In this document: positions 1 through 4,733 of the stretch, piece by piece | How the letters are laid out: every line of letters begins with the position of its first letter | Numbering within the stretch: position 1 is the stretch's first letter | Source of the DNA: a virus | Taxonomy: Duplodnaviria > Heunggongvirae > Uroviricota > Caudoviricetes | Length of the DNA stretch: 4,733 nucleotides | IMG/VR virus record: IMGVR_UViG_2703718787_000005 | Direction: 5' to 3' (one strand) | The notes under the pieces: model-generated | Database searches by the model: none | What the model was told of the DNA's origin: nothing | Seen by the model: only the letters and a program-made list of their open reading frames with translations | Made by a program: the position numbers and the translations under genes

Positions 1-177
1 TGACCTCATTTCCCCTTAACGCCGGGGTAGCGGAACAAAAACCTGCTGCATAGTTATTAAAGTTGAACCCTGCCGTCATGTTCTTACGCCTCGGGCTGGC
101 TACTTAACCCCTGACCACTGCCTGGTAACTCGAAGTATTGCCTGGCGTTCTGTGGGGCGGGGTGGGTTGATGAAATA

Positions 178-206
178 ATGATGCACTTTTAAAGTTATGA
201 TGTCAA
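178..206 (-). promoter_or_regulatory. pL-like early leftward promoter (candidate): -35 TTGACA (minus strand, plus coords 206..201), 17-bp spacer, -10 CATCAT (183..178)
   Basis: Seen in sequence: plus-strand TGTCAA at 201-206 is a perfect TTGACA on the minus strand; 17 bp further along is CATCAT (4/6 to TATAAT, with A2 and T6 kept). Operator copies sit in the spacer and just upstream of -35. Orientation and position match lambda pL by inference only. Confidence 0.4.
184..196. promoter_or_regulatory. Operator copy oL-a, CACTTTTAAAGTT (core palindrome ACTTTnAAAGT), inside the pL-like spacer
   Basis: Exact reverse complement of the 13-mer at 1246-1258 in the repressor/cro intergenic region. The core 185-195 is a perfect 11-bp palindrome around a central base. 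Flanked on both sides by ATGATG (178-183 and 197-202). Confidence 0.55.
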
Positions 207-219
207 CACTTATAAAGTT
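207..219. promoter_or_regulatory. Operator copy oL-b, CACTTATAAAGTT (12/13 to oL-a), abutting the pL-like -35
   Basis: One mismatch to the 184-196 13-mer, same orientation, 23 bp downstream of it (start to start, equal to centre to centre). Confidence 0.5.
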
Positions 220-228
220 AGCTTTTGA

Positions 229-258
229 TCAATAAAAACCGCCTCGTGTGAAGCGGTT
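229..258 (-). terminator. Rho-independent terminator candidate downstream of the toxin gene
   Basis: Minus-strand RNA would form a 6-bp stem AACCGC/GCGGUU (plus 237-242 pairing with 253-258) with a 10-nt loop, followed by UUUUUAUU (plus 229-236). No U-tract in the plus direction, so it is unidirectional. It starts 17 nt after the toxin stop. The loop is large, so strength is uncertain. Confidence 0.45.
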
Positions 259-274
259 CTGCGAAAAAAGAGGA

Positions 275-556
275 TTATCCAGGAAATTGTCGTCTGGAGT
301 GGGTGACACTTACTATTTCAACACTCGAAGCGGCTACACGGTACAGAATGATATAGTTAGGATGAGCTACAATCTCACGCAAGCCAAACGCTCTGTCGCT
401 TGATGGGTATAAGTACGGATGTTCAGATAAAGCTAAAACACATGTCTCAATGCGAATCTTTAGCCTGCGTGCGGCATGGAGATTTTCTTTTGCAATATAG
501 GCTACGATCTGACGTAAATCATCACGTGCAGAAGGTAGCCATAAAATGGGCAGCAT
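275..556 (-). CDS. parE2: Type II toxin, ParE/RelE superfamily (ParE-like), 93 aa
   Basis: ORF track protein MLPILWLPSARDDLRQIVAYIAKEN...EIVAHPNYIILYRVAASSVEIVSVTHSRRQFPG has the length and motif pattern I associate with ParE toxins (N-terminal DL..I..YIA, central EHPYLYP, C-terminal YIILYRV...VEI..V.H.RR). Its ATG overlaps the upstream antitoxin stop by one base (TAATG at 558..554). The symbol rests on remembered resemblance to the paaA2-parE2 pair of E. coli O157 prophage; no alignment was run. Confidence 0.85.
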   Translation of the reverse strand: MLPILWLPSARDDLRQIVAYIAKENLHAARRLKIRIETCVLALSEHPYLYPSSDRAFGLREIVAHPNYIILYRVAASSVEIVSVTHSRRQFPG

Positions 557-747
557 TACACACTCCCGCTAGTCGCAGCAATTTGGGCAATGAGATTTTC
601 CATTTCTGCCATTACATCATCATGAGGAATTGCAGGGCGCGGATCTGCAAGATTTGCAGCTACTTTTGCACGTAGCCATTCGTTGTAATTATTTTCTTGC
701 TCAACGGTTTCAAACTCAGAAACCATCGGCGAAAGGGCAGTGTTCAT
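556..747 (-). CDS. paaA2: Type II antitoxin, PaaA2/ParD-like, 63 aa (MNTALSPMVSEFETVEQENNYNEWLRAKV...)
   Basis: I trimmed the 84-aa track ORF to the internal ATG at 747..745, which has a strong RBS (AAGGAGGT, 5-nt spacer). The longer version would overlap the repressor 3' end out of frame and has no RBS. The first ~45 residues match my recollection of PaaA2 antitoxin; the C-terminal ~18 residues do not match what I remember. The stop overlaps the toxin start. Confidence 0.8.
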   Translation of the reverse strand: MNTALSPMVSEFETVEQENNYNEWLRAKVAANLADPRPAIPHDDVMAEMENLIAQIAATSGSV

Positions 748-776
748 AACATACCTCCTTTGGCTTATGATGTAGA

Positions 777-1184
777 CTATGCTCGGTGCCCTTTCTGGGC
801 AGCGAGCCATCTTGCAACAGTGCGCTCCATTGATTCTTTTTTGTCTTTCATGTCTTTAAGCATTTTTTCTTGATCTTCCTCTGGAAATGCTCCGAATGTT
901 TGAAGCAGTTCCATTTGCCTGGGGCCTATTTTCATAGTATCTGGCACCACAACCTGCTCTTCTTCGTTTGGCGGTAACATAAACCAATATGGGGGATAAC
1001 CCGTTACTTCAGAAAGTTTATCAAGATTAGCTGTTGATGGACTTGTGATTCCGTGAACCCACTTTTGTACCGATTGCTGGGCAACACCAATCCTGCGGGC
1101 TAGTTCTGCCTGCTTAAGTCCTGTTTTTTCCAGTACCAATTTTATTCGGTACGTGGTTATTTCAAGGGTGGTCATTCGCTTCAT
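777..1184 (-). CDS. paaR2: Prophage repressor, XRE-family HTH, cI analogue (PaaR2-like), 135 aa, no S24/LexA-like autocleavage domain
   Basis: N-terminal HTH (LEKTGLKQAELARRIGVAQQSVQKWVHG). Divergent from the cro-like gene across a 107-bp operator/promoter region. At 135 aa it is too short for a peptidase S24 domain, and no Ala-Gly / GDSM-type motifs are visible. No Shine-Dalgarno precedes the ATG, so it may be leaderless. The symbol is inferred from gene context and is not verified. Confidence 0.8.
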   Translation of the reverse strand: MKRMTTLEITTYRIKLVLEKTGLKQAELARRIGVAQQSVQKWVHGITSPSTANLDKLSEVTGYPPYWFMLPPNEEEQVVVPDTMKIGPRQMELLQTFGAFPEEDQEKMLKDMKDKKESMERTVARWLAAQKGHRA

Positions 1185-1190
1185 GCATTC

Positions 1191-1219
1191 ATTTTACATA
1201 AAAAAAGTGTAACTAGCAC
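1191..1219 (-). promoter_or_regulatory. pRM-like maintenance promoter (candidate) giving a leaderless repressor mRNA: -10 TAAAAT (1196..1191), poor -35 near 1214-1219
   Basis: The minus-strand hexamer TAAAAT ends 7 nt before the repressor ATG (1184), which has no SD. The -35 is weak, as expected for an activator-dependent promoter. By inference this is the lambda pRM arrangement. Confidence 0.3.
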
Positions 1220-1222
1220 AAT

Positions 1223-1235
1223 CAGCTTAAAGGTG
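1223..1235. promoter_or_regulatory. Weaker operator-like site (oR2-like), CAGCTTAAAGGTG, 9/13 to the operator 13-mer
   Basis: Centre at 1229, 23 bp from the oR1-like centre at 1252 and about 45 bp upstream of the putative pRM start. That is the position from which lambda CI activates pRM. Degenerate, so speculative. Confidence 0.3.
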
Positions 1236-1264
1236 TTGATAAACTAACTTTAAAAGTGTATAAA
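1236..1264 (+). promoter_or_regulatory. pR-like early rightward promoter: -35 TTGATA (1236-1241), 17-bp spacer, -10 TATAAA (1259-1264)
   Basis: Near-consensus sigma70 elements with ideal spacing, about 28 nt upstream of the cro-like ATG; an operator sits in the spacer. Confidence 0.6.
1246..1258. promoter_or_regulatory. Operator oR1-like, AACTTTAAAAGTG (core palindrome ACTTTnAAAGT), inside the pR spacer
   Basis: Identical 13-mer, in inverted orientation, to 184-196; the core 1247-1257 is a perfect palindrome around a central base. Confidence 0.6.
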
Positions 1265-1291
1265 TCATGGTGATTCACTGGAGATAACGAT

Positions 1292-1558
1292 ATGCATGAA
1301 TGTTTAAAAAATAAAATTCACCAAAGAGGGTTATCCCAAGCAGGTATTGCTCGTTTGATTGGATTACCGCAACAGGTTGTGTCTCGATGGGCTAATGGTC
1401 AGCAGGTCCCTGCATCAAGGGTTCTGCAACTTTGTGAGATTATGGCGTGGGAGGTTACCCCCCACGAACTCCGACCTGATATTTATCCTAACCCAACAGA
1501 CGGCTTGCCTGCTGAGTTTCAGACTAGCACACAGCCAGCGACGGGAGTTGATTCATGA
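1292..1558 (+). CDS. ydaS: Cro-like HTH regulator, YdaS family, 88 aa
   Basis: SD GGAG 8 nt upstream. HTH (GLSQAGIARLIGLPQQVVSRWANG) followed by the ...ELRPDIYP... motif I associate with YdaS-family Cro analogues of Rac-type prophages. Divergent from the repressor. The stop overlaps the next start (ATGA). Confidence 0.8.
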   Translation: MHECLKNKIHQRGLSQAGIARLIGLPQQVVSRWANGQQVPASRVLQLCEIMAWEVTPHELRPDIYPNPTDGLPAEFQTSTQPATGVDS

Positions 1559-1980
1559 AAATCAAGCATGAGCACATCCGCATGGCGATGAATGCCTGGG
1601 CATATCCTGACGGTGAGAAGGTGCCAGCTGCTGCTATTGCCAGAGCGTATTTTGAACTGGGGATGACATATCCCGAGTTGCACAACGACGACAGGCACAA
1701 CGCGCTCTATCTCAACACCCAAAAGATTTTCCGTTGGCTGGATAAAGACACTCCTGATGCTGTTGAGAAAATTCAGGCATTGTTACCGGCGATCGAAAGG
1801 GCAATGCCACCTCCGCTGGTAGCCCGAATGCGCAGCCACAGTTCCGCTTATTTTCGGGAGCTGGTGGAGACGCAGGAACGGCTAGTGAAAGATATCGATG
1901 ATTTCGTTGCATCAGCGATCGTTCTGTTCGACCAGATGAATCGTGGTGGTCCGGCGGGTAATTCCGTGGCTGTGCATTGA
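1555..1980 (+). CDS. ydaT: YdaT-family protein (annotated in databases as 'toxin YdaT'; functionally a CII analogue), 141 aa
   Basis: Starts MKIKHEHI, as I recall for Rac YdaT. SD GGGAG 7 nt upstream. ATGA overlap with the cro-like gene. It sits where lambda has cII. Confidence 0.8.
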   Translation: MKIKHEHIRMAMNAWAYPDGEKVPAAAIARAYFELGMTYPELHNDDRHNALYLNTQKIFRWLDKDTPDAVEKIQALLPAIERAMPPPLVARMRSHSSAYFRELVETQERLVKDIDDFVASAIVLFDQMNRGGPAGNSVAVH

Positions 1981-2051
1981 CTGAAAATATTTATACCGGA
2001 TCGCTTCCGGCAATTCGTGAGTAAAAAGATTCGGTCTCAGAAGAGGTGAGT

Positions 2052-3092
2052 ATGGCTAATGCCTGGCTCAGATTATGGCATGACATGCCAAATGACCCTA
2101 AGTGGCGAACAATTTCCAGGGTGTCAGGACAGCCAATCGCAACAGTGATGGCTGTGTATATCCACCTTCTGGTGAGCGCGTCACGAAATGTCACGACATG
2201 TCACGGCGTGTCACTACGTGGTCACATTGATGTCACAACGGAAGATTTAGCAAGTGCACTTGATGTGACGGAAGAAGTAATTGATTCAATTTTGCAGGCG
2301 ATGCAGGGGCGGGTGCTTGATGGAGATTTAATCACTGGATGGGAAAAACGCCAGGTAGCGAAAGAGGATAACGGCAACGTTTCGCAAACCGCGAAATCCC
2401 CGGCAGAGCGTAAGAGAGCACAACGCGAGAGGGAAAAATTACGAAAACAGAATGAGGGGTGTCACGATGAGTCACGCATATGTCACGACATGTCACTACG
2501 AGTCACGACAGATAAAGATACAGATAAAGAATTAAACCCCACACATAACGCGCGCATGCGCGAGAGTGCTCCAACCGGTGAGTCGCATGGTGCGCCGTTG
2601 CAGACAGCCGAACCTGAATACCTGGACGGCCTGAGCGAACCGATCGGGAAATTTTCGATGACTACTGTCTGGCAGCCGTCGTCGGATTTTCGACAACGGG
2701 CAGCAGTGTGGGGTATGGCTCTGCCTGAGCCGGAATTTACACCTGCAGAGCTTGCCGCATTCCGGGATTACTGGATGGCGGAGGGGAAGGTTTTCACGCA
2801 GGTTCAGTGGGAGCAGAAATTTGCCCGCCACGTGCAGCACGTCAGGGCACAGGTAAAACCAGTCAGCAAGGGGGTAAACCATGCAGCAGCACCAGGTGGC
2901 ACCGCATCACGGGCAGTTCAGGAAATTCGGGCAGCACGTGAGCAGTGGGAACGTGAAAACGGATTTATCAGCGACGGAAACGGCCTGGAAGCTGTGGGAG
3001 CTTATGGGGGAGGTGTATTCGAACCGCTGGACTCAGAAGAACGGGGCCGCACCTTCGAAGCTCTGGATTGCCCAGATTGGTGCGATGACTGA
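2052..3092 (+). CDS. Replication initiator (lambda O analogue): replisome-organizer-type N-terminal domain, linker, DnaT-like C-terminal domain
   Basis: I take the start at ATG 2052 (SD AAGAGGTGA upstream); the track ORF begins at an in-frame GTG at 2046. N-terminal motifs W.RLWHDMPNDPKW ... TGWEKRQ resemble the phage replisome organizer N-terminal domain. The C-terminal part (FSMTTVWQPSSDF...FTPAELAAFRDYWMAEGKVFT) resembles the DnaT-like domain common in phage initiators. Two iteron arrays lie inside the gene. Family assignments are from memory. Confidence 0.8.
   Translation: MANAWLRLWHDMPNDPKWRTISRVSGQPIATVMAVYIHLLVSASRNVTTCHGVSLRGHIDVTTEDLASALDVTEEVIDSILQAMQGRVLDGDLITGWEKRQVAKEDNGNVSQTAKSPAERKRAQREREKLRKQNEGCHDESRICHDMSLRVTTDKDTDKELNPTHNARMRESAPTGESHGAPLQTAEPEYLDGLSEPIGKFSMTTVWQPSSDFRQRAAVWGMALPEPEFTPAELAAFRDYWMAEGKVFTQVQWEQKFARHVQHVRAQVKPVSKGVNHAAAPGGTASRAVQEIRAAREQWERENGFISDGNGLEAVGAYGGGVFEPLDSEERGRTFEALDCPDWCDD
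2180..2236. repeat. Iteron array 1: six direct GTCAC-containing repeats at 10/10/10/11/11-bp spacing
   Basis: GTCAC starts at 2180, 2190, 2200, 2210, 2221 and 2232, all in the same orientation and on a helical-repeat period, inside the N-terminal domain coding region. Shares an exact 17-mer with array 2. Confidence 0.7.
2461..2506. repeat. Iteron array 2: five direct GTCAC-containing repeats at 10/11/10/10-bp spacing
   Basis: GTCAC starts at 2461, 2471, 2482, 2492 and 2502, in the linker-coding region of the initiator. This is the position where lambda ori lies within O. Confidence 0.75.
2461..2562. other. Probable origin of replication: iteron array 2, then an AT-rich stretch with GATAAAGA x2 (2509-2536), then a 12-bp perfect palindrome CGCGCATGCGCG (2551-2562)
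   Basis: The iterons / AT-rich / palindrome order is what I recall for lambda ori, but that is recollection. All three elements are directly visible in the sequence. Confidence 0.5.
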
Positions 3093-3546
3093 ACAGCAAA
3101 TCCGTCTGGTCTGTCGTCAGTGCATGGACCGCTGCCGGGCGGGTGAAACGTGGCCCCCGGACCTGGCTGAGTTTGTTGCACTGATTTCGGAGAGTGGGGC
3201 AAATCCATTTGGTCTTACGGTGGATGCAGTGATGGAAGAGTACCGGCGCTGGCGCAATGAATCCTGGCGATACGACGGGAGTGATAAATACCCGTGGCCA
3301 CAGCCTGTGCTGTACCACATTTGCCTCGAGATGCGCACCAGAGGGATTGAACGTCAGATGACTGAAAGTGAGCTGAAACGACTTGCGGAACGACTGTTGA
3401 CCAAATGGGCAAAGAATGTTGGTAACGGCATGAGTGTTCCGCCAGTGCGACGACAACTGGAAGGGCCAAAACACCCGCCAGGGCCAACGCCAATTGAGTT
3501 ACTGAAACAGGAATATGAGCGCCGGAAAGCGGCTGGTTTTGTCTGA
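2881..3546 (+). CDS. Lambda P-like replication protein (helicase loader), up to 221 aa; start uncertain (ATG 2881, 3004 or 3085)
   Basis: The C-terminal two thirds align by eye with lambda P as I remember it (YPW motif; MTESELKRLAERLL vs LTDAELRRKAADEL; FVALISESGA vs FVAWCREEA). Resemblance seems to continue upstream of the ATG at 3085, which favours 3004 or 2881. ATG 2881 has the best RBS (AAGGGGG, 6-nt spacer) but overlaps the O-like gene by 212 nt out of frame. Gene finders that forbid long overlaps would probably call 3085. Confidence 0.65.
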   Translation: MQQHQVAPHHGQFRKFGQHVSSGNVKTDLSATETAWKLWELMGEVYSNRWTQKNGAAPSKLWIAQIGAMTEQQIRLVCRQCMDRCRAGETWPPDLAEFVALISESGANPFGLTVDAVMEEYRRWRNESWRYDGSDKYPWPQPVLYHICLEMRTRGIERQMTESELKRLAERLLTKWAKNVGNGMSVPPVRRQLEGPKHPPGPTPIELLKQEYERRKAAGFV

Positions 3547-3579
3547 ATTTGAGAAATGATTTTGTCGGAGGAAATTTTA

Positions 3580-4293
3580 ATGGAAACCGTTTTTGACGCA
3601 CTGAAAGCACTGAAAAGAGCCTCTTCACAGGAGGTGTCGGCCCGCCTTGGAATCAGCCGCGAAGATGCTGTCAACGAGCTGTGGAAGCTGAAACGCCGTG
3701 GTGAAGCTGATAACAAGGGGTCGATGTGGTGGCTGACGAGTGAGGCAACTGAAATGGCCACAAAAACCACTGCGGAGATGCTGATTAACGCAATTGAACA
3801 GCATGGTCCTCAGTCGGCTGACGAACTGGCGTTAATGTTCGGGATTACCTCCCGCCGGGCGAATTCAACGCTGGCAATGGCAATAAGCAAAGGTCGTCTG
3901 ATTCGAGTAAATCAGAACGGTAAATTTCGTTACTGCCTGCCGGGCGATAATTTACCAGCAGAGCCGAAAGCTGCATCGGTAACGGAAACTGCTGGTAAAG
4001 CCTTTCCTCAGCCAGCAGGTGTTGCGTTACCAGTCCGGGAAGCGGAAACACAGGAAGAAATTAAAACTGAAAGTGTGGCGGTCACAGTGCAGTCACAGCC
4101 GTCGTTCACCAGAAAGCATCCGGATAGTCTGATTTTACCATCGCTGCATGTGGCTAACCGCGAACTGCGCCGGGCAAAAGGTCAGGTTCAGAAGTGGGAG
4201 CGAGTCTGTGCTGCGCTGCGTGAGCTGAACAAGCACCGGGATATTGTCCGACAGATTGTCGATTCCTCCAGTCGTATTGTGTCGGAAAAGTGA
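3580..4293 (+). CDS. Hypothetical phage protein with two winged-helix-like modules and a C-terminal coiled-coil-like region, 237 aa
   Basis: I take the start at ATG 3580 (SD GGAGG, 8-nt spacer) rather than the track's 3556. Two internally similar ~55-aa modules (…[38 protein letters not shown] and …[43 protein letters not shown]), a Pro/Ala/Glu-rich linker, and a charged helical C-terminus. Function unknown. Confidence 0.7.
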
Positions 4294-4308
4294 TTGCCGG
4301 AGGTACTT

Positions 4309-4701
4309 ATGGCAAGAGTATTTACACAGGAAGAGCGGGAAGAAGTGAAGGCGCGCATTGTGGAATTCGTGCGCCTGAGCGGACGAGAAACTTTTCGACA
4401 ACTGGCAGATAAAACGGGTGTCAGTAAGACCGCTATTCGTCGTTTATCTGGTGCGCTTGCGGCCAGTGGTGATGTCTGGCTCTCTGATTGCGGGGTATTT
4501 CCATCAGAGCAGGCGTATCGCGTATGGCGTAAGACACCGGAGAAGGCTGCTGACCCGACACTGATTCGAAAGTTACCTGACGGAGAAATACGTCGTTACA
4601 ACAGATGGCAGAACATAATTTGTCGTGAGTGCCGCCAGAGCGAGGTTATGCAGCGTGTGCTGGCGTTCTATCGGGGAAACTTTCAGGAGGTGATGGAGTG
4701 A
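4309..4701 (+). CDS. ren: Ren-like protein, 130 aa
   Basis: I take the start at ATG 4309 (SD GGAGG, 5-nt spacer); the track ORF starts at TTG 4294. The C-terminus ...ICRECRQSEVMQRVLAFYRG resembles the lambda Ren C-terminus as I remember it (…ECRQSAAMKRVLAVYG…), and an HTH-like segment (ETFRQLADKTGVSKTAIRRLSGAL) precedes it. It follows the P-like gene, as ren does in lambda. Recollection, not alignment. Confidence 0.65.
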   Translation: MARVFTQEEREEVKARIVEFVRLSGRETFRQLADKTGVSKTAIRRLSGALAASGDVWLSDCGVFPSEQAYRVWRKTPEKAADPTLIRKLPDGEIRRYNRWQNIICRECRQSEVMQRVLAFYRGNFQEVME

Positions 4702-4703
4702 GG

Positions 4704-4733
4704 GTGAGAGTTTATATTGCCGGTCCAATGACG
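4704..4733 (+). CDS. 5' end of a downstream gene, truncated by the window edge (V/M-RVYIAGPMT...)
   Basis: GTG at 4704 with GGAG 5 nt upstream, open to the window end. The first residues recall the N-terminus of nucleoside 2-deoxyribosyltransferase-like phage proteins, but 10 codons are not enough to decide. Confidence 0.3.
   Translation, partial: MRVYIAGPMT

Follow-up and report, generated by a model that had tools for sequence, protein, structure and literature searches.

The left end of the 4,733-nucleotide stretch of DNA analysed here (the window) carries a 13-bp word that returns about 1 kb to the right, on the other side of a gene for a putative repressor. Are the two regions early promoters governed by a single repressor, as an initial annotation of this sequence had proposed? 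A pattern search of the window places CACTTTTAAAGTT exactly at 184-196 on the plus strand and at 1246-1258 on the minus strand, which confirms that the left site is the reverse complement of the oR1-like site, and it also bears out the second left copy, CACTTATAAAGTT at 207-219, a match of 12/13. The true longest word common to the non-coding stretches 1-274 and 1185-1291 is 14 bp long (CACTTTTAAAGTTA), and the distance from the left to the right sites (oL to oR) is ~1.06 kb. Chance recurrence had been judged unlikely, and the shuffles agree. If at most one mismatch is allowed, the window contains the 13-mer at 3 places, where 200 dinucleotide-preserving shuffles lead one to expect 0.00. A word of at least 13 bp common to both non-coding stretches arose in 0.06-0.12% of 5000 shuffles, and shuffling these two stretches gave p about 0.001 for the shared 14-mer. 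Each left 13-mer sits at the centre of a longer site of dyad symmetry, 15 bp in length (183-197 and 206-220), whose underlying palindrome, ACTTTnAAAGT, has 3 sites in the window at one mismatch or fewer against 0.16 expected.

The two left sites are interlocked with a putative leftward promoter, pL. On the minus strand, a promoter consensus scan finds TTGACA (206 to 201), a 17-bp spacer and CATCAT (183 to 178), which together match 10/12 consensus positions. The -35 is the perfect minus-strand TTGACA that had been noticed between the two left copies (201-206; TGTCAA on the plus strand); it abuts the second 13-mer and is invariant in the nine loci described below. Operator oL1 (183-197, GCACTTTTAAAGTTA; core 184-196, palindrome centred on 190) fills the spacer, its final base being the first base of the -10 (178-183), and oL2 (206-220, ACACTTATAAAGTTA; core 207-219, centre 213) abuts the -35 with a 1-nt overlap, so that the operators overlap both hexamers. 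Their centres are 23 bp apart. As transcribed, pL therefore reads O2 aactttataagtg / TTGACA / tcat / AACTTTAAAAGTG / CATCAT. The -10 matches the consensus at 4/6 positions only, and the CATCCT of some relatives at 3/6, which leaves the strength of pL uncertain. Transcription is predicted to start near 171, 7 nt downstream of the -10, in agreement with the leftward start 'near 170' proposed earlier, likewise a prediction. The predicted leader (1-171, minus strand) would form part of a 5'UTR of about 173 nt ending at a ydfA-like (DUF1391) gene, whose ATG lies 3 nt past the window's left end according to the annotation of an identical chromosomal locus (L001). A structured or known RNA within this ~170-nt leader is unsupported, since its fold is not unusual (z = +1.0) and it has no Rfam match. 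No third left operator was found: positions 222-236 are variable, a terminator comes next, and nothing left of oL1 matches.

The same register recurs on the right. The right promoter pR (-35 TTGATA, 1236-1241; -10 TATAAA, 1259-1264) has oR1 (1245-1259, TAACTTTAAAAGTGT; core 1246-1258) in its 17-bp spacer and oR2 (1222-1236, TCAGCTTAAAGGTGT) abutting its -35, and reads, as transcribed, O2 cagcttaaaggtg / TTGATA / aact / AACTTTAAAAGTG / TATAAA. Operator oL1 is thus an exact match to oR1 and occupies the register of O1 in pR. A weak third site, oR3 (1196-1210, ACATAAAAAAAGTGT), lies in the spacer of the divergent promoter pRM (-35 GTGCTA, 1219 to 1214; -10 TAAAAT, 1196 to 1191), which reads GTGCTA / gtta / CACTTTTTTTATG / TAAAAT and has no O2. 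The operator-hexamer register is identical in pR, pL and pRM. The centres of oR1 and oR2 are 23 bp apart, those of oR2 and oR3 26 bp, and the half-site consensus of the five operators is (A/T)(C/A)ACTTT. The operators are drawn as 15-mers on the model of the ACA-N9-TGT sites of more distant relatives (see below); the outer half-site positions in the window (TA, GC, AC, TC) are less regular than in those relatives, so the extent of each operator, 13 or 15 bp, rests on the register only. The pRM -10 is followed by six bases (gaatgc) and then by ATG at 1184, a geometry that predicts a leaderless repressor mRNA, probably starting at that ATG; leaderless mRNAs have been shown for paaR2 and for lambda cI (PMC8630535). 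RefSeq places the repressor start at ATG 1175 (132 aa), whereas the conserved pRM geometry favours ATG 1184 (135 aa, MKRMTT...).

Gene calls from open reading frames and a Pfam search, together with the leftward context of L001, show what these promoters would serve. On the minus strand, a cI-equivalent repressor of the DicA/PaaR2 type (777-1184; 135 aa; Pfam HTH_3, 5.6e-14) is followed by a PaaA-type antitoxin (556-747; Pfam PaaA2, 6.3e-20; annotated as a 63-aa form by RefSeq in L001) and a ParE-family toxin (275-556; Pfam ParE_toxin, 3.6e-16; ~70% identical to ParE2, PDB 5cw7). Regulator, antitoxin and toxin form one operon in the gene order of CP-933P. An intrinsic terminator (234-260, minus strand), a GC-rich hairpin and U-run of -18.1 kcal/mol (z = -3.71) with its T-run on the minus strand only, ends this operon directly ahead of oL. 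On the plus strand lie ydaS, the Cro equivalent (1292-1558; Pfam YdaS_toxin and HTH_3), ydaT (1555-1980; CII-like), an O-like gene with a DnaT domain (2046-3092), a lambda-P-like gene (2881-3546), a DUF1627 gene (3556-4293) and a DUF977 gene (4294-4701). To the left of the window, L001 carries DUF1391/ydfA, ydfB, DicF (Rfam match of 76.7 bits), dicB, DUF1482, an exonuclease, an excisionase (xis) and an integrase (int). The gene content and these leftward neighbours identify the region as the immunity region of a Qin/CP-933P-like lambdoid E. coli prophage. pL lies downstream of the repressor operon and is directed away from it, toward dicB, exo, xis and int.

Three further features of the region deserve mention. 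The sequence TTGATTCATGAAAATCAA at 1548-1565, spanning the ydaS stop and the ydaT start, matches perfectly the published YdaT (CII-like) site TTGATTN6AATCAA; by analogy with CP-933P it is probably a pRE-type site at which leftward establishment transcription is activated. Within the O-like replication gene, short direct repeats of the form (T)GTCAC(G/T)A... are clustered at two places, about 2180-2240 and 2460-2515, and are probably origin iterons, if the placement of ori within lambda O is a guide. In L001, a sub-threshold Rfam match to STnc100 (3743-3952, minus strand; 38.7 bits against a gathering score of 47) adjoins DicF and overlaps the dicB region.

Which protein would read these operators? 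The repressor has an N-terminal HTH_3 domain with the recognition helix AQQSVQK and a helical C-terminal domain of ~45 aa common to PaaR2 and DicA. Both of these domains show homology to DicA (28% identity, E = 6e-16, DicA aligned over 25-131). Its C-terminus is 59% identical to that of PaaR2 over 46 aa, and the N-terminal domains of the two proteins do not align. The repressor cannot be PaaR2 itself, which begins MQKKEIRRL and aligns at the C-terminus alone. Nor is it probably PaaR1 of CP-933M, since its HTH-coding DNA is found in 36 of 5426 complete E. coli genomes against 584 for a CP-933P marker. Pfam finds no Peptidase_S24 domain in the 135-aa protein, so that, like DicA and PaaR2, it should escape RecA-mediated cleavage. 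Its sole sequence match in the PDB is the HTH of the phage 434 repressor (E = 6.5e-4). The recognition helix of YdaS, PQQVVSR, bears the same QQ signature as that of the repressor, and YdaS is therefore expected to bind the repressor's operators; helix sharing within an immunity type is seen also in CP-933P, where SYLSQ occurs in both the repressor and the Cro-like protein. A collection of sequenced phages contains none with this repressor, the best tblastn match having <50% identity over the HTH only, and a search of genome contigs gave no confirmed locus. A literature search likewise placed the operator motif in no work on phage or prophage regulation; only unrelated papers printing long sequences matched it.

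The operators are conserved more strictly than their surroundings. The whole module 1-1400, like the HTH-coding DNA, is present in 36 complete genomes. Nine distinct locus versions (81-100% overall identity) were aligned. Within oL the invariant stretches are ATGCACTTTnAAAGTTAT and TGTCAACAC(T/c)TATAAAGTTAG, and variation falls at 178-180, 199-200 and 222-236. The sole change inside oL1, and likewise inside oR1, is at the central base of the dyad, T or A, and oL2 is kept in all nine loci with one C/T change. Counted by alignment column, 36/40 operator and hexamer positions of oL are invariant, compared with 10/25 of the remaining positions (Fisher p = 3.7e-5); when oR is included, the counts become 93/106 and 29/55 (p = 1.9e-6). 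The pL -10 reads CATCCT or CATTCT in the aligned relatives, A2 and T6 being retained. The nine loci are fairly closely related, and shared ancestry could explain part of this conservation; the contrast with the variable bases alongside speaks against a full explanation of that kind. The palindrome ACTTTnAAAGT occurs in exactly two copies, oL1 and oR1, in each of the 9 loci with this repressor, and in zero copies in 7 loci of other immunity types. A megablast search with the 51-bp oL hit 13 genomes, a count from which co-occurrence is not readable since the program needs a 28-bp exact word.

The alignment also disposes of one element of the initial annotation, according to which each copy of the 13-mer is framed by ATGATG. 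The hexamer does stand on both sides of the first copy, at 178-183 and 197-202, and this is the only copy so bracketed. It is not a conserved frame, since the hexamers differ among aligned loci that retain both operators: relatives read AGGATG or AGAATG on the left and ATTATG or ATAGTG on the right. The left ATGATG is simply the pL -10 seen from the opposite strand, and the right one extends from the flank of the operator across two spacer bases that vary into the end of the -35, overlapping it by two bases.

More distant relatives indicate how general the arrangement is. A protein search places relatives of the repressor, 61-76% identical to it, in other Enterobacteriaceae, namely Salmonella, Enterobacter, Klebsiella, Raoultella and Pluralibacter. 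Four loci with the helix TQQTVQQ or AQQTVQQ and repressors 61-73% identical to the window's were compared: one each came from Salmonella and Pluralibacter, one represents a second E. coli type, and the fourth lies on a metagenome contig and encodes a repressor to which NCBI gives a Raoultella name. A locus of Enterobacter asburiae (L013) was left out of the register comparison, its operators being of another type (ACACAAAAAACGnGT). In each of the four, perfect ACA-N9-TGT 15-mers number exactly three at oR and exactly two beyond the left side of the repressor operon, in one and the same register: O2 shares one base with the -35 (TTGAC), O1 occupies the spacer, as oL1 does in the window, and the -10 begins at the last base of O1. 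At the position equivalent to the window's -10, the pL of these relatives has TAGATT or TAGCAT, the TTGAC of the -35 being kept, and their pRM reads TAAAAT (TAGAAT in one locus)-N6-ATG. Since the four are alike, the 'three plus two' operator layout is a property of the family. The half-sites differ, ACACTTT in the window against ACAGTAA or ACAATAA in the relatives, which makes the window heteroimmune to them. The relatives with the helix TQQTVQQ appear to read the outer bases ACA(G/A). That the window's repressor (AQQSVQK) has an uncharacterised specificity within a 434-like 'QQ' family, one that reads the inner ACTTT and tolerates variable outer bases, is a tentative proposal that I consider rather doubtful as it stands. 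If true, this repressor and its relatives would provide a natural close pair for studying how operator specificity shifts along a half-site.

A sharper view of which parts belong together comes from CP-933P, a cryptic prophage of E. coli O157:H7 with a paaR2-paaA2-parE2 immunity region (Jurenas et al. 2021, PMC8630535), whose locus was found with a published primer and then compared with the window. The pL leaders are 96.9% identical over 9-169, and identity drops at 170, precisely where the promoter and operators begin. Homology is found again in parE (~70%), paaA and the C-terminus of the repressor, and in ydaT (the YdaT proteins are about 85% identical); between them, 843-1543 (the repressor HTH domain, oR and ydaS) has no detectable similarity to CP-933P. 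This pattern implies that two separate patches, oL and HTH-oR-cro, were exchanged together, as expected if the repressor and Cro-like pair reads oL. In CP-933P, as in the window, the left operators match those at its own oR, with the repeat consensus GTTTAGTAA in place of ACTTTnAAAGT; the operators, the repressor's DNA-binding domain and ydaS are unrelated to those of the window. The oL and oR of each immunity type have words in common, those of the window being 14 bp long, those of CP-933P 12 bp and those of Qin 10 bp; no such word is common to different types. Judged from its sequence, the window is thus an immunity type distinct from CP-933P and Qin and homoimmune with neither. The leader is an oddity in its own right: although the prophages are heteroimmune, its ~160 nt (9-169, minus strand; 3276-3115 in locus L003) are 96.9% identical in the two, and the bases with which it opens, CAACCCACCCC, are seen again in the Salmonella and Pluralibacter relatives. 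Recent recombination, or a protein- or Rho-related site, are possible reasons for this conservation.

I therefore regard 178-220, with a probability of roughly 0.87, as the oL/pL of a lambdoid E. coli prophage and as the counterpart of Qin dicBp and of PL933P in CP-933P. The proposal that one repressor controls both early promoters finds support in the comparative and positional evidence and in experiments on the two homologous systems, repression in the window itself being the predicted part. Dimers of the repressor (777-1184, minus strand) would bind oL1 and oL2, probably cooperatively through the PaaR2-like C-terminal oligomerisation domain. Because oL1 lies in the spacer and -10 and oL2 on the -35, bound repressor would exclude RNA polymerase from pL. 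YdaS probably binds the same sites. Once repression is lifted, transcription would start near 171 and proceed through the ~170-nt leader into ydfA-ydfB-DicF-dicB-DUF1482-exonuclease-xis-int. A loop between oL and oR, as in lambda, may also form.

Looping leads to one alternative, namely that the operators are real and the promoter vestigial, oL serving mainly as a distal anchor for looping to oR and thereby tuning pR and pRM. The weak -10 (CATCAT, CATCCT or CATTCT) would fit a decayed promoter, many prophages of this group are cryptic, and PaaR2, whose C-terminal domain is conserved here, is reported to form octamers like lambda CI (PMC8630535). Against it stand a perfect TTGACA at 17-bp spacing, the retention of A2 and T6 of the -10 in all aligned loci and an intact leftward operon with DicF and dicB downstream, and the homologous PL933P and dicBp are active and repressible. 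I consider this alternative improbable; moreover, the anchor and promoter roles are not mutually exclusive.

More improbable still is a reading in which the Cro-like YdaS, or some other factor, is the only protein to bind the sites and the cI-like repressor does not. The QQ recognition helix of the YdaS HTH speaks for it, but the helix of the repressor bears the identical signature, the operators change together with the HTH domain of the repressor from one immunity type to the next, and in CP-933P both PaaR2 and YdaS repress PL933P and footprint overlapping sites at oR (PMC8630535). Least credible is the reading in which an A/T-rich palindrome recurs by accident, or belongs to promoters in general, and no particular protein recognises it. 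The motif is indeed short and A/T-rich, as is intergenic phage DNA, yet the shuffles given above (3 sites against 0 expected; p about 0.001 for the shared word), the selective conservation of operator and hexamer columns, and the restriction of the perfect palindrome to loci of this type, always in exactly two copies, effectively refute a chance recurrence already.

The slot between repressor and oL merits a separate comment. In loci L012-L016 (about 2900-3700) it holds PaaA-ParE, a 112-aa unknown protein, DUF6414 or other unknowns, and it appears, by analogy, to be a moron or defence cargo site comparable to lambda rexAB. The window at 275-747 differs from L002 3270-3749 and L003 2524-2995 in the C-terminal ~19 aa of PaaA and the N-terminal half of ParE, where the latter two are of the PaaA2/ParE2 kind. 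L002 combines the repressor and operators of the window with a PaaA2/ParE2-like pair, from which it follows that toxin-antitoxin variant and immunity type assort independently. PaaA-ParE cargo accompanies at least three different immunity types and comes in two toxin-antitoxin variants, a spread that would qualify the published idea that the pair guards the immunity region against recombinational replacement.

The element itself is an ordinary member of a well-known class; it is the specificity of the repressor that is undescribed. What the analysis yields is a regulatory map of this prophage type, with five operators, three promoters and one terminator. It also extends by one heteroimmune member the family of PaaR2/DicA switches, which serves as a model of bistable switching in cryptic prophages and of toxin-antitoxin genes carried within immunity regions. 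It brings no new mechanism.

Comparison with the systems characterised experimentally places the window within this class. In CP-933P, PL933P occupies the same slot, with OL1-3, right after the terminator of the repressor-PaaA-ParE operon and facing away from it, and a PL933P-gfp fusion is repressed about 100-fold by PaaR2, and also by YdaS (PMC8630535); CP-933P lacks a ydfA-like gene after the leader. Qin of E. coli K-12 has the same order (repressor, operator-promoter, ydfA-ydfB-ydfC-DicF-dicB), its YdfA being identical to that of the prophage at 50/51 positions, and DicA, like the window's repressor, is short and without a RecA-cleavage domain. Deletion of dicA derepresses its promoter dicBp, between dicA and ydfA, 22-fold; the antirepressor Rem also lifts the repression, and expression of DicF and DicB from dicBp causes filamentation (PMC10448788). 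Qin differs from the window in its operator (of the TGTTAG...CTAACA type), in having no toxin-antitoxin cargo between repressor and promoter, and in a shorter leader, about 70 nt against about 170 nt.

Lambda resembles the window in that oL and oR share operators which overlap the -35 and -10 of divergent early promoters, in that the repressor operon and its cargo (rexAB) are closed by a terminator (t-imm) just before oL, and in the leaderless repressor mRNA from pRM, a predicted feature in the window. The window differs from lambda in its 15-bp rather than 17-bp sites, in a repressor without the S24 autocleavage domain, and in having no N gene or nutL after pL, the operon opening with ydfA instead. 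It also has two left operators, against three in lambda, in Qin and, as reported, in CP-933P; three left operators are a lambda-specific detail that is not required of the oL/pL class. The operator of phage 434 is ACAA-N6-TTGT, a 14-bp site against 15 bp in the window. The 434 recognition helix begins with QQS, and the 434 half-sites are of the ACA type seen in the window's relatives; the QQ start of the helix and the relatives' ACA half-sites are consistent with recognition of the 434 type.

What the first reader, a model, noticed from the sequence alone, without database searches (positions are those of the whole stretch)
275..1184. ParE-family toxin and antitoxin sit in the rexAB slot, apparently co-transcribed with the prophage repressor
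Seen in sequence: repressor stop (777) and antitoxin ATG (747) are 29 bp apart on the same strand. The antitoxin has a strong RBS, but I find no convincing -35/-10 pair in 750-850. The antitoxin stop and toxin start overlap (TAATG), and a hairpin plus U-tract follows the toxin. Established: in lambda this slot, transcribed from pRM in lysogens, holds the rexA-rexB exclusion genes; a regulator-antitoxin-ParE operon (paaR2-paaA2-parE2) with YdaS/YdaT as switch partners is described for an E. coli O157 cryptic prophage. Inference: toxin and antitoxin dosage is tied to the lysogenic state, so the pair could serve prophage maintenance or exclusion of superinfecting phage. I think this is a homologue of a described system, not a new one.
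Basis: partly seen in the sequence, partly recalled or inferred. Interest (0 to 1): 0.55.

Follow-up and report, generated by a model that had tools for sequence, protein, structure and literature searches.

The report
Prophage repressor–antitoxin–ParE toxin operon
This is another copy of an already described arrangement in E. coli lambda-like prophages, where a ParE-type toxin and its small antitoxin sit just after the prophage repressor gene and are read with it; the call is correct but ordinary.

Summary
On the minus strand lie a 135-aa HTH repressor (777-1184), a 29-bp gap with an AGGAGG ribosome-binding site, a 63-aa PaaA2-family antitoxin (556-747) and a 93-aa ParE toxin (275-556, TAATG overlap). 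A hairpin with a U-tract follows (231-260).

The trio sits between two inverted copies of one promoter-operator module. These are OL/PL at 178-219 and OR/PR at 1223-1264, so this is positionally the lambda rexAB slot. ydaS, ydaT and an exact YdaT operator (1548-1565) lie to the right.

The same architecture has been characterised experimentally for paaR2-paaA2-parE2 of prophage CP-933P. [quoted passage not shown]

The window copy is a different allele:
- The toxin is 68% identical to ParE2 and 87% to the second O157:H7 paralogue.
- The repressor has a DicA-like N-terminal domain and different operators.

The exact proteins already occur on about 800 public contigs with toxin-antitoxin annotations. 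Co-transcription and the addiction function are inferred by homology, not shown here. A role in phage exclusion is untested. This is a new member of a known kind, of low interest.

The parts
178..206 (-). PL-like promoter (TTGACA-17-CATCAT) reading leftward, away from the TA operon and towards ydfA/dicB
   Evidence: Found by the consensus scan with 10 of 12 matches and by my PWM scan at 12 bits. It is the inverted copy of the PR module (I1/I2). In L001 the next leftward gene is DUF1391/ydfA.
184..219 (.). OL: two operator copies, CACTTTTAAAGTT (184-196) and CACTTATAAAGTT (207-219), spaced 23 bp apart
   Evidence: (D5). The only four matches to CACTTTWAAAGTG in the whole window are these two and the two in OR.
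231..260 (-). Intrinsic terminator that ends the repressor-antitoxin-toxin operon (a t_imm analogue)
   Evidence: Fold at -18.1 kcal/mol, z = -3.6. A hairpin sits just after the toxin stop in all four variant loci despite unrelated sequence; L002, L003 and L004 also have a U-tract, L005 does not.
275..556 (-). ParE-family toxin, 93 aa
   Evidence: Pfam PF05016 at 3.6e-16. PDB ParE2 5cw7 at 2e-36, aligned over residues 1-92. 87% identical to the L002 toxin and 68% to ParE2.
556..747 (-). PaaA2-family antitoxin, 63 aa, with no DNA-binding domain. Its stop overlaps the toxin start (TAATG at 554-558).
   Evidence: Pfam PF21217 at 3.3e-20. NCBIfam NF050103 at 88 bits against a cut-off of 50. PDB 3zbe at 4e-23.
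748..776 (-). 29-bp junction carrying the SD AGGAGG (754-759), with no terminator and no usable promoter
   Evidence: The homologous junctions measure 17-29 bp in four other immunity variants.
777..1184 (-). CI-like prophage repressor of the PaaR/DicA type. It has an HTH_3 N-terminal domain and a conserved C-terminal ~60-aa domain, and no S24 peptidase domain.
   Evidence: Pfam HTH_3 at 5.6e-14. NCBIfam DicA model aligned over 12-131 at 1.1e-15, below its cut-off. 28% identical to K-12 DicA, including the C-terminal domain. 66% identical to the L002 repressor, and 49% to PaaR2 over the last 61 aa only.
1191..1219 (-). PRM-like promoter (GTGCTA-17-TAAAAT). The -10 ends 6 nt before ATG 1184, which predicts a leaderless repressor mRNA.
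   Evidence: PWM scan. The spacing of -10, 6-7 nt and ATG is kept in L003, L002 and L004, and in L005, which is CP-933P. In CP-933P, 5' RACE placed the transcription start on the ATG (PMC8630535).
1223..1258 (.). OR: operator copies at 1223-1235 and 1246-1258, spaced 23 bp apart. A possible degenerate third copy lies at about 1199-1211.
   Evidence: The third site is seen by eye only: its right half AAAGTG is kept and its left half is not.
1236..1264 (+). PR-like promoter (TTGATA-17-TATAAA) driving ydaS-ydaT
   Evidence: PWM scan at 10.3 bits. It is the inverted copy of PL.
1292..1558 (+). YdaS (Cro analogue)
   Evidence: Pfam YdaS_toxin at 1.3e-10 and HTH_3. Function is assigned by homology to CP-933P YdaS (PMC8630535).
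1548..1565 (.). YdaT operator OM, TTGATTcatgaaAATCAA, at the ydaS/ydaT junction. It marks the PRE-like second promoter for the leftward operon.
   Evidence: An exact match to the published TTGATTN6AATCAA site (PMC9986795). Window 1544-1604 is almost invariant across four immunity variants, including at synonymous sites.
1555..1980 (+). YdaT (CII analogue)
   Evidence: Pfam YdaT_toxin at 3.8e-9. PHROG 163, 'CII-like transcriptional activator', at 1e-42. 79% identical to CP-933P YdaT.

Best explanation
The region is the immunity region of a lambdoid E. coli prophage. A two-gene PaaA-ParE toxin-antitoxin cassette sits as cargo between the CI-like repressor gene and OL/PL, the position that rexAB holds in lambda.

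Proposed mechanism:
- One leftward transcript carries repressor, antitoxin and toxin. It probably starts leaderless at A1184 from a PRM-like promoter. It is also probably made from a YdaT-activated PRE-like promoter near 1548-1620. It ends at the hairpin at 231-260.
- The antitoxin is translated from its own strong SD. The toxin is translationally coupled to it through the TAATG overlap.
- The antitoxin has no DNA-binding domain, so all transcriptional control comes from the prophage switch. The repressor and YdaS compete at OR and OL, and YdaT acts at OM.
- The free toxin is a ParE-type poison that is nucleoid-associated and induces SOS, with a topoisomerase as the suspected target. The labile antitoxin neutralises it.
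- Losing or replacing the immunity region therefore kills or arrests the cell. The pair most likely acts as an addiction module that stabilises the prophage immunity region.

Shown here: gene identities, geometry, operators, promoter-like sites, the terminator and conservation across variants. Inferred by homology to CP-933P: co-transcription, the leaderless start, regulation, toxicity, antitoxin lability and addiction.
For: Operon geometry:
- The gap is 29 bp and carries only an SD, and no promoter or terminator lies between the genes.
- The gaps are 17-29 bp in five immunity variants.
- A hairpin sits just after the toxin stop in all five loci, with a U-tract in four, even though the sequences are unrelated.

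Position in the switch:
- The block is bracketed by inverted promoter-operator modules.
- The -10 to ATG spacing matches that of CP-933P paaR2, whose leaderless start was mapped experimentally (PMC8630535).
- An exact YdaT operator is present, and the PRE region around it is almost invariant (PMC9986795).

Published experiments on the homologue cover the operon, PaaR2 repression, ClpAP/ClpXP-labile PaaA2, SOS induction by ParE2 and plasmid stabilisation by the locus (PMC8630535).

Cargo status:
- K-12 Qin has a DicA-type repressor followed directly by ydfA, with nothing in the slot.
- In 78 of 80 toxin homologues from other Proteobacteria, a PaaA-like antitoxin lies immediately upstream, with no PaaR, YdaS or YdaT nearby.
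- The same repressor type occurs with a different TA allele in L003 and in hits H92-H97.
Against: - No transcript data exist for this allele.
- A promoter-like site, TTGAAA-15-TAAAAT at 1165->1139, lies inside the repressor ORF. It scores 12.9 bits and only 0.7% of shuffles reach that score. Its spacer is 15 nt, it is not kept in L002, and a transcript from it would still be repressor-proximal.
- In CP-933P the TA reporter was expressed in both switch states (PMC8630535). TA dosage is therefore not simply a readout of lysogeny, and a weak constitutive promoter cannot be excluded.
- The molecular target of this ParE subfamily is not established (PMC8630535).
- L006 shows that the toxin can be lost while the repressor stays, so addiction is not absolute.
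Confidence: 0.8

Rival explanations
1. The TA pair is an autonomous module with its own promoter. It is adjacent to the repressor gene but not co-transcribed with it.
For: Stand-alone PaaA-ParE cassettes in other Proteobacteria must have their own promoters. The CP-933P TA reporter is expressed in both switch states (PMC8630535). A weak match, TCTACA-17-TATGTT, lies in the gap.
Against: The gap is only 29 bp, and 17-29 bp in the homologues. The only match in the gap would start transcription downstream of the antitoxin ATG. No minus-strand promoter passes the consensus scan in 748-1184. No terminator separates the genes. The homologous genes form an operon experimentally (PMC8630535).
Confidence: 0.08
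2. The main job of the pair is abortive infection or exclusion of superinfecting phages, as for RexAB or BstA in the same slot, rather than addiction. An invader that shuts off host transcription or degrades the antitoxin would free ParE.
For: The slot between cI and PL is a known hotspot for prophage defence cargo expressed from the repressor promoter (PMC8585504). The antitoxin homologue is protease-labile (PMC8630535).
Against: PADLOC has no model that matches the toxin or the antitoxin. No exclusion phenotype has been reported for PaaA-ParE in the papers read. Addiction has been shown experimentally for the homologue (PMC8630535). The two roles are not mutually exclusive.
Confidence: 0.2
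3. The toxin is a RelE-type ribosome-dependent mRNA interferase rather than a ParE-type poison.
For: RefSeq names it a 'RelE/ParE family toxin' and names the antitoxin 'RelB family'. There is a weak NCBIfam RelE_StbE match.
Against: The RelE_StbE score of 23 bits is below its cut-off of 27.9. All four PDB matches are deposited as ParE or 'plasmid stabilization system' proteins, none as RelE. The toxin is 68% identical to ParE2, which localises to the nucleoid and induces SOS (PMC8630535).
Confidence: 0.05
4. The cassette is a decaying, non-functional remnant in a cryptic prophage.
For: Many such prophages are defective. One relative, L006, has lost the toxin and most of the antitoxin.
Against: Both ORFs are full length against the crystal-structure homologues. 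The SD, the TAATG coupling and the terminator are all intact. Identical proteins occur on about 800 contigs.
Confidence: 0.04

Closest known systems
paaR2-paaA2-parE2 with ydaS-ydaT, cryptic prophage CP-933P of E. coli O157:H7 (Hallez 2010, as cited in PMC8630535; PMC8630535; PMC9986795). Represented here by L005.
   Same: The gene order and strands are the same. So are the short repressor-antitoxin gap, the overlapping antitoxin and toxin genes, the OL/PL and OR/PR bracketing, the -10 to ATG spacing of the leaderless repressor, and the YdaT operator. YdaT is 79% identical, the toxin 68%, and the antitoxin 73% over 56 aa.
   Different: The repressor N-terminal DNA-binding domain is unrelated; only the C-terminal 61 aa align, at 49%. 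YdaS is only 27% identical. The operator sequence differs: CACTTTWAAAGTG here against the published GTTTAGTAA-type repeats. The toxin N-terminal segment and the antitoxin C-terminal tail belong to a different allele class, with only 42-57% DNA identity over 451-600.
The second O157:H7 paralogue, represented by L002 from EDL933. It is presumably paaR1-paaA1-parE1 of CP-933M. I infer that name because PMC8630535 mentions a homologue on CP-933M; the original paper is not in the library.
   Same: This is the closest characterised-strain relative. The toxin is 87% identical, the antitoxin 79%, the repressor 66% over its full length, and YdaT 85%.
   Different: The OR region and the YdaS N-terminal part are not alignable at the DNA level; window 1176-1446 has no match. 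Immunity specificity therefore probably differs.
Phage lambda cI-rexA-rexB
   Same: Cargo sits between the repressor gene and OL/PL, is transcribed with the repressor from PRM and PRE, and is ended by a terminator. The cargo harms the cell under defined conditions.
   Different: The proteins and mechanism are unrelated. RexAB is a sensor plus a membrane-channel abortive-infection pair. Here the cargo is a type II TA pair, and the repressor lacks the S24 autocleavage domain.
DicA/DicC switch of the cryptic prophage Qin (E. coli K-12)
   Same: The repressor is in the same family: 28% identical over the whole length including the C-terminal domain, and the NCBIfam DicA model aligns over 12-131. 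The leftward ydfA-ydfB...dicB operon is the same.
   Different: In Qin the slot is empty, with 166 bp between dicA and ydfA.
Canonical ParD-ParE (RK2 or Vibrio cholerae ParDE2)
   Same: The toxin is a ParE-fold protein, and it is neutralised by the C-terminal part of a small labile antitoxin.
   Different: ParD carries an N-terminal DNA-binding domain and autoregulates its own operon. PaaA-type antitoxins have no such domain, and regulation is handed over to the prophage repressor.
BstA of prophage BTP1 (PMC8585504)
   Same: It is accessory cargo immediately downstream of the prophage repressor and presumably shares the repressor's promoter.
   Different: BstA is a single abortive-infection protein with a DNA-based self-immunity element. 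It has no sequence relationship to this pair.

Membership tests
ParE toxin family (Pfam PF05016; ParE2 subfamily) | Sequence match above the curated threshold over the whole domain | tested here: met
   59.9 bits against a cut-off of 23, covering profile positions 1-89 of 89.
ParE toxin family (Pfam PF05016; ParE2 subfamily) | Full-length similarity to a structurally solved ParE | tested here: met
   PDB 5cw7 ParE2, E = 2e-36, residues 1-92 aligned to 1-92 without gaps. 68% identity.
ParE toxin family (Pfam PF05016; ParE2 subfamily) | Toxicity (growth arrest, SOS induction, topoisomerase poisoning) relieved by the cognate antitoxin | not testable with these tools
   Known only for the homologue ParE2 (PMC8630535).
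PaaA2 antitoxin family (Pfam PF21217) | Sequence match above the curated threshold | tested here: met
   Pfam at 72.2 bits against 27. NCBIfam NF050103 at 88.2 bits against 50. PDB 3zbe at E = 4e-23.
PaaA2 antitoxin family (Pfam PF21217) | A short protein with no DNA-binding domain, encoded immediately upstream of the toxin and overlapping it | tested here: met
   It is 63 aa. Residues 2-55 align to PaaA2 and no other domain is detected. The TAATG overlap is visible in the sequence.
Three-component PaaR-PaaA-ParE operon in a lambdoid immunity region | A regulator gene directly upstream on the same strand, with a gap too short for a promoter or terminator | tested here: met
   The gap is 29 bp and holds an SD only. 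The gaps are 17-29 bp in four variants.
Three-component PaaR-PaaA-ParE operon in a lambdoid immunity region | The regulator is homologous to PaaR | tested here: inconclusive
   The C-terminal 61 aa are 49% identical to PaaR2 (E = 1e-18), but the N-terminal DNA-binding domain is not alignable. Over its full length the repressor is 66% identical to the other O157:H7 paralogue.
Three-component PaaR-PaaA-ParE operon in a lambdoid immunity region | Divergent ydaS-ydaT with a YdaT operator, TTGATTN6AATCAA, at the ydaS/ydaT junction | tested here: met
   The exact site lies at 1548-1565.
Three-component PaaR-PaaA-ParE operon in a lambdoid immunity region | Repeated operators at both OR and a distal OL/PL located beyond the toxin gene | tested here: met
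   A 35-nt inverted repeat pairs 181-215 with 1227-1261. All four operator matches in the window fall in these two regions.
Three-component PaaR-PaaA-ParE operon in a lambdoid immunity region | A single transcript covering the three genes, with a leaderless repressor mRNA | not testable with these tools
   Only the geometry could be checked. The -10 TAAAAT ends 6 nt before ATG 1184, the same spacing as at the mapped CP-933P start (PMC8630535).
Lambda rexAB-slot cargo (positional class, not a protein family) | Located between the CI-like repressor gene and OL/PL, on the repressor strand, and closed by a terminator | tested here: met
   PMC9986795 makes the same statement for CP-933P.
Known anti-phage defence systems (PADLOC) | A match of the toxin or the antitoxin to a defence-system model | tested here: not met
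   Zero families match either protein. Only the generic HTH of the repressor matches any model.

The most novel reading that the evidence does not exclude
PaaA-ParE cassettes in the cI-PL slot could be a phage-exclusion (abortive-infection) module that works like RexAB or BstA. The variable segment (toxin N-terminus plus antitoxin C-terminal tail, window 451-600) would then set cognate specificity, so that co-resident or recombining lambdoid prophages cannot cross-neutralise each other. Supply from both PRM and the YdaT-dependent PRE would act as the prophage's self-immunity during its own switch.
Probability: 0.15. Interest if true: 0.5.

Novelty: new member of a known kind. Interest (0 to 1): 0.2.

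Why it matters
It matters little beyond annotation. The result shows that the published CP-933P layout is a general, modular design in E. coli lambdoid prophages. That layout is a TA pair without its own regulator, placed under the prophage lysis-lysogeny switch.

About 15% of complete E. coli genomes carry some related copy (842 of 5426). Only 17 carry this particular combination. At least four different repressor specificities are combined with two TA allele classes.

That gives natural material for three tests:
- whether the pair stabilises immunity regions against replacement;
- whether the allele classes are non-cross-neutralising;
- whether such cargo also excludes other phages.

It also suggests that RefSeq's 132-aa start for the repressor is probably three codons too short.

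Tried and rejected
1. An RNA hairpin across the repressor stop and the antitoxin SD (inverted repeat 731-757 / 769-795) was considered as a translational-coupling device. Its fold is no better than shuffles (z = -1.26), and the pairing is not kept in L002, L004 or L005. Rejected.

2. Internal promoters for the TA. None lies in 748-900. The 1165->1139 match has a 15-nt spacer and is not conserved. Not adopted.

3. The repressor's conserved C-terminal domain was considered as specifically linked to the TA, for example as a co-repressor contact. It is rejected as a necessity. The same domain is in DicA of Qin, which has no TA.

4. A third regulator gene next to the PaaA-ParE cassettes of other Proteobacteria. 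tblastn with the repressor, YdaS and YdaT found nothing in 80 loci. The upstream ORFs are heterogeneous or spurious.

5. Rfam, at gathering thresholds, over the whole window gave no RNA family.

6. PADLOC gave no defence model for the toxin or the antitoxin.

7. The PDB holds no solved relative of the repressor's C-terminal domain. Only generic 434/P22 repressor HTH matches appear.

8. The phage collection contains no record covering the TA part at megablast sensitivity. Only the replication and immunity-flank pieces match.
Full report
**1. Observation.** All of the following lie on the minus strand:
- a 135-aa ORF at 777-1184 with its TAG stop at 777-779;
- 29 bp (748-776) containing AGGAGG at 754-759, 6 nt before an ATG at 745-747;
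- a 63-aa ORF at 556-747;
- a TAATG stop/start overlap at 554-558;
- a 93-aa ORF at 275-556.

After the toxin stop there is an 11-bp hairpin (235-260) that runs into UUUUUAUU. It folds at -18.1 kcal/mol with z = -3.6, and none of 200 shuffles folds as well.

The consensus scan finds no minus-strand promoter between 748 and 1184 and no minus-strand terminator between the genes. My relaxed PWM scan finds only a 7-bit match in the gap. Its -10 abuts the antitoxin ATG, so it could not serve that gene.

**2. Identity of the proteins.**
- Toxin: Pfam ParE_toxin at 3.6e-16 over the full profile. It also shows a gap-free, end-to-end alignment to crystallised ParE2 of E. coli O157 (5cw7, E = 2e-36).
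- Antitoxin: Pfam PaaA2 at 3.3e-20 and NCBIfam NF050103 at 88 bits against a cut-off of 50. PDB 3zbe (PaaA2) matches at 4e-23. The protein is 63 aa with no DNA-binding domain.
- Repressor: an HTH_3 domain at 5.6e-14. The NCBIfam DicA model aligns over residues 12-131, below its cut-off. It is 28% identical to K-12 DicA across both domains. There is no S24 peptidase domain.
- To the right, divergently transcribed, lie YdaS (1292-1558) and YdaT (1555-1980). They are followed by a DnaT-domain O-like gene, a lambda-P-like gene, DUF1627 and DUF977.

**3. The slot.** A 35-nt inverted repeat pairs 181-215 with 1227-1261 at 80% complementarity, and so brackets the three genes. Each arm holds a sigma-70-like promoter:
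- TTGACA-17-CATCAT at 206->178, reading leftward;
- TTGATA-17-TATAAA at 1236-1264, reading rightward.

Each arm also holds two copies of CACTTTWAAAGTG spaced 23 bp apart. The only four matches to that motif in the window are at 184, 207, 1223 and 1246. These are the OL/PL and OR/PR equivalents.

In the nearly identical chromosome locus L001, the next leftward genes are DUF1391/ydfA, ydfB, dicB, exo, xis and int. The prophage lies next to potC. The TA pair therefore lies between the CI-like gene and OL/PL, which is the rexAB position.

K-12 Qin has a DicA repressor of the same family. It is followed after 166 bp by ydfA, with nothing in between. That marks the TA pair as inserted cargo.

**4. 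Transcription.** The best PRM candidate is GTGCTA-17-TAAAAT at 1219->1191. Its -10 ends 6 nt before ATG 1184. The same spacing of -10, 6-7 nt and ATG is found in L003, L002 and L004, and in L005.

L005 encodes PaaR2 (its product starts MQKKE, the N-terminal sequence published for PaaR2). For PaaR2, 5' RACE and N-terminal sequencing showed a leaderless mRNA that starts on the ATG (PMC8630535). I therefore infer a leaderless 135-aa repressor here rather than RefSeq's 132-aa call at 1175. Both versions exist in public annotation.

The published YdaT operator TTGATTN6AATCAA is present exactly at 1548-1565 (PMC9986795). Window 1544-1604 is almost invariant among four immunity variants, even at synonymous positions of ydaT. 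This fits an embedded PRE-like promoter and operator.

From these points I infer that the repressor-antitoxin-toxin RNA can be made from PRM in the repressor-on state and from PRE in the YdaS/YdaT-on state. That would explain the published finding that the CP-933P TA reporter is expressed in both states (PMC8630535).

The repressor-antitoxin gaps measure 17-29 bp in all five variants. A hairpin follows the toxin in all five, with a U-tract in four of them, although the sequences are unrelated. Both facts argue for a conserved three-gene unit.

**5. Relatives and mosaicism.**

| Locus | Toxin | Antitoxin | Repressor | YdaT |
|---|---|---|---|---|
| L005 (PaaR2/PaaA2/ParE2 locus, as in CP-933P) | 68% | 73% | 49%, last 61 aa only | 79% |
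| L002 (EDL933, the other O157:H7 paralogue) | 87% | 79% | 66% | 85% |
| L003 | 70% (ParE2-like) | 75% (PaaA2-like) | 88% | 35% |

DNA identity profiles add detail:
- OL, the repressor N-terminal part, OR and ydaS travel together as the immunity module.
- The segment 451-600, which covers the toxin N-terminus and the antitoxin C-terminal tail, forms two allele classes with only 41-57% identity between them.
- The toxin C-terminus, the antitoxin N-terminus and the repressor C-terminal domain are shared.

In complete E. coli genomes, 842 of 5426 carry some related copy. Only 17 carry this whole combination at 80% coverage or more. The exact toxin and antitoxin proteins occur on about 800 public contigs, already annotated as a RelE/ParE toxin and an antitoxin. 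One relative, L006, keeps the repressor but has lost the toxin and all but 22 codons of the antitoxin.

Outside Enterobacteriaceae, 78 of 80 toxin homologues (45-72% identity) have a PaaA-like antitoxin immediately upstream. These come from Acetobacteraceae, Bartonella, Acidithiobacillus, Comamonadaceae, Pseudomonas and others. None has a PaaR, YdaS or YdaT homologue nearby. The pair is therefore a mobile two-gene cassette that lambdoid prophages captured, as the authors of PMC8630535 suspected.

**6. Comparison with the literature.** PMC8630535 shows the following for CP-933P:
- the three genes form an operon;
- PaaR2 acts like CI, including octamerisation and control of PRM, PR and a PL beyond the toxin;
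- YdaS acts like Cro and YdaT like CII;
- the locus is bistable;
- PaaA2 is degraded by ClpAP and ClpXP;
- ParE2 induces SOS;
- the locus stabilises an unstable plasmid.

[quoted passage not shown] PMC8585504 notes that the cI-N interval is a hotspot for cargo such as rexAB and bstA.

What is specific to this window is its allele. It combines a DicA-like repressor N-terminal domain, different operators and a ParE1-class TA.

**7. Function.** I commit to the addiction or immunity-region-stabilisation role shown for the homologue, with control handed over to the prophage switch. Phage exclusion is an open alternative. PADLOC has no matching model, and none of the papers I read reports such a phenotype. 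Nothing here can test toxicity, antitoxin lability or transcripts.

**8. Verdict.** This is a new member of a known kind, of low interest (0.2). The remaining value lies in the natural allele and immunity reassortments and in the probable mis-annotated repressor start.

Noticed in passing
window 2176-2240 and 2459-2512: Two clusters of GTCAC(G/A/T) repeats at about 10-11 bp spacing lie inside the DnaT-domain O-like replication gene. By eye there are about 6 and 5 copies. All five exact TGTCACR matches in the window fall in these clusters. They look like origin iterons, as in lambda ori inside gene O.
   Followed up: partly
window 1-36 (minus strand): GTTCCGCTACCCCGGCGTTAAGGGGAAATGAGGTCA is almost identical to the sequence just upstream of ydfA in K-12 Qin, although the rest of the PL leader is unrelated. 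It contains a small CCCC...GGGG hairpin plus the ydfA SD. It may be a conserved leader element of the PL transcript.
   Followed up: no
window 1175-1184: RefSeq annotates the repressor from ATG 1175 (132 aa). The promoter geometry shared with the experimentally mapped paaR2 start points to a leaderless start at ATG 1184 (135 aa).
   Followed up: partly
window 451-600, compared with L003 and L005: The toxin N-terminal codons and the adjacent antitoxin C-terminal tail form a block that is only 41-57% identical between two allele classes, while its flanks are 74-85% identical. It is a candidate determinant of cognate toxin-antitoxin specificity.
   Followed up: partly
L006 3001-3495 (NZ_CP047378): A related prophage keeps the repressor but retains only the first 22 codons of the antitoxin and has no toxin. 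This is a natural TA-loss remnant in the same slot.
   Followed up: no
L007-L086: PaaA-ParE pairs at 45-72% toxin identity are widespread in Alpha-, Beta- and Gammaproteobacteria as two-gene cassettes. Their antitoxin is about 63 aa with no DNA-binding domain, and no PaaR, YdaS or YdaT lies nearby. How these stand-alone copies are regulated is unclear.
   Followed up: partly
window 1544-1604: About 60 nt spanning the end of ydaS and the first ~16 codons of ydaT are nearly invariant across four immunity variants, including at synonymous sites. Divergence resumes downstream. This fits an embedded PRE promoter and YdaT operator.
   Followed up: partly
window 1139-1165 (minus strand): A promoter-like TTGAAA-15-TAAAAT lies inside the 5' part of the repressor ORF. 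It is the best PWM score in the ORF, reached by 0.7% of shuffles. It is kept in L003 but not in L002, and its 15-nt spacer makes function doubtful.
   Followed up: partly

Follow-up and report, generated by a model that had tools for sequence, protein, structure and literature searches.

A palindrome in a rightward early promoter is very probably the core of OR1, one of five 15-bp operator sites in a Rac/CP-933P-type lambdoid immunity region

Gene content of the immunity region

The viral DNA studied here (4,733 nucleotides, IMG/VR record IMGVR_UViG_2703718787_000005, hereafter the window) is the immunity region of a Rac/CP-933P-type lambdoid prophage and matches a prophage of E. coli UTME-9 at 99.9% identity. 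A leftward operon encodes, in this order, a PaaR-type repressor, a PaaA2-family antitoxin and a ParE toxin (Pfam). The Cro-like ydaS diverges from it to the right and is followed by the genes for a CII-like YdaT, an O-like and a lambda-P-like protein (Table 1); DUF1627 and DUF977 proteins are also encoded in the window (Pfam). The operator sites described below lie between the divergent repressor and cro-like genes on core promoter elements, and the strong site recurs at a second early promoter, pL, beyond the repressor gene (184-219). An intrinsic terminator ends the repressor-paaA-parE operon just before the pL -35; its stems differ in relatives, yet by eye, from the alignment, they appear able to pair. 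An Rfam scan of the window gave no match.

The mechanically called antitoxin ORF (556-810, minus strand, 84 aa) is probably overlong. Homologues are annotated as 63 aa starting MNTALSP, and the ATG at 747, which has a good GGAGG ribosome-binding site, is separated from the repressor stop codon by 29 nt. Positions 1548-1565, spanning the ydaS stop and the ydaT start, carry an exact copy of the experimentally defined YdaT main operator TTGATTN6AATCAA (TTGATTCATGAAAATCAA), and the YdaT encoded here shares 79% identity with the crystallised protein of CP-933P; thus the CII-like/pRE part of the circuit looks conserved, though repressor specificity differs. Within the O-like gene, TGTCACG/AGTCACG repeats spaced by 10 bp form two clusters, at 2178-2240 (at least four copies) and 2460-2519 (five copies), which resemble origin iterons such as those of the lambda O gene. 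A tandem ACAGATAAAGA pair follows at 2508-2530. Window positions 1-170 also occur in the Rac-like prophages of over 4,000 E. coli genomes. This homology breaks off directly at the pL operators, so that the exchangeable immunity cassette has its left boundary there.

Table 1. Features of the immunity region, in window coordinates
Feature	Position	Strand	Description
pL	178-206	-	TTGACA-17-CATCAT; leftward promoter; 10/12 against consensus in promoter scan
OL1	183-197	-	TAACTTTAAAAGTGC; in pL spacer; exact 13-mer copy (184-196); 14/15 against OR1
OL2	206-220	-	TAACTTTATAAGTGT; abuts pL -35; one-mismatch 13-mer copy (207-219); 14/15 against OR1
Intrinsic terminator	232-262	-	hairpin dG -15.5 kcal/mol, z -4.1, U-tract
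ParE toxin	275-556	-	Pfam ParE_toxin, E 3.6e-16
PaaA2-family antitoxin	~556-747	-	Pfam PaaA2, E 6.3e-20
PaaR-type repressor	777-1184	-	135 aa; Pfam HTH_3, E 5.6e-14
pRM	1184-1219	-	-10 TAAAAT (1191-1196), weak -35 GTGCTA (1214-1219), ATG at 1184
OR3	1196-1210	+	ACATAAAAAAAGTGT; fills pRM spacer
OR2	1222-1236	+	TCAGCTTAAAGGTGT; last T is first base of pR -35
pR	1236-1264	+	TTGATA-17-TATAAA; rightward promoter of ydaS-ydaT; read from sequence
OR1	1245-1259	+	TAACTTTAAAAGTGT; contains the 11-bp palindrome 1247-1257; fills pR spacer
YdaS	1292-1558	+	Cro-like, 88 aa; Pfam YdaS_toxin and HTH_3
YdaT	1555-1980	+	CII-like; Pfam
O-like protein	2046-3092		DnaT domain; Pfam
Lambda-P-like protein	2881-3546		Pfam

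Promoters and operator sites

The original prediction, made from this DNA alone, placed a palindrome, ACTTTAAAAGT, at 1247-1257 in the spacer of pR and two weaker copies to its left. Re-reading the window in full confirmed the coordinates. The palindrome consists of five plus five paired bases around an unpaired centre base and lies inside the 17-nt spacer between TTGATA (1236-1241) and TATAAA (1259-1264). Measured against the 13-mer AACTTTAAAAGTG, the copies at 1223-1235 (CAGCTTAAAGGTG) and 1197-1209 (CATAAAAAAAGTG) match at 9/13 and 8/13 positions as predicted, and the centres at 1252, 1229 and 1203 give the distances of 23 and 49 bp. The third copy had also been said to overlap the pRM -10. 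As a 13-mer it only abuts this hexamer (1191-1196, minus strand); the overlap holds, by one base, for the 15-bp site. In two further respects the prediction is refined here: the conserved unit is 15 bp, neither 11 nor 13, and a two-site left operator at 183-220 had been overlooked.

The five 15-bp sites are tightly interlocked with the promoter hexamers. The last T of OR1 is the first base of the pR -10, and the first A of OR3 is the last base of the pRM -10 (on the plus strand). The centre of OR2 lies at -45 relative to the pRM start (A1184). Taken together, the consensus of the five related sites is about ACACTTT-n-AAAGTGT, that is, of the ACACTTTnAAAGTGT type. pR lacks the usual final T in its -10 and was therefore not listed by a consensus promoter scan, and its -35 and -10 are conserved in relatives. 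The scan gave an alternative rightward promoter, TTTACA-18-CACAAT (1193-1222), which was rejected because its -10 is not conserved in relatives.

The pL and pR modules form a 35-nt inverted repeat (181-215 versus 1227-1261, 80% complementary by repeat finder), which flanks the repressor-toxin-antitoxin operon. The 13-mer holds the equivalent spacer position in both promoters, and OR2 is positionally equivalent to OL2. A pL promoter with its own copy of the 13-mer means that the original prediction had found one arm of an OL/OR pair; OL1 and OL2 lie about 1.06 kb from OR (OL-OR 1,062 bp). A third pL operator was searched for at its expected position and none was found; the terminator occupies this position, which is highly variable in relatives.

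In the window, in the related loci L013, L014 and L001 (see below) and in CP-933P, the repressor ATG (1184 in the window) sits 6 nt past the pRM -10. This constant distance implies a leaderless repressor mRNA and a protein starting MKRMTT. RefSeq starts the homologues at an internal ATG (1175 in the window; 132 aa); the spacing indicates that the leaderless ATG 1184, and not this internal one, is the repressor start.

Recurrence and conservation of the sites

The exact 13-mer of OR1 recurs at OL1 and a one-mismatch copy is found at OL2, both on the minus strand. Shuffling the window 2000 times with its dinucleotides preserved gave on average 0.0065 sites with one mismatch or none, and never two in one shuffle. 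The strong site is thus beyond chance.

Among 5,426 complete E. coli genomes, 36 have the intergenic region (88-100% identity), and we aligned 11 representatives of these prophage loci. OR1 is invariant over its 15 bp save for the centre base (A/T) and one A/G change. In OR2 the centre is A, T or G; two further changes, G1232 to A and T1222 to A, are both towards the consensus and give ACAGCTTTAAAGTGT. OR3 has a single variable column, T1199 to C, giving ACACAAAAAAAGTGT (ACAC...GTGT). Variable columns number 6 of 45 in the operators and 18 of 47 in the rest of the intergenic region outside the promoter hexamers (Fisher p = 0.009, which is only approximate because the sequences are related and not phylogenetically independent). 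The conservation of OR3 could stem from other constraints on pRM. In the pL alignment OL1 is conserved with its centre base flipping between A and T while the flanks vary, and OL2 is kept in all 11 relatives, bar a single substitution in one of them. At 1241-1244, between the pR -35 and OR1, the 11 relatives have eight different tetramers, with invariant blocks on either side.

Repressor residues 1-60 are near-identical where the operators are common, with one residue differing in each of two loci (L006 and L002). The C-terminal half of the repressor is more divergent among the same loci.

Sites change with the repressor recognition helix

A single regular expression, with CAT-N6-ATTTTA and the pR hexamers as anchors, pulls three 15-mers (O1, O2 and O3) at fixed positions from every relative. 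In the window the recognition helix is AQQSVQKW and the three sites are those of Table 1. The metagenomic locus L013 has the same helix with O1 TAACTTTAAAAGTGT, O2 TCAACTTTAACGTGT and O3 ACATGAAAAAGGTGT. With the helix AQQTVQKW, L014 has GCACTTTATAAGTGT, GCACTAAATTGGTGT and ACATAAAAAAAGTGC; its O1 is symmetric in CACTT/AAGTG. The O157:H7 paralogue L001 has the helix TQQTVQQW and the sites ACAGTTTTTTATTGT, ACAATAAAAAACTGT and ACAGGTAAATACTGT, which follow the pattern ACARTn5AYTGT and stand at exactly the three positions of the window relative to the promoter hexamers. Here O2 is the exact reverse complement of O1 (15/15), and O3 matches O1 at 11/15 positions. Thus, across the window, L013, L014 and L001, site sequence co-varies with the recognition helix at fixed positions. 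The right half of the third site changes from AGTGT in the window to ACTGT in L001, together with O1, O2 and the helix. This joint change is the strongest argument that the weak OR3 of the window is a real operator position.

L013 (contig SRR28961931_7518) shares the repressor DNA-binding domain and has an identical OR1 but no toxin-antitoxin genes, a PLD-domain gene being found downstream instead. The toxin-antitoxin module is thus an optional passenger of this immunity type.

The repressor and YdaS

The repressor consists of an N-terminal 434-like helix-turn-helix and a C-terminal PaaR2-like domain. Its last 46 aa are 59% identical to CP-933P PaaR2 (E 6e-18), while the N-terminal domain does not align. 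Pfam gave no match to Peptidase_S24 in the 135 aa, and induction would thus not proceed via RecA-mediated cleavage. The repressor is not a cleavable protein of the lambda CI type, a further refinement of the original prediction. PaaR2 has likewise been described as lacking an S24 peptidase (Jurenas et al. 2021, PMC8630535).

Among solved structures the DNA-binding domain is closest to that of the 434 repressor, in a weak alignment (E 6.5e-4) in which Gln-Gln-Ser is kept at the start of helix 3. The best solved relative of YdaS is the prophage Cro 3bd1, and helix 3 of YdaS also opens with QQ. In 434 complexes Gln28 and Gln29 read the outer ACA and Gln33 reads position 4. The residue aligned to Gln33 is Lys in the window type, where sites end in ACAC, and Gln in L001, where they end in ACAA or ACAG, a pattern of residue and base that would fit a 434-like code.

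Discussion

Our interpretation of this locus starts from what the sequences show: the sites recur, are conserved, keep fixed places with respect to the promoter hexamers and change in step with the recognition helix. The palindrome is very probably the core of OR1, the promoter-proximal operator of pR, in a Rac/CP-933P-type lambdoid switch with five 15-bp sites. The lambda-like OR1/OR2/OR3 layout anticipated by the original prediction is supported by its conservation in related E. coli prophages, by the inverted paralogous pL module with a strong site at the position equivalent to OR2, and by three other immunity variants, in which the sites keep these positions and differ in sequence along with the recognition helix. 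It is also supported by published EMSA and DNase I footprints on the homologous paaR2-ydaS intergenic region of CP-933P, in which PaaR2 protects about 78 bp continuously and YdaS two stretches (PMC8630535).

We infer from this arrangement which proteins bind the sites, their order of affinity and occupancy, and how pRM activation and looping might come about. OR1 to OR3 lie between the divergent pRM, serving the repressor-paaA-parE operon, and pR, serving ydaS-ydaT, with OL1 and OL2 in pL. Dimers of the 135-aa PaaR-type repressor would read the sites through the 434-like helix-turn-helix, first filling OR1/OR2 and OL1/OL2 and thereby occluding the spacers and -35 hexamers of pR and pL. From OR2, which adjoins the weak pRM -35 GTGCTA, the repressor may stimulate pRM, and at high concentration it would fill OR3 and shut pRM off (autorepression). 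Cro-like YdaS would read the same sites and compete with the repressor, making the switch bistable. A bridge between OL and OR may form by oligomerisation of the PaaR2-like C-terminal domain.

A different way of reading the sites takes them mainly as direct repeats of the right half AAAGTGT, three at OR on one strand, bound by tandem subunits of an oligomer, with the palindromy of OR1 being secondary. The right halves of the OR sites are indeed near-invariant (ACACTTT, ACACCTT, ACACTTT) and the left halves diverse (TAACTTT, TCAGCTT, ACATAAA), the 9-mer AAAAGTGTA is directly repeated in OR1 and OR3 on the same strand and occurs nowhere else in the window, and the CP-933P authors, too, noted a balance of direct and inverted repeats (PMC8630535). 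The promoter-distal half-sites of OR1, OL1 and OL2 also read TAAC and not ACAC as the right halves do. Against this reading, the left half TAACTTT is invariant among these three sites, the centre base flips between A and T as expected of a symmetric dimer site, the O1 of L014 is symmetric, and O1 and O2 of L001 are exact reverse complements. We regard a direct-repeat reading as unlikely.

It is also conceivable that only OR1, with OL1 and OL2, is a true operator, that the 9/13 and 8/13 copies arose by chance in AT-rich promoter DNA, and that pRM is otherwise regulated. The original prediction had itself warned that the weak copies might be chance. By 13-mer match count this caution is justified and the copies are insignificant, since 15 window positions have at most 4 mismatches and 55 at most 5. 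OR3, moreover, has one good half-site and 3/7 symmetric pairs; it matches OR1 at just 9/15 positions, a score reached by about 0.9% of window positions. In the 15-bp frame the picture differs. OR2 matches OR1 at 11/15 positions, a score that, besides the three O1-type sites, one unrelated window position equals, and it sits exactly where pL has a 14/15 site; OR3 has the 9-mer AAAAGTGTA in common with OR1 alone. At least 10/14 matches to ACACTTTnAAAGTGT are found in the window at exactly the five proposed sites, a consensus partly derived from them. The substitutions in relatives shift OR2 and OR3 towards the consensus, the second and third sites of L001 are unmistakable against its own O1 at identical positions, and in CP-933P the protection by PaaR2 is continuous over about 78 bp. 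Chance resemblance of OR2 and OR3 is accordingly judged distinctly improbable.

That the palindrome is instead the autoregulatory operator of a PaaA-ParE complex is extremely improbable: type II antitoxins usually autoregulate via promoter palindromes and the toxin-antitoxin genes are in the pRM operon, but the 63-aa antitoxin of the window matches only the PaaA2 stability-determinant family, PaaA2 is reported without any DNA-binding motif (PMC8630535), the site is in pR and pL, neither of which drives these genes, and L013 keeps OR1 without them. An IHF or Fis site, or an RNA hairpin, was also considered for the palindrome and seems improbable; a stem of 5 bp, A/T only, would probably be too weak for folding, and further copies of the site lie in promoter spacers.

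A tblastn search of deposited phages revealed no close homologue; the best match is 48% identical over the repressor DNA-binding domain only, and the Gifsy-1 and Gifsy-2 repressors are about 35% identical to that of the window. Contigs covering one genome per species, scanned with repressor peptide patterns, yielded no confirmed relative, and for the Enterobacter (P0025) and Sodalis (P0044) homologues no encoding contigs are on record. The variant is present in the 36 E. coli genomes and in none of the deposited phages. Judged from sequence, these sites would be the operator set of a PaaR/YdaS/YdaT switch variant that is uncharacterised, and would thereby define its immunity specificity. The variants form a clean natural series in which repressor specificity diverges while promoter architecture stays fixed, and the immunity cassette carrying toxin-antitoxin genes exists in several heteroimmune forms. 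This kind of switch has already been studied experimentally in CP-933P, and the window appears to be an ordinary variant of it with a new specificity. The current understanding of lambdoid switches is unchanged.

Comparison with known systems

With lambda the window shares divergent pRM and pR promoters (about 87 bp apart in the window, by our placement of the starts), three operators (spaced 23-26 bp in the window), a leaderless repressor mRNA, a distant OL, and CII-like and Cro-like partners. Proteins and sites have no sequence homology to those of lambda, and the window repressor is not cleavable. Toxin-antitoxin genes stand in the place of rexAB, and the window OL has two sites. The OL-OR distance is about 2.4 kb in lambda. 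The OR2 centre lies about 3 bp farther from the pRM start than in lambda, which makes activation of pRM uncertain.

Phage 434 resembles the window in its three OR sites with ends ACA.../...TGT, A/T-rich centres and a poorly conserved middle base. The outer operator bases read by the 434 repressor are ACA; the window sites end in ...GTGT. The 434 operators are 14-bp ACAA-N6-TTGT, whereas those of the window, at 15 bp, have an odd base in the centre. At the fourth position the window has C, paired with Lys where 434 has Gln33, and the C-terminal domain of the window repressor is unrelated and lacks a RecA-cleavable peptidase. The TAACTTT promoter-distal halves of OR1, OL1 and OL2 make a simple symmetric reading of the 434 type imperfect. 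A more elaborate conjecture, which we consider doubtful, combines a 434-like head with a non-cleavable, oligomerising PaaR2-type tail. The variants (AQQSVQKW with ACAC, TQQTVQQW with ACAA or ACAG, AQQTVQKW with GCAC) would then embody a one-residue-to-one-base code at operator position 4, and an octamer might read asymmetric sites with invariant right and degenerate left halves, unlike lambda or 434.

L001 (NZ_CP064167, 1.15 Mb, O157:H7) has the same toxin-antitoxin genes and the same pL arrangement as the window; its repressor and YdaS are 66% and 49% identical to those of the window. Its different helix and ACARTn5AYTGT sites make it presumably heteroimmune. This locus was first taken for CP-933P, and the primer sequences of the CP-933P paper (Jurenas et al. 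2021, PMC8630535) showed it to be a different paralogue. It is possibly a paaR1-type system; the literature on paaR1 offered nothing usable for naming it.

The true locus of CP-933P, a cryptic prophage of E. coli O157:H7, was fetched with a primer sequence from the same paper. There, PaaR2 is CI-like, YdaS Cro-like and YdaT CII-like; the promoters are named PRM933P, PR933P and PL933P, PaaR2 and YdaS repress PR and PL, and the element, whose switch is bistable, has a PL copy (PMC8630535). Furthermore, paaR2 has been shown to be leaderless, and PaaR2 reportedly forms an octamer in solution (PMC8630535). CP-933P and the window have in common the order parE, paaA, repressor, divergent ydaS and ydaT, several operators across an intergenic region of 97-107 bp, one of them in the pR spacer, a pL copy downstream of the toxin-antitoxin genes, and a leaderless repressor with its ATG 6 nt past the pRM -10. 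In contrast, the repressor DNA-binding domains are unrelated in sequence, the CP-933P operators are 18-bp with GTTTAGTAA-type half-sites (TTTAGTAATCACTAAA type) and those of the window are 15-bp of the ACACTTTnAAAGTGT type, and three pL sites are reported in CP-933P versus two found here. Because of the unrelated DNA-binding domain and the 18-bp sites, only the architecture transfers from CP-933P to the window, not the sequence specificity. With only the C-terminal 46 aa in common and with different operators, the window is a heteroimmune relative of CP-933P, not the characterised element itself.

Follow-up and report, generated by a model that had tools for sequence, protein, structure and literature searches.

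Replication origins assembled from short repeats are textbook knowledge for phages and plasmids, and the lambda-type model has one cluster of them. In plasmids P1 (incA and incC) and F (incC and ori2), two clusters of the same initiator-binding repeat occur, one lying beside the unwinding element and the other exerting negative control by pairing or titration. Phage P4 has the same short initiator-bound repeat at ori and at a second region required in cis, crr. The origin of phage lambda contains a single cluster of four iterons of ~19 bp (PMC8022706), and gene 18 of Salmonella phage L contains six imprecise 11-bp in-gene repeats that were proposed as the origin (PMC8022706). The G38P protein of phage SPP1 binds direct repeats in its own gene (oriL) and also a second site, oriR, which was proposed to act as a bound roadblock and not as a firing origin (PMC6316719). 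Literature searches yielded no account of GTCACG repeats, double arrays or origins in DUF1376 or DnaT-like phage initiators, a paper on the replication-region types of Stx phages does not mention iterons, and no well-studied phage carrying the initiator N-terminal domain described here was found.

The window (the whole stretch of DNA that was analysed, 4,733 nucleotides) comes from the early-right region of a lambdoid Escherichia coli prophage, and NZ_AP045820 is 98 % identical to it across its whole length. The genes and repeat features of the window are listed in Table 1. The initiator begins with a domain (residues 1-100) predicted to be a DnaD-like winged helix from a structure model and fold comparison, followed by a basic helix (residues 117-136) and a linker for which array 2 and the AT-rich run code, and it ends with a DnaT-like C-terminal domain (Pfam PF17948, E=4e-17, residues 201-267). 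NCBIfam gives DnaT as a partial match that stays below the cut-off of the model, and the match of the initiator to a PHROG replisome organiser is remote (E=3e-5). For residues 1-190 no Pfam or NCBIfam model matched, Pfam gave no O-family match for the initiator at E<0.01, and a search of PDB sequences with the N-domain profile found no solved structure. The helicase loader was identified by Pfam (Phage_lambda_P, E=1.3e-15), by PHROG 109 and by its RefSeq annotation as 'replication protein P'.

Table 1 Genes and repeat features of the 4,733-nucleotide window
Feature	Position	Strand	Remarks
ParE/PaaA2 toxin-antitoxin pair	275-753	minus	
CI-like repressor	777-1184	minus	
Cro/YdaS-like gene	1292-1558		
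CII/YdaT-like gene	1555-1980		
Initiator gene	2052-3092	plus	346 aa
Array 1, six direct (T)GTCAC(G) cores	2180-2236	plus	Initiator codons 43-62
Inverted core copy	2265-2269	minus	GTCAC on minus strand; Val-Thr codons 72-73
Array 2, five direct GTCAC(G) cores	2461-2506	plus	Linker between N- and C-terminal domains
AT-rich stretch, ACAGATAAAGA x2	2508-2530		Candidate unwinding element; adjoins array 2 on right
GC-rich perfect palindrome, CGCGCATGCGCG	2551-2562		Right of AT-rich stretch
Lambda-P-like helicase loader gene	3085-3546	plus	Overlaps initiator stop codon (ATGACTGA)
DUF1627 and DUF977 genes			After loader

The original prediction described six GTCAC repeats with a 10-11-bp period inside the coding region of the initiator's N-terminal domain, about 225 bp upstream of an origin-like array, and a 17-mer and a further repeat shared by the two arrays, and the coordinates bear out each of these points. 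The GTCAC cores of array 1 start at 2180, 2190, 2200, 2210, 2221 and 2232 (spacings 10, 10, 10, 11 and 11), and an inverted copy, with which the array spans codons 43-73, lies 33 bp past the last direct copy. The cores of array 2 start at 2461, 2471, 2482, 2492 and 2502, and this array is conserved in relatives. The two arrays are separated by 225 bp, the 17-mer ATGTCACGACATGTCAC occurs at 2188-2204 and 2480-2496, TGTCACTACG occurs at 2209-2218 and 2491-2500, and Tandem Repeats Finder gave a period of 10 for both arrays. The GC minimum of the region (0.35, at 2500-2539) lies beside array 2, and beside array 1 the GC content is 0.45-0.53 with no AT-rich dip. A GATA(C/A)AGATA run follows the repeats in all repeat classes and in DUF1376-type initiators, and the palindrome CGCGCATGCGCG has a near-identical counterpart in ydaU of Rac-SA53. 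By analogy, array 2, the AT-rich run and the palindrome have the layout of a lambda-type origin placed in the initiator linker.

Relatives were gathered from one genome per species, phage records and viral contigs, giving 52 loci. A first scan of viral contigs returned only relatives of at least 96 % identity, which were uninformative on conservation, and the diversity was supplied by the species-level genome scan. The main result of the comparison is that array 1, as read from these loci, switches its repeat in step with the putative origin array. The class of repeat found at array 2, beside the AT-rich run, recurs at the array-1 position, whether GTCACG, GTAACG, CGAACGC, GTAACGC/GAAACGC or GCAACGC (the last in Ralstonia phage Firinga, at 36 % protein identity), so that at least five repeat classes track variants of the N-domain in both arrays. 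When the commonest 6-mer of the array-2 zone was chosen de novo, 2-6 copies were present in the 140-bp array-1 zone, compared with 0-6 copies on both strands over the other ~2.3 kb of each locus, where most loci have 0-3. In classes other than GTCACG, GTCAC is absent from the array-1 and array-2 zones alike. The two arrays have equal logos, (T)GTCACG, and equal spacing (10/11 bp). Most GTCACG-class loci also carry an inverted copy, and in the alignment column of Val-71 (Val72 in the window) the codon is GTG in 21/21 homologues having valine there; in Enterobacter locus L109, of the GTAACG class, this codon changes synonymously from GTG to GTT, which turns GTGAC into GTTAC and follows the repeat class. 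Covariation over at least five classes supports the predicted presence of a genuine second iteron-type array in the N-domain coding region.

Array 1 did not arise by chance, because within 60 bp of one strand the window contains as many as six GTCAC cores, and the maximum in 3000 dinucleotide-preserving shuffles was three. The coding sequence was then taken into account with a null in which codons were drawn randomly from the usage of the window and the encoded peptide was kept fixed. Six or more cores were obtained for array 1 in 3 of 200,000 trials (P=1.5e-5), five or more for array 2 with P=3e-4 under random synonymous codon choice, and 29 % of random synonymous recodings of 2172-2243 were without any of the six direct cores. 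Synonymous recoding has been applied before to P1 repL (PMC9948254). Synonymous sites were compared in 24 GTCACG-class homologues with 62-92 % nucleotide identity to the window. Where the motif covers four- and six-fold degenerate codons (Ala GCG, Ser TCA, Val GTC, Thr ACG, Gly GGT), a single codon is used in 92-100 % of these homologues, compared with 25-59 % at 26 other equally conserved residues (Mann-Whitney p=3e-5). The same pattern was found in the CGAACGC class (p=0.003), and synonymous fixation persists between genera at 62-69 % nucleotide identity. Codon use in the homologues thus indicates that the constraint on array 1 acts at the DNA level, beyond coding need, which is the outcome of the comparison of homologous initiator genes that had been suggested as a check. 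With this preservation and the in-step change with the origin repeats in more than 100 relatives, array 1 is a real and apparently undescribed control or architectural element.

The peptide encoded by array 1, SASRNVTTCHGVSLRGHIDVTT, closes helix 29-45 and makes up loop 46-62 of the predicted winged helix, as the original prediction had read it, and the superimposed DNA and protein constraints that it proposed are substantiated by this placement together with the synonymous fixation. Model confidence in the loop is ~73-76, compared with 95-97 in its flanks. The loop precedes helix 63-70, and the inverted copy encodes the turn between this helix and helix 74-84. Since the number of repeats varies in-frame between 3 and 6, the modelled loop tolerates change, consistent with a passenger peptide whose sequence is set by the DNA. 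Full discrimination between the GTCACG and CGAACGC classes is confined to residues in the array-1 loop, in a 9-residue insertion (108-116) and at K121, Q124 and R127, and the helix-turn-helix and wing do not differ between the two classes. As the repeat class is also followed by protein residues that lie outside the arrays, the initiator is the protein pointed to as reader, and because K121, Q124 and R127 lie in the basic helix 117-136 and the helix-turn-helix and wing are alike in the two classes, this helix is a candidate repeat reader independent of the arrays. It is improbable, though worth stating, that the array-1 loop contributes to the repeat-reading surface, with site and reader partly in the same nucleotides; if it were, one DNA change, patch-copied to array 2, would switch site and reader together.

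Array 1 is not universal, since distant homologues (a Microcystis phage and MW202613) show no clear copy. Array 2 is clear and array 1 is lacking in loci L124 and L138, and at the array-1 position L112, L117, L123 and MW202613 have weak repeats or none, with array 2 kept in L112, L117 and L123. Judging from these homologues, some functional replicons can do without array 1, or else the copies concerned are degenerating. Fusions of the N-domain to an HNH nuclease were found in several repeat classes; the fusion genes retain array 1 DNA, and the HNH domain takes the place of array 2 and the AT-rich run. Four direct GTCAC copies are present in each of the fusions L137 and L222 (with one inverted copy in L137 and none there in L222), three GAACGC copies are present in L220 and L221, and L137 and L222 have GCGTCACGAAATGTCACGCGCGGTCACG in common despite diverged flanks. 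The fusion genes lie directly upstream of a DUF1376-type initiator bearing its own, different repeats. Most of the sequences obtained in a second viral scan, which was directed at HNH fusions, were full-length initiators. The fusion N-domains may have been acquired recently by recombination, which would weaken the evidence that they provide, and this evidence leans towards a role of array 1 that would not depend on a neighbouring origin.

In DUF1376-type initiators the origin repeat also occurs within the N-domain coding region, at offsets of ~145-212. The DUF1376-type initiator of L222 has AAACGT at 145, 156, 200 and 212, compared with 360 and 382 at its origin, and that of L245 has ACGTTA at 170, 181 and 192 and inverted at 209, compared with four copies at the origin. 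Copies in the N-domain were also found in L240, L247 and L249-L255, the background in this DUF1376-type set being 0-5 per ~2.1 kb, and a third type of N-domain (L224) has GTAACG at 112, 123, 144 and 166 as well as at 319 and 330. From these sequences, the double arrangement apparently extends to the unrelated-looking DUF1376 (YdaU-type) initiators.

Array 1 probably constitutes a real second group of sites bound by the initiator N-domain, serving as an accessory cis site and not as a firing origin. One initiator protomer would occupy each ~7-bp core, at array 1 as at array 2, and the protomers would be aligned on one face of the DNA because the cores are one helical turn apart. Unwinding would take place at array 2 only, which alone adjoins the AT-rich run and palindrome, and host DnaB would be recruited to it by the DnaT-like C-terminal domain together with the P-like loader. 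Array 1, as a non-firing accessory cis site 225 bp upstream, would retain initiator on its own gene, either as a roadblock that stops read-through in the initiator/loader operon or by pairing with array 2, and such pairing (handcuffing or looping) would limit or time initiation, as P1 incA does. This regulatory role, by roadblock or by pairing, is the preferred one and is put slightly short of an even chance, and the belief that is left over from this role and from the rivals discussed below goes to other roles, e.g. an SPP1 oriR-like fork barrier (PMC6316719) or capture of the nascent initiator in cis. In the latter case, an N-domain still being synthesised in coupled transcription-translation could bind array 1 on the very template that encodes it, giving a cis-acting initiator. 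A regulatory or accessory role is favoured because array 1 has no AT-rich partner, because relatives without array 1 exist and because the HNH fusions carry it without an origin array. Array 1 was considered as a second unwinding origin and rejected, since no AT-rich run lies beside it. Classical autorepression by promoter overlap does not apply, because array 1 lies ~130 bp inside the gene and nothing promoter-like is nearby, and roadblock or pairing would be needed instead.

The most serious competing explanation, which is nevertheless rather unlikely, is a bipartite origin in which initiator oligomers on both arrays bridge or wrap the ~230 bp between them and store torsional stress for opening of the AT-rich run, much as in P4 ori with crr or in a lambda O-some of larger size. 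Such an origin is suggested by the likeness of the arrays in orientation, core and site quality, by a predicted fold resembling the oligomerising DnaD N-terminal domain, by an inter-array gap of 227-229 bp in 16 of 26 loci, and by the length of the insertion that distinguishes the window from four-copy relatives (phage Tritos and a Shigella prophage), which is 21 bases, i.e. seven codons or two helical turns, so that phase is kept. However, a constant gap is equally imposed by the conserved coding sequence, and helical phasing between the arrays is therefore uninformative, the gap distribution being dominated by coding constraint and by the choice of first repeat. Moreover, array 2 and the AT-rich run occur without array 1 in L124, L138 and L112/L117/L123, and the HNH fusions carry array 1 with no origin array nearby.

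Exact stretches of 15-21 nt, consisting of two cores and their spacer, are common to both arrays in 13 of the 51 loci compared, and the spacers within these shared patches are lineage-specific. The extra 21 nt of the window can be aligned with the repeats in the centre of its array 2. Among 148 distinct sequences, array 1 has mostly four or six direct copies and sometimes three or five. The shared stretches indicate that the two arrays exchange sequence patches, and this is also what would be expected if array 1 had no function and owed its likeness to array 2 to recurrent ectopic gene conversion or to slippage into a tolerant loop, an explanation with which the array-2-derived appearance of the window's additional repeats, the low model confidence and variable length of the loop and the lack of array 1 in some lineages agree. 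It is nonetheless very improbable, as synonymous sites are fixed even between genera that share 62-69 % nucleotide identity, the solitary inverted copy keeps to the repeat class through the synonymous GTG to GTT change, array 1 persists in HNH fusions that have no array 2 as a copying source, and the same arrangement is found in DUF1376-type initiators and in the third type.

Promoters dependent on lambda CII lie within genes and have direct repeats one helical turn apart, and a YdaT/CII-like gene is located just upstream of the initiator gene, which would suit the binding of a CII-like (YdaT) or Cro-like protein to the 10-bp direct repeats, whereby an internal transcript would be driven or blocked. 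This carries hardly any weight, because the motif tracks the initiator N-domain and array 2 and not the neighbouring genes, and the same array is found with different upstream genes in Pseudomonas phage phita81A and in the HNH-fusion loci. Furthermore, a scan for promoters and terminators detected nothing promoter-like near either array and just weak minus-strand hairpins at the GC palindrome, and an Rfam scan matched no family anywhere in the window. Least credible of all, and rejected, is a repeat at the protein level only, in which the DNA repeats reflect a repeated peptide required by the fold: loop residues V47, T48, R56, G57, H58, V61 and T62 are nearly invariant in the class, but no peptide is repeated, since the cores sit in frames 2, 0, 1, 2, 1 and 0 (all three reading frames), the shared 17-mer is translated in different frames by the two arrays of the window, and synonymous positions are fixed.

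What is apparently new at this locus is the matched cluster within the codons of the initiator's DNA-binding domain, an arrangement found in prophages and phages of Escherichia, Shigella, Aeromonas, Pseudomonas, Bordetella, Ralstonia and others. With the sites placed in the very domain that would read them, recombination of the kind that produces mosaic genes would be unable to part reader from site. If the sites are bound, they would offer a testable route by which temperate phages limit or time early replication, a clear instance of a dual code, with a protein loop prescribed by a DNA site, a suggestion of how the specificity of initiator and origin stays linked and co-switches in mosaic genomes, and a simple rule, applied to sequence only, for predicting prophage origins and incompatibility classes; the HNH fusions would then suggest that origin-reading domains have been reused as targeting modules.

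Compared with lambda, the window has its origin-like array in the same place, in the linker between the N- and C-terminal domains of the initiator, and in the same order, with repeats followed by an AT-rich run and a palindrome and with a P-like loader gene downstream. As in lambda, the specificity module would consist of the N-domain and its repeats, and the joint with ydaU of Rac-SA53 coincides precisely with the point at which the repeats give way to the AT-rich run. Unlike lambda, the window has repeats that are cores of ~7 bp every 10-11 bp, an initiator that by Pfam is not homologous to O and has a DnaD-like N-domain and a DnaT-like C-terminal domain, and a second matched cluster in the N-domain coding region. 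The short-period iteron style is that of phage L gene 18, for which, however, a single cluster was reported, without comparative or synonymous-site analysis (PMC8022706). SPP1 is similar in having a replisome-organiser initiator with repeats in its own gene and a second site, but oriL and oriR are ~13 kb apart and each has an AT-rich element of its own, whereas the arrays of the window are 225 bp apart in a single gene and an AT-rich element accompanies array 2 only. The P4 ori and crr have the same bipartite layout of one short repeat, although a requirement for array 1 is putative, crr is kilobases away and the alpha protein is a primase-helicase unrelated to the initiator of the window. Like P1 incA and F incC, array 1 is the same repeat placed outside the minimal origin without an unwinding element. 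The control clusters of P1 and F differ in being non-coding and flanking the rep gene, whereas array 1 is coding and dictates a loop peptide, and the replicon of the window is a temperate phage, in which array 1 is a candidate for the kind of control exerted by those plasmid clusters.

The DNA of the window is about 85 % similar to the ydaU gene of Rac-SA53 over the segment listed in the table, and this similarity begins at the border between the origin repeats and the AT-rich run. On the upstream side, the Rac-type ydaU encodes an N-terminal domain unrelated to that of the window's initiator and contains no GTCAC. The position at which the similarity starts thus places the mosaic's recombination joint between a specificity module (N-domain and repeats) and the AT-rich run with the DnaT-like domain. 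Among the homologues, the repeat class tracks with the basic helix and a 9-residue insertion: the GT(C/A)ACG classes have K121/Q124/R127 and the insertion, and the xxAACGC classes have A/W/A at helix positions 121/124/127 and lack it. This co-variation marks the basic helix as a possible determinant of specificity that lies beyond the winged helix.

From the sequences compared, a double-array layout seems to be general among replisome-organiser-like phage initiators, since further copies of the gene's own origin repeat lie within the N-domain codons of DUF1376 (YdaU-type) initiators and of a third N-domain type. Array 1 of the window, the GTCAC array within the N-domain codons, contains an in-frame 21-bp insertion relative to 4-copy alleles (for example those of phage Tritos and a Shigella prophage). 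This insertion equals two repeats, seven codons or two helical turns, and is similar to the central repeats of array 2, the window's own origin-type array; the long and the 4-copy allele are each frequent among E. coli prophages. Two more cores (GTCACA), 11 bp apart in a DUF1627 gene, form the only same-strand GTCAC pair in the window besides the arrays. The prophage repressor gene has as its direct neighbour a toxin-antitoxin pair, with a toxin of the ParE family and an antitoxin of the PaaA2/RelB type.

The window-type N-domain also occurs fused to an HNH nuclease, in proteins of 173-193 aa from several repeat classes. Array 1 is retained in these fusion genes, and the origin array and AT-rich run are absent from them (L137, L220-L222, L224). 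In L137 and L220-L222 the next gene was identifiable and encodes a DUF1376-type initiator, with DnaB coming after it in L221; the gene next to the L224 fusion is of the third N-domain type. The fusions could be origin-targeting nucleases or leftovers of initiator replacement.

Features in the window and in the compared loci (L-numbers, each with its own coordinates)
Feature	Location	Remarks
N-domain-HNH fusion gene	L137:2501-3046	
N-domain-HNH fusion gene	L222:2001-2561	
N-domain-HNH fusion gene	L220:380-919	
N-domain-HNH fusion gene	L221:399-935	
N-domain-HNH fusion gene	L224:1501-2028	
DUF1376 initiator with N-domain repeat copies	L222:2561-3388	
DUF1376 initiators with such copies	L245, L247, L249, L240, L250-L255	gene offsets ~145-212 and ~350-430
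Third N-domain type with own repeat	L224:2028-2399	
Similarity to Rac-SA53 ydaU	window 2507-2700	L004:1490-1700
9-residue insertion	window 2373-2399	aa 108-116
Basic helix	window 2400-2459	aa 117-136
AT-rich run	window 2508-2530	equivalent position in L001-L004, L085-L136, L222-L258
GC palindrome, perfect	window 2551-2562	immediately right of AT-rich run
21-bp insertion	window 2195-2215	
GTCACA pair	window 4081-4096	plus strand
Toxin-antitoxin pair	window 275-753	minus strand

The AT-rich run, GATA(C/A)AGATA..., is common to initiators that differ in both N-domain and repeats, and codes for an Asp-Lys/Thr-Asp linker. The reader of this run may be the C-terminal DnaT-like domain that these initiators share, or the loader, and not the N-domain. 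The palindrome CGCGCATGCGCG, found in Rac-SA53 too, is reminiscent of that on the right of the lambda ori.

Follow-up and report, generated by a model that had tools for sequence, protein, structure and literature searches.

The segment 2460–2548 of the window, by which we mean the whole 4,733-nucleotide stretch of viral DNA that was analysed, very probably constitutes the core of a prophage theta-replication origin, situated where its own initiator gene codes for a linker. This reading is well supported because the codons of the repeats are frozen among relatives, relatives with another motif carry it at the same positions, the adjacent A-rich tract is the least stable duplex of the gene, and the segment encodes a disordered protein linker. 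The initial annotation had described an origin-like module at 2461–2562. Judged from its sequence, that stretch almost certainly represents the right half of a prophage origin written inside the initiator gene; its iterons and unwinding tract are backed by codon freezing, motif covariation and mosaic relatives, but its extent was drawn too small and an upstream iteron array was omitted. That the initiator binds, that the tract melts, that helicase is loaded and that the segment has ori activity is what we infer from these data. The features are as follows.

2052–3092, plus strand: replication initiator gene (346 aa), assigned on profile, structure and RefSeq evidence
2179–2237, plus strand: iteron array A (six copies of GTCAC; core positions 2180, 2190, 2200, 2210, 2221 and 2232)
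2264–2270, minus strand: inverted single iteron copy (TGTGACG on the plus strand), 33 bp downstream of array A
2460–2507, plus strand: iteron array B, five (A/T)GTCAC(G/T) copies, from a pattern search and frozen codons (CAC 19/19, TCA 20/20, GTC 20/20)
2508–2533, plus strand: A-rich tract, putative DNA-unwinding element, with (ACAGATAAAGAT)-type repeats coding TDKDTDKE, from composition, stability and frozen codons
2534–2548, plus strand: invariant box AAACCCCACACATAA, left edge of the DnaT-type C-terminal module
2551–2562, no strand assigned: perfect 12-bp palindrome CGCGCATGCGCG, an allele of a GC-rich, hypervariable tract that encodes ARMRE
3085–3546, plus strand: P-like helicase-loader gene (PF06992, E = 1.3e-15; PHROG 109, P-like helicase loader; RefSeq 'replication protein P')

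The window is the early region of a Rac-like lambdoid prophage. Its gene order (repressor, cro-like gene, cII/YdaT-like gene, initiator, P-like loader) matches that of lambdoid early-right operons. The loader gene lies directly 3′ of the initiator gene, to which it is translationally coupled via the ATGACTGA overlap between the two. The replication module is matched in 2576 of 5426 complete E. coli genomes, with most of the module present in 658, and it is also found in prophages of Gamma- and Betaproteobacteria. Counting against the origin reading, no DnaA boxes were found near the putative origin, and the IHF consensus was not found either.

The initiator consists of a replisome-organiser-like winged-helix N-domain (approximately residues 1–100), a basic helix (117–134), a disordered linker (142–195) and a DnaT-like ssDNA-binding domain (197–268; nucleotides 2640–2855). 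The C-domain matches PF17948 (DnaT, three-helix ssDNA-binding; E = 4e-17) over residues 201–267, as well as the DnaT chains 6aep and 4ou6 of the PDB (E ~1e-20), and a Foldseek search with the full AlphaFold model gave the DnaT domain as the sole confident match (TM 0.9, 58% identity). The proposed location of the module in an inter-domain linker is confirmed by these domain boundaries and by AlphaFold pLDDT values below 50 at residues 142–195. The N-domain is winged-helix-like in the AlphaFold model and its Foldseek matches, all weak, are winged-helix (wHTH) proteins. The N-domain models of the SPP1 G38P-type replisome organisers are TIGR01714 and PF09681; Pfam gave no match for this domain, and TIGR01714 (phage_rep_org_N) matched weakly (E = 3.3e-4; 20.8 bits, the cut-off being 49.8). 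The initiator also matches the PHROG replication-initiation families 1408 and 3729 and PHROG 4880, 'replisome organizer' (E = 2.9e-5). Close relatives are named 'phage replisome organizer' by NCBI, the RefSeq annotation of a 98% relative is consistent with a replication-initiator assignment, and relative P0107 carries PF09524. Full-length equivalence to host DnaT (primosomal protein I; NF002770) was rejected, with a score of 95.7 bits against a cut-off of 201 and the C-terminal domain alone aligning. Membership of the lambda O family with ori-lambda-type iterons was rejected as well: PF04492 had no match to the initiator at E ≤ 0.01, and the repeat units measure 10–11 bp with an asymmetric core, compared with the 18-bp annotated iterons of lambda.

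All five predicted iterons of array B were found on the plus strand: TGTCACG at 2460–2466, AGTCACG at 2470–2476, TGTCACG at 2481–2487, TGTCACT at 2491–2497 and AGTCACG at 2501–2507, with the GTCAC cores spaced by 10, 11, 10 and 10 bp. The array directly abuts the A-rich tract and has 3–5 copies in relatives. Array A lies 229 bp upstream in the same transcription unit and encodes a low-confidence loop (residues 43–62) of the DNA-binding domain in the AlphaFold model. Most relatives have four copies in array A; the present lineage carries a 21-nt insert, equal to seven codons or two iterons. The inverted copy has a counterpart in most relatives, in which GTGAC occurs at the same offset (+193) and the Val72 codon is GTG in 17 of 17. 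Array A and the inverted copy belong to the same system as array B. On the plus strand of the window GTCAC occurs 13 times against 3.75 expected, and up to six copies fall within 60 bp, compared with a maximum of three in 1000 Markov-simulated windows. Besides arrays A and B, the window holds no iteron cluster, and it has no other coding-region AT tract comparable to the A-rich tract. A fixed helical phase between the two arrays is not supported because their spacing varies among relatives (219, 227, 229, 231, 238, 239, 247 and 319 bp).

We scanned 39 loci from one-genome-per-species contigs for GTCAC; their best segments have 35–97% amino acid identity. In 26 of them there are two GTCAC arrays, placed at matching distances from the start codon; these loci come from Escherichia, Serratia, Pseudomonas, Bordetella, Chromobacterium, Acidovorax, Gilvimarinus and others. 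Codon entropy was calculated for 20 of the two-array loci (median amino acid identity 72%), ranging from Escherichia to Bordetella, Pseudomonas and Chromobacterium. The normalised entropy is 0.12 at the iteron cores and the A-rich tract and 0.83 at other conserved residues (Mann-Whitney p = 4e-10). In array A the frozen codons are TCA (19/20), GTC (20/20), ACG (20/20), GGT (20/20) and CAC (19/19), and in the A-rich tract they are GAT (19/19), AAA (17/18) and GAT (16/17). The iterons and the A-rich tract are thus clearly under purifying selection at the DNA level, independent of the encoded protein.

One might ask whether the repeats reflect coding constraint alone, the linker being of low complexity and the peptide motif simply repeated, while the DNA itself plays no part in cis, given that the segment does encode disordered or loop regions rich in CHD, SR, VT and DKDTDK. 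We regard this as hardly credible. The GTCAC cores occur in all three codon phases, hence the repeat is a DNA unit rather than a peptide repeat; synonymous positions do not vary over some 20 genera, although all available codons are in use at other conserved residues; and the motif classes change both arrays together. The frame use and the codon freezing, taken as sequence evidence, effectively refute a purely coding origin of the repeats. The frozen codons as such prove a constraint at the DNA or RNA level, with which operator, copy-control or partition-like roles would also be compatible.

The motif is not the same in all relatives. Where it is GTAACG or CGAACGC, array A and array B both have the changed motif, and its positions are unaltered. 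The longest word common to arrays A and B has a mean length of 10.6 nt, compared with 5.8–7.6 nt for control segments (p = 0.0012). Both arrays encode low-confidence, flexible protein segments, and indels of whole iterons are tolerated. Mosaic phages give a further view of the module. Phage Evi has the N-domain, the iterons and the A-rich tract in common with the window and differs in its C-domain, while Rac-SA53, pPE4 and the PPompW phages have the C-domain and the P gene in common and carry other N-domains and repeats. The iterons are co-inherited with the N-domain of the initiator in mosaics that swap C-domains.

Within the folded domain (approximately residues 1–100), the residues that distinguish the motif classes are those encoded by array A, the single exception being residue 77 with a conservative I/V change. 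Residues 103–124, which reach into the basic helix 117–134, include class-specific ones as well. It is conceivable, although we consider it unlikely, that the origin is bipartite and partly self-referential, the loop encoded by array A helping to read the iteron, in which case one mutation would change the binding site and, with it, the reader.

The tract next to array B contains ACAGATAAAGA twice, at 2508–2518 and 2520–2530, as the AT-rich repeat of the initial annotation. The GC content goes down to 0.30 at 2510–2549 with a strong A-skew, the coding strand being the A-rich one as in lambda, and of all 40-bp duplexes in the initiator gene, 2509–2548 has the lowest stability (z = +2.5 relative to the window). 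All GTCAC-class relatives have (GATAAA)n after their last iteron, with a variable copy number of the 12-nt unit. Matches to phages in BLAST break at 2510–2530 of the window, so the mosaic recombination junction falls in the tract. The box AAACCCCACACATAA, which comes next, is exact in 88 of 145 loci, including 79 of the 80 C-domain relatives L043–L122 (the exception is L101). It is found behind at least five unrelated N-domain and iteron classes and is read in two frames, as NPTHN here and as KTPHIK in L007, L127 and L128.

The arrangement of this tract bears on a different reading, in which the GTCAC arrays are mainly regulatory initiator-binding sites (for autorepression, roadblock of rightward transcription or copy control by 'handcuffing' of arrays A and B) and the true unwinding site lies elsewhere. 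Two arrays of one motif, 229 bp apart in a single transcription unit, would suit such a role, and they resemble the origin-plus-control arrays of the iteron plasmids P1 (incC/incA) and F (ori2/incC). Moreover, plasmid-borne lambda ori iterons can silence replication in trans (PMC3349717). However, every GTCAC-class relative has, directly beside array B, a conserved A-rich tract with frozen codons, which is the classic origin signature, and the window offers no other iteron cluster or AT tract of this kind as the unwinding site. We consider a mainly regulatory function of the arrays quite unlikely. The two roles are not mutually exclusive, and the regulatory one most plausibly fits array A alone.

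The GC-rich palindrome expected at the right end of the module is indeed present and perfect, CGCGCATGCGCG following the invariant box. The claim that it is kept beyond what coding constraint would demand does not hold, since the palindrome is polymorphic among contigs with the same module and occurs at chance level. The window contains two perfect 12-bp palindromes where 1.19 are expected (P(≥2) = 0.35), so that CGCGCATGCGCG alone is not beyond chance; the second one, CAAGTGCACTTG at 2251–2262, was rejected as evidence, its synonymous sites being variable in relatives. Phage contigs with the same module carry the perfect form, an imperfect form CGCGCGTGCGCG, a shifted form CGCGCACGTGCGCG, or forms from which a 6-nt deletion has removed it (CGCGCGCGAGAG, CGCACGCGAGAG), and this allelic variation is seen even inside one iteron class, in near-identical origins. 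About half of the box-anchored phage contigs have short alleles without a long inverted repeat, including the deposited PPompW prophage genome records. The hairpin of CGCGCATGCGCG is modest (-7.8 kcal/mol, z = -1.6), and the palindrome region has z = -1.3 to -1.6 on both strands.

GC-rich inverted arms of 5–7 bp nevertheless recur just 3′ of the invariant box in several lineages. They occur in three codon phases, encode the peptides ARMRE, AHVRE, GAYAHE, SAFAHE and KRAGA, and have variable centres (AT, GT, CG, TG, TA, TT, GG). This recurrence in three frames suggests a tendency at the DNA level, albeit a dispensable one. It also provides an argument for CGCGCATGCGCG as a functional origin element, whether it extrudes as a hairpin or cruciform, binds a dimer, or serves as a GC clamp by which the right-hand limit of unwinding is set or helicase loading is positioned, as does the inverted repeat with 12-nt arms that lambda has at the equivalent position, right of its A-rich tract. 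Such a function is possible but doubtful, in view of the many origins lacking a long inverted repeat (near-identical ones of the same class among them), the chance-level count and the unremarkable hairpin stability. Minimal ori-lambda is not known to need its own inverted repeat; moreover, any (CG)n-rich tract is complementary to itself, and template switching at a quasi-palindrome can make it perfect in the absence of selection. These points count against a functional palindrome.

It was also considered whether the palindrome and the T-rich complement of the A-rich tract form a minus-strand intrinsic terminator for antisense transcription into the initiator gene. A consensus scan does give terminator-like sites on the minus strand at 2562–2549 and 2565–2537. 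The consensus match is weak, however, and this reading was rejected as highly improbable: the tail TTATGTGTGG is a poor U-tract, the five terminator-like sites of the window are a modest excess over a shuffle expectation of 2.0, hairpin-less alleles are common, and Rfam has no match anywhere in the window at E ≤ 1. As the alleles indicate, the palindrome is apparently a variable, dispensable extra. It is also conceivable, if unlikely, that the palindrome comes and goes beside the melting tract under pressure from host sensors of structured origin DNA; Lamassu is reported to sense structured DNA at phage origins, with ori-lambda as a case (PMC12663957).

A comparison with known systems places the module among initiator-embedded iteron origins. 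In ori-lambda (gene O of lambda and Stx lambdoid phages), the iterons and the AT tract lie within gene O (PMC7466680, PMC3349717). As in the window, the module occupies a central position in the initiator gene, where the linker between the DNA-binding N-domain and the loader-interacting C-domain is encoded, with an array of repeats (bound by the initiator in lambda) followed by an AT tract that is A-rich on the coding strand and then by an inverted repeat, and with a P-type loader gene immediately downstream. The number of iterons varies between relatives in both, being four in lambda and six in Stx phages (PMC7466680; PMC3349717). In contrast to lambda, the present initiator is no O homologue and has a DnaT-like C-domain, its iterons are direct units of 10–11 bp with an asymmetric GTCAC core rather than 18–19-bp dyads, and the part that encodes the N-domain contains another array. 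The inverted repeat is short, GC-rich, polymorphic and absent or shortened in about half of the related origins, whereas that of lambda has 12-nt arms.

The oriL of SPP1 (gene 38, encoding the organiser G38P) likewise has direct repeats, which are bound by the organiser in SPP1, and an adjacent AT-rich DUE inside the organiser gene, with the loader gene following it. In vitro, a 356-bp oriL segment within gene 38 proved both necessary and sufficient (PMC5737612, PMC6316719), and G38P is assigned to PF09524 (PMC5737612). Different from SPP1, the present module has a Gram-negative host and a P-like loader instead of G39P, and its N-domain scores below the TIGR01714 cut-off. SPP1 also has a second, distant origin, oriR, of which there is no sign here. 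The present module has repeats, a melting tract, DNA-level selection, co-inheritance with the N-domain and a downstream loader, all as in the lambda/SPP1 kind of origin. Accordingly classified, the putative origin is a further member of the initiator-embedded origins of the lambda/SPP1 type.

Two arrays of one initiator-binding repeat that flank or overlap the rep gene are known from iteron plasmids (P1 incC/incA, F ori2/incC) and from P4 (ori/crr); in the plasmids, the array by the AT-rich region fires and the other array modulates. Here, unlike in those replicons, both arrays are inside the initiator coding sequence, 229 bp apart. The Rac prophage of E. coli K-12 (ydaS-ydaT-ydaU-ydaV), reported to have an active origin oriJ (PMC3945230), resembles the window in gene order and in its YdaS/YdaT-type regulators. 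It was rejected as a close model, since the N-domain of K-12 YdaU is DUF1376, K-12 YdaV is a putative ATP-binding protein and not P-like, and RefSeq annotates no origin feature in K-12 Rac. GTCAC iterons were not found in the YdaU-type gene of Rac-SA53. In the literature on oriJ/Rac, ydaU/ydaV, DnaT-like prophage replication and replisome organizers with iterons, we found no paper mapping the origin of the present family, nor is the module treated in the Eru paper, which concerns non-lambdoid Stx phages.

We propose the following mechanism, in outline like that of ori-lambda or SPP1 oriL. The N-terminal winged-helix domain of the initiator would bind the GTCAC iterons to form a nucleoprotein complex; as the iterons are one helical turn apart, all of them would lie on one face of the DNA. 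This complex would melt the adjacent A-rich tract (2508–2548) on supercoiled DNA, and the DnaT-like C-domain together with the P-like loader would deliver the host DnaB helicase to the bubble. Array A and the inverted copy may provide another anchoring point for the initiation complex, or may exert control as the paired arrays of iteron plasmids do. The palindrome at 2551–2562 would mark the right edge of the melted region and act at most as an accessory boundary, clamp or hairpin that is not required.

These results map the putative origin precisely and in testable form, for a replication module that a large share of complete E. coli genomes carry. They also present an exceptionally clean case of overlapping codes, in which a cis element freezes synonymous sites over a wide phylogenetic distance, iteron indels are seen as seven-codon insertions, and iteron 'dialects' alter two arrays in concert. 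If the origin were in fact self-referential, this would provide a built-in route to concerted specificity switches (GTCAC, GTAACG, CGAACGC) across proteobacterial prophages. The iteron and A-tract sites mark where phages swap the N-domains of their initiators, and the iteron sites could predict replication-incompatibility groups among lambdoid and Stx-associated prophages.

The 4.7-kb window comes from a Rac-like lambdoid prophage of Escherichia coli and corresponds to its immunity and early-right region. The best-matching sequence shares 98.2% identity, and of 5426 complete E. coli genomes, 2576 contain related DNA. The gene order is as follows:

275-744, minus strand: ParE/PaaA2 toxin-antitoxin pair
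777-1184, minus strand: HTH repressor gene
1292-1558: YdaS/cro-like gene
1555-1980: YdaT/cII-like gene
2052-3092: replication initiator gene
3085-3546: P-like helicase loader gene, overlapping the initiator stop as ATGACTGA
thereafter: DUF1627 and DUF977/Ren-like genes

The ParE toxin and PaaA2-type antitoxin pair immediately adjoins the prophage repressor gene. The cII/YdaT-like and initiator genes are 71 nt apart, and this gap holds a terminator-like hairpin on the minus strand (1994-2012, TGCCGGAAGCGATCCGGTA then TAAATATTTT), in a position similar to that of the lambda oop antisense RNA terminator; the hairpin has no match in Rfam.

The initiator consists of an N-terminal domain, a disordered linker and a C-terminal domain. 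The N-domain is assigned to PHROG 'replication initiation protein' families and bears a weak resemblance to the N-domain of phage replisome organisers, and close relatives of the protein carry the NCBI name 'phage replisome organizer'. The C-terminal domain is clearly a homologue of the ssDNA-binding domain of the primosomal protein DnaT. In the AlphaFold model, the pLDDT exceeds 90 for the N-domain core and the DnaT domain. Among the E. coli database entries for the protein (P0001-P0037), the majority are labelled 'partial', which suggests that short-read assemblies often break within this repeat-bearing, multi-copy prophage gene.

The initial annotation described an origin-like module within the initiator gene, and its elements are all present where stated: five (A/T)GTCAC(G/T) iterons at 2460-2507 (array B), with core spacings of 10, 11, 10 and 10 bp; an AT-rich repeat, ACAGATAAAGA, at 2508-2518 and 2520-2530; and a perfect palindrome, CGCGCATGCGCG, at 2551-2562. 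As it had proposed, all three code for the inter-domain linker, which is disordered in the AlphaFold model (residues 142-195). It left out six further GTCAC units at 2179-2237 (array A), where the gene encodes the DNA-binding domain, as well as a lone inverted iteron at 2264-2270, 33 bp downstream of array A. The GTCAC repeats are far above chance: the plus strand carries 13 copies against 3.75 expected, and as many as six fall within 60 bp, whereas simulated windows never exceeded three. They occupy all three codon phases. No 40-bp duplex in the initiator gene is less stable than the A-rich tract. The tract's 12-nt unit ACAGATAAAGAT (2508-2530) differs in copy number among close relatives, with two copies here and three in an E. 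albertii locus; the change is slippage-like, with gains and losses of the linker residues TDKD. Two more GTCACA copies, 11 bp apart, lie within the DUF1627 gene (4081-4096, GGTCACAGTGCAGTCACAG), and 34 or more of the 80 C-domain relatives retain this pair; the copies may be an additional initiator site or due to chance.

Both arrays are conserved well beyond E. coli. Scanning a single genome from each species gave 39 loci (35-97% amino acid identity in the best-matching segment), of which 26 have two GTCAC arrays at constant distances from the start codon; their hosts include Serratia, Pseudomonas, Bordetella, Chromobacterium, Acidovorax, Gilvimarinus and Aquitalea. The upstream array usually has four copies, around +128 to +160, and is accompanied by an inverted copy at +193; the downstream array has three to five copies, around +386 to +418. 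In all GTCAC-class relatives, a (GATAAA)n or (GATACA)n tract starts within 2-3 nt of the last iteron. A codon alignment of 20 two-array loci (median pairwise identity 72%) shows that iteron cores use nearly invariant codons: TCA for Ser (19/20 and 20/20), GTC for Val at three sites, ACG for Thr and GGT for Gly (20/20 each), and CAC for His at two sites (19/19). The inverted copy has GTG for Val72 (17/17), and the A-tract GAT for Asp (19/19) and AAA for Lys (17/18). In contrast, equally conserved residues outside the elements use nearly all synonymous codons, and the normalised codon entropy is 0.12 within the elements versus 0.83 outside (Mann-Whitney p = 4e-10). Selection therefore acts on the nucleic acid itself in the iterons and the A-tract.

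Some relatives carry other motifs. GTCAC is replaced by GTAACG in L007, L027, L029 and L037, and by CGAACGC in L033, L035, L036 and L040, each new motif being present in both arrays of its loci, so that the peptides encoded by arrays A and B mirror each other (NATERG, NATERD). Over 35 loci, the longest word common to the two arrays averages 10.6 nt, whereas control segment pairs average 5.8-7.6 nt (Wilcoxon p = 0.0012). This covariation indicates that a single factor, with its specificity changed in concert, would read both arrays. An Erwinia relative (L015) has an unusual compressed iteron arrangement, with overlapping CGTCACGTCACGTCAC runs of 5-bp period, in both orientations, in both arrays (codons 40-75 and 125-160).

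According to the AlphaFold model, array A encodes a low-confidence loop (residues 46-62) that connects a helix (29-45) to the winged helix-turn-helix. This loop and the linker accept indels of whole iterons: relative to phage Evi, the window's lineage has a 21-nt insert in array A, equal to seven codons or two iterons, and one relative (L026) has a far larger insert with iteron copies in both orientations. The residues that discriminate the classes in the folded domain (~1-100) are all encoded by array A, save one conservative I/V at 77; more class-specific residues lie at 103-124, reaching into and including a basic helix (117-134). Since array A encodes the former, there may be a self-referential coupling of the iteron site and its reader, to which we assign a low probability.

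Comparison with sequenced phages divides the module in two. BLAST matches end abruptly within the A-tract (2510-2530). In Evi, Tritos and other phages, the N-domain, iterons and A-tract are shared, but the C-domain differs and the palindrome is absent. Rac-SA53, pPE4 and PPompW phages share the DnaT-like domain, the P gene and the DNA right of the A-tract (a conserved box and the GC tract), but have unrelated N-domains and different repeats of their own. Thus, the iterons go with the DNA-binding N-domain, as expected of its putative binding sites, and the GC tract goes with the C-terminal module. Two further elements of the initiator gene are:

2534-2548: box AAACCCCACACATAA, 2 nt before the palindrome
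2251-2262: second perfect 12-bp palindrome, CAAGTGCACTTG, 14 nt past array A, with CGCGCATGCGCG exactly 300 bp further downstream

The box is exact in 88 of the 145 loci compared, including 79 of the 80 C-domain relatives, and stands behind at least five unrelated N-domain classes. It is translated in two frames (NPTHN and KTPHIK) and is therefore conserved as DNA; possible roles are as a module junction or a loading site.

On its own, the palindrome does not exceed chance: there are two perfect 12-mers in the whole window, where 1.19 would be expected (P(>=2) = 0.35). The hairpin energy is unremarkable. In 120 phage contigs anchored on the box only, the tract that follows is hypervariable, its frequent alleles comprising the short forms CGCACGCGAGAG and CGCGCGCGAGAG without a long inverted repeat (together ~45%), an imperfect one (CGCGCGCGTGCGCG), the perfect 12-mer of the window (CGCGCGCATGCGCG) and a perfect 14-mer (CGCGCACGTGCGCG). 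Several of these alleles are found side by side in one iteron class, where perfect, imperfect and short forms coexist, which argues against the proposed maintenance; the palindrome is evidently dispensable. GC-rich arms of 5-7 bp nevertheless appear repeatedly, in three codon phases, around varying centres and encoding different peptides, which makes a certain bias of the DNA toward an inverted repeat after the box plausible, and lambda has an inverted repeat with 12-nt arms at the equivalent position. Any (CG)n-rich tract, however, is inherently self-complementary. We consider it unlikely that the palindrome is a functional accessory element. The CAAGTGCACTTG palindrome is probably due to chance, because its synonymous sites vary among relatives.

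The best-supported model for the putative origin is, by analogy, a lambda/SPP1-type initiation pathway. The phased iterons would be bound by initiator N-domains, this complex would melt the adjoining A-rich tract on supercoiled DNA, and DnaB would be brought in by the DnaT-like domain together with the P-like loader. Binding, melting and loading are modelled on ori-lambda (PMC7466680, PMC3349717) and SPP1 oriL (PMC5737612, PMC6316719). Array A probably strengthens the initiation complex or serves as a control array. No published description of an origin for this initiator family was found in the literature. The putative origin would work in a manner similar to ori-lambda, but the initiator lies outside the lambda O family, since it has no PF04492 match, and its iterons are of another type; it may belong to the SPP1 replisome-organiser family, which its N-domain resembles weakly at the sequence level. 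What sets this putative origin apart is an iteron array within the coding region of the initiator's own DNA-binding domain, and an iteron 'dialect' that switches between classes.

Follow-up and report, generated by a model that had tools for sequence, protein, structure and literature searches.

The 212 nt at positions 2881-3092 of the window are very probably read in two frames, with both products being of consequence: they would form the 3' end of an O-like replication initiator gene and the 5' end of a P-like helicase-loader gene. The window is the whole stretch of DNA analysed, 4,733 nt from the Caudoviricetes virus record IMGVR_UViG_2703718787_000005. The initiator frame, which starts at GTG 2046 or ATG 2052, is open up to TGA 3090-3092, and the P-like frame, following TAA 2875-2877, is open from ATG 2881 to its end at 3546 (221 aa). 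The open reading frame list of the window bears out what a preliminary description of this DNA had reported, namely an initiator frame open through 3092, a P-like frame open from ATG 2881, and two further in-frame ATGs internal to P, at 3004 (M42) and 3085 (M69). The overlap takes in about 70 codons from each gene, and ATG 2881 falls on O codon position 2, which places P in frame +1 relative to O. The elements concerned are as follows.

2052..3092, + strand: coding sequence of the O-like (ydaU-type) initiator, 346 aa (ORF, Pfam DnaT, DUF1376/DnaT-like homologues, iterons)
2868..2880, + strand: Shine-Dalgarno (SD)-like AAGGGGGT (2868-2875) and spacer, including the P-frame stop TAA 2875-2877 (duplex dG)
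2881..3546, + strand: coding sequence of the P-like (lambda P family) helicase loader, proposed 221 aa (ORF, PF06992, homologues, ATG and SD, AF2/Foldseek)
2881..2970, + strand: overlap segment a, O-dominated, with O helix A285-G304 against P leader aa 1-~30 (O-type periodicity)
2971..3092, + strand: overlap segment b, P-dominated, with P aa ~31-70 against O aa 307-346 (P-type periodicity)
3004..3006, + strand: ATG for M42, an internal Met within helix alpha1 (alternative start)
3085..3092, + strand: ATGACTGA, the M69 ATG (RefSeq 'replication protein P' start) overlapping the O stop TGA 3090-3092

Under the arrangement we propose, ribosomes would initiate the 221-aa loader at ATG 2881 by way of an SD inside the initiator gene, and ribosomes on the initiator would continue to TGA 3090-3092, giving O an 80-aa tail. 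Constraint would be partitioned along the overlap, with a conserved O helix lying over an unconstrained P leader and conserved P helices lying over the low-complexity end of O, whose composition in the overlap could be tuned through P synonymous sites. The O tail would dock the N-terminal domain of the loader. With the docking pair carried on the same DNA, recombination would be unable to split a cognate initiator from its loader.

Start signals and fold of the loader

Among the three candidate starts, the best ribosome-binding site had been assigned to 2881, and anti-SD duplex energies agree with this (-11.9 kcal/mol at 2881, -6.5 at 3004 and -5.3 at 3085 in the window). The SD at 2881 is AAGGGGGT at 2868-2875, with a spacer of 6 nt. 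An open P frame with an upstream ATG at the 2881 position occurs in 72 of 75 distinct enterobacterial loci, and a strong SD (dG <= -7 kcal/mol) precedes this ATG in 69 of the 75, in the versions GGAGGT, GGGAGG or GAGGT at the equivalent position. The overlap in these loci has a median length of 212 nt (range 182-224). Stops in the P frame upstream were looked for among the homologues, and just two decayed copies came to light, one frameshifted (L041) and one a symbiont pseudogene (L045).

The P leader stays open in ~57% of trials when the window is shuffled synonymously given the O protein, and in ~0.5 per locus. An open leader in one sequence is weak evidence against chance, and it becomes strong across homologues. 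We rejected openness as a stand-alone statistic because of the ~0.5 per locus and used it only beside the conservation of ATG and SD. The leader sequence is poorly conserved, and its openness, start signals and composition are the arguments for its translation. A loader begun at 2881 would include the peptide sequences MQQHQVAPHHGQFRK… and TDLSATETAWK.

The predicted protein scores 58 bits with PF06992 (cut-off 26), with P aa 59-188 aligned to profile positions 31-161; the alignment begins 10 residues upstream of M69. Homologues are 212-223 aa long, down to 48% identity, and a profile of 73 homologues matches lambda P chains 8v9t (E=1.6e-6) and 8v9s (E about 2e-6). In an AF2 model (mean pLDDT 79.7) the Q/S/P/N-rich leader, aa 1-24, is disordered (pLDDT <50 at aa 1-14 and 17-24) and is followed by helices at 25-46, 48-54 and 60-67 with pLDDT ~89. 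A start at 3004 or 3085 would cut this fold, given the confident helix 25-46. Segment b encodes the C-terminal part of helix alpha1 together with helices alpha2-3, including L38, W39, Y46, W50, K53-N54-G55, W62 and I66. The top Foldseek matches in the PDB are all lambda P chains, the best being 9oa1_Z, which aligns over nearly the full length (222 columns, E=5.7e-7); its modest TM of ~0.48 reflects flexibly linked domains. Lambda P has been mapped as leader/lasso, domain II, domain III and C-terminal lasso (PMC12661323), and the modelled P shares this four-part layout, with a leader (1-24), a helical part (25-~105), a conserved lambda-P core (~114-181) and a C-terminal tail. By the PF06992 profile and by fold and domain layout, P is thus predicted to be a helicase loader of the lambda P family.

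Resemblance to lambda P had been thought to extend upstream of 3085. This stood in part: the PF06992 match does begin at aa 59, whereas hhalign finds lambda P only from aa 83-87. With the family profile, hhalign aligned lambda P over aa 83-190 only and the P protein of phage TL-2011b over aa 73-218 only. Direct lambda P homology of the N-terminal 80 aa was rejected on the hhalign start at aa 83. The N-terminal part is a subfamily-specific domain, common to Vibrio phage proteins and not recognisably lambda-P-like by sequence, and lambda-likeness therefore lends no support to the early start. When the peptides coded in the overlap (P aa 1-68 and O aa 277-346) were scanned by themselves, no Pfam family matched.

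The initiator tail and selection on the two frames

The O protein carries a DnaT DNA-binding domain (PF17948, 62 bits, cut-off 25, aa 201-267), and towards the N terminus it consists of another mosaic piece. Homologues are annotated as DUF1376 or DnaT-like proteins. DUF1376 is the PGAP name of close homologues, and two of the loci (L027 and L029) match PF07120 (DUF1376); the window O has no match to PF07120 at E<=0.01. Putative iterons lie inside the gene, in its N-terminal part, where TGTCACG repeats spaced by 10 bp form two clusters (2179-2240 and 2460-2510), and an A/T-rich repeat, ACAGATAAAGA x2, follows the clusters. The 80-aa C-terminal tail comprises a conserved helix at aa 285-304 (A285-G304, ASRAVQEIRAAREQWERENG, coded at 2904-2963) and then an acidic, Gly-rich end (aa 307-346) with a net charge of -8 across the last 34 residues. 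Acidic residues make up 25% of the tail vs 13% of the remaining O.

Homologues were aligned with MAFFT --retree 2. In each of three independent divergence classes, the codon periodicity of substitutions is O-type up to about 2956-2985 and P-type from there on, so that P-type periodicity sets in ~20-45 nt upstream of ATG 3004. In segment a the most variable site is O position 3, and its diversity is below that of the O-only region (p=0.003 and 0.002), with a skew to A/C and a depletion of T (p=0.003); the loci are phylogenetically related, and these and the following pooled p-values therefore overstate independence. Across 2971-3084 the substitutions follow P periodicity and the O wobble position is nearly invariant. 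P position 3 is less diverse in the overlap than in the P-only region (0.069 vs 0.197, p=6e-4), also in further divergence classes (0.40 vs 0.51, p=0.011; 0.54 vs 0.63, p=0.019). A comparison of synonymous sites across homologues in both frames, as the preliminary description had proposed, thus finds reduced diversity for O in segment a and for P in segment b.

In 25 loci, G occupies 50.6% of P third positions in the overlap vs 32.9% elsewhere. Lys is encoded by AAG at 33 of 43 sites in the overlap vs 82 of 213 elsewhere in the same P genes, and Ser by TCG at 35 of 59 vs 44 of 212. These G-biased wobble sites give O codons for D, E, G, A and V. The O frame is open in all 25 intact loci, and P-synonymous shuffling keeps it open in ~0.2-0.3 of trials per locus. 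None of the intact loci ends O before the acidic stretch, although a single T placed at any of many P wobble sites would be enough.

Selection acts on both frames within the overlap; the evidence is weaker for the P leader, where it consists of composition and openness. The O tail also looks to be under selection. The O-tail motif EPLD.EE[R/W]G, D[W/R] was rejected as independent conservation, since most of it follows mechanically from the codons that P conserves (SNRW dictates FEPLD, KNG dictates EERG, and Asn AAC/AAT followed by GG dictates R/W). What supports selection on the tail is therefore its composition, the constraint on synonymous sites and the avoidance of stops. An Rfam scan of the window at the gathering threshold gave no match, and thus no known RNA element accounts for the synonymous-site constraint.

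Alternative readings of the overlap

P might instead start at ATG 3004, with an overlap of 89 nt and an upstream frame that is fortuitous or due to O amino-acid composition. The 3004 codon is ATG in 73 of the 75 enterobacterial loci and is the start that PGAP selects in several genera; its SD varies over loci from -4 to -13 kcal/mol and is strong (-10 to -13) in four of them (L020, L022, L026 and L043), and chance openness of the leader at ~0.5 per locus is compatible with it. We nevertheless give this start a small probability, as its SD is weak both in the window and in the majority of loci, the upstream ATG and SD are conserved, and P-type periodicity begins ahead of it. L38 and W39, which precede M42, are invariant all the way from E. 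coli to Vibrio phages, and P genes that lack an upstream initiator gene (L042 and L033) retain W.LW..M..Y.NRW..KNG. M42 itself sits within the confident helix aa 25-46 and is replaced by Leu in L027 and by Thr in the lineage of Vibrio phages D62 and 1.205.O; it could serve as a minor secondary start. A start at 3085, giving a 153-aa protein coupled to O termination through the 8-nt overlap ATGACTGA, again with a fortuitous upstream frame, is the PGAP/GenBank annotation in E. coli and phage Rac-SA53 and has an ATG/TGA layout like that of classic coupling. It is very unlikely, and the comparative data already contradict it. The codon is ATG in 63 of the 75 loci, and 10 of the 12 exceptions are not start-capable (CTG, TTC, TGC, TGT and CTC); M69 gives way to Leu, Phe or Cys in these codons. 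It lacks an SD (-3 to -6 kcal/mol across loci), the P periodicity and near-invariant O wobble of 2971-3084 lie upstream of it, as does the beginning of the Pfam alignment, and three confident helices would be lost. The preliminary description had left the choice between dual coding from 2881 and a start at 3004 or 3085; the conservation of ATG and SD, the periodicity and the invariant L38/W39 favour dual coding.

Both frames could also be translated with one functional product in each place, O beyond ~aa 306 being tolerated read-through and the P leader a spacer. We assign this a low probability. Most O-tail motifs do follow from conserved P codons, the O stop drifts in position (22 to 94 nt before a WPP motif), the O tail is of low complexity and the P leader is barely conserved in sequence. 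Mere tolerance of the tail sits poorly with the reduced variability and strong G bias of P synonymous sites in the overlap, with the AAG and TCG excess, with the lack of any truncation of O before the acidic stretch in intact loci, and with the persistence of the arrangement in Vibrio phages; the interrupted O frame of the orphan P gene L042 points the same way. An O-P fusion made by programmed +1 (or -2) ribosomal frameshifting within 2878-3092 is extremely unlikely. The frames are adjacent, and databases hold two fusions (P0091, 333 aa, with PF06992 and DUF1376, and P0105, 385 aa), but these are rare, single-member clusters and, as with L041, seem to be pseudogenes or the result of frameshift errors. 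Moreover, the conserved SD and ATG come immediately after the P-frame stop, orphan P genes carry their own starts, and no conserved slippery site was noticed.

Relatives, annotation and known systems

Of 5,426 complete E. coli genomes, 1,286 carry this very common prophage replication module, O157 and Stx-phage-bearing strains included. Phage TL-2011b has the DnaT domain in common with the window (80% aa), and the similarity ends at window ~2847, beyond which the TL-2011b initiator tail is lambda-O-like and its P lambda-like. The segment coding for the O tail and the start of P is located behind initiator bodies of the DUF1376/DnaT, Phage_rep_O, HTH_36/DnaD_N and DUF6291 types, and behind bodies without a Pfam match.

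In Vibrio phages, an ATG and an open P frame are present in all five loci examined, which represent three distinct gene versions. The overlap there is 191-212 nt with the same +1 relation to the initiator 3' end; the SDs are weak (-3.5 to -6.8 kcal/mol), and the SD context GTAAACCATG is common to the window and phages D62 and 1.205.O. The N-terminal 130 aa of the Vibrio phage loader-like proteins are homologous to window P (~31% identity, E=1e-16), with L38, W39, Y46, KNG and W62 invariant. Unlike window P, their C-terminal half has no Pfam lambda-P match, and the initiator bodies also differ from window O (HTH_36/DnaD_N and DUF6291, with lambda-O-like or DnaD-like neighbours). The VdhL loaders, which are phage-derived, took over from DciA in Vibrionaceae. 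Some VdhL proteins are ~30% identical to PF06992 proteins (PMC11087808), and because of this identity and the same neighbourhood the Vibrio phage genes are possibly viral relatives of VdhL1/2. That paper also reports that the variable N-terminal region is required for loading, and the word 'overlap' occurs 0 times in it (PMC11087808).

The O tail may interact with the N-domain of P, and their co-inheritance as a module is consistent with this. We tentatively propose, at a probability somewhat short of even, that these 212 nt make up a portable adaptor cassette written in two frames, encoding the docking tail of the initiator and the initiator-docking N-domain of the loader. At least four unrelated initiator bodies (DUF1376/DnaT, lambda-O type, HTH_36/DnaD_N and DUF6291) seem to have received it, and it seems to have been joined to two different loader C-terminal halves, one of lambda-P type in enterobacteria and another, possibly VdhL-like, in Vibrio phages. 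Pairing that recombination could not break would explain the presence of the cassette behind unrelated initiator bodies. If this is true, the cassette would be ancient and would represent a general way for phages to hold initiator-loader specificity while swapping origins. If the tail docks the loader, that specificity would survive lambdoid mosaic recombination, and the overlap would identify the contact surfaces in a group of loaders akin to lambda P and perhaps also to VdhL. The locus would also offer a testable example of tandem replication genes that share 70 codons in different frames, with an ordered part over a disordered part and the composition of the upstream protein written into synonymous sites of the downstream gene.

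A start at 2881 would correct a systematic annotation error. Annotated P is 153 aa in RefSeq and Rac-SA53 (3085-3546), 140 aa in PPompW and 136 aa in Citrobacter phage Chris1, and the 212-nt overlap is absent from all of these annotations. In Salmonella, Citrobacter and Klebsiella, PGAP begins P at the equivalent of 3004 (180-181 aa), older nr and metagenome gene calls give a P of 221 aa, and in one examined Vibrio phage record the loader gene is unannotated. P would accordingly be 68 residues short in RefSeq E. coli and 41 short in other genera. Current annotation would remove about a third of the loader, and expressing the annotated 153-aa P would mean working with a fragment minus the leader and three helices.

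The gene order is that of lambda O-P (cro / cII-like, initiator with internal iterons, loader). Lambda O and P (Pfam PF04492 and PF06992; structures 6BBM, 8V9T and 9OA1) overlap by 4 nt (ATGA) vs 212 nt here, and the initiator is of lambda O type there and of DUF1376/DnaT type here. The C-terminal part of lambda O interacts with the loader. The lambda O tail (…LTNTDWIYGVDL) is unrelated to that of the window. The lambda complex was built using O residues 156-299 (PMC12661323). The Rac-type module ydaS-ydaT-ydaU-'ydaV', carried by Escherichia phage Rac-SA53, PPompW prophages and O157 prophages, is the same module as that of the window (86-95% nucleotide identity), with no biological difference. 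Literature searches found no published description of the O/P overlap and no proteomic or ribosome-profiling data on its two products. Long out-of-frame overlaps are known in small phages and viruses, among them phiX174 A/B/K and D/E and lambda Rz/Rz1, and there too the stretch under constraint in one protein is paired with a disordered or low-complexity stretch of its partner. In contrast to those cases, the overlap described here joins the ends of tandem genes without nesting, and its products would be direct binding partners in one pathway.

Gene content of the window and its two overlapping frames

The window is the immunity and replication region of an E. coli Rac-type lambdoid prophage.

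Features of the window
275-810, minus strand, ParE/PaaA2 toxin-antitoxin pair
275-556, minus strand, ParE toxin (PF05016)
556-810 as listed, minus strand, PaaA2-type antitoxin (PF21217)
777-1184, minus strand, cI/DicA-like repressor
1292-1558, YdaS/Cro-like gene
1555-1980, YdaT-like gene
2052-3092, initiator (O) with a DnaT domain
2179-2240 and 2460-2530, clusters of TGTCACG-type repeats
2881-3546, lambda-P-family loader frame (P)
3580-4293, DUF1627
4309-4701, DUF977

The ORFs of the ParE toxin and the PaaA2-type antitoxin overlap by 1 nt and lie directly past the 3' end of the repressor gene. Because the antitoxin ORF as listed (556-810) runs into the 3' end of that gene (777-1184), its true start may be internal. 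A 4-nt overlap (ATGA, 1555-1558) joins the ydaS-like gene to the ydaT-like one, the usual coupling arrangement, in contrast to the 212 nt downstream. Within the initiator gene, the two TGTCACG-type clusters lie ~270 bp apart, each with 3-4 copies at 10-bp spacing, and an A/T-rich direct repeat (ACAGATAAAGA, two copies) stands just after the second. Together these are probably a phage origin with iterons and an unwinding element; the lambda origin likewise lies inside the initiator gene.

The region of tail, P and downstream sequence (2600-3600) occurs in 1,286 of 5,426 complete E. coli genomes at 87-99% identity, and also in phage Rac-SA53 and PPompW prophages. Compared with phage records over 2000-3600, the initiator gene is a mosaic of three pieces: the N-terminal part with the iterons, up to about 2531, finds its match in phages Evi and Tritos, the DnaT domain (2531-2847) in TL-2011b, and the tail with P (~2848 onwards) in Rac-SA53 and PPompW.

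As the preliminary description had stated, the O frame is open to 3092 and has an out-of-frame overlap of 212 nt with P (2881-3092). O ends at TGA 3090-3092, and P lies in frame +1 of O. O must be translated to 3092, since it contains no earlier stop. The P frame opens directly after TAA 2875-2877 and has in-frame ATGs at 2881, 3004 (M42) and 3085 (M69), the first of which does have the best ribosome-binding site (Shine-Dalgarno duplex energies of -11.9, -6.5 and -5.3 kcal/mol, respectively). Public records place the start inconsistently, in at least five versions (136, 140, 153, 180-181 and 221 aa). RefSeq/PGAP records of E. coli (loci L004-L007) and Rac-SA53 (L001) use the equivalent of 3085 (153 aa, 8-nt overlap), so that the RefSeq E. 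coli protein is without 68 N-terminal residues. PGAP uses the equivalent of 3004 in Salmonella, Citrobacter and Klebsiella (180-181 aa), PPompW records (L002) give 140 aa and Citrobacter phage Chris1 (L127) 136 aa, older gene calls in nr and metagenomes run to 212-223 aa, and in Vibrio phage 1.205.O (L131) the loader gene is unannotated.

The start of P

Two readings had been proposed: dual coding with P from 2881, or a P start at 3004 or 3085 with a fortuitously open frame upstream. We aligned 37 species-level Enterobacterales loci, 80 viral contigs and several annotated records at the anchor WPPDLAEF. Of 75 distinct sequences, 72 keep the P frame free of stops over 80 codons or more upstream of the anchor and carry an ATG between codons -80 and -91; the other three are L041 (a frameshifted copy), L045 (a symbiont pseudogene) and L042 (an orphan gene whose leader is shorter). 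This ATG often stands immediately 3' of a P-frame stop and has GGAGGT, GGGAGG or GAGGT 5-9 nt ahead of it (duplex energy of -7 kcal/mol or lower in 69 of 75). The codon equivalent to 3085 is CTG, TTC, TGC, TGT or CTC in many loci.

The substitution pattern also bears on the later starts. At three divergence levels, the third codon position of O is the most variable up to ~2955, and from ~2956-2985 that of P is the most variable and the O wobble position almost invariant, as in the P-only part. Purifying selection on P therefore begins 20-45 nt upstream of ATG 3004. ATG 2881 is the only conserved start upstream of ~2980. L38 and W39, upstream of M42, are invariant from E. coli to Vibrio phages. 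Two Erwinia chromosomes serve as natural controls, since each carries an intact orphan P-like gene with no initiator gene upstream: L033 (Erwinia sp. CGal63, 2492-3118, flanked by ttcA and dbpA) and L042 (Erwinia sp. MMLR14_017, 2471-3040, flanked by a PTS transporter and a LysR gene). W.LW..M..Y.NRW..KNG is retained in both, and what was once the O frame is broken in L042. No other prophage genes lie near these two genes, which could be relics of prophages or else domesticated loaders, a story comparable to that of VdhL, the phage-derived loaders of Vibrionaceae.

In the AlphaFold model of P (73 homologues), residues 1-24 are disordered and helices span 25-46, 48-54, 60-67 and 71-86, with a pLDDT of about 89 over residues 31-60; M42 lies within helix 1 and M69 past helix 3. 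Lambda P chains head the PDB matches, led by 9oa1_Z, the only nearly complete chain. The layout is that of lambda P, with a disordered N-terminal lasso (residues 1-29), domain II (30-119), domain III (120-192) and a C-terminal lasso (PMC12661323).

Five independent lines thus agree on the start: homologues, substitution pattern, residues upstream of M42, orphan genes and structure. Dual coding is supported, and it is highly probable, from sequence comparison and modelling, that P starts at 2881 and that both overlapping frames matter.

In Leclercia adecarboxylata NCTC13032 (L041, about 2560-2690) the P frame jumps to the O frame at a G-run after the ATG (…WQVMG|GNILEP…), probably through a homopolymer sequencing error or as a pseudogene. 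Rare DUF1376 + PF06992 fusion proteins (database proteins P0091 and P0105) probably have the same cause.

Selection on the initiator tail

We dropped the O-tail motif as independent conservation, as much of it is produced by conserved P codons: SNRW in P yields FEPLD in O, KNG yields EERG, and the R/W alternation reflects Asn AAC/AAT followed by GG. The synonymous sites of P are less variable in the overlap than outside in three comparisons (diversity 0.069 vs 0.197, p=6e-4; 0.40 vs 0.51, p=0.011; 0.54 vs 0.63, p=0.019). Because the sequences pooled here are related, the p-values overstate how independent they are. Across all 25 loci these sites are 50.6% G in the overlap vs 32.9% elsewhere in these genes, with Lys as AAG in 33/43 vs 82/213 and Ser as TCG in 35/59 vs 44/212 cases. 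This wobble bias makes O codons start with G and the tail acidic (25% acidic residues vs 13% elsewhere in O; net charge between -3 and -8). The O frame survives shuffling of synonymous P codons only ~20-30% of the time per locus and is open in 25/25 intact loci analysed.

In the upstream half of the overlap the roles are swapped: at 2904-2963 the O helix ASRAVQEIRAAREQWERENG is conserved and has O periodicity, O wobble positions are less diverse and shifted towards A/C, and the P leader is variable and rich in Q/S/P/N/T. The lower synonymous diversity of P, the G bias and the kept-open frame point to selection on O, and the tail itself is very probably under selection.

Initiator modularity and known systems

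A tblastn search of phage genomes with the 221-aa P matched 124 Vibrio phage records over residues 1-132 or 38-132 (~31-43% identity). In all five examined (D62 and 1.205.O; 199E37-1 and 1.214.O; D173), an ORF of 210-220 codons in frame +1 overlaps the initiator 3' end by 191-212 nt, and the annotated loader gene is too short or missing. The context GTAAACCATG is common to the window, D62 and 1.205.O. The initiator bodies ahead of this cassette of tail and P are mutually unrelated.

Initiator bodies ahead of the cassette
DnaT and/or DUF1376 domains: DnaT in the window, L031, L043; DUF1376 in L027, L029
lambda-O type Phage_rep_O: L024
HTH_36/DnaD_N: L026, D62, D173
DUF6291: 199E37-1
without Pfam match: several loci

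Other initiators compared by tail motif
L126 (TL-2011b), 1694-2518
L008 (lambda O), 87-986
L128 (phiV10-type), 55-528
L134 (PdC23), 527-1288

TL-2011b has the same DnaT domain as the window (80% aa), with similarity ending at ~2847 of the window, just before the P start. There follows a lambda-O-like tail (…WNNTDWIEGVWDE; lambda O ends in …LTNTDWIYGVDL), the motif NTDWI.GV being common to both initiators, and a lambda-like P overlapping the tail by 29 nt. In the phiV10-type phages and in Pantoea phage PdC23 the initiator bodies are unrelated (DnaT-type and Lin1244_N-type) and carry a common, different tail (…PHWNS.EAWE…, shared motif HWNS.EAWE); the next gene in both is a lambda-like P with a 4-nt overlap. 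The extreme C-terminus of the initiator therefore travels with the type of loader N-terminus, as would be expected if the tail docked the loader. From this co-travel, we give even chances to the O tail being a loader-docking element; the pattern suggests that initiator tails are matched with loader N-termini by a general code.

The practical value lies in correcting a widespread annotation truncation of P, and the conceptual interest in a conserved two-frame cassette that joins an initiator to its loader. A literature search found no description of this O/P overlap. Overlapping phage genes and O-P-type replication pairs are already known, and the window's case is a variant of these. The viral VdhL-like loaders of PMC11087808, a paper that makes no mention of an overlap, may correspond to the Vibrio relatives; it reports ~30% identity to PF06992 proteins for some VdhL proteins, lambda-O-like genes next to them, and a requirement for the variable N-terminal region. 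The proposed resemblance of the loader to lambda P holds for its core, which belongs to the lambda P family, and fails for the N-domain, which is not lambda-like. Lambda O and P overlap by 4 nt vs 212 nt here, and the two gene pairs would work alike.

Follow-up and report, generated by a model that had tools for sequence, protein, structure and literature searches.

Two probable accessory genes for predicted winged-helix proteins, one of them a long-form relative of lambda Ren, in the replication module of an Escherichia coli lambdoid prophage

Introduction

The ren gene is among the last early genes of bacteriophage lambda that have no known mechanism. According to two sources (10.1101/2021.04.19.439022, supplement; PMC3224144), ren- lambda phages are excluded by, or grow poorly on, Rex+ lysogens, and the suppressors of ren- lie in O and P. 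The same sources describe modest two-hybrid signals between Ren and RexA and between Ren and RexB, the latter pair also in the yeast two-hybrid system, the contacts of Ren being weak or obtained with a single vector combination, and they describe that ren travels with modules of initiator and helicase loader genes. P-lethality and replicative killing do not require Ren (PMC3640518).

A second prophage gene, ydaW, is present in the Rac prophage of E. coli K-12. YdaW has been listed as a predicted transcription factor of MarR-like type (PMC9308461), and an overexpression screen identified it as a blocker of RcaT, the toxin of retron-Sen2 (10.1101/2020.06.22.160242). The effect in the screen could be indirect, and 11 blockers were re-validated, the inclusion of YdaW among them not being stated (10.1101/2020.06.22.160242). 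YdaW belongs to the family DUF1627, and the family DUF977 has earlier been recognised as a winged helix (PMC2686095). Both families have been catalogued. Literature searches for DUF977 and DUF1627 turned up passing mentions only, and a search under the name 'LygF', which phage records use for DUF977 proteins, led to unrelated lysozyme papers only.

A third system, the paaR2-paaA2-parE2/ydaS-ydaT region of prophage CP-933P of E. coli O157:H7, contains a toxin-antitoxin pair after the CI analogue, at the place of rexAB in lambda (PMC8630535). The published work on CP-933P does not mention ydaW or Ren (PMC8630535). Here we describe a prophage region in which relatives of all three systems are encoded.

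Results

Gene order of the window

The window, i.e., the whole stretch of DNA of 4733 bases that was analysed, is the part of an E. coli lambdoid prophage that carries its immunity and replication functions. A prophage beside potC in two E. coli chromosomes has 98.4% identity to it across all 4733 bases, and 4223 of the 5426 complete E. coli genomes match parts of the window. The following gene order is based on open reading frames, Pfam, PHROGs, and the RefSeq annotation of the 98.4%-identical copy:

275-556, minus strand: ParE toxin, 93 aa (Pfam, 59.9 bits)
556-747, minus strand: PaaA2 antitoxin (Pfam, 71.3 bits)
777-1184, minus strand: CI-like helix-turn-helix repressor
1292-1558, plus strand: Cro/YdaS-like gene
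1555-1980, plus strand: CII/YdaT-like gene
2052-3092, plus strand: O-like initiator with a DnaT domain
3085-3546, plus strand: helicase loader of the lambda P type
3580-4293, plus strand: gene 1, DUF1627/YdaW family, 237 aa
4309-4701, plus strand: gene 2, DUF977/'LygF', 130 aa
GTG start at 4698, plus strand: DUF4406 gene, of which only the beginning is present

The left half is organised like the CP-933P region, with the genes for the CI-like repressor, PaaA2, and ParE on one strand and YdaS/YdaT on the opposite strand (PMC8630535). An earlier sequence-only reading of this DNA had located a toxin-antitoxin pair in the rex slot, and the ParE/PaaA2 pair does occupy the place after the CI-like gene that rexAB take in lambda. 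Pfam and the RefSeq copy revealed no rexAB in the prophage, so that the phenotype by which Ren is defined cannot apply here as such. An iteron region is located at 2178-2519. An Rfam search of the whole window yielded no family match.

The region from 3580 to 4701 contains two real genes, as had been proposed from the sequence; RefSeq annotates both of them in the 98.4%-identical prophage, which has no minus-strand CDS in this region, where minus-strand open reading frames do exist. Both genes have short spacers and good Shine-Dalgarno sites, namely, GGAGG at 3568-3572, 7 nt ahead of the ATG of gene 1, and GGAGG at 4299-4303, 5 nt ahead of the ATG of gene 2. The DUF4406 gene begins with a GTG that overlaps the stop codon of gene 2. 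Between P and the two genes neither a promoter-like site nor a convincing terminator was found, and they are therefore assigned to the rightward early operon. The order of genes in this operon is O, P, DUF1627, DUF977, and thus a single gene, DUF1627, lies between P and the Ren-like gene.

Gene 2 and lambda Ren

Two parts of gene 2 were delineated:

4327-4500, plus strand, aa 7-64: winged helix (WH3)
4606-4677, plus strand, aa 100-123: Ren C-terminal motif N.I..ECR.S..M.RVLA.Y.G, from an alignment of 47 sequences

Gene 2 matches the Pfam family DUF977 (PF06163) with 141.6 bits (cut-off 22.1) over residues 1-126, and it matches phrog_142, 'Ren-like exclusion protein', with E=7.5e-42 over residues 1-129. 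Lambda Ren, taken from J02459, matches the same PHROG with E=1.6e-41. In a direct BLASTP comparison, 90 aa of gene 2 aligned with lambda Ren at 28% identity (E=5e-8), and a comparison of the DUF977 family with the Ren family by hhalign gave 97.8% (P=8e-13, 93 columns), that of the C-terminal parts 95.4% (P=1.8e-8). The sequence-only reading had proposed an alignment with lambda Ren as a check, and on each of these measures the last gene is Ren-homologous. It had also placed the lambda Ren motif ECRQS..M.RVLA.Y at the end of this gene, which was confirmed: the BLASTP alignment closes with ECRQSEVMQRVLAFY in gene 2 and with ECRQSAAMKRVLAVY in lambda Ren.

When 47 DUF977 and Ren sequences are aligned jointly, seven columns are invariant (N102, I104, E107, S111, M114, R116, and L118), and all of them are located in the C-terminal helix. 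Six further residues, C108, R109, V117, A119, Y121, and G123, are conserved in at least 90% of the sequences. Compared with the C-terminal helix, the winged helix varies far more. Natural hybrids exist, i.e., Ren proteins that carry a DUF977-type tail, ..AFYRGNFQ (P0408, P0422, P0441). Lambda Ren itself has no match to Pfam DUF977 at E<=1, and therefore the equivalence of Ren and DUF977 is seen in PHROGs, but not in Pfam.

Lambda Ren (96 aa) and gene 2 are colinear, and they share the winged helix, the Trp of the wing, the second strand, and the invariant N.I..ECR.S..M.RVLA.Y helix. Gene 2 is 34 residues longer, being extended at the N-terminus and having insertions within and behind the wing. 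In the rightward early operon, both genes come after those for replication; the order in lambda is O, P, ren, whereas gene 2 is parted from P by the DUF1627 gene. In the AF2 model of gene 2 the winged helix (residues 7-64) has a pLDDT above 90 and the Ren-like C-terminal part one of 57-80. A fold search returned winged helices, while Foldseek against the viral models of BFVD gave weak generic winged-helix matches (best E=6.5e-3) and did not recover lambda Ren. As judged from sequence and profile comparisons, gene 2 is a true homologue of lambda Ren in a longer form.

Domain structure of gene 1

Gene 1 matches Pfam DUF1627 (PF07789) with 283.7 bits (cut-off 28.1) over residues 72-226 and phrog_630 with E=1.5e-115 over residues 1-233. 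The AF2 model (mean pLDDT 83.5) consists of four parts, and the same architecture is common to 50 representatives of the DUF1627 family:

3589-3735, plus strand, aa 4-52: first winged helix, WH1 (AF2, hhalign)
3772-3936, plus strand, aa 65-119: second winged helix, WH2 (AF2, PHROG, hhalign)
3943-4131, plus strand, aa 122-184: low-complexity linker, predicted to be disordered (pLDDT 48-69)
4144-4287, plus strand, aa 189-236: C-terminal helical hairpin (AF2, H189-218 and H220-236, pLDDT 91-97)

The AF2 elements of WH1 are H4-11, E13-15, H16-23, H27-40, E43-46, and E49-52 (pLDDT 95-97), and those of WH2 are H65-75, H80-87, H91-103, E108-112, and E115-119 (pLDDT 92-97). WH1 is omitted from the Pfam DUF1627 model, and its recognition helix is variable and often acidic within the family. 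The linker varies in length and composition in the family alignment, with the exception of the PSFT/DDLIIP segment, and it terminates in the conserved motif (I)PSFT...D.LI.P. The hairpin has the pattern EIRR.K..L..LE..R.A.REL.KH, which is conserved throughout the DUF1627 family. It is unrelated to the winged helices and to the C-terminus of Ren (hhalign below 1%), and it is likely to be an oligomerisation or partner-binding element.

Over the two winged helices, gene 1 and the K-12 YdaW of Rac share 58% identity, and ydaW of a Rac phage has about 82% DNA identity to gene 1. In Rac, ydaW also follows the loader gene and is also followed by a DUF977 gene ('lygF' in phage records), but the loader is the DnaC-like YdaV instead of the lambda P type. 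The K-12 protein is cut short after residue ~151 and has no C-terminal hairpin, while gene 1 is full-length.

Foldseek with gene 1 returned tandem winged-helix proteins, the best E values ranging from 2e-5 to 1e-3. Like gene 1, ScpB, the C-terminal domains of SelB, ESCRT-II subunits, AlkZ/YcaQ, and DIP2311 have two consecutive winged helices as a unit. The identities to these solved proteins are 10-20% and the TM-scores 0.2-0.4, from which family membership does not follow; the low TM-scores result from a different relative orientation of the domains. The linker and hairpin of DUF1627 are missing from all of them.

Comparison of the three winged helices

According to the sequence-only reading, three similar Ren-like winged-helix modules are spread over the two genes, a similarity that had been judged by eye. 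The structural part of this claim held: AF2, structure prediction having been proposed in that reading, and fold searches place all three modules in the winged-helix fold. With a pLDDT above 90, AF2 assigns the topology H-E-H-H-E-E to residues 4-52 and 65-119 in gene 1 and to residues 7-64 in gene 2, and the order H1-S1-H2-H3-S2-S3, which characterises the winged-helix fold, is found in each of these modules. The motif seen by eye, namely, a polar/acidic helix, G-(I/V)-(S/T), a helix, a Gly, and an aromatic wing, is also present in WH1, WH2, and WH3, and it includes ...RRG... in WH1, ...SKG...FRYCL in WH2, and ETFRQLADKTGVS...ASG.VWL in WH3. This motif is the generic helix2-turn-helix3-wing signature of a winged helix. 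At the level of single sequences, however, the likeness of the modules was not above chance in Smith-Waterman comparisons with 2000 shuffles (z=1.7 for WH1-WH2, -0.3 for WH1-WH3, and 0.75 for WH2-WH3). The same type of comparison between WH2 and the N-terminus of lambda Ren gave z=5.0, with 1 of 2000 shuffles reaching the score.

Profile comparisons resolved the relationships further. For WH1 and WH2 hhalign gave 96.4% (P=1.3e-9, 53 columns), for WH2 and WH3 75% (P=2.5e-5), and for WH2 and the Ren N-terminus 86% (P=4.8e-6). The values for WH1 were 21% with WH3 (P=1e-3, not significant) and 10% with the Ren N-terminus (P=3e-3), and all negative controls with the hairpin stayed below 1%. When the WH2 HMM was used to search sequences, it detected WH1 at 1.5e-8 and Ren N-termini at 3.4e-5, with 14 of 29 below 0.01, while the WH1 HMM matched neither WH3 nor Ren. 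The Ren winged-helix HMM matched WH2 in 11 of 60 members of the DUF1627 family and WH1 in one of the 60; in gene 1 of the window it aligned both modules in register, albeit without significance. In addition, residues 57-118 of gene 1 match phrog_142 with E=7.4e-7 (30.3 bits), which is the best match outside of the families of gene 1 itself, and the best generic winged-helix models of Pfam reached 18-23 bits.

At the profile level, WH1 and WH2 represent a real internal duplication. WH2 is the hub, being related to WH1 and, moderately, to the winged helix of Ren/DUF977. WH1 is Ren-like by transitivity only and is undetectable as such on its own. The claim of three similar Ren-like modules is supported in part only. 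Assignment to better known types was not obtained. The Z-alpha signature (Asn and Tyr in helix 3, Pro-Pro-x-Trp in the wing) was not found in the modules, and MarR_2, HTH_24, HTH_5, and related models of the MarR/ArsR type all stayed below their cut-offs. With gene 1 and gene 2, a PDB sequence search gave nothing useful, and NCBIfam gave no meaningful matches.

Occurrence in other prophages

DUF1627 is encoded directly 3' of the helicase loader gene in 80 IMG/VR loci, mostly close relatives, and the loader is either of the lambda P type or of the DnaC/YdaV type. The same position directly after a loader or replication gene was found in 13 loci of other species, and one-genome-per-species data include post-loader DUF1627 genes in E. 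albertii, E. ruysiae, Citrobacter, Serratia, Enterobacter, and Salmonella. DUF977 comes directly after DUF1627 in 34 of the 80 IMG/VR loci, and in the remaining ones the next gene is an open reading frame of 74-75 aa or the DUF4406 gene. This short open reading frame was considered as a short Ren and rejected, as it belongs to the unrelated family phrog_1001. The reversed order was found in Citrobacter braakii and in a Proteobacteria metagenome-assembled genome, where the loader gene is followed by a Ren-family gene of 109 aa (phrog_142, E=7e-14) and then by DUF1627.

DUF977 is found behind both loader types and together with differing initiators, and lambda has Ren without DUF1627. The DUF1627 and Ren/DUF977 families therefore share one slot, in which they are often adjacent and assort independently. 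Because DUF977 is missing from more than half of the DUF1627 loci and lambda Ren occurs without DUF1627, gene 1 and gene 2 need not cooperate.

Discussion

We propose, with a probability of roughly 0.6, that gene 1 and gene 2 are two co-transcribed accessory genes of the replication module, which encode small winged-helix adaptors tied to replication and exclusion. Both proteins would be synthesised early from the pR-type operon, alongside O and P, and they would probably act as small winged-helix adaptors and not as classical repressors. Gene 1 may form an oligomer via its hairpin and offer two winged helices to a DNA or protein partner. The Ren-like C-terminal helix of gene 2 would contact a partner that is constant across phages with different initiators and loaders. 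The polar residues of this helix are invariant in DUF977 despite the different loaders and initiators, which argues for a partner other than O or P, and we infer that it may be a host factor or a widespread component of exclusion or defence. The outcome would be that replication of the O/P type goes ahead without setting off exclusion. The adaptor reading is weakened by the absence of rexAB from this prophage, and winged helices commonly bind DNA, so that plain regulation stays a rival.

If this rival were true, the two proteins would be ordinary sequence-specific DNA-binding regulators of the early-to-late transition in transcription or of origin usage, and would be unconnected with exclusion or defence. 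In favour of it, all three modules have the winged-helix fold, the closest solved relatives include ArsR, MarR, and IclR repressors, weak Pfam and NCBIfam matches to families of HTH regulators exist, and YdaW is listed among the predicted E. coli transcription factors (PMC9308461). However, every match to a regulator family is below the curated cut-off, the top structural matches of gene 1 bind proteins or RNA (ScpB, SelB, ESCRT-II, UFL1), and the AF2 models lack dimerisation helices of the MarR/ArsR kind. In addition, conservation in the Ren family peaks in the C-terminal helix and not in the recognition helix, and the recognition helix of WH1 is variable and often acidic. We regard simple regulation as unlikely, with perhaps one chance in five.

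A role in counter-defence, apart from replication, in which one or both proteins neutralise abortive-infection or toxin systems such as Rex-like systems or retron toxins, seems somewhat more doubtful still. It is in line with the definition of lambda ren by escape from Rex exclusion and with the contacts of Ren to RexA and RexB, as given in the supplement of 10.1101/2021.04.19.439022. Moreover, PHROG places the phrog_142 family under host takeover, K-12 YdaW blocked RcaT toxicity in the screen with its two winged helices only (10.1101/2020.06.22.160242), and the slot is of a variable, mosaic kind, which is expected for accessory or arms-race genes. But the RcaT screen also yielded DNA-binding prophage proteins like DicC, and the effect may thus be indirect (10.1101/2020.06.22.160242), and the ren- suppressors in O and P, according to the same supplement, tie the phenotype to replication. 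PADLOC revealed no match to a defence component, its library being devoid of anti-defence genes; the best E values of its profiles were 7e-4 to 0.03 and concerned winged-helix segments only, and lambda Ren had no matches. A combined version can be formulated, in which YdaW/DUF1627 and Ren/DUF977 are related counter-defence winged helices that protect phage replication complexes, or by-products of these, against toxins and the sensors of abortive infection, e.g., of the Rex type or RcaT. It is about as improbable as counter-defence alone; if it were true, the shared ancestry of the winged helices of WH2 and Ren would represent an arms-race diversification.

The sequence-only reading had also speculated that a Ren-type function might be directed at the toxin-antitoxin system in the rex position, and the position of ParE/PaaA2 downstream of the CI-like gene, like that of rexAB in lambda, is the analogy behind this idea. 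It did not find support. Among 50 related loci with enough flank, 7 contain both ParE and DUF977, 6 only ParE, 14 only DUF977, and 23 neither, and thus there is no association (odds ratio 1.9, Fisher p=0.35), with the proviso that a longer replication module could push ParE past the 4-kb flank. Prophages of the Rac type carry both gene families without the ParE/PaaA2 pair, and ParE2 of CP-933P has its own antitoxin, the pair being controlled by the CI-like PaaR2, the Cro-like YdaS, and the CII-like YdaT (PMC8630535). A Ren-like protein directed at the resident ParE/PaaA2 is therefore very improbable.

It was already known that both families exist, and PHROGs labels gene 2 as Ren-like. The additions made here are modest, namely, the duplication of WH1 and WH2, the probable link between WH2 and Ren, the omission of WH1 from the Pfam DUF1627 model, and the constant place behind the loader, with Ren-family genes to one side or the other. 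They leave the kind of system unchanged. Relatives of Ren and members of the YdaW family abound in E. coli prophages, and the design of experiments on them should become easier in three respects: the Pfam family DUF977 is the long form of Ren, the conserved element of the Ren family is the C-terminal helix and not the DNA-reading helix, and YdaW proteins consist of duplicated winged helices that are distantly linked to Ren and occupy the same slot.

Genomic context of the DUF1627 and DUF977 genes

In the window, a leftward toxin-antitoxin and CI-like unit occupies the place of lambda cI-rexA-rexB. Two repeat clusters lie within the O-like initiator gene, and two pairs of neighboring genes in the operon have start-stop overlaps.

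Features of the window
275-1184 (-), ParE toxin, PaaA2 antitoxin and CI-like HTH gene, a single leftward unit
2178-2227 and 2470-2519, two clusters of a repeat with a spacing of about 10 bp (ATGTCACGNC...), within the O-like gene
3085-3092, O/P overlap of 8 nt (ATGACTGA), containing the P start and the O stop
4698-4701, DUF977/DUF4406 overlap of 4 nt (GTGA), containing the DUF4406 start and the DUF977 stop

In its longest form the antitoxin reading frame spans 556-810, which would result in an overlap with the CI-like gene; the start annotated in RefSeq is the shorter one (556-747). Each repeat cluster consists of three overlapping copies, and the clusters lie 272 bp apart; the prophage probably uses these repeats as its origin iterons. 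Both start-stop overlaps fit with genes being translationally coupled along the operon.

Variants of the Ren/DUF977 family

Gene order and length of the Ren-family genes vary among related loci. Two loci encode a 109-aa member:

Ren-family genes of 109 aa in related loci
L087 (Citrobacter braakii), 3662-3991, phrog_142 E=7e-14
L088 (metagenome-assembled genome labelled Proteobacteria), 3663-3992, phrog_142 E=7e-14

In both, the order is DnaC-like loader, Ren-family gene, DUF1627 gene, the reverse of the DUF1627-DUF977 order of the window, and the protein has QECRRNW at the position of KECRQS. A widespread Ren version of 57 aa (P0482, on 261 contigs), annotated as "MarR family transcriptional regulator", consists of the winged helix alone and lacks the conserved C-terminal helix. 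On one viral contig (L045), a DUF977/Ren-family reading frame is followed some 3.2 kb downstream by a second one (8395-8721), which runs off the end of the locus.

Several chimeric proteins were also found (jointly P0408, P0422, P0441; P0121; P0336). P0408, P0422 and P0441 are lambda-type Ren proteins bearing a DUF977-type tail (..AFYRGNFQ), one chimeric product of 204 aa has Pfam matches to both DUF1627 and DUF977, and in another WH1 is fused to the middle of DUF977. The chimeras may have arisen by recombination within the slot, or from frameshifts or assembly errors.

Modular architecture of the DUF1627 family

The Pfam DUF1627 model begins at residue 72 of the 237-aa protein, so that residues 1-71 (window 3580-3795), and with them the whole of WH1, lie outside of it; only phrog_630 covers the full length. 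In seven short members of 117-170 aa (P0249, P0261, P0269, P0347, P0367, P0369, P0374) WH1 is fused straight to the PSFT motif and the C-terminal hairpin. These proteins have no WH2, which thus acts like an inserted module that is optional in the family. The YdaW protein of E. coli K-12 (b1361; L084, 3253-3813) is divergent beyond residue ~151 and has no C-terminal hairpin. An overexpression screen (10.1101/2020.06.22.160242) reported this truncated, hairpin-less version as a hit among blockers of the retron-Sen2 toxin RcaT.

WH1 also matches positions 69-129 of phrog_1687, a "MarR family" phage profile of 162 positions, and the N-terminus of lambda Ren matches positions 1-65 (E=1.5e-10). Together, these profile matches suggest that phrog_1687 represents a further tandem winged-helix phage family, the first module of which is Ren-like.
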